Origin: a virus | Reading direction: 5' to 3' (one strand) | Virus record (IMG/VR): IMGVR_UViG_3300020469_004451 | Span: 39,474 to 103,473 of that record | Length of the DNA: 64,000 nt | Part shown: positions 1-64,000 of the stretch, piece by piece | How positions within the stretch are numbered: the first letter of the stretch is position 1 | Layout of the letters: each line of letters opens with the position of its first letter | The notes under the pieces: generated by a model | The model's input: only the letters and a program-made list of their open reading frames with translations | Databases searched by the model: none | What the model was told of the DNA's origin: nothing | Position numbers and translations under genes: made by a program

Positions 1-265
1 ATACTAATCAAGTCAACAGAGATTCTGTAACCCCTATTCTTGGTAATAAAGAAATTATAACAAGAAATGAAAATAAAACTGAAGGAAAAAGAACTGTATC
101 TGTAAATATGGTTTCAAATGATGAATCTTTTGTAGAAGATTCTCTAACACTTGCTTCTCAAAATGAACCAGACTCTGAATACAAATATATAACATCCAAA
201 AGGACAAGCGAAAGACCTTTGCAAAAAACCGTTTCATCTACTTTGGAATTTACTTTTTTTGATTA

Positions 266-1840
266 ATGATTGATATTTCTTACGGAGGATATTCTTTTCC
301 ACAACCACTTCCATTTGTAGGCCAAGATGAAGCGCCTGTTTTTTTGAGTGGTAGAGTAGACCATTCTATAATTTCTATAGAACTTATAGGGCAATTAACC
401 GGATGTGATTTGCCTTCATTAAAAGCTCAAAAAGAAGAAATGGTTATTGGTTTATCTAGTGGCTTTCAACAGTTGACTGTTGGAAATACTGGATTTGACT
501 TTGCAAAGCCGATTAGCATAAGTTTTCAAGATTCTGATTTAACTAGAATATTACCATACAATGTATCGTTTGAAGTATTTCACGAAAAAGACTTTTCTAA
601 ATTTTATGGTATTCAAAACCCTGTTGACACTTGGGAATATGAAGAAAACGAAGACAACAATACTGTCAATGTAGTTCACACTGTTAGCGCCAGCGCAAGA
701 AAAACTTCAGGCGCAGATACTTTAACTGTCGCAAAAGAATTCGTAGAATCTCGTTTAAATGGATTTGATAATATGTCTATTTTCTTTACGGGAAATACTT
801 CTATTTTAAAATCAAAAAATGAAACAGTAAATAGGGTAGATAACTCTTATGGCGTTACCGAGACTTATGAACTTAGCGAATCTATTGATGGTAGAGATCG
901 GCCTGATTCAATAATTAGACCAGAATGCCAAATATCTTTTAATGCAGATTCTTCGCTTTCTTTAACGGTAAATGGAACTATTGTAGGAGGGATAAGCGGT
1001 AGCGCAGATACGGGATATTTTACTCCTGAAGATGCAACAGAATTTGCGAAAAATGCTGTTAAAAGAACTAAAATTGATTACGAAAATTCATTGTATGGTG
1101 ATATTTTCCGTGAACCTGAATCATACAATTATGATATAGACACTGGAGCGAATAGTATTTCTTTCAGCTTTTCTTTTAACGATCCCACTGATTTTAGAAC
1201 AGGCGAAGTTCTAAATGACTTTTCTTCTTCACTTGAAGCATCGAAAGATCAAGGTGGAATTATAGTATCCTTAAATGGCAAATTTTATTATGACGGGACC
1301 AAAGATATATTTTTAACAGACGCTCCAGAGCAAGAACAAAGATATCAAAAAGTCGAGGCTGTTTTTAGCGGTTTCGATCCATACCCTATTGCACAATCTC
1401 ATTTTGAACATTTTACTGGCTTTAGTTTAAATTATAACTCATCACCTTTAAACACTACAATTCAAGATTTTAGTATAGATAAAAATCCTCATTCTTCTGA
1501 AATTAATTATTCATATTCTTTTTCTAATATACCAGATTTATTTTCTGGAATGATCAAAAATGCTGAAGTAACAATAGATACTCAGCATCCCATTGCTGCA
1601 TATGGAATAAAGTCAACCATTGATGGGTCTTTTAGCATTCAAAACCTTTATGATACTTTAGAAAAAAAATCCGTAACTGTGAATGGAACATTAAATACAG
1701 GAATTAGCGTTGGTTCTGCCACTTCTTTTATTTATAATTATATATCACAACACTCTGGAAGTTCTTCTTCTATGGCCTCAGATACAATTCGAACTGGAAA
1801 TAATACTATATCCATATCAAGAAGTTTCATAAATGAATAA
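266..1840 (+). CDS. Putative virion structural protein (tail/baseplate region)
   Basis: 524-aa ORF, beta-rich S/T/N/G composition, overlaps the next ORF; no enzyme motif. Confidence 0.55.
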   Translation: MIDISYGGYSFPQPLPFVGQDEAPVFLSGRVDHSIISIELIGQLTGCDLPSLKAQKEEMVIGLSSGFQQLTVGNTGFDFAKPISISFQDSDLTRILPYNVSFEVFHEKDFSKFYGIQNPVDTWEYEENEDNNTVNVVHTVSASARKTSGADTLTVAKEFVESRLNGFDNMSIFFTGNTSILKSKNETVNRVDNSYGVTETYELSESIDGRDRPDSIIRPECQISFNADSSLSLTVNGTIVGGISGSADTGYFTPEDATEFAKNAVKRTKIDYENSLYGDIFREPESYNYDIDTGANSISFSFSFNDPTDFRTGEVLNDFSSSLEASKDQGGIIVSLNGKFYYDGTKDIFLTDAPEQEQRYQKVEAVFSGFDPYPIAQSHFEHFTGFSLNYNSSPLNTTIQDFSIDKNPHSSEINYSYSFSNIPDLFSGMIKNAEVTIDTQHPIAAYGIKSTIDGSFSIQNLYDTLEKKSVTVNGTLNTGISVGSATSFIYNYISQHSGSSSSMASDTIRTGNNTISISRSFINE

Positions 1841-3224
1841 TACTCTTTCAACATTAGCCAACGCTTATTTAAATAATGGCACTGGTGCTATCATGCTGTA
1901 TTATTCTATGGAGGATGAAACAACTGGCGTTGTAGGCTCTGGAGGAGAGTTTACAGGTGTTGTGATGAATGTTTCGCCGTCTTCTACTGTCGGACACACA
2001 GGGCTTGTCATAGACGCTACAGGGGCTACAGAAGCAGAAGCTGGCTCGCGATTAGAGACTTTTTTCTTGAATGAAAAGAGTGGTGTTGATCTTAGCTTTT
2101 CAAGTATAAAATTTGATGCATTCTTAGATGAAGGCTTCATGTCTCCAGATGATTTTGAAACTGAAACATCCTTTCTGTTTTCTTTTGAAAAAATAAAAAG
2201 GAAAAATGGTGTGCTTTTCGGTAATTTAAATAAAGAAACTTTTGACAACGGTGAAGTATCTTTTAGTTATGGTAAAGGATTTAACATAGGCATAAACGAT
2301 AGAAACAAACTTTTCTTTCAAGGAATAGATTCAGAGGTGGGAGAATACGTGCTTGTGGCTGATGATTTAGAATTAGCTAACAAAAACATTTGTTCTGCTA
2401 CAGTTTCACCATATCGAGTATCTTTTTCAGTTTATAATTTAGCAGATGACAATTTTGAAACCACCTCGCTAAGAACTGATAGCAAATTAGAAAATCTTGA
2501 ATACACTGGCAATTTCTACATAGGAAAATCAGACCATTATATAAGACAAGACAACAATACTTTTAGTGGATACTTAGATCAGTTTATGATGATCACAGGT
2601 GTTCATGGTCCATCTGATTTAAAATCAATTGCATCCGGTTTTGTGGCAACTGGCTCTGCTGTTTCTGGAGCATCATACATAGATAATGTTATTACAGGGG
2701 CTGATATAAGTCTTGTTCATCCGGTTGGAATTACAGGGTATCAAGCTGTTATAACTGGCTTTCAAGAAGATTTGTTAGATAGTGAATTAATTGAATTCAC
2801 TTTAATACGAAACGAATTTACTCCTTCAACCTTAAAAGATGGTGAAAGGTTTATCACTGGATACACTTTGCCAAATAACTCTGGCGTGTTTACAGAGGAG
2901 ACTTCTTTTCTAATTCCAGAAAATAATTATACGGATACCGGAGATGACGCACACGCAACTTTGGGATTAATTGATATATCTAATGTAGTTACGGATTTTA
3001 GTTTACAATCTAGTAAAACCGTAAAAACGACAGGGATTATTCCTCTATATGATATAAGTGGAATTACTGGAATTTTGATAAATGAGCCAACTGGATATTT
3101 GAAAACATTTTTAAGTAAAGACTTCAATAGAACTGGAACAGTGGTTGAAAACCTAATTTTTAGAGAAGGCTACGCAGAACAATACAAATATGATTACCTA
3201 CACTACCTTTCTCATAGAATATGA
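1833..3224 (+). CDS. Putative virion protein with LamG/concanavalin-like domain
   Basis: GFNIGIND..., FYIGK...FSGYLDQF resemble LamG-3 motifs; many S/T-G dipeptides. Confidence 0.55.
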   Translation: MNNTLSTLANAYLNNGTGAIMLYYSMEDETTGVVGSGGEFTGVVMNVSPSSTVGHTGLVIDATGATEAEAGSRLETFFLNEKSGVDLSFSSIKFDAFLDEGFMSPDDFETETSFLFSFEKIKRKNGVLFGNLNKETFDNGEVSFSYGKGFNIGINDRNKLFFQGIDSEVGEYVLVADDLELANKNICSATVSPYRVSFSVYNLADDNFETTSLRTDSKLENLEYTGNFYIGKSDHYIRQDNNTFSGYLDQFMMITGVHGPSDLKSIASGFVATGSAVSGASYIDNVITGADISLVHPVGITGYQAVITGFQEDLLDSELIEFTLIRNEFTPSTLKDGERFITGYTLPNNSGVFTEETSFLIPENNYTDTGDDAHATLGLIDISNVVTDFSLQSSKTVKTTGIIPLYDISGITGILINEPTGYLKTFLSKDFNRTGTVVENLIFREGYAEQYKYDYLHYLSHRI

Positions 3225-3931
3225 TTGAATATATTCAAAATACTGGACTTCTTTCAAGAAAAGAGGATTACTACAATGTAGGTCAAGTTTCTAACGGGAT
3301 TGGCTCTATAAATAGTAGAAACCCTTTAATTAATGATGTTTATCTAAATGGTCAAACTTTACTAGAAACAGAGGCAGATGTTGAAGTTATTGGTCAACGA
3401 GAAATTATTTCTCATACTGGAGACTTCTTTTTATCTGGTTCTTTACTTAGATCATCAACAGGGGTTACTGATCTCTTTCTTTTTGAGACAAATAATTTGA
3501 AACATGATTTTATACAAAGCGGACAACACCCATTTTTCTCTTCATCAGTTCATAATGAACTGATCATAGGTTTTAGTGGGGTTGCTAATGATTTATCAGG
3601 TGACTTAATTTTTCTCAATGGCGCAAAACTTGTAAGTGGTCAAGATTATGTAGAAAATTCAAATGGGAATTTTGATTATATAGGAGACACCACCGAGACA
3701 GGCTTTCTTTTTAGAATGCCAATTAAGGAGGACGTTTTTACAAGTGGGCTTTTTGATTTAACAGGAGTCTTTTTTAATAAAGACACTACTGTTGGTTATT
3801 TAAACGGAATGAGGGTTGATGATGATGAGCTTTTAGAAACTTCGTCATTACTTCTAGATATAATTGAGACGGGATTAAATAACACTTTTGAATTCAAAAT
3901 TTCTACAGAACCAAAATATATTGTCTTTTAA
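3221..3931 (+). CDS. Putative virion structural protein
   Basis: Repeated YLNG/FLNG beta motifs typical of phage tail/baseplate proteins; ATGA overlap with the upstream gene. Confidence 0.5.
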   Translation: MIEYIQNTGLLSRKEDYYNVGQVSNGIGSINSRNPLINDVYLNGQTLLETEADVEVIGQREIISHTGDFFLSGSLLRSSTGVTDLFLFETNNLKHDFIQSGQHPFFSSSVHNELIIGFSGVANDLSGDLIFLNGAKLVSGQDYVENSNGNFDYIGDTTETGFLFRMPIKEDVFTSGLFDLTGVFFNKDTTVGYLNGMRVDDDELLETSSLLLDIIETGLNNTFEFKISTEPKYIVF

Positions 3932-3932
3932 T

Positions 3933-6425
3933 ATGGCTACAGAACATTCTAGAAAAAATTTAGGCTCTTTATTTGGGGGAGAAATTATGTCTATCAACTA
4001 TAATTTCCAATCTGGTTCAGAAGCATCAACTTGCACTCTAACAATTATTAGTGAGAATAATGAATATAATGTGCCAAAGATGAATGAAAAAGTTCACATA
4101 CCTCCGTTTGGTCTTGAGATGATAGTCTTAGAGACTTCTCTAAGACAAGATAGTAAATTTACTACTTTACAAGTAGAGTTGATTGATTCGATGTCAGAGA
4201 TTTTAGACAGAGAAATGGTCTTTATATGGGGAACTCATACTGACATGAGAGGAAATTTATCTTCTAATGGATATTTAATTGATAAAACACTTTTTCTCTC
4301 TCCATTAGATTATCCAAAAAACACTAGGTTTTCACGTAATCTAGCTCGTCCTACAACATCTAGAAATTTTAACAAAAATTTTGGTAATGGAGTGAATGTT
4401 ATTGGATTTGGAAGGATTACCCTGAGAGAAGAAGCTTCTCGCACAATAACCATTGACCCCTCCGCAGAGCAATTAATTGATGGTAATACTTTTGTAGAAG
4501 AAAAAAGGGTGGTTATTGATGCATTCGAGTTAAATAGAACATTAACTACCGACAAAACAATGTTATTAGCAAATCACCTTCCTTTAATCTCGCTTGGTTA
4601 TGATCCAGAACAAGCTGAGTTAAAGTTTGGTTATACTGCATCAGACTTATTCAAACTATTTCTTTCAAAAGGTATTTCATTTGAATCTAATGATGAGCGT
4701 TTTTTATCAGATGAAAATATAATGTTTTCCGATTCTGGAAGTTTTAGAAAAGTTTTATCAAGTGTATTATCAAAAATAGGTAGGTCTTTTTATGTAGATC
4801 CATTTACTCAGAAAATACATATTGTTACAAATGGTGAAATAGCATCTATTAATACAAATTTAAACAATATGTATTTGAATTTTGAAAATACAGAATCCGC
4901 AGAGCAACTTACATTAACTAAAAGTATAAAAAATGTAGAAGCAACTCATCATTTTATAAAAGGACAGGCTACTAAATTTGTAGGAGAGAATTCTTCTTCC
5001 ACGTCTGTTGCACCGAAAGCAAAAAAACATGTCTTATACAAGTTAAGTGGAGAGGAACTCTTTAAAGAGTTGGATCTAAAAGAGGCAGACATAAAATTTG
5101 CCAAAATAGTCGCACCTTTCTACAATAGAACACAAGATACAGAAGCTACAGATAAACTTGTTTTTGCTTTAGGGGAAACTAGGCCGTTTGAGCTTAATGG
5201 CACTTATTATGGACCAGATGAATATCGTTATTCGGACGTGAATCTGTTAGATAAAAACAGAGGGAACTGGTTTAGCGTTATAAATTCTGATGATAGATAT
5301 AATTTCTTTGACTTCGATCCTAGTATCTCTACAGATGCTATACGATTATTAATAAATGGAAAAAATGCCATTTCTGTAAGCGAAGCCAATTATCTTGCTT
5401 TTATCGACAGTTATATGACTCTGTTGGGAGGCGTTTATATTAGCAGCCCTATTTCAAAGAGAAGATTAGATCGTAGGCAATATCTTGACACAGAGTTAAA
5501 ATCAGGAGAATATGTTATAGCTATAGCAGATGCAAACGAATTCATAGATAACGTTCCCGAACTTAGTTTCTTGCAGAAATTACGAATAAAAGCAGCGAAT
5601 AAAACGGGAGGTAAGATTAAAAATATTAGAGTAAAGGATTTAGCTGCAAGACTAAAAATATTACAAGGGGATGATGAAGAAGAGGATAATACATCTGATG
5701 ATGAGGATGATGAAGGTAATCCTCTTGGGTCTAGATTCCATGTAATTGCAGTTAGAGATATGAAATATTTTAATGACAACGGGATATCTGAAGATGAAGG
5801 TGAAGGGTTTTCTGAAAGAATTCACAAAAACTTTTACTTATTTACAAGCACACAGGGTCGTTTTCTTGTAAAGCAAGATAATAAAAGCACTAGTAAAGCT
5901 GAAGATATAGCAAAAAGATGCGAGCAAGCATTTGATGATACTGGAGTATTAGATGGAGTAAAGGAAAAATTAATTGTAAAGTATATGGTGGTTGGAAATG
6001 ATAAAAGCTCTGGTGACCAGCAAGATACTAGCTCACCAGAAATTAATTTTCTTAGAACTGATTTGTCTAATGTAAAACAATTTGCGTCACGGCAATTCAG
6101 CGTATTTTCTTCTGAATACGAAGAAGCGAACCATTTTATTAAAAATATAAATACGATTAATCCAGAATTTGAAGGACCATTTATTACAACTGATATAAAA
6201 TATTTTAGACCTCCAGAAAGAGCCGATTTTGATATGGATAAAGGTGTTAGCTCTATTTCTGTTTCAATGGGCGCTCAAGGTATTTCTACATCTATTAGAT
6301 ATTCTTCAATTAAGTTCGCTCAAATAGATACATCTTTATCTAGAGAATTTTTAGGTTCATCAACAACTGATCAAGTTAAGAGATTTTCTCAAAATGCTTT
6401 TGTTAAAAATAGAATTGGAAGTTAA
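3933..6425 (+). CDS. Large putative tail/baseplate-hub-like protein
   Basis: ~830-aa ORF; ATG at 3933 directly after the upstream stop is preferred over TTG 3888; function from context only. Confidence 0.45.
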   Translation: MATEHSRKNLGSLFGGEIMSINYNFQSGSEASTCTLTIISENNEYNVPKMNEKVHIPPFGLEMIVLETSLRQDSKFTTLQVELIDSMSEILDREMVFIWGTHTDMRGNLSSNGYLIDKTLFLSPLDYPKNTRFSRNLARPTTSRNFNKNFGNGVNVIGFGRITLREEASRTITIDPSAEQLIDGNTFVEEKRVVIDAFELNRTLTTDKTMLLANHLPLISLGYDPEQAELKFGYTASDLFKLFLSKGISFESNDERFLSDENIMFSDSGSFRKVLSSVLSKIGRSFYVDPFTQKIHIVTNGEIASINTNLNNMYLNFENTESAEQLTLTKSIKNVEATHHFIKGQATKFVGENSSSTSVAPKAKKHVLYKLSGEELFKELDLKEADIKFAKIVAPFYNRTQDTEATDKLVFALGETRPFELNGTYYGPDEYRYSDVNLLDKNRGNWFSVINSDDRYNFFDFDPSISTDAIRLLINGKNAISVSEANYLAFIDSYMTLLGGVYISSPISKRRLDRRQYLDTELKSGEYVIAIADANEFIDNVPELSFLQKLRIKAANKTGGKIKNIRVKDLAARLKILQGDDEEEDNTSDDEDDEGNPLGSRFHVIAVRDMKYFNDNGISEDEGEGFSERIHKNFYLFTSTQGRFLVKQDNKSTSKAEDIAKRCEQAFDDTGVLDGVKEKLIVKYMVVGNDKSSGDQQDTSSPEINFLRTDLSNVKQFASRQFSVFSSEYEEANHFIKNINTINPEFEGPFITTDIKYFRPPERADFDMDKGVSSISVSMGAQGISTSIRYSSIKFAQIDTSLSREFLGSSTTDQVKRFSQNAFVKNRIGS

Positions 6426-7183
6426 TCCAACAAACCTAAAATAATTCTAGCTTCTTTTGCTGGTATATCTGAAAAAGAATCCCAAAGTGCAGCATCTTCA
6501 TTTCTGTAAAGTTCCTTTTTCCAAAGCTTTCGCAAAGTTTCTTTGAAGTCTTTTAAGTCTTCAAATTTACTAGACAGAGTTTCTTGTGGGCTGAATGAAG
6601 CGGAAGATACCGTTTTAGTTTCCAATACATCAGATTGGTCTTCTTCTTTCTTTGGAGTAGACTTATCAATTTCATCTGCACCAACAATATGAACGTTCAA
6701 GAAGTTTCTTACACAACGGACGAAAGCTCTATTAGCTGCAATTGATTCTAAAAATTTAACAGAGAAGCCATCGCAGTTATTTGAAGTGGCATTTGCTACT
6801 TCTGTAAAGTCAATAGATTTGTGATTTGTTTCATAATTAGGAGTAAATTTAACTTCACATTTAACAACCGCTCTATCGTAAGATGCTTCTATAACTGTAA
6901 AATTTACGCTCTTATAACCTCTAAGTTTCAGAAGCTCCTTGATACCAGATAGCTTGATCAAAAGTTGATGATCTTTTAAACCCTTGACTGAATCTGGAAC
7001 TTCTTTGTCGAACTTCTCAAACCAACCTTTGTTGGGGTAAAGGTGTTCATCATTGATCATGGCTCGCCAATCGACAAAACCATCTTCATTGAACATATAT
7101 TGAATATTTTCTAGCAGACCATTTTCATCTCTTGAAACTTTTTTTGGTCCGATTGAGTTGTCTATTTTTTTTGCTTTACTCAT
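6422..7183 (-). CDS. Hypothetical protein, possible Rad52/Sak-like single-strand annealing protein
   Basis: Beta-beta-beta-alpha pattern ending ESIAANRAFVRCVRNFLNV; own promoter upstream. Confidence 0.4.
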   Translation of the reverse strand: MSKAKKIDNSIGPKKVSRDENGLLENIQYMFNEDGFVDWRAMINDEHLYPNKGWFEKFDKEVPDSVKGLKDHQLLIKLSGIKELLKLRGYKSVNFTVIEASYDRAVVKCEVKFTPNYETNHKSIDFTEVANATSNNCDGFSVKFLESIAANRAFVRCVRNFLNVHIVGADEIDKSTPKKEEDQSDVLETKTVSSASFSPQETLSSKFEDLKDFKETLRKLWKKELYRNEDAALWDSFSDIPAKEARIILGLLD

Positions 7184-7194
7184 AATCTACTACA

Positions 7195-7223
7195 AGTATA
7201 GATCATTAGTCAAATATAGTCAA
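7195..7223 (-). promoter_or_regulatory. Sigma70-type promoter TTGACT-N17-TATACT
   Basis: agtcaa 7218-7223 and agtata 7195-7200 on the + strand, 11 nt before the ATG at 7183. Confidence 0.7.
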
Positions 7224-7230
7224 CCTTTTT

Positions 7231-8874
7231 TTAACCTTCACACGCAGAACAATTATCTTCGTTAAACTTTCTGAAAAGCTCCTGTGCTGCATTACTGCTA
7301 TGTTGATAGTAAAGGCTTTTTACTCCAGATTCCCAAGCGTAAAGTGTTAGTTGATTCATTTCTTTAGCAGAAACACCCGATGGAATCATAATATTAAGGC
7401 TTTGACCTTGATCAATATGCTTCTGACGTTGCGCTGCTTGTGTAATAATCTCTTTTTGAGAAATCTCAGCAAATGTCTTGAATACAGCCTTTTCTTTTTC
7501 AGTTAAAAAATCCAGTTGCTGAACAGAGCCATTATTTCTCAAGATAGAATCCCAAACATCGCTAGTGTTTTTATCTTTTTCTTTAAGCAGCTTTTCAAGA
7601 TACTTATTTTTAATAGTGCCTTTGAACTTGGCAATGTCCTTTACATAGTAATTACTTTTGAAAGGTTCAATGCTTTGTGATACTTGACCAAGAATAAAAG
7701 CAGACGAAGTATTTGGAGCCACAGCCATGCGAGTAACCCATCGCTCCCCTCGACCTTCTAGCATTGGAGGCTCGCCCATTTCTTTAGCTGCTTTCTTGGA
7801 TGCTTCAAGGCTTTGATTTTTAATTGTTTCAAACATTTCTGTATTCAACATCTGAGCCTCAAGAGACTCAAATGGTATCATTTTACTTTGCAGAACAGAA
7901 TGATAACCTGTAGCTCCAATTCCAATCGCTCTTTGATTTATAGCAAAGTTTCTTGGTCTTTGCATAAATGAAACACCCTCTGACTTTTGGATAAATTCAG
8001 TCAAAACCGAATCAAGAAAAAAGGACATAATCTCTACAGCGTCAGTGTCCTTCCAATCATCATAATGAAGCAGATTCATTGATCCCAAACAACAAACAAA
8101 AGATTCGTCTTTATCAGACGATAGCATAATTTCAGAACATAGGTTTGAGCTTTTAATATCTCTGTTATTATCTTTGTAAACTTGTGGCGCAGCGTTATTT
8201 GCGTTGTCGTAAAAATAAATATAAGGAAGTCCAGTTTGTGCGCGACTCTCAAGAACCTTTGCCCAAACTTTACGCTTCTCCTTATCTCCGCTCTTCATCT
8301 CTTTAAGCCAATCATCTTTTACAACAACACCAGTTAACAGGTCTTGAATAGGATGACCTTCTTTTCTAATATTCAAGAAGTCTTCAATATCCCCGTGGTC
8401 AATAGGCAGATATGCTGCCATCTTTCCTCTACGAACGTCTGCTTGCTTGCATACGTGGGATACTGAATCAAATAGCTGCATAAAAGTTACAGCACCATCC
8501 GATATGCCTCCCGTAGAAATAGCTGCACCTCGCTGTCTGATTTCACCAAAGTAGCCAGAAGTTCCACCTCCCATTTTAGTCATCATCCCCACTTCGGCTG
8601 TATTGTAGAGGATTGAGTCCATAGTGTCTTCTACGTGACTGTTAAAACACGCAATAGGGAACCCCCTCTTTTTGCCAAAGTTAGCCCACACTGGAGAAGA
8701 GAGAAGAAAATGACCTTTCTCCATGTGATAATAAAAGCGATCTGCAAAACCTTCTTTACCAAGGTAGTTCTCTGCTGCCGAAGCAATGCTTTTAATTCTT
8801 TCAATCGCGTCCTCGCCTTCTGACAAGTAGCCGTTATTAAGAAAGATTTGTGATTTTTTATTTAGCCAATTCAT
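7231..8874 (-). CDS. nrdA: Ribonucleoside-diphosphate reductase class Ia alpha subunit
   Basis: SNLCSEI catalytic motif, APNTSS, KSLYY, C-terminal CSACEG; no ATP cone. Confidence 0.95.
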   Translation of the reverse strand: MNWLNKKSQIFLNNGYLSEGEDAIERIKSIASAAENYLGKEGFADRFYYHMEKGHFLLSSPVWANFGKKRGFPIACFNSHVEDTMDSILYNTAEVGMMTKMGGGTSGYFGEIRQRGAAISTGGISDGAVTFMQLFDSVSHVCKQADVRRGKMAAYLPIDHGDIEDFLNIRKEGHPIQDLLTGVVVKDDWLKEMKSGDKEKRKVWAKVLESRAQTGLPYIYFYDNANNAAPQVYKDNNRDIKSSNLCSEIMLSSDKDESFVCCLGSMNLLHYDDWKDTDAVEIMSFFLDSVLTEFIQKSEGVSFMQRPRNFAINQRAIGIGATGYHSVLQSKMIPFESLEAQMLNTEMFETIKNQSLEASKKAAKEMGEPPMLEGRGERWVTRMAVAPNTSSAFILGQVSQSIEPFKSNYYVKDIAKFKGTIKNKYLEKLLKEKDKNTSDVWDSILRNNGSVQQLDFLTEKEKAVFKTFAEISQKEIITQAAQRQKHIDQGQSLNIMIPSGVSAKEMNQLTLYAWESGVKSLYYQHSSNAAQELFRKFNEDNCSACEG

Positions 8875-8876
8875 TT

Positions 8877-9863
8877 TTAGAAAATAGAGTCTTCATCGAA
8901 AGACTGATCAAATTTGTTGTAAGCAGTAGGTCTTTGATCAAAGAAGTCAACATGAACATCACTTAAAAGTTCTTCATTGAACCATTTAGTCTTTATAAGT
9001 TGGTCTTCATTCGTTTCGAAAATCGGGTCTAGGCCAATTCCAGAAAGGCTTGTGTTGAGCCTATCCTTTACAAACTCTTGGACCTGCTCTTTTTTAATAA
9101 AGTCAGTATCCCCCTCTTCTAAAATCCAATCCAAAACCTTGTTCTCTGCATCAAGAGCTTTTCTACAGTAGTTATAAATTAACGATTTGAACTCGTCGTT
9201 AAAATATTCTGGATGCTCTTCTCTGATTTGTCTAATGATATAAGTTCCGAAAGAACCATGCAGAGCTTCTTCTTTAGAAGTTGCCGCAACAATATTATTA
9301 ACAGCTTTAAGCTTCTTGCGGTGCTTATTGAAAGACATTATGATAAAGAACTGAGAAAACAAAGATACATTCTCAATAAACAAAGAAAAGAGAACGATTG
9401 ATTTTACAAAGTTTTTCTCCATTCTAGCCTGAGCAAAATCCTTATATTTTTTAAGATAGTTATGTCTATCTATAATAACTGGAATATCATAAATCTTTTC
9501 GAACTCATTATTGAGTCCCATAACTTCCAGTAGGTGAGAGTAAGCTCTTTCGTGCCTAACCTCTGACTCAGCAAAGGTAGCACCAACCATCTGCACTTCT
9601 GGCTTGGGTAAGTGTGTATGGATATTACCCCAAAAAGTCTTTACACTTACTTCAATTTGAGAGATTAAAAGTAGGCATTTTTTAATAACCTCCTTCTGCT
9701 CTTTTGTTAGTTCGGTATGATACTCTTGAACGTCTTTCTCTAAAGCTTTACTCCACTCCGTATGGACCCAAAAGGAACGGTTAATGGCATCTGTATATTC
9801 TTCACACTCTTTGTATTCAAACGGCTTAAAATGCTCCCTTGGAGCGAAAATGTCTCTACTCAT
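8877..9863 (-). CDS. nrdB: Ribonucleoside-diphosphate reductase class Ia beta subunit
   Basis: Ferritin-like ExxH motifs (EVRHERAY, EALH), ENVSLFSQF, DFFD tail; adjacent to nrdA. Confidence 0.95.
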   Translation of the reverse strand: MSRDIFAPREHFKPFEYKECEEYTDAINRSFWVHTEWSKALEKDVQEYHTELTKEQKEVIKKCLLLISQIEVSVKTFWGNIHTHLPKPEVQMVGATFAESEVRHERAYSHLLEVMGLNNEFEKIYDIPVIIDRHNYLKKYKDFAQARMEKNFVKSIVLFSLFIENVSLFSQFFIIMSFNKHRKKLKAVNNIVAATSKEEALHGSFGTYIIRQIREEHPEYFNDEFKSLIYNYCRKALDAENKVLDWILEEGDTDFIKKEQVQEFVKDRLNTSLSGIGLDPIFETNEDQLIKTKWFNEELLSDVHVDFFDQRPTAYNKFDQSFDEDSIF

Positions 9864-10335
9864 AAGATTTATCTAATTCGGCAATTTTAATATTAAAACA
9901 ATCACTTCTGAAAGTAAAGTTATTACTCTCATCTTTATCGCCTTTCTTGTATTCGGTTGCTTCTGAAAAGAAATTCTTTTTAGATTTCACTCCAAGAAAC
10001 CAGCCTACAGAGTAGTCATTCTTAACACGAACGAAAGCATATACATCACAATCTTGAATTCTTGTGCTTGTAGATATAGAACAATCGTATTCTTCCAATG
10101 GTTTTACAGAGGTGCGTTTTGTCTTAGCATCAACTTTTGTTCCATCATCCAACACAAGATCGTAGTCATAAGTGTTTTCGACTTTTCCACCCATAACCTT
10201 TTGGGCGATAAATTCTCCAATGAAACCAGCAAGATTTCCCTGACCTCTTGTTATGCTTTTATAAAGCTTGCCCATTTCAACCGCCTTTTTTCTGGCGGCA
10301 CAGAGCATATCGTCAGTAATCTCTACTTGAATCAT
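9856..10335 (-). CDS. Hypothetical protein with PD-(D/E)XK nuclease-like motif
   Basis: GE...YDYDL...VDAKTK pattern. Confidence 0.5.
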   Translation of the reverse strand: MIQVEITDDMLCAARKKAVEMGKLYKSITRGQGNLAGFIGEFIAQKVMGGKVENTYDYDLVLDDGTKVDAKTKRTSVKPLEEYDCSISTSTRIQDCDVYAFVRVKNDYSVGWFLGVKSKKNFFSEATEYKKGDKDESNNFTFRSDCFNIKIAELDKSYE

Positions 10336-10397
10336 GTAGTAGAATCTTACACCGATAATCTAAATAAGTCAAGTCAAAAAGAAAGAAAAGAACATTA

Positions 10398-10638
10398 AAA
10401 ACTCTATCCACGCTTTCTTTGGTTTGGTTAGACTAACCTAGCTACCGGACTGTATCTAATTCGGCAACATAGGTTATATGATCACTATAGGATTTATTAA
10501 CTTCGTTACGCATCCTATAAGGTTAATCTATTAACTTTCTTCTTTATTCCAGAGCCTATCCGCTGAGTTTGGTTTCCGATTTAGGCTCTTAGTGCCGCCG
10601 CTCTGTAAGGTTCAGAGATAAGCCTCGCGGCTCATTCC
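10398..10638 (-). ncRNA. Candidate structured non-coding RNA
   Basis: ORF-free gap with at least four consecutive stems, G-U pairs favouring the minus strand, and upstream TTGTTT-N17-TATAAT. Confidence 0.5.
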
Positions 10639-10745
10639 GTTTTTATTATAAAAATCCATCAACCCAAAAACAACCAAAAAGTGAAAAAAGTTAAAATAGT
10701 GATTTTTTAGTTGATTTTTTGAATCTTTGACTTATACTCAGTGGT

Positions 10746-11213
10746 ATGTTCGTAGAAGTTACTAATCAACAGAATATTCTGCCTAAGAATAATGGTGATC
10801 TAGGTTATGATCTTGTAGCTTCGTCTGATCCAGTTTTTGATTACGAAAATCAATTTATAGAATACTCTACGGGAGTCAGGTTAGCACCGTTTGCGGATAC
10901 AATTCACGGGTTGATTTTTCCTCGTTCAAGCATTTCTAATAAATGGTTGACTCTTGCCAACGGAGTTGGGGTTATAGATTCTTCATATAGGGGAGAAGTA
11001 AAGCTAAGGTTTCGCTATCTTTGGCCGATGCATGAGACGATAGAAGGATATTCTAAAGTTAAATTTGATAAGATTTACAAAAAAGGAGATAAGATCGGTC
11101 AATTAGTTTGGTTTCCAGAGCAAATACTTAGCAACTACGTTGAGGTTGACAAATTTAGTGATTGCAAAGAATCACAAAGAGGCGAAGGTGGGTTCGGCTC
11201 TACAGGAGAATAA
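10746..11213 (+). CDS. dut: dUTPase (trimeric)
   Basis: GYDL, PRSS, GVIDSSYRGE and RGEGGFGSTG motifs. Confidence 0.95.
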   Translation: MFVEVTNQQNILPKNNGDLGYDLVASSDPVFDYENQFIEYSTGVRLAPFADTIHGLIFPRSSISNKWLTLANGVGVIDSSYRGEVKLRFRYLWPMHETIEGYSKVKFDKIYKKGDKIGQLVWFPEQILSNYVEVDKFSDCKESQRGEGGFGSTGE

Positions 11214-11215
11214 TT

Positions 11216-11845
11216 ATGGATGATAAAATTTACGTAGCTTTTACTGGATTCGCTCGTTCTGGAAAGGATTCTTTTTGTTTTGAGTTTCAGAGACAAGTAG
11301 AAGATTTTTCTCCTAACTTAACAGTAAGTATCTTGTCTTTTGCCGACCGCATACGCCAAGAGGTTGGAGCATTTGTGCAAGAGGAATTTGGGATATCAGC
11401 TTGGACGGAAGAGGACTCTGAAAAAGAAATCATCAGACATTTTTTACGAGGTTATGGAATGTCAAAGAGAACTAAGGATAATCTCTACTTTGTAAAAAAG
11501 CTTCAAAAAAGAATAGATGCTTTAGATAATTTATATTCTTCGCTTAATGTTGTTCTCATATCTGATTTAAGATTCGCTCAGTTTGATCAAGATGAACTAT
11601 CTTGGTTTCATAGTAAACGAAAGAATCTTCATATTCATATTTGTAGATATAAAAAAGATTCAGATGGAAAACTTCAAAAAATAAAAGCACCCAACGAAGA
11701 CGAGGCTGCGAATGAAGAGAAACTAGAGGATGCAGCAGATTTAGTTATTAATCTACCTTGGGAAGATGATTTGGGTCAATTTAAAAATGTAGTAAGAGAA
11801 AAATCCTCTCAAATCCTTAAAGAAAATATTAATTTATTTTTATGA
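11216..11845 (+). CDS. Deoxynucleoside monophosphate kinase-like P-loop protein
   Basis: GFARSGKD Walker A, SFAD, ISDLRF; start reassigned to ATG 11216. Confidence 0.75.
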   Translation: MDDKIYVAFTGFARSGKDSFCFEFQRQVEDFSPNLTVSILSFADRIRQEVGAFVQEEFGISAWTEEDSEKEIIRHFLRGYGMSKRTKDNLYFVKKLQKRIDALDNLYSSLNVVLISDLRFAQFDQDELSWFHSKRKNLHIHICRYKKDSDGKLQKIKAPNEDEAANEEKLEDAADLVINLPWEDDLGQFKNVVREKSSQILKENINLFL

Positions 11846-12429
11846 TCAAAATAGAAGATTTACAATTGGTGAGAGAGGTAAAGGAGGCGAAAAGTGAAGA
11901 CGCTTTGCTTGAGCTTGTCGAAAGGCACTCAGGTCTTTTCTATAAAATAATTTCAAAAAACTTGCCGTTTTCAAAAAATTCTTGGGATGTTGAAGAATTA
12001 GTCCAAAGAAAAGAACATTTGTTTTACGAGGCTATTGAAACGTTTGATCCAGATAGGAATATAAAGTTTCACACTTGGCTGGCAAACAAAACTAAGTATC
12101 TTTGTCTAAGTCAAAGGTCTAAATTAAGAGACGAACCAGATTTTTGTGAGTTTGATGAGGGATTTGGTGGAGAAACGCATCTTTCTCCAGATGCCTATCT
12201 CTCAAAAAAAGAAGAGGTAGAGAGAATTTTGTTTTTGGCTTCTAAAAGATGCACACCAAAAGCACTTGAGATTTTTGAGAAAAAATATTTTGGTGGCGAT
12301 AACAGGGCGGGTTTATCCTTTACTGAAATTGCAAAAGAAATGGAGATTAGTCCTCAAGCGGTTCAAGCTAGTCATGCCAAAACGTTAAAAGTAATAAAGA
12401 AAGCTATTTTAAATGAAAGTGTTATTTGA
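11842..12429 (+). CDS. Phage RNA polymerase sigma-70 family factor
   Basis: Region 2 (AIETFDPDRNIKFHTW) and region 4 HTH (SFTEIAKEMEISPQAV). Confidence 0.85.
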   Translation: MIKIEDLQLVREVKEAKSEDALLELVERHSGLFYKIISKNLPFSKNSWDVEELVQRKEHLFYEAIETFDPDRNIKFHTWLANKTKYLCLSQRSKLRDEPDFCEFDEGFGGETHLSPDAYLSKKEEVERILFLASKRCTPKALEIFEKKYFGGDNRAGLSFTEIAKEMEISPQAVQASHAKTLKVIKKAILNESVI

Positions 12430-13501
12430 TGGTCCAATCAACAATTTATCTTTAGGGAACGTTTCTGTAAATTTTCTTAGAGAGCTATTAAAAAAAGACG
12501 CAGTTTCAGCTATTTTTCCGGTTGGAGAAAAGGGGGATTTTGAATCTTTCGATTCCTTAGATGAATTGGTAAGGGGGCAGATAACATCACTTTCACATGG
12601 GCGTTTTAAATTTTTTGACCACAAGTTACCAACAATCAAGTGCTGGCATATTAATGGTTCTGAAAAGAAGCTTACAAACGATCAATATCTATATACTTTT
12701 TATGAGGTAGATTCACCTACAGTAGAGGAGTATAACATTTTAAAAAATCAGACTTGGACTTTCTTCTCTTCTTCAGAGGCTGCCGATTCTTTTAAAAAAA
12801 TAGGTCTAGAAAACTGTTCTTACTTGCCTCTTGGTTTCGATCCAGACTTCTACAAAAAAGATGTAGAAAATGTTGATGGAAAGCCGATCCAATTTGGATT
12901 GATTGGTAAGTTTGAAAAAAGAAAAAATACAGAGCGAATCATAAAACTGTGGCTTGAAAGGTTTGGTAACAATCCAGATTATCAACTCAACTGCCTAGTT
13001 AATAATCCCTTTTTCCAAAAAGAAACATATCAAAATTTGATAGGTAATATTCTTGGAGGTAAAAATTGGAACAATATTAATTTTCTGCCTCACTTGTCAA
13101 AAAACTCTCAAGTAAATGATTTGATGAATTTTATTGATATTGATCTGAGCGGTCTGTCAAATGGCGAGGGATGGGGCTTACCAGCATTCAACTCCACCGC
13201 TTTAGGAAAGTGGAGTGTAGTTTCTAATTGTTCTTCTCATAAAGATTGGGCCACACAAGAGAACTCTATTTTGGTAGAACCCGAAGGAAAACAAGAATGT
13301 TACGACGAAGTGTTTTTCAAGAAAGGTCATCCCTTCAATCAAGGAAGTTATTACAAAATCTCTGACGAAGCGATAATTGACGGTATCGAAAGAGCGTTGA
13401 AAAAAGTAGGGGAAAATAATATAATTGGAGAGAACCTTAGAGAAGATTTTACTTACGAAAAAACTGTAAGTGGGATTCTACAAAAAATAGAAGAATCTTA
13501 A
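12413..13501 (+). CDS. Glycosyltransferase family 4 (GT-B)
   Basis: GKFEKRKN and GEGWGLP motifs. Confidence 0.85.
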   Translation: MKVLFDGPINNLSLGNVSVNFLRELLKKDAVSAIFPVGEKGDFESFDSLDELVRGQITSLSHGRFKFFDHKLPTIKCWHINGSEKKLTNDQYLYTFYEVDSPTVEEYNILKNQTWTFFSSSEAADSFKKIGLENCSYLPLGFDPDFYKKDVENVDGKPIQFGLIGKFEKRKNTERIIKLWLERFGNNPDYQLNCLVNNPFFQKETYQNLIGNILGGKNWNNINFLPHLSKNSQVNDLMNFIDIDLSGLSNGEGWGLPAFNSTALGKWSVVSNCSSHKDWATQENSILVEPEGKQECYDEVFFKKGHPFNQGSYYKISDEAIIDGIERALKKVGENNIIGENLREDFTYEKTVSGILQKIEES

Positions 13502-13502
13502 T

Positions 13503-13946
13503 ATGCCAATTTACGTTTACAAAAATGAAGAAACAGGTGGTTTCTATGAAGTTATCCAAAAGATGACAGACGATCATGTTTTCTTCGATCCAGAGACGGG
13601 AGTTGAATGCAAAAGGGTTTTTACTGTTCCTAATGCTAGTGTAGATTCTTTTTCAAACATAAATCCTTTTGACATTAAGGAAGCTACTCAAAAAACTGCG
13701 GGGTTTAAAGGAAGCATAGGCGATCTTTGGGATATATCTAAAGACCTCTCTCAAAAAAGAGAAGATAAATTAGGTCACGAAGACCCGCACAAGCGCAAAG
13801 TATTCAAAGAATACGAAAAAAATCGTGGAGTAAAACACTTTTATGACAAACAATCCGTAAGAAGGGTTGGTGGTATAGCTTCTGTAGATTACAATGCTTC
13901 TACTCCAAATGTAAAGCTAGACAAGGACGGTAGCACTAAGGATTAA
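13503..13946 (+). CDS. FmdB-like zinc-ribbon family protein (cysteines degenerate)
   Basis: MPIYVY...FYEVIQKM...KRVF pattern of the FmdB family. Confidence 0.6.
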   Translation: MPIYVYKNEETGGFYEVIQKMTDDHVFFDPETGVECKRVFTVPNASVDSFSNINPFDIKEATQKTAGFKGSIGDLWDISKDLSQKREDKLGHEDPHKRKVFKEYEKNRGVKHFYDKQSVRRVGGIASVDYNASTPNVKLDKDGSTKD

Positions 13947-13958
13947 AATTCTTTACTA

Positions 13959-14186
13959 ATGGATTATTATTTAAAAAGAACCAAAAATCCATTAATTTTA
14001 AAAGATTTAAAAAAACAAAGTCTAGAACTAAACGGGGGAAAGGAAATAACATGTCGATGCGAAAAGACATTTCCGATCCAAGATATGTATAGGTGCTTCT
14101 ACTGTGGAGTATATTTTTGTTTAGGTTGTGCAGAAATACACTTTGGACAAAGTAGAGAAGAATATAATAAGATTAAATCATCTTAG
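13959..14186 (+). CDS. Small zinc-finger protein
   Basis: CxC...CFYC...CLGC..IH. Confidence 0.55.
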   Translation: MDYYLKRTKNPLILKDLKKQSLELNGGKEITCRCEKTFPIQDMYRCFYCGVYFCLGCAEIHFGQSREEYNKIKSS

Positions 14187-14189
14187 TTC

Positions 14190-15242
14190 TTAACTCCATC
14201 CAAGTAATATTCTAGCCCATGCGCTATCTCCAGTGCAAATGTAGAAATATTGATGATCGAAAGATAATTCTCCGCTAATACCAGCAGAGTCAAAATTAGT
14301 TGGAATAGTTCTTCCAGTGTCTAATATTAATTTATCGACATAAAATTCATCAGATAATATACCGCTAAGATTGTTTGTATGATTTGTTGAAGAAACGCCT
14401 GTAGATTCAATTATAGAACTAAGAGAAACACCTGTAGATTCTATTAGAGAACCAAGGATTGCTCCAGTTGATCTTAAATTTAATTCAAAAAGCGCGCCAG
14501 TAGCTTCCAGAGGTTCAAAATATGAACCGCTGATACCTGTGGCTGTATGATTTAGTTGTCCACTTGCTTCAAGTAGGGTTTGTAAATTTTGAATTGGAGA
14601 ACCAGAAAGATATGATGGGCCTTTTAAGTAAGACTCTCCTGACACACAAATACCTCCTTCAAAAATACCAGAATGACCTTCTTTTACTGTAAAAGAACCA
14701 TCTGAAACCTCGGTATTACCACTTAGATAAACTGATCCGTCTACGAAAAGATCATTTAAGACAAAAGCTCCGCTGGAAAAATCAATAGTAAGAGCATTAT
14801 CTCTAACAGATTCTTTGGGTCTGACTGAATTTCCATCTGCTATAATTGCAGAGCCGGTATTTTGATTTAAAACATTAGATCCAAATATTATAGCTGAATC
14901 ATCAGAATCTGTTATGCGGTTCTGTTCTCCACCTAATATTGTATTATTGTTGCCCAACAAAACAGATTGATTAGAATTAATCAATGTATTATTTGAACCG
15001 CTAACAGATGCACTTATAGAATTTATAACTGAATTGTTATTATCTTGGATTAGATTAGAAGAATCAGAAAAAATAACTTTACCATTATTAACCTGTAAAG
15101 ATCCAGTAATATTAAAATCTCCAGTTAAATTTTCAAGCAAGTTACAGTTAAAAAAGTCAACGCCCTCTTCAAAAGACAGGTTGCCGCTAGGAGTATTTAA
15201 CGCATACGGGTTGTATTGACGAGGATCTAGTTTATTTATCAT
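14190..15242 (-). CDS. Putative fibre-like virion protein
   Basis: Asn-rich beta-helix repeats, 11-residue xxSTG repeats, C-terminal GELSFD.QYFYIC...W.R motif typical of fibre proteins. Confidence 0.6.
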   Translation of the reverse strand: MINKLDPRQYNPYALNTPSGNLSFEEGVDFFNCNLLENLTGDFNITGSLQVNNGKVIFSDSSNLIQDNNNSVINSISASVSGSNNTLINSNQSVLLGNNNTILGGEQNRITDSDDSAIIFGSNVLNQNTGSAIIADGNSVRPKESVRDNALTIDFSSGAFVLNDLFVDGSVYLSGNTEVSDGSFTVKEGHSGIFEGGICVSGESYLKGPSYLSGSPIQNLQTLLEASGQLNHTATGISGSYFEPLEATGALFELNLRSTGAILGSLIESTGVSLSSIIESTGVSSTNHTNNLSGILSDEFYVDKLILDTGRTIPTNFDSAGISGELSFDHQYFYICTGDSAWARILLGWS

Positions 15243-15290
15243 TGTATTTTCTAAAAAATTCCTTATACTCTTTTAGAGATATTATCAGTT

Positions 15291-15899
15291 ATGAATTACA
15301 CTATTTTTTCACCAAATAAGAAAAATTCGGGAGGACTAGCTAGTTTTCGTGTATCCAAGCAGAAAAATAAGAAGGATATGTGGGAAGAAAGGCTTTTTGT
15401 AGAAGTTGTCCCGCAAAAAGAATGGGCTGGCAGTCCACAGAAAACTGGATATAATCCAGCTAATAAAAAATGTATTATGATCTCTCCTTCGGAAGCGGGA
15501 GATATTTTACATACTCTTGATACTAAGATTCCTTTCGAGTCTTATCACAAAAACGGAGAAAGCGGAACTTGGATCAAAGCTGGTTCATTTGCTGGAAGCA
15601 GAAAATTTCGTGGTAGAGACGGACAAGAGGAGACTCACACGATTGCTAGATTTGCTTTTTCTGTTTCCTGTCCTAACCCTAAGTTTTATGTGGGTGTGGC
15701 TTTGAACCCTGCTGAAGCTTATTGTTTAAGAGTTTTTCTAGAAAACTATATTAAGGGCGCAATGGGTCTAGAAGGTGCTGAGTTGGCTAAAAAATTCAAG
15801 CAAGATCAGAAAAATAAGGAGGAAGAACCCGAATCTAAACCCGCTAAATCTAAACCCGAAGCAGAGCTAGAGGAAGAAGACTCTGGTATCCCATTTTAG
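15291..15899 (+). CDS. Putative single-stranded DNA-binding protein, Whirly/PC4-like fold with SSB-type acidic tail
   Basis: Duplicated beta4-alpha pattern; C-terminus EEEDSGIPF resembles the bacterial SSB DDDIPF tail. Confidence 0.55.
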   Translation: MNYTIFSPNKKNSGGLASFRVSKQKNKKDMWEERLFVEVVPQKEWAGSPQKTGYNPANKKCIMISPSEAGDILHTLDTKIPFESYHKNGESGTWIKAGSFAGSRKFRGRDGQEETHTIARFAFSVSCPNPKFYVGVALNPAEAYCLRVFLENYIKGAMGLEGAELAKKFKQDQKNKEEEPESKPAKSKPEAELEEEDSGIPF

Positions 15900-15942
15900 T
15901 ATTCTGATATAGACAAAATCAAATAACTTCTTTACGACTGTT

Positions 15943-16794
15943 TTGAATAACAAAGTATTAGTAACAGGCGCTGCTGGATTTATAGGGAGTAATTTATGCT
16001 CATATTTAGAGCATCTTGGATATCAGGTTAGTCGTTTCGATATAAGTAAATCTCATCAAGATGAATTTGATAAATTATCAGATATTTTAAATCAAGATGC
16101 GGTGATACATTTGGGAGCCAATTCTTCAACTACAGAGAAGAATTTAAAAAAAATATTAAAACAAAATTTTGAGTTTTCGAAAAGACTATATGAAGTTTGC
16201 CGTGATTCTGGAATCAAGTTTCAATATGCGAGTAGTGCATCTGTTTATGGCTCTTCTGAAACTTTTAAAGAAGATGAATTTTGTAAGCCTTTGAGTCCTT
16301 ATGCTTTTAGCAAATATATGTTTGATTGTTGGTTAATGAATCAAGAATATCCATATCAAGGGTTTAGATATTTTAATGTATATGGGTTAGGAGAAGATAA
16401 AAAAGGCGAACAAGCTAGTCCTGTATCTAAGTTTATCAAACAAGCTCAAAGAAATGGCGAAATAAAAATATTTGAGAACAGTGAAAAATATAAAAGAGAT
16501 TTTGTTTCTATTGATGATGTTTGTCGAATACATTACAGAATGTTAGATTATGATGATTCTGGTGTCTTTAACGTAGGCACAGGGCAGACAACTTCATTTA
16601 GGGATGTCGCAGAAATTGTAAAATTAAAGTCTAATTCAGTCATTACTGAGATCCCAATGCCAATAGAACTAAAAGGTCAATATCAAAAATTTACAAAAGC
16701 AGATAATTCCAAACTACAAGAAGTGATAGGCGATTATGATTGGCAGACCGTAGAGCAATATGTAAATCAAAATATAGATGCTTACGTTAATTAA
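15943..16794 (+). CDS. hldD: ADP-L-glycero-D-manno-heptose 6-epimerase
   Basis: GAAGFIGSN, HLGANSSTTE, YASSASVYG, YAFSK, RYFNVYG..E.KK, KRDFV. Confidence 0.88.
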   Translation: MNNKVLVTGAAGFIGSNLCSYLEHLGYQVSRFDISKSHQDEFDKLSDILNQDAVIHLGANSSTTEKNLKKILKQNFEFSKRLYEVCRDSGIKFQYASSASVYGSSETFKEDEFCKPLSPYAFSKYMFDCWLMNQEYPYQGFRYFNVYGLGEDKKGEQASPVSKFIKQAQRNGEIKIFENSEKYKRDFVSIDDVCRIHYRMLDYDDSGVFNVGTGQTTSFRDVAEIVKLKSNSVITEIPMPIELKGQYQKFTKADNSKLQEVIGDYDWQTVEQYVNQNIDAYVN

Positions 16795-16817
16795 ATCTAT
16801 TTTAAAATTTTGATTCT

Positions 16818-18707
16818 ATGCACAAGGTTTTATTCATATCTAATTTTTCAAAAGCGGTTACTGGATTCGGAAAGAATATGAAAAATGTTCTTCGCCGCCT
16901 CCATGAAGATCCTGATATTGAAGTTGTCGAAGCGGCTAACGGCGTTCGTTTTGGAGCAGACCTAAGAACACCTTGGACATCCTACGGGACATTTCCAATC
17001 AAGCCATCTGCACTTCAAGAGATCAATTCAGACCCGTATAAAAAGAGATTAGCTGAATATGGGAACTATACTATTGATGAAATCATCGAAAAAGAAAAAC
17101 CAGATGTAGTAGTAGGTATTGAAGATATTTGGGCTTTTGATTGGGCAAAAAAGCCTTGGATTGGCAAGATAGGTAGTGTCATTTGGACCACTTTGGACAG
17201 TTTGCCTATTCTAGATCAAGCTTATACCGTAGCTCCATTAGTTGATAAGTTTTTAGTTTGGGCATCTTTCGCAGAGGAAGAGATGAACAAAAAGGGCTTT
17301 GATGTAGAAACTCTACATGGAGCAGTTGACTATTCTTCTTTTTATAGGTTGCCAGATGAAGAGAGGCAAAAATTAAGAGCAGATCATGGTTTAGAAAATT
17401 CTTTTGTTACTGGATTTGTTTTTAAAAATCAACTTAGAAAGTCTGTGCCTAATTTACTTGAAGGTTTTAAACAGTTCAAAGAAAAGTGTTCTCCAGAAGA
17501 TAATCCAAAACTGCTTTTACATACAGATTGGAAGGTAGACCAAAATACTTGGGATATTGTAAAATATGTTGAAGAAAAAGGTATCGACAAGAACGATATT
17601 CTCGCCACCTACATTTGCCCTAAATGCAAAAATTTTTCTATAAGACCTTATGACGGCGAGAATCAAACTTGCGATCACTGTGGAACAAAAGATTCTATGG
17701 TAACAAAGAGCAACGCATTCGGGGTTACAGAAGAGCAGTTAAACAGCATCTATAATATTATGGATGTCTATTGTCACCCGTTTACTAGCGGAGGTCAAGA
17801 GCTTCCAATTCAAGAAGCTAAAGCTGCGGGTCTGATCACGCTTGTCACGGAATATTCTTGCGGTTTAGACTCTTGTTATGAAAAGGATGGCGGCATACCT
17901 TTGAAGTGGGTTGAATACAGAGAGCCTATGACAAGATTTATCAAGGCGACAACTCTTCCAGAATCTATTTGTGAAAATCTTATCAGGGTAAAGGATATGC
18001 CACAAGACGAAAAGGATTCATTGGTTAGCAAAGCTCAAAAGTGCATTAAAGATAGATTTGATGCTGATAAAACAGTAGCTAGACTTAAAGAGATTATACA
18101 AAGTTTTCCAAAGACAAATTGGGATTTTAATTTTGAACAAAAGCTGGCAAATACTGATATCGAAGTTTCTTTTGATACCAATGACGGTGTTGGTTCAAAA
18201 GAGTGGCTTATTGATATCTATGATAGAATGTTTGACAAAAAGTTGAACGATCTATCTATAGAGATTGTAAAAGGTGTTCAAATTATCAAAGACAAGGGTA
18301 GAGGTTTTGTTTACGAATATCTTAGAAGACACGCTTTAGAAAAAAATCAAAAGATACATCAAAAACCAAAGGATATTACAGAATATTTTGAGGGAGAAGA
18401 CGAGAAAAGAATTGTGGTCGTGATGCCAGAAAGCGCGGGTGACGTATTGATGATGAATTCATTGATGCAAGGATTGAAAGAGAAGTATCCAGAGTATAAT
18501 ATTTATTTTGTTACAAATCCAGTATTCTTTCCCATGATAGAAGACAGCCCTTATGTCCATAAGTTGCTGCCGTTCAAAAGAGAGATGGAGAATCTTCTTC
18601 TTTTAGAAGGACAAGGAGATCATAAAGGATATTTTGATATTGCCTTTCTGCCATTTGTGGGAACGCAAAAGTATCTTAATTATATGCACAACGGTCTTGA
18701 TAGGTAA
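16818..18707 (+). CDS. GT4 glycosyltransferase with zinc-ribbon insert, fused to a GT9-like N-terminal lobe
   Basis: KNQLRK, GGQELPIQEA; CPKC..CDHC insert; C-terminal IVVVMPESAGDVLM...LKEKYP motif. Confidence 0.75.
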   Translation: MHKVLFISNFSKAVTGFGKNMKNVLRRLHEDPDIEVVEAANGVRFGADLRTPWTSYGTFPIKPSALQEINSDPYKKRLAEYGNYTIDEIIEKEKPDVVVGIEDIWAFDWAKKPWIGKIGSVIWTTLDSLPILDQAYTVAPLVDKFLVWASFAEEEMNKKGFDVETLHGAVDYSSFYRLPDEERQKLRADHGLENSFVTGFVFKNQLRKSVPNLLEGFKQFKEKCSPEDNPKLLLHTDWKVDQNTWDIVKYVEEKGIDKNDILATYICPKCKNFSIRPYDGENQTCDHCGTKDSMVTKSNAFGVTEEQLNSIYNIMDVYCHPFTSGGQELPIQEAKAAGLITLVTEYSCGLDSCYEKDGGIPLKWVEYREPMTRFIKATTLPESICENLIRVKDMPQDEKDSLVSKAQKCIKDRFDADKTVARLKEIIQSFPKTNWDFNFEQKLANTDIEVSFDTNDGVGSKEWLIDIYDRMFDKKLNDLSIEIVKGVQIIKDKGRGFVYEYLRRHALEKNQKIHQKPKDITEYFEGEDEKRIVVVMPESAGDVLMMNSLMQGLKEKYPEYNIYFVTNPVFFPMIEDSPYVHKLLPFKREMENLLLLEGQGDHKGYFDIAFLPFVGTQKYLNYMHNGLDR

Positions 18708-18709
18708 AC

Positions 18710-19876
18710 ATGGCACATTTAGCAGAAGTATATAGGAGAGATTTAAATGTAGAGGCTAATAAGCCTGTGCTTAGACCTCATTTTTTTCCAATAGGAGATG
18801 AAAAATATATTACTATTCATAACAGTAATAAAGTTCCAACAAAAAATTATTCTTACTGGAATGATGTAGTAAAAATTCTAAAAGTAGAATTCGATAAAAG
18901 GGGCGTTAAAATCTTTCAAATAGGAACAAAAGAAGATCCAGTTATAGAAGGAGTCGATGCGTTTTTTAACAACACGACCTTTAAGCAGAGTTGTTACATA
19001 ATTCAAAATGCTATGTGTCATGTAGGTATTGACTCTGGACCCGTTCACATTGCTTCTGCGTTAGACATTCCTACTGTAAGCATATACGCTCATACTTATG
19101 CAGCGTCTTGCAGACCCTTGTGGAATGAAAAAAAAGCTTCGATAATCGAATCTGATAGGGGCGGTAGGAAGCCTTCTTTTTCAAATCACGAAGATCCTAA
19201 GATGATTGATCTTATTCAGCCAGAGCAAATTGCCAACGAGTGCTTCAAAAGATTAAAGTATAATACTTATCAAACCCAAGAGACTGTTTTTGTTGGCAAA
19301 GAATATACTCAGAAAATTATTGACATCGTTCCTTCTTCCATTCCAACGAAACCTGTTATCAATGATGCGGAGGTTAGAATTAGAATGGACATAACTCACA
19401 ACGAACAAAATATGTCTACCCTTTTAAAATTATCGGCTAGACCTTGTGAGATAATTACTACTAAACCAATAAATACACAAGCACTTGAATTTTTTAAATC
19501 AAAAATCTCGAAAGTAGTTTATTTTGCCGAAGAGTTTTCCGAGTCTTTCTTAGATTACCTTAGAGTCTCAGGTATAGAATTTGAACTGAATTGTCTTTGT
19601 GAAGAAAAACTTTCAGAACAAAGAAATAAATTCTTTAACTACGATATAGTATATCTAAATCCAGAAGAAGAAGCCGAGAAATTAAAAGAAGAGGAGCTAA
19701 AGGTTTTACAAGAAAAGGCCAAGGTTAATTCTGGAAAATATTATCTGGTTGGAGATCAGATTTGTATGACTTTAGGCAAGGATCATAATGACTTAAAATT
19801 TTGGTTAGATGCTCCTCACTTTAGAATTTATTTACCTAAGCAATTCGAAAACAAAAAACTAACAGGAATAGGATAA
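18710..19876 (+). CDS. GT9 (heptosyltransferase-like) C-terminal lobe plus unknown domain
   Basis: YITIH..KNYSYW, HVGIDSGPVHIASALDIPTVSIY (GT9 signature). Confidence 0.8.
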   Translation: MAHLAEVYRRDLNVEANKPVLRPHFFPIGDEKYITIHNSNKVPTKNYSYWNDVVKILKVEFDKRGVKIFQIGTKEDPVIEGVDAFFNNTTFKQSCYIIQNAMCHVGIDSGPVHIASALDIPTVSIYAHTYAASCRPLWNEKKASIIESDRGGRKPSFSNHEDPKMIDLIQPEQIANECFKRLKYNTYQTQETVFVGKEYTQKIIDIVPSSIPTKPVINDAEVRIRMDITHNEQNMSTLLKLSARPCEIITTKPINTQALEFFKSKISKVVYFAEEFSESFLDYLRVSGIEFELNCLCEEKLSEQRNKFFNYDIVYLNPEEEAEKLKEEELKVLQEKAKVNSGKYYLVGDQICMTLGKDHNDLKFWLDAPHFRIYLPKQFENKKLTGIG

Positions 19877-19881
19877 ACAAA

Positions 19882-20637
19882 ATGACAGAGATTTTAATCT
19901 TAGATTACAATAGACCGCAAGAGTTGCTGGCACTTCTTTTGTCTATCAAAAAGAATGCTAGATTTGATAAGAAAGTAGTTGTTTTAAATAATGGTGGAGA
20001 GAAATATGCAGATCAGTTCCTTGAGTCTGGAATGTGCGATAGAGTTATACATAACGCTATTAATATTGGATGTGGAGCGGGAACTGTTCAACTTTTTTCT
20101 CAATGCCAAAGCGACTTCGCTTTTTACATACAAGTAGATCATTCACTAGAAACTGTTATTACAGAGAATATGATTGAAACATTTAAAAATGATATTCTTA
20201 TAGAAGGTAATTTTTATGTAGATTTAGCGGGAGATCAAGGTCATGGTCAATATTCAGAGAGAGCGCAATTTATTAGAAGGTCAGATTACTTAATCGCACA
20301 AAAAGATTTTGGTGGTCCCGGCCCTCTAGCCGATCAAAGGTGGACAGAACAATCGCTTCAAGAGTATATGAACAAAGAAATGTCGTTTTTTAAATCTTAC
20401 TACATGTTTAAGGATTGTGGGTGGGACAGCGTAAGAGAGAATCCAGACGGTTCTCTTTGGAAACATCATCCTGACACGAAAGTATTGTTCTGTTTAGAAA
20501 CTCCAAAAGAAAAATTTGTTTATCCAAACTTGACCGATGAAGAATGGAAAGAAGCTATTGCAGGGGATTGGCCTACTTATGGAAAAATACCAGAAAACGA
20601 AAAAGATTTATCGTTTCAACATTGGAATGAAATTTAA
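19882..20637 (+). CDS. Glycosyltransferase family 2-like (GT-A)
   Basis: ILILDYNRP...L.SI, N.G.GAG motifs. Confidence 0.7.
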   Translation: MTEILILDYNRPQELLALLLSIKKNARFDKKVVVLNNGGEKYADQFLESGMCDRVIHNAINIGCGAGTVQLFSQCQSDFAFYIQVDHSLETVITENMIETFKNDILIEGNFYVDLAGDQGHGQYSERAQFIRRSDYLIAQKDFGGPGPLADQRWTEQSLQEYMNKEMSFFKSYYMFKDCGWDSVRENPDGSLWKHHPDTKVLFCLETPKEKFVYPNLTDEEWKEAIAGDWPTYGKIPENEKDLSFQHWNEI

Positions 20638-20734
20638 AATAGCACAAATGCTCATGGATTATTATGAGATAGAAGAAGAAGAGTCTATGCTAATCGCTCA
20701 AGATATTTTAAACCTTATAAAGGAGGAAGCATGA
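20627..20734 (+). CDS. Small hypothetical protein (35 aa)
   Basis: Fills the gap and overlaps both neighbours; ATG at 20627. Confidence 0.4.
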   Translation: MKFKIAQMLMDYYEIEEEESMLIAQDILNLIKEEA

Positions 20735-21618
20735 GCAAGATTTACCTTTGCGGAATAACAAACTCAAACGAATATGATAATATTAAAGAGTTAACTGATC
20801 CTATTTGGGAGCATGTTGATGGTTTGATATTTGGATATGATTCTAATGAACAGGCTTCCTTGTTGGCTGGTCACAAAAAAGACGAGTGCTTTAATTTACT
20901 TGAAGAAAGAAAAGGAGATGGTGCTATTATTACTCGTCCTTGGACAAATGATCACGACCTTCAAATGAATGTGTTTCTTCGCGAAGGACCATTGAAATCT
21001 GGAGATTGGTTTATTCTAAGGGATTCTATGGAAAGATTTAATGCAGAATGGGCTAAAGAACTTCCTAAAACCTTACGCGCTTTTGAAATGCAAGGTATTC
21101 GCTCTGTATTCGATTATAGTAAGGGTTTTGCCTTTCAATGGAATGATTCTATGCTTTTTCAAGGATCGCCTCATTGGGGCTTACAGGGCGCGCAAATGAA
21201 CTCTCTTAATTTACAAAATTTGTATGACGCAGATGAAAAAGAGCATACATGGAGAATAAAAGATGGAGAAGACGGGGGAAGACCCATTGACAATAAAATA
21301 GATCACGAAGTTAAATATGCTTGGGTATATGGTAGATCAAATCATTTGCTTTTAGGGCTTGAAGATAGTATAGAAGAGTATAAAAGAGCAGAATTGATAC
21401 GACTTCATGTTCGCGACATTGCACTAATCAAAGGATTTGAGTATACGTTACATTCTCTGAAAGATTTTATGCTATGGTTTCAAGAAAATGATTTAGATAA
21501 TTTTAAAGCATGGATCAATAGTCATAGAGTTTGGAAAAACTTTTATCGTTACAGAGTAGATAAAAGTGCGACATTTGAAGAAATAGAAAATACAGAAAAA
21601 TCTTGGAGATACGAATAA
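20731..21618 (+). CDS. Divergent GT-A glycosyltransferase-like protein
   Basis: WTNDH..Q.N, DWFILRDSMER (DxDE-like), PH motif; located in the GT cluster. Confidence 0.6.
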   Translation: MSKIYLCGITNSNEYDNIKELTDPIWEHVDGLIFGYDSNEQASLLAGHKKDECFNLLEERKGDGAIITRPWTNDHDLQMNVFLREGPLKSGDWFILRDSMERFNAEWAKELPKTLRAFEMQGIRSVFDYSKGFAFQWNDSMLFQGSPHWGLQGAQMNSLNLQNLYDADEKEHTWRIKDGEDGGRPIDNKIDHEVKYAWVYGRSNHLLLGLEDSIEEYKRAELIRLHVRDIALIKGFEYTLHSLKDFMLWFQENDLDNFKAWINSHRVWKNFYRYRVDKSATFEEIENTEKSWRYE

Positions 21619-21627
21619 ATTTTAAAA

Positions 21628-22422
21628 ATGAAAATTAGTATATATTCAACAGCATTTAATATTTTAGATAAAGGGTTTAATCATAAAGATGCACTAGACA
21701 ACTGGTTTTATTACGCAGATGAAGTTTGTATTGCAGTCAATAAGAGTGTAGACAATACAGAAGCTGAGATAAGAAAATATGGAGAAGAAAAAGGATACAA
21801 CTTAAAAGTTATTCCTGTAGATATTTCTTATGAAGACCCTTTTTGTTATGGAAAAACAGAAAACTCAGCATTGCAAGCTTGCTCTGGAGATTTGTTGATT
21901 CAACAAAATTTAGACGAAAGATTAGGGGGTGACAAAGAGGTAATCAAAACTTTAGGAAAACAGTTGATTGAAAACGAGAAATTCGCATCTTTCTTTGTTC
22001 CAGTGATTAATCTTTATGGAGATTATGATCACTTTATTGACTTTGGTTCAAAATGGTATATCCATAAAACAGGATTAAATAGAGGTCCAGTAAATTTCGG
22101 TATCAAAGAAGATGGTCGCCCTGATTACAATAAAACAAGCACAGACGAGCTTATAGACGATTCTGGAAATCTTCTTGAGACATACCCACTATGTAGCACA
22201 CAAAATGTTGCAGAAGCTCTTAAATATTGTAGAAGCGGTTATCCTTTTGTATATCACTTGGGGTATATTGATTTAAAAGAACGGGTGACTAGAAATAAGT
22301 TTTGGAAAAATTTTTGGGAGGAAGCTACTGGAGGCGATTCAAATGATCATTCATTAAGTGAAGATGAATTGCAAAGTAGAGGTAGAATAAAGCACAATTT
22401 AGAACTTTGGAAGAAACAATAA
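21628..22422 (+). CDS. Glycosyltransferase family 2
   Basis: ADEVCIA..SVDNT, ALQACSGD....NLDE, YHLGY. Confidence 0.8.
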   Translation: MKISIYSTAFNILDKGFNHKDALDNWFYYADEVCIAVNKSVDNTEAEIRKYGEEKGYNLKVIPVDISYEDPFCYGKTENSALQACSGDLLIQQNLDERLGGDKEVIKTLGKQLIENEKFASFFVPVINLYGDYDHFIDFGSKWYIHKTGLNRGPVNFGIKEDGRPDYNKTSTDELIDDSGNLLETYPLCSTQNVAEALKYCRSGYPFVYHLGYIDLKERVTRNKFWKNFWEEATGGDSNDHSLSEDELQSRGRIKHNLELWKKQ

Positions 22423-22437
22423 ATACATCTAAAAATT

Positions 22438-23205
22438 ATGATTGATAAAAAACTTGCTATAGTTTTATACACCTCAACGAAAGGACACTTTGATTATAAA
22501 GATTGCTATAAGCATACAGTAGCTAGATTGCAAGAACAGTTCAGCTTGTTTTCCTTCTTTTACAAAATCGCTCACATAAAAGTTTCAGAAGGCGAAGAAG
22601 ATTTGGCTGATGAGATGGAATCATATTTAAAGGTTCATGGTTTTAATGTTTTAAAAACTCAAGGAAACTGGAAGCACGACTGTAATAATAATTCTCATGC
22701 TAAGGAATATTACAAAGATATGCTCACTGCTTTATCTGATAAAAAATTACATGAATTTCCGTATGTCATGTGTATTGAGGATGATTGGCTTCTTTCTTTT
22801 CCTAATCAGTCAGGAGAACATTGGTGTAGAAAAGGTGTGGATCTTCTAGATCAAAATTTTGATAAGCTTTGTATTAGAATTAATAATAAAAAAGATACCT
22901 GTCTTGATGAAGCTAGTAGCGTTAAAGATGAAGATATATATATGCAAAATTTAGGCTATACTCCTTGGGGACCGACATATACTTTTCAACCTACCATTGT
23001 TAGAACTAAAGAATGGTATCATTCTGTTAGATTAATAAACAATAATTCAGAAATACTAGACTCTCAACATTGCGAAATTGTATCTGGAAAAACTTTAAAG
23101 AACTTTACTGACGATTTGTGTCCATTCTTATTTTTTAATCCAAATAAAGTTCATGCAGAACATATAGGAGAAGAAAGTTGGTTAAATAAACAAAAGAAAA
23201 TTTAA
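22438..23205 (+). CDS. GT-A fold glycosyltransferase-like protein
   Basis: YVMCIEDDW, FQPT, EHIG motifs. Confidence 0.7.
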   Translation: MIDKKLAIVLYTSTKGHFDYKDCYKHTVARLQEQFSLFSFFYKIAHIKVSEGEEDLADEMESYLKVHGFNVLKTQGNWKHDCNNNSHAKEYYKDMLTALSDKKLHEFPYVMCIEDDWLLSFPNQSGEHWCRKGVDLLDQNFDKLCIRINNKKDTCLDEASSVKDEDIYMQNLGYTPWGPTYTFQPTIVRTKEWYHSVRLINNNSEILDSQHCEIVSGKTLKNFTDDLCPFLFFNPNKVHAEHIGEESWLNKQKKI

Positions 23206-23221
23206 CAACTTTAATTAAAAA

Positions 23222-24001
23222 ATGAAAATAGGCTTATTATGTAATTTTTACGGGTTTCCAGAATATACTCATCAAGTATTGGAACCTTGGCTACACAGGG
23301 AGGATGTTGTAATAGCTGCCTCTTCCTTTAAATATCCAGAGCTTTGGGATAAAAATGATACTGAAACATCAAAACAATTGTTGGAAATACCAGTAAATTT
23401 TTTAGCTTATGGAGATCAAGCAAACGATTCTTTTTCTAGAAATGCCCCATTAAGATATTTAAAAGAAAGAAATGTTGATCTAATTTGGATACTAGATCAA
23501 GATGAGTTTTATTCAGCAAAAGAAATTGAAGATACCATACAACTTGTTAATAATTCAAAAGATAATGTTGTATTCAGAATAGAATTTAAAAATTGTGTTG
23601 GTGATAAAAATCATTATATAGAAGGTTTTAACCCACCAAGAATATTTAGAACCAAGCCAAGTGAAAGATACTTGATGCACGAATTTTATTACGAAAACGA
23701 TATAAATTATGTAGACGTTGTTCGTAAGGAATTAATTACTTACAAGTCCTTTTCTGAAAAAAATATATCAAAAGATATATGCAATCCTATCCATTATAGT
23801 TGGTGCGGAACCGAAGAGTATTTAAAAGCAAAGATTGAATATCAGAAAAAGAGATATGGAGGAATATGTTCTTACAAATGGGAAGACGATAAATTACAAT
23901 TTAATCAATCTTATTACGAAATGATTAAAGAAGAACCTCCAGAACTTCTTGAAATAGAAAAATGCGAACCAGATTTTCCAGCATACGAACAAACAAGATG
24001 A
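23222..24001 (+). CDS. Glycosyltransferase family 2-like
   Basis: RN...DLIWILDQDEFY, PRIF, HYSW. Confidence 0.75.
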   Translation: MKIGLLCNFYGFPEYTHQVLEPWLHREDVVIAASSFKYPELWDKNDTETSKQLLEIPVNFLAYGDQANDSFSRNAPLRYLKERNVDLIWILDQDEFYSAKEIEDTIQLVNNSKDNVVFRIEFKNCVGDKNHYIEGFNPPRIFRTKPSERYLMHEFYYENDINYVDVVRKELITYKSFSEKNISKDICNPIHYSWCGTEEYLKAKIEYQKKRYGGICSYKWEDDKLQFNQSYYEMIKEEPPELLEIEKCEPDFPAYEQTR

Positions 24002-24021
24002 TATTTCTTCAAATTATCCTA

Positions 24022-24050
24022 TTGACAGATTAGATGAACCCAACTATAAT
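24022..24050 (+). promoter_or_regulatory. Consensus sigma70 promoter TTGACA-N17-TATAAT
   Basis: Exact consensus upstream of the HNH gene. Confidence 0.8.
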
Positions 24051-24082
24051 GGTCGAAAAGATTACATATTAGATTGGTGGAA

Positions 24083-24571
24083 ATGACTCAAGAATATCTT
24101 AAATCTTTATTGGATTATAATCCCGAAACCGGAAAGTTTATTTGGAGGGTAAATAACAAGAATTATGTTAAATCTGGATCAGAAGCGGGATGGATTGACT
24201 CCTATGGGTATAGGGTTATTGGAATTGATAAAAAAGGTTATAAAGGGCATAGGCTGGCTTGGTTATGGTATTATGGAAGGTGGCCCGAAAATGAGATCGA
24301 CCATATTAACCACAACCGTGGTGATAATAGAATAAAAAATTTAAGAGAAGTATCTCATCAAGAAAATGTAAAAAATCGAAGCCGCCCTCGCAATAATACT
24401 TCTGGTCACGTAGGGGTTCATTGGTATAAGGGACAGAAAAAGTGGTGTGCAAACATAGAATCCAACGGAAAAAAGATTTACTTGGGGTCTTTTAAAGAAA
24501 AAGAAGATGCGGTAAAGGCGAGGAAAGAGGCAGAAGCCAAATATAAATTTCATCAAAATCATGGAAGATAG
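24083..24571 (+). CDS. HNH homing endonuclease with AP2 DNA-binding domain
   Basis: YNPETG, HRLAW, IDHINHNRGDNRIKNLR, SGHVGV.W...KW.A.I...YLG.F. Confidence 0.92.
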   Translation: MTQEYLKSLLDYNPETGKFIWRVNNKNYVKSGSEAGWIDSYGYRVIGIDKKGYKGHRLAWLWYYGRWPENEIDHINHNRGDNRIKNLREVSHQENVKNRSRPRNNTSGHVGVHWYKGQKKWCANIESNGKKIYLGSFKEKEDAVKARKEAEAKYKFHQNHGR

Positions 24572-25619
24572 GAAAAAAGTTTTAATAACAGGTGTGACAG
24601 GTCAAGATGGTTCGTTGATGGCAGACTATCTTTTGAATAATACTGATAATATAGTTGTTGGCGGCATTCGACGCTTGAGCGTTAAGAATCATAAGAATAT
24701 TGAACATCTTGCAGATAATGATAGATTCAAACTTATTGACCTCGATGTAGCAGATCAAATTAACGTAGAAAACGTTATACAAGAAGAAAAGCCTGATTAT
24801 TTTATTAACTTCGCTGCAAATTCTTTTGTAGGTAATAGTTGGGATATGCCAGTTAATCATATGATGACTAACGCTATGGCTGTATTATATCAGTTAGATG
24901 CAATTAGAAAATATGTTCCTCATTGTAGATATTACAATGCTGGATCTAGTGAGCAATTTGGTGATGTAGATTACTCGCCTCAAGATATAGAGCATCCATT
25001 CAAACCACGTTCTCCATATGGGGTTTCTAAATGCGCGGCTCATCATTTGATAAAAGTCTGGAGGGAAAGTTATAACCTTTATGCTGTTCAAGGCATTCTT
25101 TTTAATCACGAAGGAGTTCGTCGTGGAGAAGAGTTTGTAACACGTAAAATATCCAAAGCCGTAGCAGAGATGTCTAAAGCTTTACAAAAAGGATATCCAA
25201 TCAAAAGATTGGAGCTTGGAAATCTCGATGCAAAACGTGATTGGTCTGATGCAGAGGATTTCATGGAAGGTGTTTGGAAAATGTTAAATCAAAACCAAAC
25301 AGAAGGCTTACCAAAAGATTATGTTTTAGCTTCTGGAAAAACAAATAGTATTCGATCTTTTGTAGAAGAAGCTTTTTGGTCTGCGGGTCTGAAATATTGC
25401 GCTTGGCGCGGAGAAGGTATTGGGGAAACTTATTGTCATATTAAAGACGATGGCGAGGAAATGGTTGTGGTCAGTATCAATCCAAAATTTTATAGACCAG
25501 CAGAGGTAGAATTACTACTTGGAGATTCTACGCCAGCAAGAAAAGAATTAGGTTGGGAACCAAAAACAAACTTTAAAAATTTAGTTCGTAAAATGGTAGA
25601 AAGCGATCTAAGTGGCTAA
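24561..25619 (+). CDS. gmd: GDP-mannose 4,6-dehydratase
   Basis: ITGVTGQDGS, PRSPYGVSK, LFNHE, FVTRKI, GNLDAKRDW, RPAEVELLLGD. Confidence 0.95.
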   Translation: MEDRKKVLITGVTGQDGSLMADYLLNNTDNIVVGGIRRLSVKNHKNIEHLADNDRFKLIDLDVADQINVENVIQEEKPDYFINFAANSFVGNSWDMPVNHMMTNAMAVLYQLDAIRKYVPHCRYYNAGSSEQFGDVDYSPQDIEHPFKPRSPYGVSKCAAHHLIKVWRESYNLYAVQGILFNHEGVRRGEEFVTRKISKAVAEMSKALQKGYPIKRLELGNLDAKRDWSDAEDFMEGVWKMLNQNQTEGLPKDYVLASGKTNSIRSFVEEAFWSAGLKYCAWRGEGIGETYCHIKDDGEEMVVVSINPKFYRPAEVELLLGDSTPARKELGWEPKTNFKNLVRKMVESDLSG

Positions 25620-25947
25620 AGAACCTACATATTTTCAAGAGAGGAGAGATTTCATTGCCCGTATGCTTGCGGAGCAACCCAAGGGTGCATACGCTAGGGA
25701 GATGAAGTTTACTAAAGAAATCTTTTCTTCTTACAATATTGATTTTCTCAAAGTGGTATCGCCACCTTTTGAGCTTAATTCTTTGGCTTACTTAATAAGT
25801 CAGGACGGTAAGAAATATCTTTCATTACAAGAGAAGATTTGGCTTTACAAGCCAGAAAAACATCTTATAATAGAGCAGAAGGATAAGGTCGGTGAAGACT
25901 GGAACGGTAAAAGAAAGAAAGGATTTAGAGAGTTTTTAAATGAGTAA
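25612..25947 (+). CDS. Hypothetical protein
   Basis: Overlaps both neighbours in the operon. Confidence 0.6.
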   Translation: MAKEPTYFQERRDFIARMLAEQPKGAYAREMKFTKEIFSSYNIDFLKVVSPPFELNSLAYLISQDGKKYLSLQEKIWLYKPEKHLIIEQKDKVGEDWNGKRKKGFREFLNE

Positions 25948-27070
25948 GGTAAAGGAAGCAGAAGTTAGCCTGTCTAAAGATCAGGAGTTTACAGAAAAGT
26001 ATTTTAATTCTAACAAAGAATTGCATACAAATTTTGAAGAGTTTAGGGGCAACTATAAAATTTCAACAGGCTCTAAGATTTTTGATCTAGCTGTTGATGG
26101 TGGTTTGCAATCTGGATTGGTTCGTTTTGTAGGCCCAACAGAAGGCGGTAAAACCTCTGAGGCTCTTGAGATTCAAGCTAACTACCTTGAAACTTTGGAA
26201 AACTCCAAAGGTATATTTGTCTTGGCAGAAGGGCGGCTTTCAGATAAGATGAAAGAAAGATGTCGATCAACATTTGTTTATCATCCAAAAGATTGGGTGG
26301 ATGGAACAGTTTTGGTTTTTGAGTGCAATATTTATGAGACAGTTTTTGATTGGTTGCGTGAGTTAGTTACGAAACACTCTGATAAAACTCGTTATTGTGT
26401 TATCATTGACAGCATGGATGGGCTTCTACCAGAAGCGGCTTTGAAAAAGTCAACTTCAGATGCAGCTAAGATCGCTGCTGGTGCAGTTATGACGGGCGAC
26501 TTTCTTAGAAGAACAAATGGCTACATGGCTAAACGTGGACATTTGTGCATTATGATGGGCCAAGTTCGTGCTGAGATTAAAGGGCAATACGAAGCTAAAG
26601 ACAAAAATAAATTAGGAGGAGCTTCTGGCGGCAATGCTGCCGTCCATTATCCAGATTGGGTTTTTGAATTTCAGCGACCAAGACCTACAGAAAAAATTCT
26701 ACCCAAAGGCGCGGGAGAAGGCGAGTTGACTCTTGCAAAAAAACCTATAGGTCAATTGGCAAAAGTAAAAATCTGGAAGTCAACAAATGAAACTTCCATG
26801 ATTGTTATCCAGTATCCAGTTAAGTTCGGAAGAGTAGGAAAGTCTTCAGTGTGGGTAGAGAGGGAAATCGTAGACCTTCTTCTTCAGTGGGGCTTCTTTG
26901 AAAAGAAAGGATCTTGGTTTTCTTCTAGCGAAGAGCTAACTGATAGTCTAAAACTAGATGAACCGATAAAGCTTCAAGGCATTGAATCTATTTATGATCT
27001 CTTAGAGAAAGATTCAGAGCTAACAGATAAGCTTAATGACTTTTGCGATAAGAACATTTTAAATGTATGA
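25940..27070 (+). CDS. recA: RecA-family recombinase
   Basis: GPTEGGKT Walker A, VIIDS Walker B, QVR, GGNA, KKGSWF. Confidence 0.9.
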   Translation: MSKVKEAEVSLSKDQEFTEKYFNSNKELHTNFEEFRGNYKISTGSKIFDLAVDGGLQSGLVRFVGPTEGGKTSEALEIQANYLETLENSKGIFVLAEGRLSDKMKERCRSTFVYHPKDWVDGTVLVFECNIYETVFDWLRELVTKHSDKTRYCVIIDSMDGLLPEAALKKSTSDAAKIAAGAVMTGDFLRRTNGYMAKRGHLCIMMGQVRAEIKGQYEAKDKNKLGGASGGNAAVHYPDWVFEFQRPRPTEKILPKGAGEGELTLAKKPIGQLAKVKIWKSTNETSMIVIQYPVKFGRVGKSSVWVEREIVDLLLQWGFFEKKGSWFSSSEELTDSLKLDEPIKLQGIESIYDLLEKDSELTDKLNDFCDKNILNV

Positions 27071-27468
27071 CCTTTAAAAGCTTGGCTGGTCGAGAAGTTA
27101 AAGTCAAAAAAAGTTATGTCTATAAAATAGACTGGCAAGGTAATTCTCTTTCCAAACTACAGAGGTCTGTAAAGAAAGAGCTTGCAAAATATTGGGAAGC
27201 TGATATAGTTTATGAAGAGTTTCCTGTAGCTGGAACAAGATTGAATTTTGATTTTTACAATGCTACAAAAAATATTGTATTAGAAGTTGATGGGCATCAG
27301 CATTACAGATATAACAAATTTTTTCATGGGCAAAACAGGTTCAATTTTTTACAGCAACTCAAACGAGATAACGATAAAGAAAAATTTTGTGACCTTAATG
27401 GGATCAAACTACATAGGGTAAGAGAGGGAGAAGATTATAAACACATTTTGTCTGAATTAGATTTATGA
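27067..27468 (+). CDS. DUF559/Vsr-like endonuclease
   Basis: EEFP...DFY....LEVDG.QH...RD.DK..FC. Confidence 0.75.
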   Translation: MTFKSLAGREVKVKKSYVYKIDWQGNSLSKLQRSVKKELAKYWEADIVYEEFPVAGTRLNFDFYNATKNIVLEVDGHQHYRYNKFFHGQNRFNFLQQLKRDNDKEKFCDLNGIKLHRVREGEDYKHILSELDL

Positions 27469-27752
27469 AAGATGATATTGATAACATCAAGAATGATGCA
27501 AACACAATTCCAGAAGTGCAGCTTACTAAATTGTTCGACAGAACAGGAAGCACTTACGGAGGTAATAAAGGCTTTGTTCTTTTCTATATCAATGAACAGG
27601 GTAATCCATTTGCGGTTATGAAGTTTGAAAATAATGCTGTAAGATTTGCCTTGGAAAAATCTATTGATATGTTTAAATTATCTATGGAGCAATCAGAGTG
27701 GATGGGTAGTATTGGAATTGACATTGACGAAGAAGGAGATTCAAACAAATGA
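27465..27752 (+). CDS. Hypothetical protein
   Basis: ATGA overlaps at both ends. Confidence 0.6.
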   Translation: MKDDIDNIKNDANTIPEVQLTKLFDRTGSTYGGNKGFVLFYINEQGNPFAVMKFENNAVRFALEKSIDMFKLSMEQSEWMGSIGIDIDEEGDSNK

Positions 27753-29287
27753 TAAAAAGTTTTGAATTAGAAAAAAAAGTAATATCTGGTATATTACAAC
27801 ATCAAGAGGCTTGGGGTCAGGTTTCTAACATCTTAACAGATGAAGACTTTTACTTTGAGGACTCAAAAGTAAACGTAACGATCTTTAGAATGCTTAAATC
27901 TGCATTAGACAATGCAGAGTCTATTGACGAAACAATTTTAATTTATCGGGTTAAACAGTTAGGGATGACATTCCCTGATTCAATTGACATAACTGATTAT
28001 ATTCAAAACCTTACCTTTATGAAGGTAACAGCCGATAACTTTTTATCCTCTGTTAGAGAACTAAAGAAAGTGTCTATCAGGAGAGAAGGTTTCAATATCT
28101 CTGAAAAGCTTCAAAGGTATGTCAAGAAGGCAGACCCATCAATGCCATATAATCAATTGGTTGACGGTATGGATAAAATTTACAATGATGGAGTATCTGC
28201 TTTTGAAATGGGTGATGAAAAACTTGTCAACTTAGCCGACATTGCAGAACAGATTGTCGAAGATAGGGGAGATAACCCTCCAGAGGAAGTTGGGCTTATG
28301 GGTCCATATCAGACCCTAAATAAAATTTACGGCTCTCTAGTTAGAGCGGGAAACATTACTTGTGTAGCGGCGAGAGCAAAGGTCGGAAAAACATCTCTAT
28401 TGATAGATATGTTGTTAAAAATCTCATACGAACATGGTGTTCCAATTCTACATTTTGATAATGGAGAAATGAGCGAAGAAGAACTTGTGTTCCGAATGGT
28501 TTCTGGAGCGTCTGGAATCCCTGTTCACTTGCTTGAAAGCGGTAAGTGGAGACACACTGCATATAAAGATTGGACAGCGCAAGAGGTCGTAGAGCGGGTC
28601 CGTAATGTTTGGGATAAAATGAAGAAGATTAAGATTCTTTACCACAATGTTGCCGGTATGAGTTCTGATGAAATGTGTTCGCTTCTGAAGAGATATTATT
28701 ACAGCGATGTAGGTAGAGGCAATCCTCTAATCTTTTCTTTTGATTACTTGAAAACAGATTTTGGAAATCTTGATAAAGGAGCGGGTTGGGCCTTTGTAGG
28801 TAAGACTCTGCACGATTTCAAACAGCTTATTAGTAGAGAATTAAAATTCGACGGCAATCCATGTGTTGCTATGGTGACTTCTGTTCAAACAAATAGATTA
28901 GGTATTACAAATAACAGGGACTCTGACTCTATTGTGGAAGATGAATCTGTCATTGGGTTGTCAGATAATATTATTCAGTTTGTCTCGCATCTTTTCCTTC
29001 TTAGGAAGAAAACAATAGATGAAAGGGTTACAGAGGGAGATCATTTTGGCACTCACAAACTAATTTGTTTGGCCGCAAGACACTTGGGAGAAGATGCTTT
29101 CGGACATTTAGAGCCTGTAGAGGATGTAGAGGGAAATAATAGAAATAACTTTGTAAACTTACATTTTTCCAATTTCAATGTAGAAGACAGGGGTGATCTA
29201 AGGGATATCGTCAGAAACTCAAGGGGAGAAGATATTTTTGTTAACGATGAAGCGCAAGACTCTGGATTGCCAGCAGGTTTTAATTAG
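27749..29287 (+). CDS. dnaB: Replicative DNA helicase
   Basis: DnaB N-domain (EKKVISGIL), AARAKVGKT Walker A, EM, FDYL, Q.NR. Confidence 0.9.
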   Translation: MIKSFELEKKVISGILQHQEAWGQVSNILTDEDFYFEDSKVNVTIFRMLKSALDNAESIDETILIYRVKQLGMTFPDSIDITDYIQNLTFMKVTADNFLSSVRELKKVSIRREGFNISEKLQRYVKKADPSMPYNQLVDGMDKIYNDGVSAFEMGDEKLVNLADIAEQIVEDRGDNPPEEVGLMGPYQTLNKIYGSLVRAGNITCVAARAKVGKTSLLIDMLLKISYEHGVPILHFDNGEMSEEELVFRMVSGASGIPVHLLESGKWRHTAYKDWTAQEVVERVRNVWDKMKKIKILYHNVAGMSSDEMCSLLKRYYYSDVGRGNPLIFSFDYLKTDFGNLDKGAGWAFVGKTLHDFKQLISRELKFDGNPCVAMVTSVQTNRLGITNNRDSDSIVEDESVIGLSDNIIQFVSHLFLLRKKTIDERVTEGDHFGTHKLICLAARHLGEDAFGHLEPVEDVEGNNRNNFVNLHFSNFNVEDRGDLRDIVRNSRGEDIFVNDEAQDSGLPAGFN

Positions 29288-29299
29288 AAGTTTTAATTT

Positions 29300-30334
29300 A
29301 TGATTGATAGAGCGTCTATTTTAAGAGAAATAGGATACAATCTTGAGGATAGAGGAACCTATTGGCAGACAAGTGCTATCTTTCGAGATGGAGACAATAA
29401 AACCGCTCTTAGAATTTATAAAGACTCTGGAGTATGGAGCGATTTTGTGGAAGGTAACAAGCCTTTGCCATTTGAAATACTGCTAAAAAAAACTTTAAAT
29501 ACCAACGATGTTTCTAAATATCTAAGTGGCACTACCTCATTTTCAACAAATAACAAAAAGGAATTTTTGAAAGAAGAAAAGACATTCCCAAACTCAAGTC
29601 TGCAAAAACTATTGCCAGATTATTCTTTTTACATAAACAGGGGCATTTCTACCGAAGTTCTAAAAGAGTATAAATCAGGTCTTGCAAGTAGCGGAAAGTT
29701 TTACCAGAGGGTCGTTTTTCCTATTCACAGAGAAGATGGGCGCATTCATGGCTTCTCTGGTCGATTGGGCTATGAACCAGCAAACGATGACGCTAGACCG
29801 AAGTGGTTGCACTACGGTAAAAGCGCAGACTGGTTTTACCCATTCTTTTCTTTAGAAGGTGTTGCCGATCAAATAATTAAAGAAAATTCAATTTTTGTTA
29901 TTGAAAGCATTGGTGATTCTTTGGCTATGACCCAACAGGGCATGAGGAATCATATGGTTGCTTTTACAAACGTCTTAAACACAAGACAAGTATCTCGCCT
30001 AGCTACTTTAAATACTAATATTATATTAGCGTTTAACAATGATGAAGGGCAGAACAGGGGTTTTGACGGTGCGTTGTCTTCTTGCTTGAAGCTTATGGAT
30101 CAAGTCGATCTAGAAAAAATTTGGTTTTACCCACCTCCAGCAGAGGATTTTGGAGAAATAATTAAAAATGGAGGTAATTTAAAAGAATACCAACAAAACT
30201 TAAATTTAAATTCAGATTTTCATAAAGACTGTATAAAGAGGTTGATAGACTACGCACCTAACGCTAAGATACCGAAAGGATTACGGACAAAAGTTAGCAA
30301 GCTTAAAAAAGAATGGGCATTTTTATATGGCTGA
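29300..30334 (+). CDS. dnaG: DnaG-type DNA primase
   Basis: RVVFPI...GFSGR...PKW, TOPRIM VIESIGD; directly after dnaB. Confidence 0.85.
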   Translation: MIDRASILREIGYNLEDRGTYWQTSAIFRDGDNKTALRIYKDSGVWSDFVEGNKPLPFEILLKKTLNTNDVSKYLSGTTSFSTNNKKEFLKEEKTFPNSSLQKLLPDYSFYINRGISTEVLKEYKSGLASSGKFYQRVVFPIHREDGRIHGFSGRLGYEPANDDARPKWLHYGKSADWFYPFFSLEGVADQIIKENSIFVIESIGDSLAMTQQGMRNHMVAFTNVLNTRQVSRLATLNTNIILAFNNDEGQNRGFDGALSSCLKLMDQVDLEKIWFYPPPAEDFGEIIKNGGNLKEYQQNLNLNSDFHKDCIKRLIDYAPNAKIPKGLRTKVSKLKKEWAFLYG

Positions 30335-31532
30335 TACAACAAGACCCATCAAAGCCTTATCTGCGAGTAGAATAAAAACACTAGACTCTTGCAGTTGGAT
30401 TTATTGGTGCAATTATCATTTAAACCTTCCCGATCAGCAGAACAGCGGTTCGATCATGGGAAGCGCATTGCATAATGTTTATGAGTGTTTAGGCAACCCT
30501 AGACACAAAAAGTTATATAATCAGCTAGTCAAAGGGCAATGTATGGAATCATGCCCTGTTGTGCATAGATACCTTTCTTCTTACATTACAAATAGAGGTT
30601 TAACATTAGAAGAGTTTGGTTCGATCTTGGACAAGATGTTAATTGAAGGAATTAACTATGATTTTTTCGGAGAGCAAAAGTTAAACGCAAAGCCAAGCGA
30701 GTCTTTTTCTGAAATAGATTTCAATATTGAAAAAGTAGAAGGAGATATCTCTTATCGAATCAGAGGCTTTATTGATAAATTATTCTTGTTTAAAGAGAAG
30801 AAAGAGTCAATTATCCGTGACTTTAAAAGCTCTAAAAGAAAATTTGAAGGCAAGGAGTTTATTGATAATGTTCAAGATTTAATGTATAGGCTTGCTCAGT
30901 GGCATTTATATCCAGAATATTTAGTTAAGAGAATGGAGTTTGTTTTTATGCAATACGACTGTTCGGGTGAAGAATATGGAAGAACAGAGCAAGAAGAGAA
31001 AAGGAGACTAAAAGAAAAAGGTAGCTCTCTTAACATTGATTACAGTGATGCAGGTGTTATTATTACACCTGATGTAACAGCAGCAGAATTAAAAGGGTTT
31101 GAGTATTATTTAACAGATGTTCAAAAAGTTATTGATAACTTTAACGAAGACCTAGCAAGAGACAACTTTGCAAAAGACAAAGGCTATCCTGATAAATATT
31201 ATGGCTTTTCGGGTCAATTAATTTGTGGTCGAGCAGACTCTCCAACACACAAGAAAAAAGACGGCTCTATCATGTGGGGTTGTCAATATAAGTTTGCTAA
31301 ATTCTATTGGGCGATTTGTGATGAAGACGGTTCTGTTATCAAAACTTCTGATTTAAAAAAGGAGCTTCCTAAGCCGACAAAGGGACAGAAAATAGAAAGA
31401 AAATTTTATGAAGGCTGTCCTAAGTATCAGTTCCTTGATTATAATAAAGATATAGCGAAAAAAGCTGCCGACAAAGGACTATCAGAAAAAAAACAACTAA
31501 AGGATATTGACTTTAGCGAAGACCTATGGTAA
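30327..31532 (+). CDS. PD-(D/E)XK exonuclease, Cas4/AddB-like
   Basis: LSASRIKTLDSC, G.ALH, RGFIDKL, IRDFKS, Q..MY, C-terminal cysteines. Confidence 0.8.
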   Translation: MADTTRPIKALSASRIKTLDSCSWIYWCNYHLNLPDQQNSGSIMGSALHNVYECLGNPRHKKLYNQLVKGQCMESCPVVHRYLSSYITNRGLTLEEFGSILDKMLIEGINYDFFGEQKLNAKPSESFSEIDFNIEKVEGDISYRIRGFIDKLFLFKEKKESIIRDFKSSKRKFEGKEFIDNVQDLMYRLAQWHLYPEYLVKRMEFVFMQYDCSGEEYGRTEQEEKRRLKEKGSSLNIDYSDAGVIITPDVTAAELKGFEYYLTDVQKVIDNFNEDLARDNFAKDKGYPDKYYGFSGQLICGRADSPTHKKKDGSIMWGCQYKFAKFYWAICDEDGSVIKTSDLKKELPKPTKGQKIERKFYEGCPKYQFLDYNKDIAKKAADKGLSEKKQLKDIDFSEDLW

Positions 31533-31542
31533 CATCATTATA

Positions 31543-32220
31543 ATGATTCCATTATTTAAATCGCATTTTTCAATGGACGGGCGTTCAAGCCTTTCTTTCG
31601 AAAAAATTTTTGAGATTGGCAAAGATTTAGACGAGATCGTTCTTGTGGAGGATTCTATGGCTGGCTTTAGAAAAGCCAAACAAAAGTCTTTTGAATTAGA
31701 AAAGCCATTACGTTTTGGCCTTAGAGTCGAGACAAAGCTCTGTGGCGATTCTAGTAAGCTTATTTTCTTTGCAAAAGACAATCAAGGAATTGATACTTTA
31801 AGAAGAATTTATACAAACGCTTTTACTGGAGAAGATAAAGCTTTTAAGATTGGAGAGGTTGAGTTAAACGGTGTGCAGGTAGCTGTTCCATTTTATGATT
31901 CCTTTATACATAGAAGTCTACATAATTTTGGAGACTTCAGTATCAACCTGCCTGATGATGCAGTATTCTTTGAAGAAAGCAATAGACACCCCTTCGACTA
32001 TCAAATTTCAAGGGCTATAAAAAAATGGACAGATAAAGCTGTGTCAGTCAAATCTATTTTCTACCAAAACAAGGAAGACTTTCCTTCTTTTCAATGGTAT
32101 AAGTCTGTGTGCAACAGAAGACAAGGTAAGTCTCCAGAATTTCATAATCCTAATCTAGAAGATTTTTGTAGCGATGAATTTTGTTGGGAAAGCTACCAAA
32201 AACAAAATAAGATATGCTAA
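31543..32220 (+). CDS. Stand-alone PHP domain of DNA polymerase III alpha
   Basis: KSHFS..G, LVEDSMAG, FGL, FFAKDNQG..L mirror the DnaE PHP; ATG 31543 preferred because TTG 31507 is the -35 box. Confidence 0.75.
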   Translation: MIPLFKSHFSMDGRSSLSFEKIFEIGKDLDEIVLVEDSMAGFRKAKQKSFELEKPLRFGLRVETKLCGDSSKLIFFAKDNQGIDTLRRIYTNAFTGEDKAFKIGEVELNGVQVAVPFYDSFIHRSLHNFGDFSINLPDDAVFFEESNRHPFDYQISRAIKKWTDKAVSVKSIFYQNKEDFPSFQWYKSVCNRRQGKSPEFHNPNLEDFCSDEFCWESYQKQNKIC

Positions 32221-32834
32221 AATTTGATCAACTGTATTTCCTTTTTGATACTGAAACTGAAGGATTAAATCACAAGTCTTCACGACCTTGGGAGGTATCT
32301 TTTGTTATCGGCAAAGGTAATTACATAGTCGAGAAAAAACAGATTTATATTGATTGGCCTGACTTGGAGTTATCTAGTAAGATTAAAAAACTCACTGGTT
32401 TCGATCAAGGTAAATACGACAGAGAAAAAGTATCACCTAAACAAGCATTTGAAATAGTAAAAAAGTATCTATATAACCCTAAGTATATGATCGTAGGCCA
32501 AAACATTATTGGATTCGATGTATATATTACAGCTATTCTTTCTGAACTATGTGGTGAACCCATTACTGATTTTTCATTTATGGATAGACTGCTTGACACT
32601 CGTTGTCTTTCCACTGCTCACAAAGAAGGTTTGGAGAAACCTAGAAATGGAGAGTTGCTTAGTTGGCAATATAAGTTAAGAAATGACCGGACTCTAAAGG
32701 CTAAAGTTAGCCAAGGCGTTATGTTGAAATATTTTGGTATCGAACACGATGCTACCAAGCTTCACGATGGACTTTATGATAGCGAAAAATGTTGGGAGTT
32801 ATTTAAGTGCCTAAGAAAAGCTTTAGAATTATAA
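32214..32834 (+). CDS. DEDDh 3'-5' proofreading exonuclease (DnaQ-like)
   Basis: FDTETEG, QNIIGFD, LDT, LHDGLYD. Confidence 0.88.
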   Translation: MLKFDQLYFLFDTETEGLNHKSSRPWEVSFVIGKGNYIVEKKQIYIDWPDLELSSKIKKLTGFDQGKYDREKVSPKQAFEIVKKYLYNPKYMIVGQNIIGFDVYITAILSELCGEPITDFSFMDRLLDTRCLSTAHKEGLEKPRNGELLSWQYKLRNDRTLKAKVSQGVMLKYFGIEHDATKLHDGLYDSEKCWELFKCLRKALEL

Positions 32835-32838
32835 ATAC

Positions 32839-35370
32839 ATGTTTGACGATTTTAAAATATACGATGATTGTGAACCCGCTGGTCTTGAGCTTCCTACAAT
32901 TCAGTTAGAACCAGATTTGCTTTCTGATCTAGAACTCACAAAAGAATGCGGATCTAAAGAAGTCTTATCGGCTTTGTCAGAAAAGGGCTTCAAGGATAGA
33001 GGGATCGGCGATCTTCCTAATAAAGAAGAATACAGGGATAGACTTGAGTATGAGCTAAATACTTTTGAAGAGCTTGGCTTTACAGATTACATTCTTTTGA
33101 ATTGGGAGGTCATTGGAAGAGCTAGAGAAAGCGGATACCCCGTGGGTGACGGGCGGGGCAGTGGAGCGGGTAGTCTCGTTCTTTTTCTTTTGGGAGTAAC
33201 AAACCAAGACCCGATAGAACACAATTTGTTCTTTGAGAGATTTGTTTCTAAAAACAGAGCTAAAAAAATTACAGACAAACATGGCAAAGAGTTTCTTGTT
33301 GGATCTCTAGCTCCAGATGTTGATTCGGATATTTCTCACGATACCAGAGGTAAAGTGGTTGAGTTTATCGAAAAAAAACACAAGGGCCGCACTTCTAAAA
33401 TCCTTACATTTAACACTTTTTCATCTAAGCTCTGTATCAAAGAAGCGGCAAAATATTTTTATTCTATTGAAGAAGAGGAGGCTACTAAGATTAGCGATAT
33501 GATACCAAAAGAACATGGTATCGTTATGTCTTTGAAGAGAGCGCGTGAAGAAAGCGAGCCTTTCGACAACTGGTGTTCAGACCACCCAAAGGCTATTCAA
33601 GCCGCTCTCAAGATAGAAGGATTAAATAAAAATACTGGTGTTCACCCATCTGGCATAGCTATTTGTTCTCAAGCTATTGATAATGTTGTCCCATTGCAGC
33701 GAACTAAGGACGGTGATCTGGTTTCGGGATATGACATGAATGATGTAGCAGACTTAATGGTTAAGTTTGACATATTGGGTTTGAGAACTTTGTCTATTGC
33801 TGATAGAACTTGTAAGAAAATAGGTATTAGCTTTGACGATATTGATCCTAACGACCCTTTTATTTATCAAGTATTGCAAGACTTCAATCATCCTTGTGGG
33901 CTGTTTCAAATTTCCGCTGACACAAACTTTGAAGTAGCAAGGAAAGTAAAGCCGATGAACTTGCAAGAGTTGTCAGATGTTGTGGCGTTAGCGCGACCCG
34001 CTGCATTGCAATTTGTAGCAGATTACGTCCAACAAAAACATATACCAGAGAAGCTTGGGTATAATGAACAGTTGGATGAAATTTTAGCTTCGTCAAAAAA
34101 TGTCATGCTTTACCAAGAGCAAACAATGAAAGCTTGTCACGAAGTTTTTGGCATGAGTTTGGATGATGCAGAAACTCTTAGAAGAGACATCGGCAAAAAG
34201 AAAGTTGAAGAAATACCGAAGTGGCAGAATAGAATTTTTGAAGCAGCAGAAAAGAATGGTATTAGCGAAGAAGCCGCACAATACTTTTGGGACGTTGTTG
34301 AAGCTGGAGCATCTTATCAGTTCAACTTGTCTCACAGTATTTGTTACGGTGCGCTTGCAGCGAAGACAGTTTGGTTGAAATACAAATACCCACAAGAATT
34401 CTTTACTTCTATTCTAGAAATATCTGAATTTGAGCAAGACCCATTGGAGGTAGTTGCAGAAGTTAACAGGGAACTTCCTTCTTTTAATATCAAACTACTA
34501 CCCCCTAATTTAGAGCAGTCTTCTATCAATTTTACAATTGAAGACGGAAATATTCGTTATGGGCTTAAATCAATTAAAGGTGTTTCTGATAATACAAAAA
34601 AGGCATTAGAAGAATTTGTGACTCTGCAACCTAGAAATAAATACGATGTTTTTGCTTACGCCAAGCAGTGTGGAATTAACATAGGCGTTCTTAGCTCTCT
34701 AATTTACGCTGGTGCATTAGGAAATGACAATAGGGCTAAGAAAGCTTTGGAGGCTCAAGCTTATAACAAGCTGACAGAGGCGCAGCAGAGAAACTTATAT
34801 AAACTTGGAGAGAAGTATAAATATGATTTACTGTTTTCGATTAAAGATGCAGTAGAGAGAGAAACCAAGGGCGATAACAATCGTGTTATCATGTCTCAAA
34901 AGAACTTTGATAACTTCAAGAAAAAGTTTGAGCCTTATAAAGAGCTTTATATTTTAAATAGAGAACAAGGTAGACTTTCCTTGTGGTGGTTTGAAAAAGA
35001 ATTACTAGGATATAGCTTTTCATTCGACTTGATAGATTGTTTTAATCAGTCGGGCGACTTAATTACTGTAGAAGAATTTAAAAAAGAAACTCCAGATAGT
35101 TGGCGCATGGTTTGTCAGGTAGATGACTTTTTTATTAAAATCAGTCAGAATGGTAATAGATACATGAGGATGTCCCTTTCTGATGATAGCGCAAAAGTTG
35201 ATATGATTTTTTGCGACTCTGCTAGAGAAGAGAAGTTGACAAATTTCTTAAATGAGCATAAAATAGATAAGAAGGATATTGTTGTTATTCAAGGTAGTGG
35301 CAAATGGATAAGTAGGATAAATCCTATTGATGCCAAAGTTTATACCAAGACGCGACAGCTAAAAGGATAG
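32839..35370 (+). CDS. dnaE: DNA polymerase III alpha catalytic core (lacks PHP domain)
   Basis: GRGSGAGS, FERF, PDVDSD, KFDILGL, YQEQ, FNLSHS, IRYGL..IKG, C-terminal OB fold. Confidence 0.93.
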   Translation: MFDDFKIYDDCEPAGLELPTIQLEPDLLSDLELTKECGSKEVLSALSEKGFKDRGIGDLPNKEEYRDRLEYELNTFEELGFTDYILLNWEVIGRARESGYPVGDGRGSGAGSLVLFLLGVTNQDPIEHNLFFERFVSKNRAKKITDKHGKEFLVGSLAPDVDSDISHDTRGKVVEFIEKKHKGRTSKILTFNTFSSKLCIKEAAKYFYSIEEEEATKISDMIPKEHGIVMSLKRAREESEPFDNWCSDHPKAIQAALKIEGLNKNTGVHPSGIAICSQAIDNVVPLQRTKDGDLVSGYDMNDVADLMVKFDILGLRTLSIADRTCKKIGISFDDIDPNDPFIYQVLQDFNHPCGLFQISADTNFEVARKVKPMNLQELSDVVALARPAALQFVADYVQQKHIPEKLGYNEQLDEILASSKNVMLYQEQTMKACHEVFGMSLDDAETLRRDIGKKKVEEIPKWQNRIFEAAEKNGISEEAAQYFWDVVEAGASYQFNLSHSICYGALAAKTVWLKYKYPQEFFTSILEISEFEQDPLEVVAEVNRELPSFNIKLLPPNLEQSSINFTIEDGNIRYGLKSIKGVSDNTKKALEEFVTLQPRNKYDVFAYAKQCGINIGVLSSLIYAGALGNDNRAKKALEAQAYNKLTEAQQRNLYKLGEKYKYDLLFSIKDAVERETKGDNNRVIMSQKNFDNFKKKFEPYKELYILNREQGRLSLWWFEKELLGYSFSFDLIDCFNQSGDLITVEEFKKETPDSWRMVCQVDDFFIKISQNGNRYMRMSLSDDSAKVDMIFCDSAREEKLTNFLNEHKIDKKDIVVIQGSGKWISRINPIDAKVYTKTRQLKG

Positions 35371-35371
35371 T

Positions 35372-37468
35372 ATGCAGAACTCAAAAGACTTAGAGTATAT
35401 TCTGAATCGTTGCTCAGAAAGAGCCAAAGTCTTAAATAGACCATATGTTTGTCTAGACATAGTTTTCAATGAATTAATAAATAGTAGGTGCGCCTCCGTA
35501 GAGTCTATTTTTAGAGCCTTGAGCTTGGATGTTTTGGAGATAGCTTTAGTTTCCGTATTGTATTGTGCAGAGAAGAAGACTTCCAAAAACCCTTCTGGAA
35601 AATTTAACCGTGACTGTAAAGATTTGTTTGACCGTATGGAAGAACTTAGGGTTGAATTAGAGCAAGAAGATAATACTCCAGAATTACTTTTATTAGCTTT
35701 TTTCTGTTTTGACAAAAAAAGCAATGTCATTAAATTCTTCGATGAAGCTGGATTAAATTTCGAGACAGTAAGATCGCAAACACAATCTTTCATAACGGAT
35801 TGTCCATTTACAAAAACAAACTTTTTTGAGCATAAAGAGCTTTCTGATTTAGATATAGAAGAAAGCGAGGAAGAAAAAGAAGAAAAAAGTATTCTCGATC
35901 CGCTGAAGCCTAATCCGATTTTGGATAAAGTGGCAACTAATTTAAATCAAAAAGCTTTCGTGGGAGAGTTTGATTCTTTGATACCGTTTGAGGAAAAAAT
36001 CAATGAAGTCATAGTAACTTTATGTAGACAGAAAAAACCTAATGCAATCCTTGTGGGCGCTGCTGGTGGAGGGAAAACTAGCATTGTAGAATCTCTGGCG
36101 AAACAGATTGTGGACAAAGAGGTTCCAGAGATATTGGAAGATATGGTTATCTTTGAGCTACAATTGTCTAGTATTGTTGCGGGGACAAAATACAGGGGAG
36201 AATTTGAAGCGAAACTAGAAGCTTTCTTAAAAGAAGTTACAAAGTATGATAACGTAATTATTTTTATTGATGAGATACATACTTTAGTTGGTGCTGGTGG
36301 AACTGGAACACAAAACGATTTAGATGCGTCTAATATTCTGAAGCCTATGCTGGCAAGAGGTGATATCAAATGTATTGGTGCGACCACTCATTACGAATAT
36401 GAACAAAAAATCAAAACTGATCCAGCTTTGGACAGGCGTTTTGAGAAAGTTGTTGTAGTTCCACCTACAAGATCAAGGGTAGAGAAAATTCTTCCTGATT
36501 TGATATCTTTTTACACAAAATTTCACAAGGTAAAATATACAGATGTCTTTACTACAAAGGTTTTAGACTATTGCGATAAGTTTTTACCTAACAGGGTATA
36601 TCCTGATAAGCTGATTGATGCTTTAGATCATTGTGCGGCATCTGCTAAAATAAAAGGTGCAAAATCGGTATCACAGCCTGAGTTAAAAGCTTTTTTTGGC
36701 AAGAAGCGCGGGATTATTTCAGATAAAGACACTATTAATGATTTGATCAAAGATTTGAATGAAAATCTTATAGGTCATACTGAGGATTTTAAAACCTTTA
36801 AGAACTCGCTACGTAGCCTATCGTCAAGACCGTCAGAATTCAAGAATGCACATCCACCATTCTTTCTTTTTTATGGCTCTGGTCAAACTGGAAAAACTTC
36901 TCTAATTAATATTATAGAGCAATACGCTAAAGGACAAGACGTAGCCACGTTTAGAACAAACGGCAGAAATCTGACAGAGACGCAATGGGTAACAGGATTT
37001 CACGATAAAGCTTATTCTATTAGTCAAAATGTAGCATTATTGAACGTTTCGTTGGTTCTCATTGATGATTTTGATAAAGCAGCTACAAAAGCACAAGAAG
37101 CTGTATTACAAATTGCAAGAGAGAATGAGATAACAATGACTAATGGTGAAACAGTGGATTTTTCAAATACTATTTTTGTATTAACGACAAATCAGAAGTC
37201 TCAACCCAAACGACTTGGATTTAATGAGGGCGGGGAGGACAAAGCTCTGCCAGTTTTAGATGATGCTCTAAAAAATTTCTGCTTTGAACAAATTAATTTA
37301 AAAACAATTTCTAAGCGAGATTTGAAGATTTTATTAACCAAAAGGTTAAAAATATCGCCATTTATAAAGGATTTTGATAAAGTTAATAAAATTATCAAAG
37401 ATAATTTTGATAAAAAAGATTTTATTCGTATTTCTAAAAAAGAGCTAGAAAAAATTATTTTTAAATAG
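35372..37468 (+). CDS. ClpA/ClpC-like AAA+ ATPase
   Basis: GAAGGGKT, AGTKYRGEFE, FIDEIHT, CIGATT..EY, DPALDRRF, second P-loop GSGQTGKT, VDFSNT. Confidence 0.9.
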   Translation: MQNSKDLEYILNRCSERAKVLNRPYVCLDIVFNELINSRCASVESIFRALSLDVLEIALVSVLYCAEKKTSKNPSGKFNRDCKDLFDRMEELRVELEQEDNTPELLLLAFFCFDKKSNVIKFFDEAGLNFETVRSQTQSFITDCPFTKTNFFEHKELSDLDIEESEEEKEEKSILDPLKPNPILDKVATNLNQKAFVGEFDSLIPFEEKINEVIVTLCRQKKPNAILVGAAGGGKTSIVESLAKQIVDKEVPEILEDMVIFELQLSSIVAGTKYRGEFEAKLEAFLKEVTKYDNVIIFIDEIHTLVGAGGTGTQNDLDASNILKPMLARGDIKCIGATTHYEYEQKIKTDPALDRRFEKVVVVPPTRSRVEKILPDLISFYTKFHKVKYTDVFTTKVLDYCDKFLPNRVYPDKLIDALDHCAASAKIKGAKSVSQPELKAFFGKKRGIISDKDTINDLIKDLNENLIGHTEDFKTFKNSLRSLSSRPSEFKNAHPPFFLFYGSGQTGKTSLINIIEQYAKGQDVATFRTNGRNLTETQWVTGFHDKAYSISQNVALLNVSLVLIDDFDKAATKAQEAVLQIARENEITMTNGETVDFSNTIFVLTTNQKSQPKRLGFNEGGEDKALPVLDDALKNFCFEQINLKTISKRDLKILLTKRLKISPFIKDFDKVNKIIKDNFDKKDFIRISKKELEKIIFK

Positions 37469-37490
37469 ATTACCGTGTAAAATCTGATAC

Positions 37491-38123
37491 ATGGTTTCAA
37501 AAAAAGAGAACAAAGGGCTAAAATCTTGGAAGGCTATTTTTCTCGCAATTTCACTTGCTATAATTTCTAGTGGAATAGTTCCCGCTTTTATAGGTTTTTT
37601 GACCAAGGTTTACGAGATAGAAAAAAGTGCAGAGCCTGTTTCTCACTTAAATCTAAAAACAACCGCACTTATCTATAACTCTATGGTTGAAATGCAGACC
37701 TCAGTTGGAGCAGATAGCGTTGTTTTGCTGAAAGCACACAATTCTGGTAGTCCTATTCCAAATAAATCTACTATTGTTGCGGAAGTTTTTGATGCCAACG
37801 AAACATCTTCGATCTTTAATCTTTGGCAATCTCAACCTTTAGACAGGCATTATGTAACTTTATTAGAAGACCTCCTTGCCTCAAGAAGAACAAAGATTAC
37901 CACAGGAGAGATTGAAGGCTCTTCTATACTTAAAAATATTTACTTGAGTTCTGAAATAGTGGAATCAGATATACATTATCTTGGAGCGGACGAGGATAAT
38001 ATTTATTACTTGTCGATTGGTTTTACAAGCGATATTAATTTTGACCCCAAATACGAAACTGTGACTAGGGCTGCGACAGAGAGAATCAAGGGATACATGA
38101 GAGACATGGGGGCTTTTAAATGA
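37491..38123 (+). CDS. Membrane-anchored protein with GAF-like domain (possible T4 gpT-like holin)
   Basis: Single N-terminal hydrophobic helix, then a GADSV.L motif typical of GAF folds. Confidence 0.4.
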   Translation: MVSKKENKGLKSWKAIFLAISLAIISSGIVPAFIGFLTKVYEIEKSAEPVSHLNLKTTALIYNSMVEMQTSVGADSVVLLKAHNSGSPIPNKSTIVAEVFDANETSSIFNLWQSQPLDRHYVTLLEDLLASRRTKITTGEIEGSSILKNIYLSSEIVESDIHYLGADEDNIYYLSIGFTSDINFDPKYETVTRAATERIKGYMRDMGAFK

Positions 38124-38404
38124 CCTTGGCAAGCTGCATACTTATGGCGTTACTTAGCTTTGTGGCGGCGAGCCAAGCGATTGCAGAGACTTACAAAAGA
38201 GATTCTTTCTTTAGAATATTCTTAATATGGAACCTTGCTTGTTTGGTATCTGTTTTGATGTCTTTTAAGATATATCAGAGGGTAAATGAAGATGCTGCAA
38301 CAATATTGGATGTAGGATCAGAATCTTTGTTTCTTATTTTAGCAATTTCATATTTATATCATACTATTGTTGACAATTTCTGCAAAGACATAAAAAAAGG
38401 GTGA
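38120..38404 (+). CDS. Small membrane protein (3 hydrophobic segments)
   Basis: Hydropathy by eye; ATGA overlap. Confidence 0.55.
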   Translation: MTLASCILMALLSFVAASQAIAETYKRDSFFRIFLIWNLACLVSVLMSFKIYQRVNEDAATILDVGSESLFLILAISYLYHTIVDNFCKDIKKG

Positions 38405-38429
38405 CGAATAATCGCCACCCCTTTATTTT
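38392..38429. terminator. Bidirectional intrinsic terminator
   Basis: AAGGGTG...CACCCTT stem flanked by A and T runs between convergent genes. Confidence 0.7.
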
Positions 38430-38455
38430 GTAACCTTCGTTTTATTATTTTTAAA

Positions 38456-38680
38456 TTACTTAAAACGGAGAGTTTTTCCTCCAACTGAGAGAGAACCAAT
38501 CGACGCTTTCGCAAATTTGCGGTTGACCCTTGCGTTGCGATCAAGGACGGTAATATACTCGTTAGAGCAGCTTACAAGTTGAGCATTGATAGTCTCTCCC
38601 TGCTTTGTGACAAGTCCGAAGAATCGTCCCTTCAGATTTGACAGACTATTATCTAGACGTTTGTTTGATGTAGTATTCAT
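38456..38680 (-). CDS. Hypothetical small beta-barrel protein
   Basis: 74-aa ORF with its own TTGATT-N16-TATAAT promoter (38689-38716). Confidence 0.65.
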   Translation of the reverse strand: MNTTSNKRLDNSLSNLKGRFFGLVTKQGETINAQLVSCSNEYITVLDRNARVNRKFAKASIGSLSVGGKTLRFK

Positions 38681-38785
38681 ACGGGATGATTATATCGTAT
38701 TTGTATCAAAAATCAAGTAATTTTTTCTTAAAAAAAAGATGGATTTTCCGGTTGTAGTTCTCAAAAAATGTGTCATAATATGTTA

Positions 38786-38935
38786 ATGAGTGGAAAGACC
38801 GCAAAACGGATCAGAAAGAAAGCAGGGCTGAACGATCAACCAGAAAGCCCTGTCCTTAGAAGGATTTATAGACGTTTAAAAAAACAATACAACAAACTTC
38901 CTTCACCACAAAAAGCCAATTTTTTTAAAGTATGA
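38786..38935 (+). CDS. Small basic hypothetical protein (49 aa, not in ORF track)
   Basis: MSGKTAKRIRKKAG...RRIYRRLKKQY; ATGA overlap with the next gene. Confidence 0.6.
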   Translation: MSGKTAKRIRKKAGLNDQPESPVLRRIYRRLKKQYNKLPSPQKANFFKV

Positions 38936-39186
38936 GTGATACAAACGACTGGAAAGAAAGAGAGGCGGGAGCATTTTGGTCCCGCGAAAAGAACGGTGGC
39001 GAAAAATACCTCACGGGGTATGTTGAAGTCAACGGAGAAAGAGTTCAACTTGTTGCATTCCGCAATAAGTTCAAGCAAGATGGTGAGAATACTCCCGATC
39101 TTCGTGTTTATCTAGATAACCGCGATACGGAAGCTTCAAATTCATCGAGCGCAAAGAAGGTGCAAGAAGACCCTCTTCCCATCTAA
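38932..39186 (+). CDS. DUF736-like protein
   Basis: GAFW......YLTG.V......N.......PD.RVY pattern; tail ends EDPLPI. Confidence 0.65.
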   Translation: MSDTNDWKEREAGAFWSREKNGGEKYLTGYVEVNGERVQLVAFRNKFKQDGENTPDLRVYLDNRDTEASNSSSAKKVQEDPLPI

Positions 39187-39195
39187 TTCGGAAGG

Positions 39196-39223
39196 CGACC
39201 CCTTTTTCGGAGGGGGTCGCTTT
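39196..39223 (+). terminator. Hairpin/terminator
   Basis: GCGACCCC...GGGGTCGC stem after the stop codon. Confidence 0.55.
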
Positions 39224-39228
39224 AAAAC

Positions 39229-39504
39229 ATGAGTATTCTAAAGTTGATTCAGACTGTCTTACGGTTACTTACAGGTTATTTTGAGCTTAAAAACAAGTCG
39301 ATTTCCTTTGATTTGGTTCGCGACTCTGAAAATCGTCAAGACGACTTGATTCAACAGATTGAATATTTAAGAGAAAAAGCAACAGAGGAATCCACTTCTA
39401 AAGCTGATTTTCTGAGGGGTAGACTGCAAAGAGAAAAGAAATATTATGAAGACATTCTTGTTAGTAATGCTGCTGATGATGGCAGCGACACTGGTGGCTT
39501 GTAA
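39229..39504 (+). CDS. Putative i-spanin-like protein
   Basis: N-terminal amphipathic/hydrophobic segment and coiled coil; 3' end overlaps a lipoprotein gene. Confidence 0.45.
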   Translation: MSILKLIQTVLRLLTGYFELKNKSISFDLVRDSENRQDDLIQQIEYLREKATEESTSKADFLRGRLQREKKYYEDILVSNAADDGSDTGGL

Positions 39505-39670
39505 AACCAAGCAGCCTGATATTTTAAATCTAAATATCTATCAGCCCAGTATCTTAAAATTACAGGGCGGTAAATCTATCCAAACAGCGCGTGGTATTTA
39601 TACCCCACAGCTAGATGAAATCTGGCATAGTGACAAGCGTTTTAGAGAATTAGAAAGAAGTTCCTATTAA
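39446..39670 (+). CDS. Lipoprotein, putative o-spanin
   Basis: Signal peptide with LVAC lipobox; overlaps the upstream gene in another frame. Confidence 0.55.
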   Translation: MKTFLLVMLLMMAATLVACKTKQPDILNLNIYQPSILKLQGGKSIQTARGIYTPQLDEIWHSDKRFRELERSSY

Positions 39671-39693
39671 AACAAGCAAGTGTAATATTAGAT

Positions 39694-39876
39694 ATGACAT
39701 GGTTAACTGAAAACTGGACAGATATTGTCAACGCAGTTACGGCTTTAGTCGCCGCCGCAGCAGCGGTAACGGCACTTACGCCATCTCCTAAAGACGATAA
39801 TATATTGAAGAAAATCCGTGACGTTCTCAACGTCATTGGTTTCAATGTTGGTAACGCGAGAAACCAAGAAGACTAA
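39694..39876 (+). CDS. Putative holin-like membrane protein
   Basis: NW..I...A..VTALTPSPKDD pattern of small phage membrane proteins. Confidence 0.55.
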   Translation: MTWLTENWTDIVNAVTALVAAAAAVTALTPSPKDDNILKKIRDVLNVIGFNVGNARNQED

Positions 39877-39903
39877 TTTTAATTAAATAGTCCTTATACA
39901 CAG

Positions 39904-39941
39904 AATCCGTTCGATTCTAAAGAATCGTGCGGATTTTTTTT
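39904..39941 (+). terminator. Intrinsic terminator
   Basis: AATCCG..CGATTC taaa GAATCG..CGGATT followed by a T run. Confidence 0.7.
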
Positions 39942-39973
39942 GTATATAGGTGTAATTCTACATAAAATAAGAT

Positions 39974-41593
39974 ATGGCGGGTGGAGTTTACAATTTAGTC
40001 CTTGGAGCAGATGAGATAAATGAAGCTGTTTCTGGAGCTTATCAGGCTTTGATAAGTGCAGATGGATATACTGGTGATTCAAAAGTCATTGGGGGTGGTT
40101 ATTTTGATTTTTTAAATAGTGAATCCTTAGCAGTAAACGGAAATGTTGATGTTACTGGTCATCTAATCGTAAATGATAATATCACAGGGTATGGCTCATC
40201 AGAATTTGCAAATCTGATTGCAACAGGGAACTCTTTTTTGTCTAATGTAACAGGAAGCGTAAGTTTTGATCAGATAAGCGCGACAGGAATCTCAGAACTC
40301 ACTTCTTTAATCAACGGAATTAATATTTCTGGTGGAGCGAATATAGCTGGTGGATTAGATGTAGGTGGAGGCATAAGAAATACTGGTGACTTCAAAAACT
40401 TTGGTCAATTTCATATTAACGATGAACTTTTTATTACTGGTGATACAAATATCACTGGAAGCCTATTTATAAATGGATTTGAAATAACAGGCGAAAATAA
40501 TTTAAGCATTACAATTACAGGTAATGGAACAGGCGGCTTTAACTTTTTTACAGAAGAATTTGCAAACACAACTAATACCCATTATGGATCATGGGGAACT
40601 TCTTTAATCTCAAGCACAGGCGTGGGAGCAGACGGAACTACAGCTAATCCAGCCCACATTGACTACGCAATGAGTTCAAAGGGCAATGGGGGATATGTAA
40701 TAAATCCACAAAACACTGCCAACAAAAGAGGAAAGTTGGTAATTGATTTTCAACCCGAAAGGGGTGACCCTCTTTTTGAAAATACAACTGGTGATATGTC
40801 TATAACTATAGGTTCTAGAAACATGCACCATACAGAAGAAGGTGTTATTATAGGCAACAGAAACAGAGTTAGGCACAGCCCTTCTTTCGATGCAGATAAT
40901 TATAATTTTATTGGTGGAAGAGCCAACAGATTTTTAAATGCACAGCGTTCTAACGCCATTGGTCAAGCTAACGGAGCTTTTTTCACCACAGATTCTAGTA
41001 TTATTGGTCAAAACAATATTGTAACTGGTGCAAGTGCTATTAACAGCATAGTTGTAGCGGGTAGTTCAAACCAGATAAGTGGAAGTTTTAGTTCTTCATT
41101 TGGTCATAGAAACTCTTCCGCAAAAGCAAAGTCTACAAACATTGGAGTCGATTCTCAAGCGAATAGGTTCGGAGAGATAGCTTTTGGTAACGGAAAATTT
41201 GCTCAAAACGGAGACTCACAAACTTCATTATTCATCTCTAGATGTTCTACCTCTAACGCTGTTCAAACAGAAGTTTTCTTGGATAATGCTGGCGAAAGAA
41301 TCACTGTTGCTACAGATTCAGCAATTGCCTTTGAAACACTAATCATAGGAAAACAATCATCAAGCTCAAATGCTGCTGGATATAAAATCTCAGGTGTTAT
41401 CGCAAATAACGGAGGCACAACGGCTTTGGTTGGTTCAATTACAAAAACTGTTTTGGGCGAAAGTGTTGCAAGTTGGGACGCTACAATTGAGGCAGATAAT
41501 ACTAATGATGCACTTGTAATTAAGGTTACTGGAACTTCATCTAACAATATTCGATGGGTCGCTACAACTCATACTTCTGAGGTTGTTTTTTAG
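39974..41593 (+). CDS. Tail fibre / receptor-binding-like virion protein
   Basis: Gly/Asn-rich trimeric beta-helix repeats, C-terminal domain ending ...NIRWVAT. Confidence 0.7.
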   Translation: MAGGVYNLVLGADEINEAVSGAYQALISADGYTGDSKVIGGGYFDFLNSESLAVNGNVDVTGHLIVNDNITGYGSSEFANLIATGNSFLSNVTGSVSFDQISATGISELTSLINGINISGGANIAGGLDVGGGIRNTGDFKNFGQFHINDELFITGDTNITGSLFINGFEITGENNLSITITGNGTGGFNFFTEEFANTTNTHYGSWGTSLISSTGVGADGTTANPAHIDYAMSSKGNGGYVINPQNTANKRGKLVIDFQPERGDPLFENTTGDMSITIGSRNMHHTEEGVIIGNRNRVRHSPSFDADNYNFIGGRANRFLNAQRSNAIGQANGAFFTTDSSIIGQNNIVTGASAINSIVVAGSSNQISGSFSSSFGHRNSSAKAKSTNIGVDSQANRFGEIAFGNGKFAQNGDSQTSLFISRCSTSNAVQTEVFLDNAGERITVATDSAIAFETLIIGKQSSSSNAAGYKISGVIANNGGTTALVGSITKTVLGESVASWDATIEADNTNDALVIKVTGTSSNNIRWVATTHTSEVVF

Positions 41594-41616
41594 ATCAAGG
41601 CTGATATAATTAGTTG

Positions 41617-43503
41617 ATGAATTATGTTTTCTTAGGAGATTCTCCTACGTTAGAGACGGGCTTTGCTCGCGTTACTAAAAATATTATTCCAAACTTGGAG
41701 CTTCCAAACAAACATGTTTGGGGTATAGGTTATAGAGGTCTTCCTCACGACTATAACTTTAATATTTATCCTGCAAACATAAATTCTAGTTGGCTCGATC
41801 AACAAAATAAAGAAAGATTTGAGCAGTTTTTAATGGCACTTGAAGGGCCAATTGTTCTTTGGTGTATTCACGATGCTTTTAGATTGGCTTACTTCAAAGG
41901 AGTGCTTGAAAGAGTGAAGCAACAGAAAGAATTAACAATTGTAGCTTACATGCCTGTTGATTCTTATCTTGATGAAAAGGACGGCGAATTTATTCCTATT
42001 GTAGATATTCCAGTAGCTTATACAGAGTTTGGAGCGGAAAATATAAGAAGGTTTACAGATAAAGAAGTAAAAGTAATCCCACACGGTAACGATCAAGATT
42101 TTGTAAAAATAGAAGGCTTTGACAGAACTAATTATTTTCCTCAGTTACATCAAGGTTTAAAACTTATGGGTGTGGTTAATTCTAATTCTGAAAGAAAGAA
42201 TCTATTCCGCTCAATGCAAATCTTTAGAGAACTTGTTATCAAAGATGATTCTTGGAGACTGTATTTACACTGCGATCCAAATGGCTTTTTTCGTCTTAAA
42301 AAAATTGCAGAAGAAATGGGGATACAGCAATTTGTAGTTTACGGCGATCCTTATTTTAATTCAAATATTATAGGAGACACGGCTTGTGATAAGCAAGAAT
42401 TAATAAATATCTACAATTGCTTTGATCTTTTTCTTTCAACATCGCATGGAGAAGGTTGGGGCTTGACGGCTACAGAAGCCGCAAGCTGCGGAGTTCCTTT
42501 GGCTCTTCACAGAACTACAGCACATGAGGAGATTTTCAATGACGATTCATGTATCTTTTTGCCTTCCAGCCATAAGGCTTACTATGATGATAAAATATTA
42601 GGTGATTTAGACCCGATTGAATCAGCAGACATCATTCACAGAGAGTTTCAAACAAGAAATTTAGATCATCAGATTAAAAAAGCTAAAGAAATAGTTGATT
42701 CTTATTGTTGGGATGAAATCAATGAAACTTGGGAAGATACGCTCTTGGAAGCGGGTGGTCTTAAATTAGTAACACAGCAGAAATATCTAGTTTCATCTGG
42801 CATGAGAGTTGGATCTACAATGCTTGGAAGTTTGGTGGCAGACATTACAAAAAAACCTAATTGTGAATATATTTTTGTGGACAAACTTGGATTAGATAAT
42901 TTCTTTAGATATTTCCACGACCTATCTGCTGATAAATGGTATAAAAGTCATTCTATCTTACCACAAGATTTTAACAATGTGTTGAGTAAATGCGAAGGTC
43001 TGAAAATTCTGAATATCACCAGAAACACACAAGACGCTCTAGCTAGTAGATTTTATTACTCATATAAACATTCTCCAAACAGGGGTTCTGATAGCGATAT
43101 TTTAAGAGAAATTAAAGAGTGGGGAGATTCTGCCCCCATGTTAGAAAAAGATATTATCTTACGCTCTGTTAAGGAGAGGGGTGCTGTTCACAGGTGGTAT
43201 AATGAATTAATGGTTTTTACAGAAGAGGTGAACAATCAAAGGGTCATTACTTTGAATTATGACAAACTAATTTCTGGCGATGAAGAAGAAATAAACAGGC
43301 TTTTGAATTTTTGTGGTTCATCACAGAGTGTTGACTCAATTAAGAATTGGTTTCCAGCTACTTTTGAAAAATCTCAAAAATATGAAATTGAGACGAGCAA
43401 TAGGTCTGGAGACGCATTGTTCTTTAGAAAAGGCGCTGACTCAAATGGTTCTGACTTGTTCGATGAAAATATTATGGAAGAGCTAGAGAAAAGTGTAAAC
43501 TAA
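41617..43503 (+). CDS. GT4 glycosyltransferase - sulfotransferase fusion
   Basis: N-half TGFARV, NSERKN, GEGWGLTATEA; C-half MRVGSTML, KSH, RN..D..ASR, FFRKG. Confidence 0.8.
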   Translation: MNYVFLGDSPTLETGFARVTKNIIPNLELPNKHVWGIGYRGLPHDYNFNIYPANINSSWLDQQNKERFEQFLMALEGPIVLWCIHDAFRLAYFKGVLERVKQQKELTIVAYMPVDSYLDEKDGEFIPIVDIPVAYTEFGAENIRRFTDKEVKVIPHGNDQDFVKIEGFDRTNYFPQLHQGLKLMGVVNSNSERKNLFRSMQIFRELVIKDDSWRLYLHCDPNGFFRLKKIAEEMGIQQFVVYGDPYFNSNIIGDTACDKQELINIYNCFDLFLSTSHGEGWGLTATEAASCGVPLALHRTTAHEEIFNDDSCIFLPSSHKAYYDDKILGDLDPIESADIIHREFQTRNLDHQIKKAKEIVDSYCWDEINETWEDTLLEAGGLKLVTQQKYLVSSGMRVGSTMLGSLVADITKKPNCEYIFVDKLGLDNFFRYFHDLSADKWYKSHSILPQDFNNVLSKCEGLKILNITRNTQDALASRFYYSYKHSPNRGSDSDILREIKEWGDSAPMLEKDIILRSVKERGAVHRWYNELMVFTEEVNNQRVITLNYDKLISGDEEEINRLLNFCGSSQSVDSIKNWFPATFEKSQKYEIETSNRSGDALFFRKGADSNGSDLFDENIMEELEKSVN

Positions 43504-43507
43504 GTAT

Positions 43508-44236
43508 ATGATTATAGATAATAATACTAATAATTTTATAATTTTAAATTCTTCGTTTATTGCTTCACTCAACGAAGAAGATGAAGATGATATTAAATTT
43601 TCTGTAGAAGAAGGGGCTGTATTGTCCAATGTTACTGAAGAAGGGTTTGCCTCTTCTAAAACAACAGGACCATTTGAAGAACAACCCGTTTATATAGGTA
43701 TAACCACACCGAAAAGTGGTAAAACACATTATCCAACTCGTGTTGCAATATATACTGAGGAAGAGAAAAACGAAAAGAATACAGATGATGAAGATCATTG
43801 GACTTGGATAGAAATAATTGATGCAGAAGGTGGCGTTTTACAACTTGGATCTGATATCATATCGACTGAACCACAAGTTGTCGTAGTTGGAAGACATAAG
43901 ATTAGTTTTGAAAGTTATAAAAACGAAAATTTTGTTAGGGCTTCAACTCACTCATTGAAGTTTTCAGACGACAACAGTGTGTCAAGATTGATTCCTTTAC
44001 CAACAAAACCTTTTATTAGCCCTTTTACGGGGGCCGAGTCCGATTTCTCAGTATTAGCGAGTAGCGAATTTATTTTAACTATACATCGAAGGCAAAGGTC
44101 TAAAGAAGAAGAAGATGTGCTTGATGACGAATTTGAATTAATTGCAGTTGAAGATTATCCTTCTAGTGATTTAGGTAGAGAAAAAATTGCCTTAGCTTTA
44201 ATAAAACCTTTAGCAAGAACAATTACCAAACTATAA
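43508..44236 (+). CDS. Hypothetical acidic protein, probably virion-associated
   Basis: 242-aa ORF preceded by the GTGTAA motif. Confidence 0.5.
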   Translation: MIIDNNTNNFIILNSSFIASLNEEDEDDIKFSVEEGAVLSNVTEEGFASSKTTGPFEEQPVYIGITTPKSGKTHYPTRVAIYTEEEKNEKNTDDEDHWTWIEIIDAEGGVLQLGSDIISTEPQVVVVGRHKISFESYKNENFVRASTHSLKFSDDNSVSRLIPLPTKPFISPFTGAESDFSVLASSEFILTIHRRQRSKEEEDVLDDEFELIAVEDYPSSDLGREKIALALIKPLARTITKL

Positions 44237-44239
44237 ATT

Positions 44240-45160
44240 ATGATAAAAATTTTTGGGCAAAGGAGGGGCGATAATTTTCATTGTGCTGGACCATTTATCC
44301 CTTTTATCAGAGATGGTAAAATGGGGATCAGAGGGGGCAAGGTTATATCTATTTCTCCTCAAAATTTAGTAGAGGTAGAAACCAAAAAAGAAATAGACAA
44401 AGATGAAGATGGATCAATAGAGGCGTATTTACATATAAAATCAGTGCCAGCTTCTTGTCAAATAAGAGAAGTAAATATTTTAAGTAAAGAAGAAGTTAGA
44501 TTAGAAAAAGAAAAAAGTGATAACTTACTGAATATATACATTCCAATAGCTGTTGCTCAAGAAGGAAGGGGCGAAGCAGTTGGAATTGAAGAATCAGATA
44601 ATATAAATACAGATTTTTTGTTTCTTAAAGAGAATAAAGATTTACCCTTTGCTTGTTACTTTGATTCTGGTAAAGTTCATATTACAGGATATCTGTTATC
44701 GGAAACCCTTGGGCAAACTATAGCTCGCAGGGGTAGTTCGACACCCATAAAAGAAAACGAAGATGGTGATCCAATGTTTCTTGTCGCTTCTCTCACTTTA
44801 GACGTTGACACTCAGGGAGGGCTTTCAATTTTTAATGCTACAAAATTCTCCTTTGACTTTGTAAAAAAAGATGAAATTACTGCTAATGCAGTCGAAGTTG
44901 ATTATGACAGTGAGGAAATTTTAAAATATGCAAGTGGAGAAACTGATGTGCAACCTTGGAGGTTAAAGGGTTCTCTTAATTTTAATATGCCAATAGGTTA
45001 TATTCAACAATCAAATTTTATACATTGTAGACCACCTAGTAATGTTTCATTTTCAGTGGGTTATACTACAACGATGGATTATAGCGGAGAATTCTCAGAT
45101 GGTGGATGTATAAGACCAAAATACAAATATACTCGCAAATATTTTATAAACGCATTTTAA
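44240..45160 (+). CDS. Hypothetical protein, probably virion-associated
   Basis: 306-aa ORF in the same operon. Confidence 0.5.
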   Translation: MIKIFGQRRGDNFHCAGPFIPFIRDGKMGIRGGKVISISPQNLVEVETKKEIDKDEDGSIEAYLHIKSVPASCQIREVNILSKEEVRLEKEKSDNLLNIYIPIAVAQEGRGEAVGIEESDNINTDFLFLKENKDLPFACYFDSGKVHITGYLLSETLGQTIARRGSSTPIKENEDGDPMFLVASLTLDVDTQGGLSIFNATKFSFDFVKKDEITANAVEVDYDSEEILKYASGETDVQPWRLKGSLNFNMPIGYIQQSNFIHCRPPSNVSFSVGYTTTMDYSGEFSDGGCIRPKYKYTRKYFINAF

Positions 45161-45176
45161 CTCAATTATTATTGTC

Positions 45177-46898
45177 ATGTTTCTTAGATCGCGCCCAACT
45201 AAAGATTTGGATCATAAAATGCCACCTTTTCTTGCATCAGTTTCTTCATCATTTGATGAAAAAGAGGAGGAAGAAAAAGAAGTTTCTTTTGGAAAAGGTA
45301 AAATCTTTCAATGTTATAATAACTCTTATCAATCATTAGACGGCAAAGAAGAGGAGAAAGAGGAGGGGGAAGAAAAAGAAGTATTGGTTGAAGGCTCAAA
45401 GTGGCATTATCCAAAAAATATTTCTGAAAAATTTACTTTTGAAGATAAGGATAAATTTTATATTAGACCTGATAAATTTTTTGATCAAAGTGAAATAATT
45501 AAAGTTACAGAAGGTGACAATACAGAAGACGGTGATATCTTGATTTGGGAAGCGGGAGATGAGGAAGAAGAAATAAGCCCAAAGCAATACCTTTCTTCTC
45601 ATGTCTATTTACAAAACATTGATGAATATAGACAACAATCATTTACTAGAGTCTTATTAGAAAAAAATAAAGACGGTTCTAAACGTTATAGATTTAATGG
45701 TGGATGGTTTATAATGAAAGACATGGGTATCTATGAATTTATCCCAAGTTTTGAATATACTTTAGAAGAAGATCAAGAAAGATATTTTTATATTCAAACT
45801 GAAGCTGCAATAACAGCGGGAAAGCCAGAAAATTGGGCAAACAGTGATAGAAAATTTATTAAAAAAATCAAAGCATTAAGAGTAAAGAACTTTCCAGATG
45901 GCGCTAAAGTTCAGCATTCAAGAAAAAAAGTAGCATTAATATATTTCGATAATAATGTAGAAATAACACAACAATTTTCTCAAACAGTTAATAATGCATA
46001 TATAGGAAAAGACTGCGCCCGAACTCCAGCGCAAAGATCAGGGGCAGAATTTGGAAGTCTACTTTTCGGTAGTGTTGACGCTAGGGAATTACATAGAATT
46101 AGTGATACGAAAAAACGTGGTGTTTACTTGACACCTGTTGCTATTTTGGATTCAACAACAGAAAGTGGTAGACAAGGTGGCGACATATATAGAAATTATG
46201 CTGTTTTAAATCAAACAAACACTCGTATTGGACGGATAGTTGGTTATCAAATTAGCATAGCAACTGTCCCACCTAGAGTATCTCATGTATTTGTTTCATC
46301 TTCTAATCCGTTTAATACTAATTGTAAAATACCAACCGCAAAATATTATATAGAAGTATTGGCTTTCGATGAAGAAAAAGAAATCGGTGATTTCGAATAT
46401 GAACCCGAAGTAACAGTGGGGGGAATACCACTCAGCGACAGTGAAATTCCAGATAATAGTTTAAGCCCTGATAAAATATTCAGTGAAGAAGAAATAAAAG
46501 AATTTAATCGTCTAGCCCAAGAACAAAGCGAAGAAGGAAGCGGTGGAGGAGAAAGCGGTGATGAGGATGATGAAGAAGAAATCGAAAAAGGAGATACGAC
46601 TATCTGGACTATACACGGTGAACTCAAACCATTGGGCAAGGCATATGAAGTATTAAAAGTAGAGGTTCCATCTCAATATTATCTTTTCGTAAAAAATGAA
46701 GATACAGTCGAAAACGAAATCGGAAAGGAATGTGATTGGCAACAGGCATCATTTGGGGGAACTAATACATTTTATGAATTTGTGGAGGCGAGATTCCATC
46801 AAGTAACATCTGAATTAGTAATTGTTGGAGAAGATTTGGGATATAATCAAGCTTCCTTACATGACGGAGACATTGTTTTGGGTCTGGAAGGACTTTAA
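45177..46898 (+). CDS. Hypothetical protein with Glu-rich linkers, probably virion-associated
   Basis: 573-aa ORF in the same operon. Confidence 0.5.
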   Translation: MFLRSRPTKDLDHKMPPFLASVSSSFDEKEEEEKEVSFGKGKIFQCYNNSYQSLDGKEEEKEEGEEKEVLVEGSKWHYPKNISEKFTFEDKDKFYIRPDKFFDQSEIIKVTEGDNTEDGDILIWEAGDEEEEISPKQYLSSHVYLQNIDEYRQQSFTRVLLEKNKDGSKRYRFNGGWFIMKDMGIYEFIPSFEYTLEEDQERYFYIQTEAAITAGKPENWANSDRKFIKKIKALRVKNFPDGAKVQHSRKKVALIYFDNNVEITQQFSQTVNNAYIGKDCARTPAQRSGAEFGSLLFGSVDARELHRISDTKKRGVYLTPVAILDSTTESGRQGGDIYRNYAVLNQTNTRIGRIVGYQISIATVPPRVSHVFVSSSNPFNTNCKIPTAKYYIEVLAFDEEKEIGDFEYEPEVTVGGIPLSDSEIPDNSLSPDKIFSEEEIKEFNRLAQEQSEEGSGGGESGDEDDEEEIEKGDTTIWTIHGELKPLGKAYEVLKVEVPSQYYLFVKNEDTVENEIGKECDWQQASFGGTNTFYEFVEARFHQVTSELVIVGEDLGYNQASLHDGDIVLGLEGL

Positions 46899-46906
46899 CG
46901 ATACTG

Positions 46907-46999
46907 TCAATTGTCTTTTTTGTTAAAGATCCTATCGTAATTTTTTCTATATTTATCGCCTTTTACTTTTCTAGGCTTATCACCTTTTCCTGCGCTCAT
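46907..46999 (-). CDS. Small phage protein (30 aa, GKG..PR...Y..NYDRIF type; not in ORF track)
   Basis: MSAGKGDKPRKVKGDKYRKNYDRIFNKKDN; ATGA overlap with the upstream ORF. Confidence 0.6.
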   Translation of the reverse strand: MSAGKGDKPRKVKGDKYRKNYDRIFNKKDN

Positions 47000-47268
47000 G
47001 CAGTCCACTCCCAATAAGTGCCAGAATCATTCGTATGAAGAGATGGGAAGTATCCATCTTCTCTCAAATCTGTATAAGCCTCATACAAAGCATTCTTATC
47101 TTCTTTAAGCTTCTCTTCGCTCAAATAAGCCCTGCAAATCCACGTAGGGTTCTCTGCATACTGGTTCTCATCAGAGCATCTAGAGACGCTTACAGAACGA
47201 ACAGAGCTATACTCTGCCATTTTGTTCTCTAGATTCTTTTCTACAATTTTTTCTTCAACCAATTCCAT
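46996..47268 (-). CDS. Hypothetical protein
   Basis: ORF in a minus-strand operon. Confidence 0.55.
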   Translation of the reverse strand: MELVEEKIVEKNLENKMAEYSSVRSVSVSRCSDENQYAENPTWICRAYLSEEKLKEDKNALYEAYTDLREDGYFPSLHTNDSGTYWEWTA

Positions 47269-47272
47269 GTTA

Positions 47273-47812
47273 TTATCTAAATTCTGAGCGGAAAAATCTC
47301 CACCTATCTGAGTCTATTTTTATTTCGTTAGAGTTTATCTTTTTTAATTTTTCTATAATTTCTTCAACTGAGTTGTAAAAATAAGAGGGGTTCAATAAAC
47401 CAGTGAGCCACAAGGGAGCTTCCTTGATTCCACCCTCAATGGCGACAAATATAGGCTTTTTTGCCTGATTAGCAACCACTATTTCGTGAGTAGTGCCGTA
47501 AGTTGGGATCTTTGGATTAATTACACAAATAATAAAGTCTGATCTATCAACCATAGCCAAATCAAAAGCGATCACTTCCTTCATGTGGTCATGGACTTCT
47601 TTTAGATTCGATTCTCTTTGTGATTTTAAATACGCTTGAGTCTCAGGATCTTCTTTGATCTGACTCTCAAAAGGTTTTTTATAAGGATCAAAACAAGTGA
47701 CCCCAAGTGGGCTTAGTTCTTTAGCGACTGTTTCTCTCCATTGAGAGCCGTCGCCGTATTCCATGTATCCTATTAAATACGATTTTGTTTTATCAAGTAA
47801 ATTACTCTGCAT
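47273..47812 (-). CDS. Nucleoside 2-deoxyribosyltransferase-like protein
   Basis: YLIG.M, WR, FDP, DLAMVDRSD, GTTHE...A..KP. Confidence 0.8.
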   Translation of the reverse strand: MQSNLLDKTKSYLIGYMEYGDGSQWRETVAKELSPLGVTCFDPYKKPFESQIKEDPETQAYLKSQRESNLKEVHDHMKEVIAFDLAMVDRSDFIICVINPKIPTYGTTHEIVVANQAKKPIFVAIEGGIKEAPLWLTGLLNPSYFYNSVEEIIEKLKKINSNEIKIDSDRWRFFRSEFR

Positions 47813-48026
47813 AATCCCAAGGATGACCCTTTTCTTTATTCTTATACCACTTAATCAAATCCCTTTTTTTAATCCCAAAAACCATCAATGCGTAGTCAGT
47901 AGAAGAAATGATTTTATATTTTTTTCTAAAAGCGGTATCTGCTTCAGAGAATGTAGAGCAGCTTACCAAGAAGGTCAAGGAAAAACACAAGAACCAAATG
48001 AGTTTTATTTTTATTTGTTTTGCCAT
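47802..48026 (-). CDS. Hypothetical protein, possible lipoprotein
   Basis: Basic N-terminus, hydrophobic stretch, LVSC. Confidence 0.4.
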   Translation of the reverse strand: MAKQIKIKLIWFLCFSLTFLVSCSTFSEADTAFRKKYKIISSTDYALMVFGIKKRDLIKWYKNKEKGHPWDYAE

Positions 48027-48120
48027 AACGAACTACCAAATAAAACGATGCACACTATGCCCCCCAAAAATAGTAATTCCCAAAAGTAAGGCATCGTAAA
48101 AAGAATTAAAATTAAATAAT

Positions 48121-48303
48121 TTACTCTGAATCGTTTATAGGCCAAACTCCATGATGTCCGAAAAATGGGTCTAGTTCTGTATTCAAAACAACTTCAAGAT
48201 TATGATGACCAAGTATTTTGTTAATTCTTTCTAACTGAATTTGATTAGGCTGAACGACATCAATAATTTCAGACACCAATATTTGTAGTTCTTCTTCTTT
48301 CAT
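48121..48303 (-). CDS. Hypothetical protein
   Basis: 60-aa ORF, co-oriented with neighbours. Confidence 0.45.
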   Translation of the reverse strand: MKEEELQILVSEIIDVVQPNQIQLERINKILGHHNLEVVLNTELDPFFGHHGVWPINDSE

Positions 48304-48322
48304 CTTTTTAATAACATAGTTT

Positions 48323-49057
48323 TCATATTACTGCTACACCTTTTTTAGTTACAGCTTTTCCCGCACATTCTTGAGCAAATAATATACTTTTTATAATATC
48401 TAAATCATCAATATAGTTTGTGACTAATCCCGCTAAAAACGTATCTCCCGCACCAGAAAGGTCTAAAGCGTCCACCACTTCATCAGGGGTATATGTTATA
48501 TCATCATGCTTAACCCCTCTCTCTCCTAAAGTAACTATTAGCTGAGAATTAAGTAAAGAGTCTAGATAAGTAGAATTTTTTTTATATTCAGTTTCATTAA
48601 TCTTTATAAAAGATGCCCCTCTAATCCAATCACCTATTTGTTTTTTAGTATCTATAAAAGTCAAAGGGTATGCTTCTATAATAAATTGAATATCTTCTTG
48701 AGTTAAAAAACCTTTATCGTAATCACTAATAACTACTGCATCGTAATCTTTTAAATTAAACAAATCGACTCCAATAGAATCAGCTTTGTCATTATCATCT
48801 ATTCTTAAAAGCATTTGATTAGTCTTATAATCTACATATCTAGTTTTACTCATAAGATTAGAATTAGTAACTAGAAATACTTCTACATTTTCATTAACTA
48901 GACTTTTGATGTTATTATAAACATTTCTAGCCATTCCCCCATTTTTTTTTGTTTCTTTCGGGGTAAATACAGGCACAGGGGCTTCGGGGCATATTCTATC
49001 GCATTTACCATATACAAAAATATCGTCACAACTATCTCCTATAACTAATATCTTCAT
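48323..49057 (-). CDS. rfaE1: D-glycero-beta-D-manno-heptose-7-phosphate kinase (RfaE domain I)
   Basis: GD..D.FVYG...RICPEAPVPV, KTR....Q.LLRID, SDYDKG, D.SGAGDTF. Confidence 0.9.
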   Translation of the reverse strand: MKILVIGDSCDDIFVYGKCDRICPEAPVPVFTPKETKKNGGMARNVYNNIKSLVNENVEVFLVTNSNLMSKTRYVDYKTNQMLLRIDDNDKADSIGVDLFNLKDYDAVVISDYDKGFLTQEDIQFIIEAYPLTFIDTKKQIGDWIRGASFIKINETEYKKNSTYLDSLLNSQLIVTLGERGVKHDDITYTPDEVVDALDLSGAGDTFLAGLVTNYIDDLDIIKSILFAQECAGKAVTKKGVAVI

Positions 49058-49097
49058 ATCTCTTCTATTATCGTTCCATCTATATCTACAAAAATTC

Positions 49098-49481
49098 TCA
49101 TTGTTTTAATATATTTGTAGTTGAATAACCTTCTATTCTATTAAAATATACGATTTCTTTTGCAAAATAACCACCAACTACATCTTTATCTTTCCAATCA
49201 CTACCTACTACTAAATAATCTGGTTGATAGTTTTTTATCAAATTTTCTAATTCTTTTCTAGAGTTAAATACATAAACTTCATTGACAGCTTTTAAACTCT
49301 CTAAAGCATAAACTCTATCATCAATATTATTGAATGGTCTATTAGCACCTTTATCTAAACAAACTTTTTCATCTGAGTCTATGCCTACAGCTAACTTATC
49401 TCCTAAATCTTTTGCAAAATTAAATAACTCATAATGCCCTCTATGTAGGACATCAAAGCATCCATTAACCCAAACTTTCAT
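49098..49481 (-). CDS. rfaE2: D-glycero-beta-D-manno-heptose-1-phosphate nucleotidyltransferase (RfaE domain II)
   Basis: NGCFDVLHRGH, KG.NRP, PD.LV.G.DW, GYSTT. Confidence 0.9.
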   Translation of the reverse strand: MKVWVNGCFDVLHRGHYELFNFAKDLGDKLAVGIDSDEKVCLDKGANRPFNNIDDRVYALESLKAVNEVYVFNSRKELENLIKNYQPDYLVVGSDWKDKDVVGGYFAKEIVYFNRIEGYSTTNILKQ

Positions 49482-49624
49482 CTTTTAAACAAGATATATC
49501 CAATATACATTAACACTATAAATAAAATTCCTATCCAGTGAGGTGGAACAGGTGGACTTAGTTTAAACCAACCGCAAGCCGCTCCTATTAAAAAAGCTAA
49601 TATTAAACTTAATACTTCCTTCAA
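49478..49624 (-). CDS. XapX/DUF1427-like small membrane protein (48 aa, not in ORF track)
   Basis: MKEVLSLILAFLIGAACGWFKLSPPVPPHWIGILFIVLMYIGY; overlaps both neighbours by 4 nt. Confidence 0.65.
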   Translation of the reverse strand: MKEVLSLILAFLIGAACGWFKLSPPVPPHWIGILFIVLMYIGYILFKR

Positions 49625-50001
49625 TCCCCTTTCTCCGATCTATATGAATCTTCATCAAAATGTTGGGTAGAAAATTCAATAATATCAGTATCTACAATGG
49701 CTTGAACTCGATGATAAAGTCCTACTGGTATATGAAAAACACTACCTTCTTCTAAAACAACAGTAGAAGCTTCTTTTATATCATCAGATTTGCCAAAATA
49801 GACAAGCACACTACCCCTAGAAACAAAAAAAGTTTCTTCTTTTATCTTATGACAGTGGTAAGAAAACTTTCTGCCCTTTACCATGTGCAGTATTTTGCCG
49901 CAATACTCTGGTTTATTTACCAGCCACTTTTCGTAACCCCATTTTTTAGGAACGAACTTGTAATTTTTTATTCCTTTGGTTATATGATTTACATCAACCA
50001 T
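49621..50001 (-). CDS. Cupin-domain protein (sugar-isomerase-like)
   Basis: K.WGYE.W, S.H.H..KEETF...G, P.G..HR. Confidence 0.8.
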   Translation of the reverse strand: MVDVNHITKGIKNYKFVPKKWGYEKWLVNKPEYCGKILHMVKGRKFSYHCHKIKEETFFVSRGSVLVYFGKSDDIKEASTVVLEEGSVFHIPVGLYHRVQAIVDTDIIEFSTQHFDEDSYRSEKGD

Positions 50002-50114
50002 GTCTAATATTCTTCTTACATTTAAAATAACAGTGCATATTAATTTTAATGCATCATTAAGAAAAAGTCAACTTTTTTCTTGTTTTTTTTTGGCATAGAT
50101 ATTATCATTTGAGT

Positions 50115-50402
50115 ATGAAGCTAACTAATTGGAAAATAGCAAAAGCAATTTCCCTATTGCCAGAAGAGGACCGCAAGATGGTTAAAGAAGAAATGGCTAG
50201 TCCAGAAGGAATTAGTCCAGAAAATATGTCTCGAATTCAAAAGATGGTAAACTCCCTTTCATCCAGCAAAGGAAAGAACAATGGCGCTTTTGGAAAGCGT
50301 GGATCAGATCGAAAATCCTTAGTCGCTTCTCGTAGAAAAGATTTTATTGAGAAACTGAAGAAGGCTCAAGAAGAGTCTAAATTAGAAAAGGAAGGAGAGT
50401 AG
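50115..50402 (+). CDS. Hypothetical protein
   Basis: 95-aa ORF starting at ATG 50115. Confidence 0.55.
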   Translation: MKLTNWKIAKAISLLPEEDRKMVKEEMASPEGISPENMSRIQKMVNSLSSSKGKNNGAFGKRGSDRKSLVASRRKDFIEKLKKAQEESKLEKEGE

Positions 50403-50403
50403 T

Positions 50404-51066
50404 ATGAATATTGCAAAAAGAGAATTTCCAGATATAGGATTGATCGCATTTGATTTAGAGAGTTCTCATACAGCTTACGGTGGTGCTGTTTCTATTAAAA
50501 ACAACACTTATAAATTTGATGAGGTAGATTTTAAAAAGGGAGATGTATTTGTCGATCTTGGTGCTAACATCGGATTAGTTTCGATGTATGTAGCGGGTCA
50601 CTTCTCAGCGGAAGTTCACGCTTTTGAGTGTTGCCCAACTAATTTTCGTTTGTTAAATCTTAACTCCTTCGCAAATAATGTAACAATAATTACAAATAGC
50701 TTTGGAGTTAGCGACGAAACTAAAGTCGCTCAAATGAATATTGACTCCACTAATACTGGAGGGACTTCTTTATATGCAACTGAAGAAGGGGAGAGTCGAA
50801 TAAGAGAAAGTGCTTACCTTTTGGATTTTGAGGTTGCTATGGAACCATTTAAAAAAATTAAATATTTGAAAATGGATATCGAAGGTGCTGAATTTGCTAT
50901 TTTTCAAAAATTAATAAAAAATAAATCCCGTTTCTTTGAAAAGGTTGAGTTTTTTCATTTAGAAGTTCACAATCAATACCTAATAGACAACTTTGAGGAA
51001 CGAGAGTCTGAAATAATTAATTATTTAGATACTTTCTCAAATTTAAAAACTTTTATTTTACGATAG
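50404..51066 (+). CDS. FkbM-family methyltransferase
   Basis: VDLGANIG, AFE, LKMDIEGAE, EVH. Confidence 0.9.
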   Translation: MNIAKREFPDIGLIAFDLESSHTAYGGAVSIKNNTYKFDEVDFKKGDVFVDLGANIGLVSMYVAGHFSAEVHAFECCPTNFRLLNLNSFANNVTIITNSFGVSDETKVAQMNIDSTNTGGTSLYATEEGESRIRESAYLLDFEVAMEPFKKIKYLKMDIEGAEFAIFQKLIKNKSRFFEKVEFFHLEVHNQYLIDNFEERESEIINYLDTFSNLKTFILR

Positions 51067-51147
51067 GTGTAAAAATCGCAAGTTTTTTTGGTGTTAGCCC
51101 AAATATAGCGAAGCTTTTTTGGGTTTTGATGTGTAATAAAAGAAGAC

Positions 51148-52014
51148 ATGGACAAGAATCGTAAGCTCAACAAGCCATTTAGAACCCCTAGTGGTCCAAA
51201 GAAATTTGCTGTGTATGTAAAAGATCCAGATACTAATAATATCAAGATCGTGCGCTTTGGCGATCCAGATATGGAAATCAAGAGAGACGATCCTAAAAGA
51301 AGAAAAGCATTTAGGGATAGGCATAATTGCGATGAAAGGAAGGACAAGACCAAGCCTTCGTATTGGTCATGTAAATTCTGGTCTGGTAAGAGTGTCACCG
51401 AACTGTTGAGTGGAGCTTCCAAAGTATATAATGTGGATTTAACACAATGGGACGGAAGAACATTTTGGCCTAGAGAAGAAATCGAACCAGCCTTCAAGGG
51501 CATGGATGTATCAGAAGCAGACGATTCACACGACTATCATCTAGAAATGACTTCTGAAATGATGGCTGAGTTGCACAATAACGGCGAGTTAGAAGTAACT
51601 GTTCGCGAAGGCGGCAGGGACATGGTAATTAAGTTTACTTACGATGCAAAGGCTTATTTTCACTACGACGAGGACGAAGCATATCATTGTGGAGATAAAG
51701 AAAGCAAAGCCGCCAAGATCAGCGCAAGAGTTGAGAAGTCTCTAAAAAATAAAGTTAAAGAGCATAATGAGAAACATGGCGACAAAAAAGGAAAGCGCGT
51801 TACCCTGAGAATGCTTAAAGCTGTTTTTCGACGGGGCGTAGGTGCTTACAACACCAACCCTCAGAGCGTCCGACCAAATGTAAAAAGCTCTGATCAATGG
51901 GCTATGGCGCGCGTCAATGTATTTTTAAAAGCTGTTAGAACCAACAAATTCAATTCTGGTAAGTTCGACACTGATCTTCTTCCGAAGGGACATCCCCTTA
52001 GTTCTAAGAAGTAA
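51148..52014 (+). CDS. Two-domain phage protein (KKFAVYV..VRFGD..RHNC..YWSC domain plus LKAVFRRG.GA..QWA.ARVN domain), probably head-associated
   Basis: Both motif sets recalled from large-phage proteins; GTGTAA motif upstream. Confidence 0.6.
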   Translation: MDKNRKLNKPFRTPSGPKKFAVYVKDPDTNNIKIVRFGDPDMEIKRDDPKRRKAFRDRHNCDERKDKTKPSYWSCKFWSGKSVTELLSGASKVYNVDLTQWDGRTFWPREEIEPAFKGMDVSEADDSHDYHLEMTSEMMAELHNNGELEVTVREGGRDMVIKFTYDAKAYFHYDEDEAYHCGDKESKAAKISARVEKSLKNKVKEHNEKHGDKKGKRVTLRMLKAVFRRGVGAYNTNPQSVRPNVKSSDQWAMARVNVFLKAVRTNKFNSGKFDTDLLPKGHPLSSKK

Positions 52015-52175
52015 TAAAAAAGTCGCAAGTTTTTTTCGAAAATTTGCAAATAAGCACCCTGTTTTTTTTACAGTAAAAATTTTTTTTGTTGTTTAGGACG
52101 AAATTCTAGCCTAACCACTTAATCGCAAAATTATTTTTGTGTGTTAATAAAATTCATTTTTTATTCGCAAAGGGC

Positions 52176-52204
52176 TTGACATTTAAATTCATATGCGGTA
52201 TAAT
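52176..52204 (+). promoter_or_regulatory. Consensus sigma70 promoter TTGACA-N17-TATAAT
   Basis: Exact consensus, 9 nt before the ATG at 52214. Confidence 0.85.
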
Positions 52205-52213
52205 GTTGCCGTT

Positions 52214-53161
52214 ATGATTGAAAATTATTTACCCGACATCATTGGGCAAGATAGTGTAAAACAGAAACTCGCCATGTATAAGCTCTCTTATCAGGGCGGC
52301 GACAAACTTCCATTCCTACTCTTTACTGGTAGTAGGGGAAGCGGTAAAAGTAATCTTGCTCGTCAATTCAGAGAAACGCTCGTAAACAAGAATGGAGATA
52401 CACCGCCTATCCTTGAGGTGAACGCATCTGCCATTAGAAGCGTCGATAGCTTCTACGATCAAATTTACAGCAAGTGGCATGAGCATAACGCGACTTTGTT
52501 TATTGATGAATCTCATATGCTCATTGACAAACTCCAAGCAATCTTCTTAACAGCACTTGAAGTCAAAGATGATCCAGTGAGGAGAGTTACATTTGAACAC
52601 AAGGAGATGGGACAACAAGAATTTGTTTTTGATTTTAGAAAAATGTCAATCATCTTCGCTACTACAAATCAAGAGAAGATGGAAGCTCCGCTTGTTAATC
52701 GCTTTGAAAAGATTGCTTTGCAACCTTACACCGAACACGAATTACTTCAAATCTTTTTGAAGAATATAGGAGACGTAAGGTTCTCACCTGAATCGTTAAC
52801 AAACATTCTTAATGTTTTCCGAACTTGTCCACGCGATGTCGTAAAGCTCGCTAATAACATTGTTTCTTTTACAAAGGCAATCGGCAACCTCTTTATAAAC
52901 GAAGAAAAACTTGCTCGTTTTTGTAAAATGATGGGCCTTTACAAGTATGGTCTTTGCGAAGCGGAAATGCAAATCATAAAACTGCTTGGCGAAAGGGGAG
53001 CCTGTTCATTGAACGCAATCGCAGCAGCGACGAGCTTCTCAAAGACAGTCGTTCAGCAAGACTATGAGTTCATGCTGCTGAATAAAGGTCTTATGGACAT
53101 AGACGGCAAGCGAAGATTGACCAGCAGAGGCATGGAGCTATATGCCGCATCCTTTAAATAG
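52214..53161 (+). CDS. ruvB: Holliday junction branch-migration ATPase RuvB-like
   Basis: IIGQ..VK, G.RGSGKS, LFIDE.H, FATT....PL.NRF, Y...EL, C-terminal E..L...G.....R.LT..G. Confidence 0.8.
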   Translation: MIENYLPDIIGQDSVKQKLAMYKLSYQGGDKLPFLLFTGSRGSGKSNLARQFRETLVNKNGDTPPILEVNASAIRSVDSFYDQIYSKWHEHNATLFIDESHMLIDKLQAIFLTALEVKDDPVRRVTFEHKEMGQQEFVFDFRKMSIIFATTNQEKMEAPLVNRFEKIALQPYTEHELLQIFLKNIGDVRFSPESLTNILNVFRTCPRDVVKLANNIVSFTKAIGNLFINEEKLARFCKMMGLYKYGLCEAEMQIIKLLGERGACSLNAIAAATSFSKTVVQQDYEFMLLNKGLMDIDGKRRLTSRGMELYAASFK

Positions 53162-53239
53162 TTTCTTCATAACAACTACTGACAGGTGAAATCGAAAGAA
53201 AGTAACCTGTCAGTTAAGTTATTAATTAAAATATAAACT

Positions 53240-53899
53240 ATGAAATCACAGATAAACCAAATAAAAATATTTGGCGAAAGAAATAGTGGAACGACCTTTC
53301 TAGCACAATTAATAATGAAAAACATTAAAGGTGTTAATGTGTATGCTAAGAAAGATGAAAAGGAAACTGGTTGGAAGCATGGTTTTCCAAAAGTAAATTT
53401 ATTAAATAAATTAGATTCGACACTATTTATATTTGTTATTAGAGATTTCGAGAGTTGGATAAAATCAATGTATTTCAATAGATACCATTACAAAAAGCCA
53501 AAAGATATTAATGAGTTTTTGACTGAAGATTTAGTGGTAAAAGATAAGGACAAGAATCACGATGTTTGGAAATACGAATCTGAGCGACAAAACATTGTAA
53601 AATTAAGAACCGCTAAGATAAAAAGTTATTTAGATTTTTATGAAAATGTCGATAACGCTGCGATCATTCACCTTCAAGACTTGCAAGATAACACTGAAAG
53701 ATTTTTAACGTTTTTAAAAGATGTATATGATTTGGATACTCAAGAGTATGTTCCAATACTAAAACACACTAAATCCAAAACAAAACAAAAAAATAGAGAT
53801 TACGACTTAACTTTGCCAGAAATCATCAATAAAGATATTGAAATAGAAAGATTTGTAGACAGTTTAAAAGTAAATTGTGTTTACAAATCAGCAATTTAA
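53240..53899 (+). CDS. Sulfotransferase-like P-loop protein
   Basis: GERNSGT, GWKHG, R....WI.SM. Confidence 0.65.
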   Translation: MKSQINQIKIFGERNSGTTFLAQLIMKNIKGVNVYAKKDEKETGWKHGFPKVNLLNKLDSTLFIFVIRDFESWIKSMYFNRYHYKKPKDINEFLTEDLVVKDKDKNHDVWKYESERQNIVKLRTAKIKSYLDFYENVDNAAIIHLQDLQDNTERFLTFLKDVYDLDTQEYVPILKHTKSKTKQKNRDYDLTLPEIINKDIEIERFVDSLKVNCVYKSAI

Positions 53900-53912
53900 A
53901 TACAAAATAGAC

Positions 53913-53941
53913 TTGACTTTTCAATTAAAATACAATAAAAT
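53913..53941 (+). promoter_or_regulatory. Early promoter TTGACT-N17-TAAAAT
   Basis: 5 nt before the ATG at 53947. Confidence 0.7.
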
Positions 53942-53946
53942 ACGGC

Positions 53947-54132
53947 ATGAAGTTCAAATTCATTATTGAAGATACAGAAAACAAAACAGAGGACATGGTA
54001 TGGTCAAATGACTTGTGCCTTGTGGTTGAAGAGATGAATGAGTTATTGAAAGAAAAAGGACACATGGAGAACAACTACACAATCACATTCCTGAGTGACG
54101 AAGAATCCGCAACACTAAGCTACGCATACTAA
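53947..54132 (+). CDS. Hypothetical protein
   Basis: ORF downstream of a promoter. Confidence 0.6.
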   Translation: MKFKFIIEDTENKTEDMVWSNDLCLVVEEMNELLKEKGHMENNYTITFLSDEESATLSYAY

Positions 54133-54446
54133 TGGAAGATACAAACAAACCAAAGCGCGGTAGAGGTCGCCCTGCAAATAGCAACAGCTTCGTTGTTGTC
54201 AACCTTGACTACCTTTCTTCTTTAGAAGGCTTAGAGAACATTCCAGTGAGTAAAAAATGGCTAGAAAGTTGTGGCGTTGATACATCTAAGCTACCAGCAG
54301 TAAATACTCAAGGGCTAAACAACAAAAAATTAAATGGCAAGAAAGCGATAAATCATCACGCGCCGACTAACTTAGCAGAAGAAATTATTCCTGTTCAAGA
54401 AGTCAGCGAGGAAGATGACAAGATCGAGTTTACCCTAACAATTTAA
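54132..54446 (+). CDS. Hypothetical protein with AT-hook-like KRGRGRP motif
   Basis: PKRGRGRP at the N-terminus. Confidence 0.6.
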   Translation: MEDTNKPKRGRGRPANSNSFVVVNLDYLSSLEGLENIPVSKKWLESCGVDTSKLPAVNTQGLNNKKLNGKKAINHHAPTNLAEEIIPVQEVSEEDDKIEFTLTI

Positions 54447-54449
54447 AAC

Positions 54450-54749
54450 ATGGATTTAATTGTAGACAAAACCATACGATATAGAACATATCAAAAAGAT
54501 TTTGATAATGGCATTATCTTTATTCAACACTTGGAAAATGTGACGATCAAGGACGAATACTTCGCTCTAGCTGGAGATGTATATCCAGATGGCACACTTC
54601 GCCCTTTTTGCCCAAAACTTTTTTATTCACCTTTACCAGAAGAAGAAGCCAAGAAAGAGTTGGGACTTGTTAAGCCAGAAACTTTTAAGTGGTTCGATAA
54701 GCTCTATTATATTGATGGAGATGGTCTAGTGGCAAAATTCAATTTATAA
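54450..54749 (+). CDS. Hypothetical protein
   Basis: Operonic ORF. Confidence 0.55.
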   Translation: MDLIVDKTIRYRTYQKDFDNGIIFIQHLENVTIKDEYFALAGDVYPDGTLRPFCPKLFYSPLPEEEAKKELGLVKPETFKWFDKLYYIDGDGLVAKFNL

Positions 54750-54755
54750 ATAATT

Positions 54756-55046
54756 ATGTTTAATATTTCTATAGAAAATATAGTTGAAGGATGCGTTAAT
54801 ACTATCTTGGAAGAAAACTCCGAACTTTTAAAATACGCTCAGAATAATGCGCCGCTTTCAAAATCAGAATCTAAGGCTATCAATGACAGACTAGATCGAC
54901 TAGAAGAGGTTCTTGATGGAGTCAAGTTATTAGTTGAAGATTGTAAGCATGAGAACCAGACCCTCTTTGAAGACAAAAATGAGGGAGATACGATTAGCCA
55001 AGAAGAGTATAATGCTTTCTTCAAAAGGATAAATATGGATTTATAA
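54756..55046 (+). CDS. Hypothetical protein
   Basis: Operonic ORF. Confidence 0.55.
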   Translation: MFNISIENIVEGCVNTILEENSELLKYAQNNAPLSKSESKAINDRLDRLEEVLDGVKLLVEDCKHENQTLFEDKNEGDTISQEEYNAFFKRINMDL

Positions 55047-55294
55047 TTATCAAACTACTTTTCTTCTTTTCTAAGAATTATGCGGGGCAATTAAATAATT
55101 ATCAGAGAACTACTTCTTGCCTTCCACGCTGCTCCTCTACGCGCTTTGAGCCTTGCTCCTAAACTAGACCAGCAGACAGAGCTAAAAGCCCTTAGAATCC
55201 AATAGAGAGAGTAGCATAAAATAGATCAGAATACAGTAATTTTTATTGAATAGAGTTGACTTTATTCCAATACCATTCATATTACCCAAATACA

Positions 55295-55525
55295 ATGGAA
55301 ACCCATATGAAATCTATTACGACCAGATTTAAAGAGTATATCGTATCAAGTGATTTTACATACAAACAAAAGAGAATACTATTAGAACATTTATTAGAGT
55401 TACATAGTAGTATGGAGATGGCAGATAACCAACATAGAATAGATAAGAGAACACTTGAAAAAGATGTGGATAGATTAAAACAATCTGAGGAAGAGTATCT
55501 TGACCTATGGACGCGCGTCCTTTAA
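55295..55525 (+). CDS. Hypothetical protein
   Basis: ATG 55295 preferred; TTG 55256 coincides with a TTGACT -35 box. Confidence 0.5.
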   Translation: METHMKSITTRFKEYIVSSDFTYKQKRILLEHLLELHSSMEMADNQHRIDKRTLEKDVDRLKQSEEEYLDLWTRVL

Positions 55526-55735
55526 AAATACAAATATATTTATTCGATTAAACAGGGGAATATAAATAAAATGGAAAATATCACATCAGCACATATTGTA
55601 TCCTTAGTAGTATGGGGCTTGGTCGTTCTAATTATTAAGGTAATACATAAGGAGTTTAAATAAATATGTTTACGTTTAGTCTTATTATATTAACCATCAT
55701 AGCTTTTACTCTCAGGGAATGGTGTAATAATTGAT

Positions 55736-56107
55736 ATGGGGAAAGGACAAATCTTTATCTTTATTGAGTATAAGAAGAACAAGGTATATCAAAATACATA
55801 TAACAGCATTGCAATGGCAAAGGGTATTGTCGATGCTACAGTAAATAATAATAGAGATAATATTAAGTGGGCTTGTGTATGGGATGCAAATAAAGTATAT
55901 TATGAACTAATATGCGACGATTATTGTGAGATATTGCAAATACTACATGATCTAAACCTTGGAGGCAAGGTAACTAAAGCAATACCAAAGAAAGAGTTGG
56001 CTAAGATAGCTGAAGACAATCCAAAGCTATTTGATAAATACCTAGATTATATAGCAGAAACGCAAAAAAACAAGAAATTCTTTTCGATTAGAAGCAAATT
56101 TAGCTAA
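55736..56107 (+). CDS. Hypothetical protein
   Basis: 123-aa ORF with GTGTAA 8 nt upstream. Confidence 0.55.
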   Translation: MGKGQIFIFIEYKKNKVYQNTYNSIAMAKGIVDATVNNNRDNIKWACVWDANKVYYELICDDYCEILQILHDLNLGGKVTKAIPKKELAKIAEDNPKLFDKYLDYIAETQKNKKFFSIRSKFS

Positions 56108-56176
56108 TATGTCGAAATAATACAAAATCTGAGGCTCCTTAGAGGCGACACCCCCATGTCGCATTTATACAAAAAC

Positions 56177-56205
56177 CGCCCACTTTTTTGGCGCGCGCCA
56201 AATAA
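56177..56205 (+). repeat. 29-bp GGCGCGC-containing repeat, copy A
   Basis: CGCCCACTTTTTTGGCGCGCGCCAAATAA, near-identical to 57279-57307. Confidence 0.75.
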
Positions 56206-56303
56206 TAAGACCCGCGCTAATCGCATAAAAAAATCCCCGCTTTTTAGATTTGGGCCAAATAAGTATTGACTTATACATTAGACCTGATATAATAGCAACT
56301 GTT

Positions 56304-56846
56304 ATGAATATCTTTTGTCTCTCCGAAGACCCAACAGAAGCCGCCCAAATGCAATGTGATAAACATGTCGCCAAGATGTGTGTAGAGTATAGCCAACTAC
56401 TAGCCACTTGTTTTTCTTTAAGTCGTTTGGCAGAGGACGATTGCCCAAGAACACAATCAGGTAATCCAAGAAAACATTTTAATCCAAAGCATCCAAGTTC
56501 TATATGGACAAGGCTATCTAAAAGTAATATGCGTTGGTTGATTAGACACGCTACCGCGCTATTCGATGAATTTGAATTAAGGTTTAATAAAAAGCATTTC
56601 TGCCGCGACTTCCTTAGTTGGGTAATTCTAAATATCTATGATGCTGATGTAGAAGAAGGAAAGCTTACTGACTTCTCAATAGCTATTAGCCAAGATTCTT
56701 TGTGTAGGCAAGACTTCAGATTCGATTTTGCATCCTCAGTGGACAAATATAGATTGTATTATATACATGATAAGAAGGCATTTGCCAAGTGGAATAAAGG
56801 TCGCTCTGCTCCACAATGGTATTATAATATGAATGTTAAGGCTTGA
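56304..56846 (+). CDS. Pyrimidine-dimer DNA glycosylase (DenV-like) family protein
   Basis: MNIF.L..DP..AA...CDKHV.KM..E..QLL, HP...W, YR.YY..K..FA.W; promoter at 56266-56293. Confidence 0.75.
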   Translation: MNIFCLSEDPTEAAQMQCDKHVAKMCVEYSQLLATCFSLSRLAEDDCPRTQSGNPRKHFNPKHPSSIWTRLSKSNMRWLIRHATALFDEFELRFNKKHFCRDFLSWVILNIYDADVEEGKLTDFSIAISQDSLCRQDFRFDFASSVDKYRLYYIHDKKAFAKWNKGRSAPQWYYNMNVKA

Positions 56847-56875
56847 CTTTAATTATAATTCATTTAGAATAGGGA

Positions 56876-57292
56876 ATGGACTTACCAACACACCGCCCTT
56901 ACTACAAATACGAGCAAAAAAGAAAAGAGCATAATGAACAAGCGGATTGCTGCGTTTGCTCTATATCTCATGCCTGTGGAGTCTCTTATGAAGAAGCACA
57001 CGCTGCGTGTAAGAAAGCAGGGAGGAAGCATAGAGTGGGAATGTATGACAACCAAATAATAAGGGCTGTTAGGATATTAGGTTTTAAACTAACAAAAGTA
57101 AAGTGCAAATCTAAAACGATGAGAACTTTACATAGGAACATTAAGTCTAATAAATCTTTTCTTGTGTTTGTCAATCAGCATCTTAGTTCTATTGTAAATA
57201 AAGAAACATGGGATGTGGGTATTAAGAACAAATGCAGTAGGATACAACAGGTTTATCTTGTAGAGAAGCTTGGAAATTCGCCCACTTTTTAG
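56876..57292 (+). CDS. Hypothetical phage protein (DC.V.SI..A...Y motif)
   Basis: ORF with its own TTGACT-N16-TAGAAT promoter (56843-56870). Confidence 0.65.
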   Translation: MDLPTHRPYYKYEQKRKEHNEQADCCVCSISHACGVSYEEAHAACKKAGRKHRVGMYDNQIIRAVRILGFKLTKVKCKSKTMRTLHRNIKSNKSFLVFVNQHLSSIVNKETWDVGIKNKCSRIQQVYLVEKLGNSPTF

Positions 57293-57307
57293 AGGCGCGC
57301 CAAATAA
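57279..57307 (+). repeat. 29-bp GGCGCGC-containing repeat, copy B
   Basis: CGCCCACTTTTTAGAGGCGCGCCAAATAA. Confidence 0.75.
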
Positions 57308-57417
57308 GTAATACCTGATTAGTTTTCTTCTTTATCTTTGTTTACTCACTTGCGAAAACAGAACTATACAGGAAAACCCCTTGACTTTCAAATAGAATAG
57401 TATAGAATAGTAGTGTT

Positions 57418-57765
57418 ATGAGTATTTCATCCGTTTCAACCCTTGCTGACAAATGCGGGGCAGATTCATTAGCTAAGTTAGGTAAACATTTTTATGATAT
57501 TACAGAGTGTGGTGCAGGGACAGAGTTCGTCACAATGGACGAGTCCTATCTATACACAGATGATTATTATGGTATAACCAGACCTTTGCCGAACATATGG
57601 GCAGGGAAAGTGGTAGGCATCAAATTCTATACTATAGTAGAAGGGTCAGATGCAGAGTTCTCTTGTGACCTAGTTACATTCCCATGTGAGTATAGCGAAA
57701 TACAAGAGTGCTTGGACTATTTAGAAGATCAAGCTACTGCCGCTTTTGAAGAGGACTTTAAATAA
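57418..57765 (+). CDS. Hypothetical acidic protein
   Basis: ORF with its own TTGACT-N16-TAGAAT promoter (57381-57408). Confidence 0.65.
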   Translation: MSISSVSTLADKCGADSLAKLGKHFYDITECGAGTEFVTMDESYLYTDDYYGITRPLPNIWAGKVVGIKFYTIVEGSDAEFSCDLVTFPCEYSEIQECLDYLEDQATAAFEEDFK

Positions 57766-57871
57766 AGACATTCATATATTAATCTTAATCATGGTAGGAA
57801 CAATCCTTTTCTTCTTAAATAAATAATTTGTGTTAGTTCACCCTCTATGAAGGGTGTGTTGGTTGAACACG

Positions 57872-57907
57872 ACGGGCGCGGGACTCATCTCCTGCGCCCG
57901 TTTTTTT
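57872..57907 (+). terminator. Strong intrinsic terminator ending the plus-strand early block
   Basis: ACGGGCGCGGGA...TCCTGCGCCCGT followed by a T run. Confidence 0.8.
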
Positions 57908-57978
57908 GTATATACGCAAATAACCAATATTAGATTATAGCCATTATTGTTTTATGTGATTAGTATATTATGTGTTGT

Positions 57979-58057
57979 TGTAAGTCGTTGATACTTAGGG
58001 AGTTACGAAGGGCGGGGGGGCGCGCGCTCGCAACTCGTTGAGTTACAAGCAGTTACG
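57979..58057 (+). repeat. 79-bp double-palindrome element, copy 1
   Basis: Arms 57979-58007 and 58029-58057; 21-bp core AAGGGC-G7-CGCGCGCT. Confidence 0.9.
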
Positions 58058-58066
58058 CATCTTCTG

Positions 58067-58231
58067 TCATATTTTATTAGTTAAAGTTTTTTCTTCGATA
58101 CCAAAACCAGTTAGGTCTTCATTCCTGACGCAATCCCTTAGATATTCAAGTATTTTATCAAATGCTTCATCCTCTGTTTCTGCTTGGAACCAATCGTGGA
58201 ATGTAACAACGAAAGTTTTTTCTTCTGTCAT
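58067..58231 (-). CDS. Small hypothetical protein (54 aa, not in ORF track)
   Basis: MTEEKTFVVTFHDWFQAETEDEAFDKILEYL...; co-oriented with neighbours. Confidence 0.6.
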   Translation of the reverse strand: MTEEKTFVVTFHDWFQAETEDEAFDKILEYLRDCVRNEDLTGFGIEEKTLTNKI

Positions 58232-58235
58232 ATTA

Positions 58236-58376
58236 TTATCCGCTGAAGTCTACCAGAGAAACATCTGTAGAAATGAATCCGTCCTCTAGCCTGTGATTCA
58301 TAAGAGCGAAGAACTCAAAAAGATATTGGATCTCCTTCTCTTCTGTCATTTCATATAGCGAGTTGTTGACTATCAT
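58236..58376 (-). CDS. Small hypothetical protein (46 aa, not in ORF track)
   Basis: MIVNNSLYEMTEEKEIQYLFEFF...; fills the gap with 3-4 nt spacing. Confidence 0.45.
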   Translation of the reverse strand: MIVNNSLYEMTEEKEIQYLFEFFALMNHRLEDGFISTDVSLVDFSG

Positions 58377-58379
58377 AAT

Positions 58380-58733
58380 TTAAACCTTTTCAATGATTTC
58401 TTGTATTGTATTGAACGTAACAAGGGCTTTCACCTCGTCAAGTGTCATCTTGACATCTGTTGAATCTCCAGTTTCGATGTCGCACCCTGCGATGAAACCA
58501 TTGCCAGCAAAAGGTTGATGCACTCGATGGACTCCTTTAATCTCAAAAAAGAATTGCTGTTCTTTAAGTAGACCCTCCTCATCCACAAAAAGAGTGTCGT
58601 TTGTTTCGTAGTTTGTCCATCCACATTCGATCCAATCGCACCCCATCAGCACATTAGCCTCTGGATAAACGGTATCGACCTCTTCGACGGTGATTTCTTT
58701 AGTTTTGGCGTTGATTAAGTATCCTTTGATCAT
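58380..58733 (-). CDS. DUF3846-like hypothetical protein
   Basis: GCDWIE...LFVDEEGLL...FAGNG.I.G; own promoter at 58741-58768. Confidence 0.65.
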   Translation of the reverse strand: MIKGYLINAKTKEITVEEVDTVYPEANVLMGCDWIECGWTNYETNDTLFVDEEGLLKEQQFFFEIKGVHRVHQPFAGNGFIAGCDIETGDSTDVKMTLDEVKALVTFNTIQEIIEKV

Positions 58734-58790
58734 GGCTTATATTATAACATACAAAAAAGAAAAGTCAAGGTATTTTTGAATTAAAATTAA

Positions 58791-58864
58791 CATCTCTCAT
58801 AGGAATCGAACCTATAACCTTCGGATTAGAAATCCGATGCTCTATCCAGTTGAGCTAGAGAGAC
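58791..58864 (-). tRNA. tRNA-Arg (anticodon TCT), CCA not encoded
   Basis: Cloverleaf: acceptor GTCTCTC/GAGAGAT, D arm GCTC/GAGC, anticodon stem TCGGA/TCCGA with loop TTTCTAA, T arm ATAGG-TTCGATT-CCTAT. Confidence 0.93.
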
Positions 58865-59154
58865 TTTTCGAATAATTCTTTTCTCTGCTCTGCTTTGGTT
58901 TGAAGTCTCAGAAAATCTTCAGCATATCTCCAAACTGAAACAGTTTCGGGGCATTCTTCAATCGCAGTTAGGAGCCTATCAGCAACAGCTTCTATATTAT
59001 ATCCGTCGCGTAATTTATCGAAGAAGGCTAGATAAATGCAGTAGTTGGAATCGGAGGACGGCATATTAGTTTTCCTCCACCTAATCAGCGAGTAAGTATC
59101 ATTGCGGGAGGACTCGCTCTTGAATTCAATATCTCCTATTCTGTAGTTGTCCAT
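58855..59154 (-). CDS. Hypothetical protein
   Basis: Own promoter TTGACT-N16-TATAAT (59161-59188); 3' end overlaps the tRNA. Confidence 0.65.
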   Translation of the reverse strand: MDNYRIGDIEFKSESSRNDTYSLIRWRKTNMPSSDSNYCIYLAFFDKLRDGYNIEAVADRLLTAIEECPETVSVWRYAEDFLRLQTKAEQRKELFEKSL

Positions 59155-59213
59155 AGCGTTATTATACCATTTTCCAAAACAAAGTCAAGTTTTCTTTTCT
59201 TTTATCATTACGC

Positions 59214-59292
59214 CATAAGTCGTTGATTATTAAGGAGTTACGCCAGCGCGGGGGGCGCGCCGCCGTAACCCGTTGACGCTCAACGAGTTACG
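59214..59292 (+). repeat. 79-bp double-palindrome element, copy 2
   Basis: Arms 59214-59242 and 59264-59292; core CCAGCGC-G6-CGCGCCGC. Confidence 0.9.
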
Positions 59293-59303
59293 AGGCTTAC
59301 TGA

Positions 59304-59549
59304 TCAATCACCACAACTACAATTTTTATTTAAGTTACAGACCAACGTTTGCAGTTTTCTCTCGATGCTTTTCGCGCCGTCCTCTCCCCAAAACCAACTT
59401 AATTCTCTAGCCCAATCGAATTTTTCATTTTCATCTGTTACGTGTGCGCTTGTTAGTAAGATTTCGCAAGTGTTAGGATCGTATCGCGTATCTATCAACG
59501 CAGTGCTTTCATCTGGACAAGGCAAAAGAACTCTCAGTATATATTGCAT
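59304..59549 (-). CDS. Hypothetical protein
   Basis: 81-aa ORF, co-oriented with neighbours. Confidence 0.55.
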   Translation of the reverse strand: MQYILRVLLPCPDESTALIDTRYDPNTCEILLTSAHVTDENEKFDWARELSWFWGEDGAKSIERKLQTLVCNLNKNCSCGD

Positions 59550-59626
59550 TTGTTCTTATGAAAAGCTTTGGTGAATAAAGAATACGATGCAGCCGACGAC
59601 GATAAGGTAAAGTGTATAGAAGTCCA

Positions 59627-60319
59627 TTACCCTATGACAAAACCAGTATTGTCTTTTTTTGCAAGTCCTTTCTCGACTAGCCCAACGACAACGTTGTTGG
59701 GATCAAGGAAGCGTAGGTCATCTTCATCTCCATCCACAACTGCTCTGCCCTTCCAGCTTTTAGGAAGTTGATTGCGAAAGACTGCCGCGACATTGCCTCC
59801 ACTGGCAAAAAGAGAATCGCAAAGGGATTCATTATCTTCCTTACGAGAGAATGTAAGGTGATAGTTTGACGGTAGCTCGCCAGCAAGGTAAGAAGTAAAC
59901 CTCTGCGGGTCTGGAGTATAATCATAAAACTGAACTCCCTTGAACGCATCTAGAACAGTCTCGCCAGCGTTCTTGATTTTGTGGAATGGCAAATCGCTTG
60001 TGAGATTCAAGCGGAAGCACGGTGACATCGCCTTACGTGCCGCACTTTTGATAGAGCTTTCAATTTCCTTCCAAAGCATATCAAGGAAGGTCTGCCGCTC
60101 TTTAAAGAACAAAAGAGTTTTATTGATTCTGGCGGTTTGCACGTTGGACATTGCGCCCCGTCCAGCCGTATTAAGGCAAGCCGCAGCACAGCCAGCACTA
60201 GCATTAGCGCAGACATTATAACCAGAGATTTTTTCGGGCGCAAGGTGCATACCATAGGTGATATAACCTTTTGCCTCGCCTTTCTTCGTTTTGGTATTGC
60301 CAGAGTTAAGTAACTTCAT
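59627..60319 (-). CDS. GP88-like phage protein
   Basis: N.K..K, LAP, CANASAGCAAACL..AGRG, RLN.TSD, FYDYT, NYHLTFS, DGD..DLRFLD; promoter at 60341-60368. Confidence 0.75.
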   Translation of the reverse strand: MKLLNSGNTKTKKGEAKGYITYGMHLAPEKISGYNVCANASAGCAAACLNTAGRGAMSNVQTARINKTLLFFKERQTFLDMLWKEIESSIKSAARKAMSPCFRLNLTSDLPFHKIKNAGETVLDAFKGVQFYDYTPDPQRFTSYLAGELPSNYHLTFSRKEDNESLCDSLFASGGNVAAVFRNQLPKSWKGRAVVDGDEDDLRFLDPNNVVVGLVEKGLAKKDNTGFVIG

Positions 60320-60376
60320 GTATTAGGTGGTTGAGATTGTATTATACAGTAATTTAAATTAAAGTCAAGCCATGAT

Positions 60377-60853
60377 TTAGGAATCGTAATCTCTTCTTTT
60401 ATTTGCTTCGACTACAAGCTTTTCCATGCAATCATTATTATGCTTACAGGTCACAGGATACTTACAGGTAGATTCAACGCACAATTTGTCCGCTAAGATT
60501 TTACCCTTGCCAGAATCAATAGCCAATGAGACAAGCCCCGCGCTTAATACCTTTTCTTCTTTTGTTGTATAAAAGTGGGCAAACTTATATGGGTTATAAG
60601 ATATTCTTGTGGGCGTTTCAATAGATGCCTCCGATACAAAGCCCTCCACAAATGCGTGGACGTTCTTTCGCTTCTCTCTTAGAACCCTAGCCCTGCCAGC
60701 TTGAGACACCTTAAACTTTGCGTCCTTTAAGATTATGTTAGAAGAATATCCCCTAACAATCCAACTACCCTTCTCATTCTTCTGCTGAACAGAAAAAACT
60801 TTTTTATGCAAGTTAAAGTAAACTCTAACAGGCTTTTGATTGTCGATATTCAT
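60377..60853 (-). CDS. Conserved hypothetical phage protein
   Basis: VYFNLHK..FS...VSQAGR.RVLREKRKNVHA...YNPY motif set. Confidence 0.7.
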   Translation of the reverse strand: MNIDNQKPVRVYFNLHKKVFSVQQKNEKGSWIVRGYSSNIILKDAKFKVSQAGRARVLREKRKNVHAFVEGFVSEASIETPTRISYNPYKFAHFYTTKEEKVLSAGLVSLAIDSGKGKILADKLCVESTCKYPVTCKHNNDCMEKLVVEANKRRDYDS

Positions 60854-61104
60854 TAGTAAGATAAAACCTCAAAAGAATTTGTCTCTTCTAAGAAAGCACC
60901 AGACTTATCTGGCATAGGATAACCACCAACGGTAGCATCTGGAAATCTACCGAAACAATATGTTCTGTAAACGCCCGTAATGCCTTTCATCTTACCCTTA
61001 TCATCTTGGTCAAAAATTTCTGTTACCCTGACAATATAATAGGATTCCTTGGAACCCGTAGGAGTAACCTTCACAATAGAACCAGTTCTGAGATGCTCGA
61101 TCAT
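60853..61104 (-). CDS. Hypothetical protein
   Basis: ATG 61104 preferred, downstream of TTGCGC-N16-TATAAT (61111-61138). Confidence 0.6.
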   Translation of the reverse strand: MIEHLRTGSIVKVTPTGSKESYYIVRVTEIFDQDDKGKMKGITGVYRTYCFGRFPDATVGGYPMPDKSGAFLEETNSFEVLSY

Positions 61105-61208
61105 GTCCAGATTATACCATAAAATAGAAATAGCGCAATATATTTTTATTAGTAATATATCACGCAATCGCGCCATGCCAGTTGGCATCTATTTTTTTCT
61201 TGACAAGT

Positions 61209-61287
61209 CATAACTCGTTGATTATCAAGCAGTTACGACGGCGGGGGGGGCGCGCGCTCGTAACTCGTTGAACCTCAACGACTTACG
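61209..61287 (+). repeat. 79-bp double-palindrome element, copy 3
   Basis: Arms 61209-61237 and 61259-61287; core ACGGC-G8-CGCGCGCT. Confidence 0.9.
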
Positions 61288-61312
61288 AACACTAGCGTTT
61301 AGACAATAAAAC

Positions 61313-61336
61313 AGGGCGCGAGTTGCCCCGCGCCCT
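61313..61336 (-). terminator. GC-rich hairpin/terminator (duplicated at 63188-63211)
   Basis: AGGGCGCGAG..CCCCGCGCCCT downstream of the DUF932 gene. Confidence 0.6.
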
Positions 61337-61362
61337 ATCATATGCCCATTTGTGTGTGAGTG

Positions 61363-62346
61363 TTAGTCGATCACTGCGACCTCTTCTGTCTGCGCGACCT
61401 CTTCGGCCTCTGTTTCTGCGAAGCTCTCTTCGAAGTTTGCTTGGCCCTCTTCGCTGGAAGGATCACCCTCTTGAGCGATTTCCTCACCAACAACGCGAAC
61501 GTGTCCAGCGACCGCATCCATGAGAGACTGCATATTCATTGTGCGCGTCGGCAACTTGGAAAGATCGGAGCCTTTGAGGATTTCGGTGACGGCATTGTAA
61601 AGCCCCCACAGGTTTTCACCCTGACCAAACTCCAAAGCGAGTTCCGCTTCTTTCGCACCTACAGCAACGTCGAACGCCTCTTGATCGAGATCATCCACGA
61701 AACCTTGCTCGCCTTGAGTGGTCACGATGAAGTCATCTTCCTCGATCATATTCTTGGCGGCAAGCTCTGGTTTTTCCCAAAGCTGGATAACGTCGTAAAG
61801 CTTTTGCTTCATCAACGCACCACCGTCTACAAGTCTTACAGCCAGTTCAGCAGCTTCGGCGCGCGTCAATTCGCAATCCTTGTAGGATTCGATGCGCTTT
61901 GACATATCAAGCCATTCAGTCACAAGCGAGGCGATCACCTTAGTGATTACGCTAGGCAAGTCGCGCAAGATTTGCGTGGTGTGGCGGCGACCGATTACTT
62001 TCTCGGAAGAGAAGCAAAGGTTGTCGCACACCATCATGCGGTTGCCAATGCAAATGCCAGCAGCGAAAGCCTTGTCGTGAGAGTTGCGAAGACCGCAAAC
62101 AATCTGGCGATCTTCGCCAGCAAGGTCTTCGCGAGTGAGAGCAAACCCGCCAAAGTAGCGCAAGCCGCCACGGTCGAGTTTGTGAGCTTCTTCGACAATC
62201 TCAAAACCAGCAGCCTCAAGAGCTTTTTTGGTTTCGTCGATTAGCGTAGTGTGGGGAATCGGAGTGTGGCGACCAGTGGAGTCAGGAGTGACAACAGCGG
62301 CGACTTCTTCAATTGAGCAGGTTCTGTTTCCGTAGATTAGTGACAT
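61363..62346 (-). CDS. DUF932-family protein
   Basis: H.PIPH..L, GLRNSHD, G....VCDNL.F, RRHT, LWGLYNAVTE; promoter at 62383-62411. Confidence 0.75.
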   Translation of the reverse strand: MSLIYGNRTCSIEEVAAVVTPDSTGRHTPIPHTTLIDETKKALEAAGFEIVEEAHKLDRGGLRYFGGFALTREDLAGEDRQIVCGLRNSHDKAFAAGICIGNRMMVCDNLCFSSEKVIGRRHTTQILRDLPSVITKVIASLVTEWLDMSKRIESYKDCELTRAEAAELAVRLVDGGALMKQKLYDVIQLWEKPELAAKNMIEEDDFIVTTQGEQGFVDDLDQEAFDVAVGAKEAELALEFGQGENLWGLYNAVTEILKGSDLSKLPTRTMNMQSLMDAVAGHVRVVGEEIAQEGDPSSEEGQANFEESFAETEAEEVAQTEEVAVID

Positions 62347-62403
62347 GATATTTTAATTAGGTTTTAGGTTAACAACAAGGAGAGTATAAACTATTTTCTT
62401 TTA

Positions 62404-62607
62404 TTAGTCAAGAGAATATCCGAAATTATTTTCAATTTCTTCATCCTCACATTCGGTTCCGATGGAGCAAATCCCGCGAGTCAGCGAAATCTCATCGTAA
62501 ACATCTTGAAGGCGTTCGCGCAATAACGGGTTACCATCAAGCGCGGATTGTGTTAGGTCATCAAGGCCAAAGTCGGCTATCAGTTGGGCATCTGTTTTAT
62601 CAGGCAT
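62404..62607 (-). CDS. Hypothetical acidic protein
   Basis: 67-aa ORF with a promoter-like sequence at 62614-62642. Confidence 0.55.
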   Translation of the reverse strand: MPDKTDAQLIADFGLDDLTQSALDGNPLLRERLQDVYDEISLTRGICSIGTECEDEEIENNFGYSLD

Positions 62608-62712
62608 AGAAATAATTTAGCGTATTAAGTGGTTTACCTCAAGACTTTTTTTATTAGCTTAGATCACGTAATCGCGTAACATGGGTTGGCATGGTTACTG
62701 AAACGCAATCTG

Positions 62713-62791
62713 CGTAAGTCGTTGAGTATCAGTGACTTACGACGGCGGGGGGGGCGCGCCGTCATAACTCGCTGGCGCTCAACGGGTTAGA
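62713..62791 (+). repeat. 79-bp double-palindrome element, copy 4
   Basis: Arms 62713-62741 and 62763-62791; core ACGGC-G8-CGCGCCGT; overlaps the stop codon of 62787-63011. Confidence 0.9.
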
Positions 62792-63011
62792 CATCATACC
62801 CCATTGATCGCCCGTAAGCTAAGAGCCGGTCATGTTCGCGCTCGTATTCGCGAAACTCTACCGTCCCTAACGGGTAGGGGTTGAACTCCTCGGTTTCGGG
62901 ATTCCAATCGCACCCGCACTCAGCGTTCGCGGACTGATGCGCCCTCTGCTTGGGCGACAGGCTTGGGTTGGTATGAGGGTTTTCGGTGGTAGCGTAATCG
63001 TTGTTGTTCAT
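62787..63011 (-). CDS. Hypothetical protein
   Basis: Single gene between repeat copies 4 and 5; promoter TTGATT-N16-TAAATT (63018-63045). Confidence 0.6.
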   Translation of the reverse strand: MNNNDYATTENPHTNPSLSPKQRAHQSANAECGCDWNPETEEFNPYPLGTVEFREYEREHDRLLAYGRSMGYDV

Positions 63012-63084
63012 AGATGTAATTTACCACATTATCAGAATAAATCAAATTCTTTTTGTGTGTTTTATATAGCGCGATTGCGTATTA

Positions 63085-63163
63085 TATAACTCCTTAACAA
63101 TCAAGCAGTTACAACGGCGCGCCCCCCGCGCAGCCGTAACTCGTTGACGCTCAACCAGTTACA
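63085..63163. repeat. 79-bp double-palindrome element, copy 5 (core inverted)
   Basis: Arms 63085-63113 and 63135-63163; core ACGGCGCG-C6-GCGCAGC. Confidence 0.9.
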
Positions 63164-63424
63164 CGCACTAACATATAGGCACGACATAGGGCGCGAGTCT
63201 CCCCGCGCCCTAGCCATGAACAAGAACCGCAAACCGTATGCGATGTTAAGAAAAAATGTTATGTTCTCTCAGATGCCAGCGGGAATTTATGTCCAAAGGG
63301 TATCTCCTTGTCACCCGCCCATAATGGCAAGACCTTTTTTATCTTATGACATCTGGGAAAACACAATATTTATTTTTTTGGTATTAGGGCGGGGGCTGCT
63401 AGTGGCATACCCCCGCCCATTCTT

Positions 63425-63679
63425 TTATTCACCAACAAGGTTGAAGTCAGTGATTCGGATGCCCTTGAAGGAACGGATGCCTCCGTTAGTCCTATCACTA
63501 GCATAATTGTAGAACGTCCAGTTACCGTTATCATCTGGAGTGCCAGTGTCAAGTCGCACCCTGCGCTGACTCGCTCTACCTTTACCGTCCACATAGCTGA
63601 ACGTAGCAATTGCAGGTTCTCCGTTAAGGATTTTCTTTGCTATTTCAACTTTGACTTCTGCGTTTAGTTCTTTTAACAT
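63425..63679 (-). CDS. Stand-alone WYL-like domain protein
   Basis: FSYVDGKG..SQRRV.....Y...R....RSF...RI pattern; promoter at 63735-63763. Confidence 0.6.
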   Translation of the reverse strand: MLKELNAEVKVEIAKKILNGEPAIATFSYVDGKGRASQRRVRLDTGTPDDNGNWTFYNYASDRTNGGIRSFKGIRITDFNLVGE

Positions 63680-63776
63680 TTTGGATTTACCTTTCTGTTT
63701 TTTGTTTTGATGAAGCGGATTTTCCGCTGAGAGTATTATAAACTATGTTTTGATTAAAGTCAAGACTTTTTTTGCA

Positions 63777-63986
63777 TTAAGCGTGGCAGCAATAGTAAAC
63801 CCACTTATCTCCTTCTTCATATCCATAGACATTACTGAGATTCATCATGCAAAGGTATTCAGCTACCTCTTCACCGAAGCCTTTTGTGCAAGGGTCATTA
63901 TCACAGATCACCACGTAATCACAGTCATCGTAAAGACCATGATGCTCCTTGTCATATTGTTCTACAGTAACTTTTAATTTGTCCAT
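63777..63986 (-). CDS. Hypothetical protein
   Basis: 69-aa ORF with a TATACT -10 box just upstream. Confidence 0.55.
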   Translation of the reverse strand: MDKLKVTVEQYDKEHHGLYDDCDYVVICDNDPCTKGFGEEVAEYLCMMNLSNVYGYEEGDKWVYYCCHA

Positions 63987-64000
63987 GAGGTAGTATAGCA

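Follow-up and report, generated by a model that had tools for sequence, protein, structure and literature searches.

The locus described here raises the question of what the longest non-coding stretch of an otherwise tightly packed phage genome contains, and whether it is an RNA gene. The window, by which we mean the whole 64,000-nucleotide stretch of DNA that was analysed, has its largest intergenic gap at 10336-10745. The first-pass annotation had described a gap of about 400 bp in a packed genome, which is borne out at 410 nt as the largest in the 64-kb window. It had proposed that the gap holds a candidate non-coding RNA of about 240 nt with its own promoter, or else a regulatory leader for the nrd operon.

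The gap separates two diverging gene groups. To its left, on the minus strand, a 159-aa gene is followed by nrdB and nrdA. To its right, on the plus strand, are genes for a dUTPase (10746-11213) and a dNMP kinase and a sigma-factor-like gene. The window also codes for a DnaE-type polymerase, a DnaB-like helicase and several glycosyltransferases. It looks like part of an uncultured marine phage, and with this polymerase and helicase the phage is not T4-like. A blastn search against the INPHARED phages gave no match to the gap and, for its neighbourhood, only distant RNR matches. The AlphaFold model of the 159-aa protein is nearest in Foldseek to NhoI, Eco15I-N and DpnI, which are methyl-directed restriction enzymes, and the protein has no Pfam or PHROG family. 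Judged by this model the gene product is PD-(D/E)xK nuclease-like, and we refer to the minus-strand group as the nuclease-nrdBA operon. The upstream neighbours of the 159-aa homologues are very variable in more than 100 relatives from marine and freshwater viral contigs.

The 159-aa protein served as the query for collecting relatives from IMG/VR and from the metagenome contigs of JGI, which gave about 160 loci. Five distinct sequences are close relatives, with 96-97% protein identity and 91-95% nucleotide identity in the neighbourhood. Together with the window, these six sequences show three states of a slot inside the gap. The slot is empty in the window, L084 and L085, where 410/410 nt align at 95% identity. 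In L081/L083 (IMGVR_UViG_3300022074_000121) it holds a 334-aa ORF with a weak Glyco_trans_1_4 match (E 8.5e-4, below the Pfam cutoff). In L086 and L113 it holds a 215-aa ORF with a clear Methyltransf_24 domain (Pfam E 1e-21), and these two ORFs are 84% identical. The gap in L081/L083 is approximately 1355 nt long, with the additional DNA placed between window positions 10528/10529 and 10467/10468.

The ORFs found in the slot, here called cargo, are joined to their surroundings in a uniform way. All cargo-bearing forms have the cargo ORF on the strand of one promoter in the gap, the cassette promoter. The cargo ATG comes directly after a conserved leader of about 110 nt with three hairpins (H1a, H1b and H2) and a purine-rich tract, and the cargo stop codon is followed at once by the conserved core, 24 nt long, of a further hairpin, H4. 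The junctions are alike in all forms, and apart from the slot the close relatives are colinear for about 4 kb in both directions. The cargo genes of the relatives have no copy elsewhere in the window, and their GC content (33-34%) does not differ from that of the genome (36%). The empty form is not an assembly artefact, since a 1185-nt contig from an independent seawater run (9696-10880) is identical to the window. Slots in relatives with 40-62% protein identity were considered and set aside. The upstream context differs there, and several of the apparent gaps hold a conserved ORF shorter than 70 codons, which our ORF threshold had passed over. A small conserved ORF of about 55-60 codons, with the start region M..V..LRQGIGLDIEYNEDICHI..., lies just upstream of the 159-aa homologue and fills the apparent gap in L004, L005, L008, L009, L012-L014 and L051. 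The features of the gap are collected in Table 1.

Table 1. Features in and beside the 410-nt gap; positions are those of the window, and promoters are predicted.
Feature	Position	Strand	Basis or remark
159-aa gene, predicted PD-(D/E)xK nuclease fold	9856-10335	-	model pLDDT 87.6; Foldseek E 3e-6, TM ~0.5
Own promoter of nuclease-nrdBA operon, TTGACT-17-TAAGAT	10344-10372	-	conserved in 6/6 sequences
H4 core, 6-bp stem with G-U pairs, conserved 14-nt loop AAUUAGAUACAGUC	10442-10467	-	directly after cargo in all forms
Filler of the empty slot, 61 nt	10468-10528	-	common only to the window, L084 and L085
Purine-rich tract GGAAUAAAGAAGAAAG, ribosome-binding region	10529-10550	-	precedes cargo ATG in relatives
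Leader hairpin H2, 8-bp stem AGAGCCUA / UAGGCUCU, 23-nt loop, conserved loop core AAACCAAACU	10551-10589	-	
Leader hairpin H1b, CUCUG / CAGAG, variable 7-nt loop	10601-10617	-	6-sequence comparison
Candidate 7-codon mini-ORF, ATG AGC CGC GAG GCT TAT CTC TGA	10612-10635	-	read from sequence
Leader hairpin H1a, 7 bp, GCGA (GNRA) tetraloop	10618-10635	-	invariant in 6 sequences
Cassette promoter, TTGTTT-17-TATAAT	10645-10673	-	read from sequence; hexamers invariant in 6 sequences
dUTPase promoter, TTGATT-16-TATACT	10711-10738	+	hexamers invariant in 6 sequences

Three promoters are predicted in the gap, and their hexamers are all without variation in the six sequences. Two of them abut start codons. 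The dUTPase promoter ends 7 nt before the ATG at 10746, which is a leaderless layout, and the promoter of the nuclease-nrdBA operon ends 8 nt before the ATG at 10335. Strong sigma-70-like promoters abutting the ATG are found at 11 of the 84 called genes, against 1.6% of random positions, and the same kind of promoter is present at both edges of the equivalent gap in L002, a relative with 62% identity. They are mostly of the form TTGACT-16/17-TAnAAT and end 4-12 nt before the start codon; examples are found at 6422-7183(-), 38456-38680(-), 53947, 56876, 57418, 58380-58733(-) and 58855-59154(-). This suggests that leaderless or near-leaderless mRNAs are widespread in the phage, for which a structured leader of 110 nt is unusual. 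Since both flanking genes have ATG-abutting promoters of their own, the nuclease-nrd operon is not in need of the third.

The third is the cassette promoter. On the minus strand, TTGTTT (10673-10668) and TATAAT (10650-10645) are separated by N17, at the very position given in the first-pass annotation, though the -35 hexamer matches the consensus at only 3/6 positions. A consensus scan missed the promoter because of this weak -35, and we predict it from its likeness to the consensus together with its conservation; the sole variable column in the six sequences lies in the spacer. Upstream of the relatives' cargo ORFs, no other minus-strand promoter is plausible. Transcription is predicted to start near 10638.

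The gap had been said to contain a series of consecutive stems, and all four stem groups were found. The arms of H2 pair 10551-10558 with 10582-10589. H1a can be extended to 10612-10639, and in this long form it reaches -13.0 kcal/mol on the minus strand versus -5.3 kcal/mol on the plus strand. The leader (10540-10640) has a GC content of 50%; the window as a whole has 36%, and the promoter zone next to the leader 24%. For the span first proposed as an RNA, 10398-10673, folding is modestly better than that of shuffled controls, with a z-score of -2.18 on the minus strand (6/200 shuffles as good) and -1.74 on the plus strand (14/200). For the predicted minus-strand transcript, 10639-10434, the z-score is -3.48 and all 200 shuffles are beaten (0/200 as good), whereas the plus strand of 10434-10639 gives -0.98 (33/200). 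Rfam gave no match in 10250-10850 at the gathering score or at E<=10, and the only Rfam match in the window is a tRNA at 58791-58864. ARAGORN found no tRNA or tmRNA in the gap region, in agreement with the earlier view that hallmarks of tRNA, tmRNA, RNase P and group I introns are absent. With the stems present, the shuffle results and no match in Rfam or ARAGORN, the hairpins are confirmed and are more than chance.

Downstream of the slot, the H4 stem of the window can be extended to pair 10434-10447 with 10462-10476 (10434-10476). The inner helix of H4 had been said to pair fully, via G-U, only on the minus strand, and this holds, with -16.9 kcal/mol on the minus strand versus -10.2 kcal/mol on the plus strand. 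Pairing in the H4 core is 100% in spite of three one-sided changes (U-A to U-G, U-G to U-A and C-G to U-G), and these changes keep the pairs only in minus-strand RNA. The core forms an island of conservation amid flanks that differ among the three forms. H4 is not a classical intrinsic terminator, since it lacks a U-tract, and a pattern scan for terminator-like sites found none in the gap. The TTGACT-17-TAAGAT promoter follows about 70 nt after H4.

The slot begins at 10528/10529, at the edge of the purine-rich tract, and in the empty form it is occupied by the filler. A hairpin, H3, lies in the filler, pairing 10486-10493 with 10512-10519 on the minus strand, and a 23-codon ORF (10513-10442, minus strand) starts in the filler and runs into H4. 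The start of this ORF, ATGCGT, is also the start of 2/3 of the cargo genes of the relatives; L086 has ATGCAC. Local alignment of the filler with the cargo genes scored no better than with shuffles, and its likeness to the 5' end of the methyltransferase gene is not significant.

We compared the conserved parts of the gap with its neighbours. In the five relatives, the 199 conserved nucleotides differ from the window by 1-6%, with 2-4% for the promoter zone (10640-10745) and 1-6% for the leader, versus 12-39% for the fourfold sites of the nuclease-like gene and the dUTPase gene, which border the gap. The relatives are mosaic, and the fourfold sites of nrdB in L084 and L085 have diverged by only 3%, so recent recombination could partly explain the low divergence.

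Thirteen columns of the leader vary, nine in loops and four in stems. H2 has one compensatory change, G-C to U-A in L086, and six variable positions in its loop. In H1b a C-G to U-G wobble is found in 3/6 sequences and the loop varies at 3/7 positions with the stems kept, while the loop-closing pair is lost in L085. Across the six sequences, 99.2% of the stem cells of the leader are paired, a value that was reached in 65/500 trials of a shuffle control. The covariation check proposed in the first-pass annotation therefore gave a divided answer: substitutions mostly keep the pairing and one is compensatory, but the covariation of the leader is not significant, because the six sequences are close and the stem changes too few.

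The element is a single-copy one. Searches with blastn-short and with a covariance model (R1) found no copy elsewhere in the 64-kb window and only orthologous copies in L001-L162, and exact 19- and 20-mers of H1a and H4 were found in IMG/VR in only one close relative. Exchange through repeated linker motifs is thus not supported. A gapped pattern of H2 had at least 92 matches in IMG/VR, all of them chance palindromes with no wider similarity to the gap. Weak R1 matches in L140 and L144-146 (E 1e-3 to 0.07) were rejected, since they lie inside a 296-aa ORF, contain many non-standard pairs and consist mostly of the purine-rich tail.

We think it probable, though by no means certain, that the gap provides the promoter, the folded 5' leader and the 3' hairpin of a cassette for swappable accessory genes, of which the window carries an empty version. 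The presence, strand bias and conservation of the cassette parts, and their position relative to the cargo ORFs, were observed directly. The proposal of a candidate RNA of about 240 nt with its own promoter stands as far as the structure is concerned, which is strand-specific and conserved and has invariant promoter hexamers. It does not stand as a dedicated RNA gene, because the 5' hairpins lead interchangeable cargo genes and the last hairpin follows the cargo stop codon. The 240-nt RNA is the scaffold of the cassette minus its ORF.

The gap would then be a divergent control region with three transcription units. In brief, the promoters at the edges would serve the dUTPase gene on the plus strand and the nuclease-nrdBA operon on the minus strand, each abutting its start codon. 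Between them would lie the scaffold, made up of the third promoter, the leader of about 110 nt (H1a, H1b and H2), the purine-rich tract, the slot and H4. H1a starts at the predicted 5' end and, together with H1b and H2, probably protects and insulates the leadered cargo mRNA. H4 probably acts as a 3' barrier, or as a processing or binding site, between the cargo and the promoter that follows. Cargo would probably be exchanged by recombination between relatives that infect the same cell, with the conserved flanks as homology arms. The product of the cassette promoter in the window would be a structured RNA of about 200-260 nt with no ORF, or a read-through leader into the nuclease-nrd operon.

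If this is true, a natural single-copy module of promoter, leader and trailer exists in phages other than the T4-like ones, and the locus is a defined hot spot for the exchange of accessory genes. The hairpins would be the fixed regulatory frame of a slot in which a lineage of uncultured marine phages swaps accessory genes. The kinds of cargo, glycosyltransferase-like and methyltransferase, resemble the many glycan-building genes elsewhere in the genome. The case also indicates that comparison at the population level can resolve an RNA candidate from a single genome. It raises the question of why a phage with an otherwise leaderless layout of its promoter-proximal genes keeps a single long, structured leader.

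A free-standing small RNA is the first alternative to be considered. Here the promoter of the empty form would produce a stable RNA of about 200-260 nt, from H1a to H4, that has taken on a separate function, such as base-pairing with mRNAs of the host or the phage, or titration of a protein. The minus-strand fold (z -3.48) fits such an RNA, and the empty form, H3 included, has been retained at 95% by three sequences and also occurs in several independent DNA runs. Two RNA libraries (X19 and X20) gave contigs at 10377-10620, 10442-10592 and 10681-10831 and nothing else on a 3-kb stretch, so that all of them lie on or beside the gap. However, both libraries come from one oligo-dT study, the depth is about 2, the contigs give neither strand nor ends and one of them is upstream of the predicted start of the cassette. 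DNA carry-over or capture of A-rich tracts therefore explains these contigs equally well, and they do not count as evidence of transcription. The 5' hairpins and H4 are, moreover, equally conserved around a protein gene, so that their conservation needs no function as a small RNA, and neither a terminator in the pattern scan nor an Rfam family was found. We consider a free-standing small RNA unlikely.

A bolder reading, to which we give a similarly small chance, concerns the mini-ORF. The leader could be a new cis-regulatory RNA in which a leaderless mini-ORF, placed in mutually exclusive helices, controls glycan-modifying cargo, or the ORF-less allele could have been exapted as a stable phage small RNA. 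The candidate mini-ORF starts 9 nt after the -10 hexamer of the cassette promoter, inside H1a/H1b, with a spacing that fits the leaderless layout of the phage. Two alternative helices can form there, the long form of H1a versus GCCGC/GCGGC enclosing H1b. Because the stop codon is lost in L085, we treat the mini-ORF as an unexplained detail.

The suggestion of a regulatory leader for the nrd operon is weakened by the promoter that the operon has of its own, though read-through from the cassette promoter may still occur. In that case, transcripts from the cassette would pass H4 and give the nuclease-nrdBA operon a second, regulated mRNA with a long leader. The orientation is the same, the leader is conserved and there is no intrinsic terminator between 10638 and 10335. 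But the operon's own promoter is conserved and abuts its ATG, in relatives a cargo ORF of 650-1000 nt intervenes, and the gap has no riboswitch match. It has no NrdR box either, as a search of 10336-10745 for the 16-bp palindrome acaCwAtATaTwGtgt with at most 3 mismatches found none; the rest of the window has four matches, no more than expected by chance. Such a role for the cassette leader is quite unlikely.

An element that acts as DNA, such as a replication origin, perhaps primed by the transcript from the promoter, is very unlikely. The region is divergent and AT-rich, has phased A-tracts and hairpins, and lies beside genes for nucleotide metabolism and replication. Its promoter zone is highly conserved (2-4% divergence) and AT-rich (24% GC), and near 10 kb the divergent switch in transcription coincides with a local minimum of the cumulative GC skew. 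At the same place the distant L002 has a gap that is also rich in hairpins but unrelated in sequence (z -3.7 and -5.5). However, the GC skew just tracks gene orientation, H1a and H4 need G-U pairs and form good folds on just one strand, and a whole gene can occupy the middle of the region. A match to a replication origin had been named as something that would speak against an RNA, and the search for an iteron array in the gap was negative. There are no DnaA-box-like repeats, and the sole repeat is a 9-nt pair, TGATTTTTT (twice), in the promoter zone of the dUTPase gene. In L002, the equivalent divergent gap (2680-2960) includes a perfect 13-bp stem among very strong hairpins, and the strand that folds better is opposite to that of the window.

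Least probable of all is a non-functional scar, with hairpins and a promoter-like motif left by a deletion, for although only the empty form has the filler, whose ATGCGT looks like the remnant of a cargo start, the leader and H4 core diverge well below the fourfold sites of the neighbours in five relatives and the stem substitutions keep pairing.

Taking the gap as the scaffold of a swappable cassette, the nearest described system is the PeSL (promoter-early stem-loop) cassette of T4-type phages, which consists of a sigma-70-like promoter and stem-loops (Arbiol et al. 2010, PMC2839356; Comeau et al. 2014, PMC4122927). PeSLs are about 100 bp long and occur in many copies in hyperplastic regions. 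They flank non-essential ORFans, by whose insertion, deletion or replacement very close relatives differ, and their stem-loops terminate transcription effectively (PMC2839356; PMC4122927). The element of the window likewise has a sigma-70-like promoter beside stem-loops in intergenic space, it flanks a gene that is gained, lost or replaced between close relatives, and the module that is exchanged carries along or retains expression signals of its own. In contrast to the dispersed PeSLs, it is single-copy in the 64-kb window and L001-L162, and its hairpins lie in a transcribed leader of 110 nt and lack the features of a terminator. We therefore do not place it in the PeSL family, for which dispersed repetition is the defining feature.

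Another relevant concept is the moron, a gene with its own promoter and factor-independent terminator that is absent from close relatives. The concept reportedly goes back to Juhala et al. in 2000 and to Hendrix et al. It has been discussed in connection with PeSLs (PMC2839356). The cassette resembles a moron in that a single accessory gene, with its own predicted promoter and a downstream hairpin, lies between genes that are adjacent in close relatives. It differs in that different genes use one scaffold, which stays when the gene is absent, in that the downstream hairpin, H4, has no U-tract, and in that the GC content of the cargo is like that of the genome.

Stem-loops at the 5' end of some mRNAs of bacteria and phages, as in the 5' UTR of ompA, shield them from RNase E and from decay that depends on the 5' end. 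H1a, which begins about 0-3 nt from the predicted 5' end, is similar to such stabilisers. The leader of the window differs from them in having two further conserved hairpins, and its 5' end is a predicted one.

Two kinds of repeat are present elsewhere in the window. An intergenic repeat of about 95 nt has five copies in 57958-63164, with starts at 57958, 59193, 61188, 62692 and 63064, in the end of the window that has small ORFs and a higher GC content. Each copy contains three inverted repeats, including a G-run/GC-rich hairpin (...GTTACGACGGCGGGGGGGGCGCGC.GTCGTAAC...), and these repeats look more PeSL- or REP-like than the element in the hairpin-rich gap. A 34-nt repeat, AAAnCGCCCACTTTTTnG..GCGCGCCAAATAA, is found at 51072, 56172, 56229 and 57274. 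TTGACT-type promoters follow the copies at 56229 and 57274, directly in the first case (56266) and after about 100 nt in the second.

Follow-up and report, generated by a model that had tools for sequence, protein, structure and literature searches.

What are the five 79-bp elements that recur in the early region of this phage, and why do they lie where one transcription unit gives way to the next? An earlier note on the 64,000-nucleotide stretch of DNA analysed here (the window) had offered two explanations: recombination sites for exchangeable early-gene cassettes, or sites repeated in tandem at a constant 50-bp pitch and bound by a dimeric protein. From sequence comparison we propose, at about an even chance of being right, that each element is a rigid pair of symmetric 27-bp docking sites for a dimeric DNA-bending protein, likely a host homodimeric IHF-like protein of the HU/IHF family.

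Five paired palindromes in the window

All five copies reported in the earlier note were found at the same coordinates. The best-conserved unit is a 27-bp palindrome (12+3+12), of which there are two per element, always 50 bp start to start. The description as paired palindromes was right; the claimed size of 29 bp counted one weakly conserved base per side beyond the 27 bp. The pitch is fixed within any one genome, and the linker between the palindromes is a very GC-rich core (~90% GC). The core motif GGGGGGCGCGC has nine overlapping matches (0.03 expected), which are confined to the five elements, and the full palindrome pattern has four (0.00 expected, 100 shuffles). The copies are:

57979..58057, copy 1: palindromes 57980-58006 and 58030-58056; GC core 58007-58029, with its G-run on the plus strand
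59214..59292, copy 2: palindromes 59215-59241 and 59265-59291
61209..61287, copy 3: palindromes 61210-61236 and 61260-61286
62713..62791, copy 4: palindromes 62714-62740 and 62764-62790
63085..63163, copy 5: palindromes 63086-63112 and 63136-63162

Copy 1 is at a convergent junction, where plus-strand genes with a terminator at 57871-57902 meet 58067-58231, the last early gene on the minus strand; copy 2 is 10 bp past the stop of ORF 59304-59549(-), and copy 3 is ~23 bp downstream, in the minus-strand sense, of the terminator hairpin of the DUF932 gene. The TAA stop of ORF 62787-63011(-) falls inside copy 4, and the overlap with a stop codon claimed for this copy is thereby borne out. In copy 5 the GC core is inverted (C-run on the plus strand, GGGGGGCGCGC on the minus strand), with the flanks in the usual order. 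Every copy does lie at a transcription-unit boundary, as had been claimed, but some boundaries are without a copy, and none is found upstream of the strong promoters at 63763, 62411, 60368 and 58768. On contig L240, which is 99.8% identical to the window, the array continues past the window end with three more elements (window-equivalent coordinates):

64544-64668: element, a triplet
64949-65025: element
66091-66167: element

The hairpins, promoters and small palindromes beside copies 2 to 5 are:

59161..59188, minus strand: promoter after copy 2; strong consensus TTGACT, 16 nt, TG-TATAAT (11/12 matches in the scan)
61111..61138, minus strand: promoter after copy 3; weak -35 box TTGCGC, 16 nt, TGG-extended TATAAT
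61163..61172: 10-bp palindrome CGCAATCGCG (pattern CGYRATYRCG), 24 nt upstream of the -35 box of the promoter after copy 3
61310..61339, minus strand: intrinsic-terminator-like hairpin with T-tract, closing the DUF932 unit immediately before copy 3 (minus-strand sense)
62614..62642, minus strand: promoter after copy 4; TTGAGG, 17 nt, TAAATT, 6 nt, ATG at 62607
62667..62676: 10-bp palindrome CGTAATCGCG, 24 nt upstream of the -35 box of the promoter after copy 4
63018..63045, minus strand: promoter after copy 5; TTGATT, 16 nt, TGG-extended TAAATT, 6 nt, ATG at 63011
63070..63079: 10-bp palindrome CGCGATTGCG, 24 nt upstream of the -35 box of the promoter after copy 5
63188..63212, minus strand: hairpin 92% identical to that at 61310..61339, 25 bp before copy 5 (minus-strand sense)

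The promoter after copy 3 was read by eye, its -35 box being too weak for the promoter scan, and only 6 nt separate its TATAAT from the ATG at 61104 (near-leaderless). The 10-bp palindrome upstream of this promoter is a second type of site, distinct from the 27-bp palindrome.

A probable duplex site and its fit to the IHF core

At all 12 arm-arm position pairs, Watson-Crick pairing equals the expectation for independence and no compensatory changes are found (positions 5/23, for instance, are CG in 185 cases, CC in 106, GG in 94 and GC in 78); the arms vary independently, which argues that there is no selection for pairing. The fold energy of the linker is barely better than that of shuffles (-9.7 vs -8.8). 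Between orthologous copies in close relatives, the substitution rate is 5.7% in the flanks, 2.3-2.7% in the half-sites and 13.3% in the central triplet, so that the half-sites change 2-2.5 times more slowly than the flanks and the triplet changes fastest. These rates indicate that the half-sites are under purifying selection and the central triplet is free. Independent arms, slow half-sites and a fast centre together argue for double-stranded DNA bound by a dimeric protein and against a hairpin, and with the fixed pitch they support the earlier suggestion of tandem binding sites.

The most invariant columns, T16 C17 A18 R19 and T24 T25 R26, are the specified positions of the IHF consensus WATCAR-N4-TTR (quoted in PMC3897727). 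Position 19 is only A or G, and position 26 is A or G in 99%. TCAR-N4-TTR fits 78-82% of 996 half-sites and, within the window, 15 of 20 (two of the four in copy 1, all four in copy 3); the match was noticed post hoc, after the logo, and none of 20,000 randomised symmetric sites, whatever the register, matched the core this closely. Conservation extends to the N4 positions (CGAS) and the outer G/C (71-90%), which in close relatives are as slow as the core; this exceeds what E. coli IHF needs and leaves room for a different protein with a 12-bp half-site.

IHF sites lie upstream of sigma-70 promoters, at origins and in att sites, as in lambda H', lambda PL and Mu Pe. The elements resemble them in carrying TCAR-N4-TTR at invariant columns, in a footprint of ~27-35 bp and in their contexts (phage early promoters, dnaA/origin, plasmid rep, integrase/att). 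Unlike in E. coli IHF sites, two cores are fused head to head in a perfect dyad, which implies a homodimer, the N4 is conserved, and the sites, whose binding is predicted, form rigid pairs 50 bp apart around a ~90% GC core.

Distribution in phages and bacterial chromosomes

The five repeats are members of a large, seemingly undescribed family in uncultured marine phages, with 686 palindromes, all 12+3+12, in 121 IMG/VR loci and 258 doublets, whose pitch is mostly 50, 58, 51 or 48 bp. A relative whose polymerase identity is as low as 56% has the same 29-21-29 module in syntenic positions. Copies are limited to one or two 3-8 kb regions per 100-150 kb genome, and element clusters are intergenic in 313 of 340 cases, with the upstream stop nearer (~50 bp) than the downstream start (~110 bp). 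Within a genome the copies have cores in common that are particular to the lineage (in this phage G6-8 plus GCGCGC). On the sense strand, C-rich cores outnumber G-rich ones by 47 to 21. Doublets of 58-bp pitch form a class whose linker is a genuine terminator hairpin, T-tract included (fold energy -13.7 vs -7.0 for shuffles). The flanking genes are convergent for 53 elements and divergent for 35. From the centre of the promoter-side palindrome to that of the -35 box the distance is 42.5 bp in copy 2 (promoter 59188-59161(-)), and the window elements give 42.5, 56.5, 87.5 and 87.5 bp. Given this variable distance and the 53 elements between convergent genes, a simple promoter-activator role misfits some copies. 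The phage, which is probably lytic, has many small proteins that are conserved but can be assigned to no family.

Across 185,579 species genomes, an exact search for the palindrome matched MAGs labelled Fibrobacter, Akkermansia, Verrucomicrobiales, Lentisphaerae or Victivallales and Bacteroidota, one other MAG and, as the sole exception to MAGs, an 11.9-kb contig with phage-type arrays that bears the label Enterobacterales. An Akkermansia, Fibrobacter or Verrucomicrobiales genome has 8-12 chromosomal copies, single and dispersed, and no match to the reversed control pattern. Their contexts are those usual for IHF: examples precede dnaA and two plasmid Rep genes, adjoin DnaA-box-like repeats or fall between a tRNA and an integrase. 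Just 8 of 201 sampled Verrucomicrobiota genomes have the strict palindrome, so the motif is not phylum-wide. In one Verrucomicrobiales genome, doublets lie within a ~150-bp unit with 15-bp inverted ends that is repeated at least four times. Four site-bearing genomes (Akkermansia, Fibrobacter, Verrucomicrobiales and Chitinophagales) each have one IHF-like paralogue, which scores higher with IHF than with HU models and about equally with alpha and beta; no palindrome lies beside the IHF-like genes themselves. Searches of three phage relatives' genomes, one of them 100% complete, found no HU/IHF-family protein.

Homodimeric HU/IHF-family proteins with sequence preference, sharp bending and roughly symmetric sites are known, namely SPO1 TF1, which is phage-encoded, prefers hmU DNA and acts at phage early promoters, and Borrelia Hbb, which acts near dnaA. 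The proposed protein would resemble them as a homodimeric family member with specific, roughly symmetric sites and sharp DNA bending, and would differ from TF1 in that the three searched relatives have no HU/IHF gene. We know of no relation between the TF1 or Hbb site sequences and these elements.

Other explanations and a proposed role

The elements could instead be operators for another sequence-specific dimeric protein outside the HU/IHF family, phage- or host-encoded, such as an early-transcription repressor, a KorB/ParB-like silencer or a YbaB/EbfC-type nucleoid protein. Half-site conservation takes in all 12 positions and not the IHF core alone, the slow N4 included, independent arms are expected of any dimer site, and the small phage proteins without a family offer candidates. 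The outer pentamers read GTnAC, the EbfC target as described in PMC2665219. We nevertheless regard this as rather unlikely: the element-linked phage genes DUF932 and GP88 are missing from bacteria with chromosomal sites, so that a phage-only binder cannot explain those sites, ParB_N was not found in the relatives, a helix-turn-helix dimer would seldom have a 27-bp footprint that is conserved throughout and contains kink-prone TT/AA steps at a 9-bp spacing, and the TCAR-N4-TTR fit is far above chance. Mycobacteriophage L5 stoperators, reportedly 13-bp asymmetric oriented sites for a temperate-phage repressor, are likewise many copies of one protein site (here putative) in short intergenic spaces of the early arm, whereas the present sites are symmetric 27-bp pairs with no known repressor.

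It is quite improbable that the repeats serve mainly as homology patches through which general recombination adds, removes or swaps early genes, as with the PeSL (promoter-early stem-loop) cassettes of the T4-type phages RB49 and phi1 (PMC2839356), whose behaviour is comparable. In both, intergenic modules recur among small early genes that are non-essential and have host-type promoters, the GC-rich cores include G- or C-runs, and the region is hyperplastic, with frequent cassette turnover. The shared cores within one genome suggest duplication or conversion, contig L160 has an element-module-element arrangement where L149 has a single element, and some indels abut an element (58060-58228, 58790-59246 and 62790-63320); occasional homologous exchange between copies is possible. 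A PeSL, however, unites promoter and terminator stem-loop in one unit that undergoes homologous exchange, whereas here the promoter stands apart from the element, at distances that vary, and the conserved parts are two protein-site-like dyads. Nor are breakpoints enriched at the elements. Close relatives differ by ~16 indels or replacements in 11 kb, with a boundary within 30 bp of an element in 5 vs ~3 expected; the other 11, among them clean indels of tRNA-Arg and a gp82-like gene, lie away from elements. Homology endpoints are no more frequent near elements than in other intergenic DNA (24 vs 17.6; 96 vs 80.7), and clean insertions touch an element in 8 of 47 cases vs 5.1 by chance. Homology alone, moreover, cannot explain a 27-bp consensus across phages with 56% polymerase identity and bacterial chromosomes.

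Signals in RNA (for termination, for RNase III-type processing or for stabilisation of mRNA 3' ends by hairpins) are very unlikely to be the main function. Stop codons that lie 9-10 bp before copies 1 and 2 or are overlapped by copy 4, with no other terminator, would agree with such a role, as would the terminator-hairpin linker of the 58-bp-pitch class and a core sense strand that is C-rich twice as often as G-rich. Against it stand the missing arm covariation, the absence of a T-tract after the window copies and of any terminator-scan hit for them, the separate canonical terminator just ahead of copies 3 and 5, the 35 elements between divergent genes and the lack of a matching Rfam family. 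RNA-library contigs also cross copy 2 (59163-59313) and copy 4 (62565-62828), a weak point given possible DNA carry-over.

Selfish miniature elements of REP/BIME or MITE type, spread through intergenic DNA with a transposase's aid, are a highly improbable source. The copies are quasi-palindromic, intergenic and numerous, with lineage-specific cores, and the ~150-bp Verrucomicrobiales unit has inverted ends. Yet no Y1 (RAYT-type) transposase was found in the relatives, the copies are confined to their one or two regions and syntenic in distant relatives, the half-sites are under purifying selection, and close relatives show no presence/absence polymorphism of a lone element. In E. coli, RIB/RIP (BIME-1) elements reportedly have an IHF site between two REP palindromes at the 3' ends of transcription units. 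The present elements are likewise repeated extragenic composite palindromic modules with an IHF-type site after gene ends; here, unlike in RIB/RIP, the palindromes themselves are the IHF-type sites, the linker is the GC core, the setting is phage early regions, and RAYT was not found.

Site-specific recombination sites (integron attC-like or a tyrosine-recombinase core), the first suggestion of the earlier note, share only the shape of AAC...GTT-bounded imperfect palindromes, one overlapping a stop codon, and this extremely improbable reading is already largely refuted. Searches of the three relatives (one a 100% complete genome) found neither a tyrosine or serine recombinase nor a Y1 transposase, attC-type folded-strand covariation is absent from the arms, and the length is fixed, unlike that of attC. 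The proposed 7-bp spacer is conserved as half-site (G11/A12 and T16/C17 are among the best-conserved positions). Contigs from three marine studies, independent of one another, stay collinear through each of the five copies, other phages' elements being their only joints, and breakpoints lie mostly elsewhere.

Returning to paired sites for an IHF-like protein, the head-on cores of each palindrome place TT and AA steps 9 bp apart, the spacing of the two IHF/HU kinks. Two sharp bends 50 bp apart on a stiff ~90% GC core may fold ~80 bp into a compact nucleoprotein knot, positioned between the end of one early unit dependent on host RNA polymerase and the promoter of the next. We infer that the knot would act as an architectural boundary, insulating early units from read-through and supercoil spill-over; alternatively or additionally, it may bring upstream DNA to the promoters beyond it, which combine a weak -35 box with an extended -10 box. 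As repeats, the copies would also be occasional substrates for homologous exchange, probably as a by-product and not as their purpose.

Twin palindromes, their setting and their family

The earlier note had placed five 79-bp elements at 57979, 59214, 61209, 62713 and 63085, and a scan of the 64-kb window bears this out: it contains ten palindromes of 12+3+12 bp, all of them within the five elements, and in 5/5 elements the two palindromes begin exactly 50 bp apart. The palindrome pattern gave 0.00 matches in 100 shuffles, and the core word GGGGGGCGCGC is confined to the five cores (chance expectation in the window, 0.03). Because GGGGGGCGCGC is on the minus strand in copy 5, the core of this copy is inverted, with the order of the flanking terminator and promoter unchanged. 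The palindromes of a pair are both direct and inverted repeats of each other, so that arm exchange would flip the core, which may explain copy 5. The array extends past the window end: a metagenome contig (L240) that is 99.8% identical to 57682-64000 reaches window-equivalent 67295 and carries the following groups.

64544-64668 (window-equivalent): triplet
64949-65025 (window-equivalent): doublet
66091-66167 (window-equivalent): doublet

From 58067 to 64000 every gene is on the minus strand, and the usual order in that strand is a gene end with or without a terminator hairpin, the element, with or without a second type of site (CGYRATYRCG), a host-type promoter, about 6 nt and ATG. Copy 1 ends the array, at a convergent junction. 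The terminators and second sites are:

61339-61310, minus strand: canonical terminator hairpin, before copy 3 in minus-strand sense
63212-63188, minus strand: canonical terminator hairpin, before copy 5 in minus-strand sense
61163-61172: 10-bp palindrome CGYRATYRCG, exactly 24 nt upstream of a -35 box
62667-62676: 10-bp palindrome CGYRATYRCG, exactly 24 nt upstream of a -35 box
63070-63079: 10-bp palindrome CGYRATYRCG, exactly 24 nt upstream of a -35 box

The promoters behind these 10-bp sites combine a weak -35 box with a -10 box extended by TGG, and the ATG follows the latter at 6 nt (near-leaderless); at copies 3 and 4 an ATGCCA-N2-TGGCAT-like palindrome lies between the element and the 10-bp site. 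The distance from the promoter-side palindrome to the -35 box in the window is 42.5, 56.5, 87.5 and 87.5 bp. Every copy lies at a boundary between transcription units, as the earlier note proposed, but only some boundaries are marked in this way, since four strong promoters (63763, 62411, 60368 and 58768) are without an element. The cargo of the region is typically accessory (DUF932, GP88, an L5 gp82-like protein, DUF3846, tRNA-Arg(TCT) and small ORFans). GC content rises from 31-38% in the genome body to 41-46% in the element-bearing region (58001-64000), and the DUF932 gene is notably GC-rich, consistent with imported cargo. A 34-nt repeat family (AAAACCGCCCAC-T-run-GGCGCGCGCC-AAATAA) is found on the plus strand at 51072, 56172, 56229 and 57274, directly before the TTGACT promoters of plus-strand genes adjoining the early region, near which a RuvB-like AAA+ ATPase with a C-terminal winged helix is also encoded (52193-53161; kept in 3/3 long relatives).

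The phage is new to culture collections, as megablast of 56000-64000 against INPHARED gave no match and its polymerase is at most 32% identical to the best of its cultured relatives. It is marine and common, and nearly intact (at least 93% of the words of the stretch) in each of 18 DNA runs, which were produced by at least 10 studies. A query with the DUF932 protein against viral contigs found no relative, and in the Rfam search tRNA was the sole match. Its genes include those for a DnaE-type polymerase, ribonucleotide reductase, a helicase and at least one sigma factor of its own:

11842-12429: sigma factor ORF, matching Sigma70 regions 2 and 4

The neighbouring ORF at 11162-11845 is conserved in the relative G005. 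The sigma factor suggests phage-directed middle or late transcription; later genes can thus use the phage sigma while the element region uses that of the host, and by this argument we regard the element region as probably early.

The element family is widespread and, as far as a literature search could find, undescribed: the half-site words returned primers only, and no published description of the element was found. The relative G002 (106.6 kb, 56% polymerase identity) has the same 29-21-29 module at syntenic places, in the order DUF932, terminator, element and promoter, and its contig begins inside an element. One exact palindrome pattern matched at least 119 IMG/VR stretches, and a pattern including the G6 core had 0 matches among viral contigs. 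Among the matches listed are 686 palindromes (498 distinct), all 12+3+12, grouped into 258 doublets, 116 singles, 10 triplets and 6 quadruplets, with a pitch of 50 (164 times), 58 (59), 51 (21), 48 (12) and also 52 or 42 bp; 313 of the 340 clusters in these matches are intergenic. The genes on either side are co-directional at 179 clusters, convergent at 53 and divergent at 35, and the clusters lie closer to the upstream stop (~50 bp) than to the next start (~110 bp). The copies fall within one or two 3-7 kb stretches in three long relatives (one rated 100% complete) and within roughly 8 kb in this phage, a comparable confinement. DUF932 and GP88 accompany the elements in phages at 39 loci each. 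In the 147.7-kb relative G005 (IMGVR_UViG_3300042549_009011), GP88 and DUF932 are both present twice (16.3-18.3 kb and 141.0-142.6 kb), and the elements form two clusters that lie apart (24.1-27.0 kb and 140.3-143.0 kb).

A probable dimeric protein on duplex DNA and the match to the IHF core

The arms of the palindromes vary independently. At 12/12 arm pairs, Watson-Crick matches are as frequent as the column frequencies, multiplied together, predict; position 5/23 is the most informative, since it often has C and often G (CG 185, GC 78, CC 106, GG 94), and the half-sites drift separately around G-T-A-A-S-T-C-G-T-T-G-A. Because an RNA or single-stranded DNA hairpin would need co-varying arms, the hairpin reading is not supported. 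Between orthologous copies in close relatives, substitution rates are 5.7% in the flanks, 2.3-2.7% in the half-sites, 3.9% in the GC linker and 13.3% in the central triplet. Arm independence together with slow half-sites and a fast triplet is the signature of a protein that would act as a dimer and read two 12-bp half-sites on duplex DNA. These patterns favor one of the two readings in the earlier note, that of tandem sites for a dimeric protein, which can be sharpened, on sequence grounds, to a putative twin site of IHF type.

The best columns of the right half are T16 (95%), C17 (88%), A18 (100%), position 19 (only A, 89%, or G, 11%), T24 (98%), T25 (100%) and position 26 (A or G, 99%). They spell TCAR-N4-TTR, the specified portion of the Escherichia coli IHF consensus WATCAR-N4-TTR (quoted in PMC3897727), and the left half mirrors the right. 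TCAR-N4-TTR is found in 78-82% of 996 half-sites and in 15/20 in the window, and the full WATCAR-N4-TTR in 33-35% of half-sites; of 20,000 symmetric sites randomised at equal column conservation, 0 reached this fit, whatever the register. The kinks in IHF/HU-DNA complexes are induced by proline, and the two kinks in the IHF-DNA complex are reportedly 9 bp apart, which is also the spacing of the kink-prone steps T9-T10 (86% and 100% T) and A18-A19 (100% and 89% A). The site of E. coli IHF, an alpha-beta heterodimer, is asymmetric with an A/T-rich 5' half, whereas here two cores form a dyad. Such a dyad fits a homodimeric relative of IHF, not the classical E. coli arrangement, and a perfect dyad of two IHF cores would be the preference expected of a homodimeric IHF-like protein. 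The fully conserved 27-bp footprint is expected of a wrapping protein and is unusual for a helix-turn-helix dimer.

It is possible that a different protein binds the dyad, because the N4 (CGAS) is conserved here, which is no feature of E. coli IHF sites. The ParB_N family was not found in phage relatives, nor was the HU/IHF family in their genomes, one of which is rated 100% complete; among conserved small phage proteins the search for a binder returned the sigma factor and the RuvB-like ATPase and no helix-turn-helix protein. DUF932 and GP88 were rejected as binders since both are absent from site-bearing bacteria, and sites of FNR, CIRCE, parS, dif, LexA and IscR type, compared by eye, were rejected on spacing or sequence.

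The dyad is also found in bacterial chromosomes. An exact search of one genome per species (185,579 species) returned 26 stretches, labelled only as metagenome-assembled genomes (MAGs) of Fibrobacter, Akkermansia, Verrucomicrobiales, Lentisphaerae or Victivallales and Bacteroidota, one further MAG and one Enterobacterales contig. The last, CAZSAT010000176.1 (L164/L169, 11.9 kb), has packed phage-type palindrome arrays of 42-bp pitch, followed by GACTATTTTA and by promoter-like words of TTTG type. It probably stems from a phage of a different lineage that was mis-binned and whose host may be of Bacteroidota type. When three mismatches were allowed, dispersed copies numbered 11 in an Akkermansia genome, 8 in a Fibrobacter genome, 8 in a Verrucomicrobiales genome and 12 in a second phylum-sample genome, which is probably Akkermansia and whose sites largely repeat the Akkermansia ones; a reversed control pattern gave 0 in every genome. 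The strict dyad is present in 8/201 sampled Verrucomicrobiota genomes. The contexts of the chromosomal dyads include:

Akkermansia: directly upstream of dnaA
Akkermansia: argS locus, beside inverted DnaA-box-like words (TGTTCCACA); also a syntenic locus in Fibrobacter
Upstream of two plasmid Rep (RPA/Rep3) genes
Bacteroidota: between a tRNA gene and an integrase

Contexts at dnaA, origins, plasmid rep and integrase genes are classical places of IHF. Each of the four genomes examined (Akkermansia, Fibrobacter, Verrucomicrobiales and Chitinophagales) has HU-like genes and one IHF-like paralogue, which scores higher on IHF than on HU models, with alpha about equal to beta and below the equivalog cut-offs, much as a single-gene homodimeric IHF-like protein would look by its sequence. 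The ORF of this paralogue is at L238:1486-1800 in Akkermansia and at L233:1492-1770 in Fibrobacter. No palindromes were found beside the IHF-like genes, where autoregulation might place them. With no HU/IHF gene in the phage relatives searched, and with DUF932 and GP88 absent from the site-bearing bacteria, a host protein is the economical candidate. The TTGACT-N16/17-TATAAT promoters would argue against a Bacteroidota host.

Two other arrangements were seen in these chromosomes. At several Akkermansia palindromes (L212, L213, L214, L216 and L210) a conserved 13-bp palindrome, GCATT-N3-AATGC, followed by TGTATACT lies alongside, possibly a promoter or the site of a second factor. A Verrucomicrobiales genome has doublets of 58-bp pitch (L224:2443-2527, L224:6218-6302, L225:2501-2585 and L227:2501-2585) within a unit of ~150 bp with 15-bp inverted ends (TTCTACATTGTTAC-like) that occurs at least 4 times in one chromosome; it may be related to the phage module, as its bacterial form, or else represent a small mobile unit.

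Terminator, cassette and recombinase readings

That the elements act as terminators at the RNA level would suit copies 1, 2 and 4, which lie directly after or over a stop codon with no other terminator. However, copies 3 and 5 stand behind a separate canonical terminator, no T-tract follows the window copies, and the terminator scan lists 0/5 of them. Contigs of an oligo-dT RNA library also cross copy 2 (59163-59313) and copy 4 (62565-62828), a weak hint, since RNA ends do not show in contigs and some DNA may have been carried over; uncovered parts in the RNA run are no evidence of silence. In the sense strand the core is C-rich in 47 cases and G-rich in 21, a mild polarity. The 23-nt linker of the 50-bp class is 89% GC against a background of 42%, differs in sequence between lineages and folds barely more stably than shuffles (-9.7 versus -8.8 kcal/mol); a linker hairpin as a functional part of this class was therefore rejected. 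The GC hairpin with U-tract of an intrinsic terminator is found only in the linker of the 58-bp class, in other phages, where GACCCC, a stable tetraloop, GGGGTC and GTTTTG form a genuine terminator hairpin (-13.7 versus -7.0 kcal/mol for shuffles). Some lineages have thus fused a true terminator into the module; this linker is conserved and occurs in either orientation.

The other reading of the earlier note, recombination sites for exchangeable early-gene cassettes, fares less well. Among close relatives of 81-96% identity (L244, L270, L258, L254, L253, L267, L242, L272 and others), the region is highly plastic: ~16 distinct indels or replacements were found in 11 kb, most of them away from elements, and 5 of the ~16 are bounded within 30 bp of an element, against ~3 expected:

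58060-58228: element-abutting event
58788-59320: element-abutting event
58790-59246: element-abutting event
58800-59184: element-abutting event
62790-63320: element-abutting event

In one of these the element belongs to the cassette that changes and does not bound it. The clean gene-sized indels, tRNA-Arg(TCT) (58794-58864; polymorphic span 58791-58864) and the gp82-like gene (60374-60850), both absent in L244 and L270, have boundaries that are not at repeats, and 57410-57819 is replaced among close relatives. In a wider set, homology endpoints near elements are no commoner than in other intergenic DNA (24 versus 17.6 and 96 versus 80.7), and 8/47 clean insertions touch an element, against 5.1 by chance; the pair L160 and L149, one clear case of cassette gain or loss, differs by element-module-element versus a single element. 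Contigs of three independent marine runs (2019, 2023 and 2025) follow the window collinearly, from 56500 or 57761 to 64000, and differ from it at 12-14 bases. Joints such as 58007 to 63133/63135 were rejected as excisions, their sides being of 28-31 letters and their foreign linkers belonging to elements of other phages. By these comparisons, the view that the elements are singled out as places of cassette change is not supported. The lineage-specific cores show that each genome's copies arose from each other or were converted by each other, and the copies can hence recombine like any repeats, as do the promoter-early stem-loop cassettes (PeSLs) of the T4-type phages RB49 and phi1 (PMC2839356). 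PeSLs combine promoter and terminator stem-loop in one unit, whereas here the -35 box stands 42.5-87.5 bp away, 53 elements have convergent genes on either side and the linker of the 50-bp class folds much like shuffles.

The recombinase and attC readings are not supported. A tyrosine-recombinase core site has 11-13-bp arms, a 6-8-bp crossover spacer and a cognate recombinase, but in the palindromes variation is free at no more than the central 3 bp (conservation of G11 A12 and T16 C17 is 85-95%), PF00589 is absent from the relatives G002, G004 and G005, and neither serine recombinase (Resolvase) nor Y1 transposase (Y1_Tnp, PF01797) was found in them. An attC site works as a single strand, folded so that R'' pairs with R' and L'' with L', is ~57-141 bp in length and adjoins IntI; attC sites vary in length, whereas the elements are invariant within a genome, and their arms lack co-variation. 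REP/BIME elements differ likewise in having a RAYT (Y1) partner and a genome-wide intergenic spread, against PF01797-free relatives with copies in regions of 3-8 kb.

Proposed role at phage entry

At the level of sequence the comparisons establish a conserved pair of dyads, set at a fixed pitch where early units meet, with an IHF-core match and the apparent marks of a duplex read by a dimer. Starting from this, we propose that on phage entry host IHF-like homodimers may occupy both dyads. Each homodimer would make a U-turn, and the stiff GC core would fix the relation of the two bends. The resulting compact complex could serve as a boundary that keeps strong host-polymerase units apart and stops read-through and the spill-over of supercoils, and it may deliver upstream DNA to the promoters with weak -35 and extended -10 boxes behind copies 3-5. 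A boundary role is favored over that of a classical activator because the -35 distance is variable and copies lie at convergent junctions.

A broader joint reading, which we put forward tentatively and regard as rather doubtful in its entirety, is that bacteria such as Akkermansia, Fibrobacter and some Verrucomicrobiales employ a homodimeric IHF-like protein at dnaA, plasmid origins and integrase genes, and that the 27-bp dyad is the site to which this protein natively binds with high affinity; that a large and abundant marine clade with DnaE-type polymerase made a fixed, GC-clamped twin-site module from it; and that this module traps the host protein as the phage enters, and establishes, insulates or times the entire early programme. 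If this were true, the motif would also predict the hosts of these uncultured phages.

The attractive idea of integron-like recombination sites is thus corrected as unsupported. These phages are common in the sea, and the element is present in well over a hundred viral contigs. If the IHF-type reading holds, it would provide a first handle on host-dependent early transcription across a clade of uncultured phages, the motif may link these phages to host lineages, and a precise DNA target would be available for poorly known IHF-like proteins outside Proteobacteria, including that of the culturable gut bacterium Akkermansia muciniphila, with a copy upstream of dnaA.
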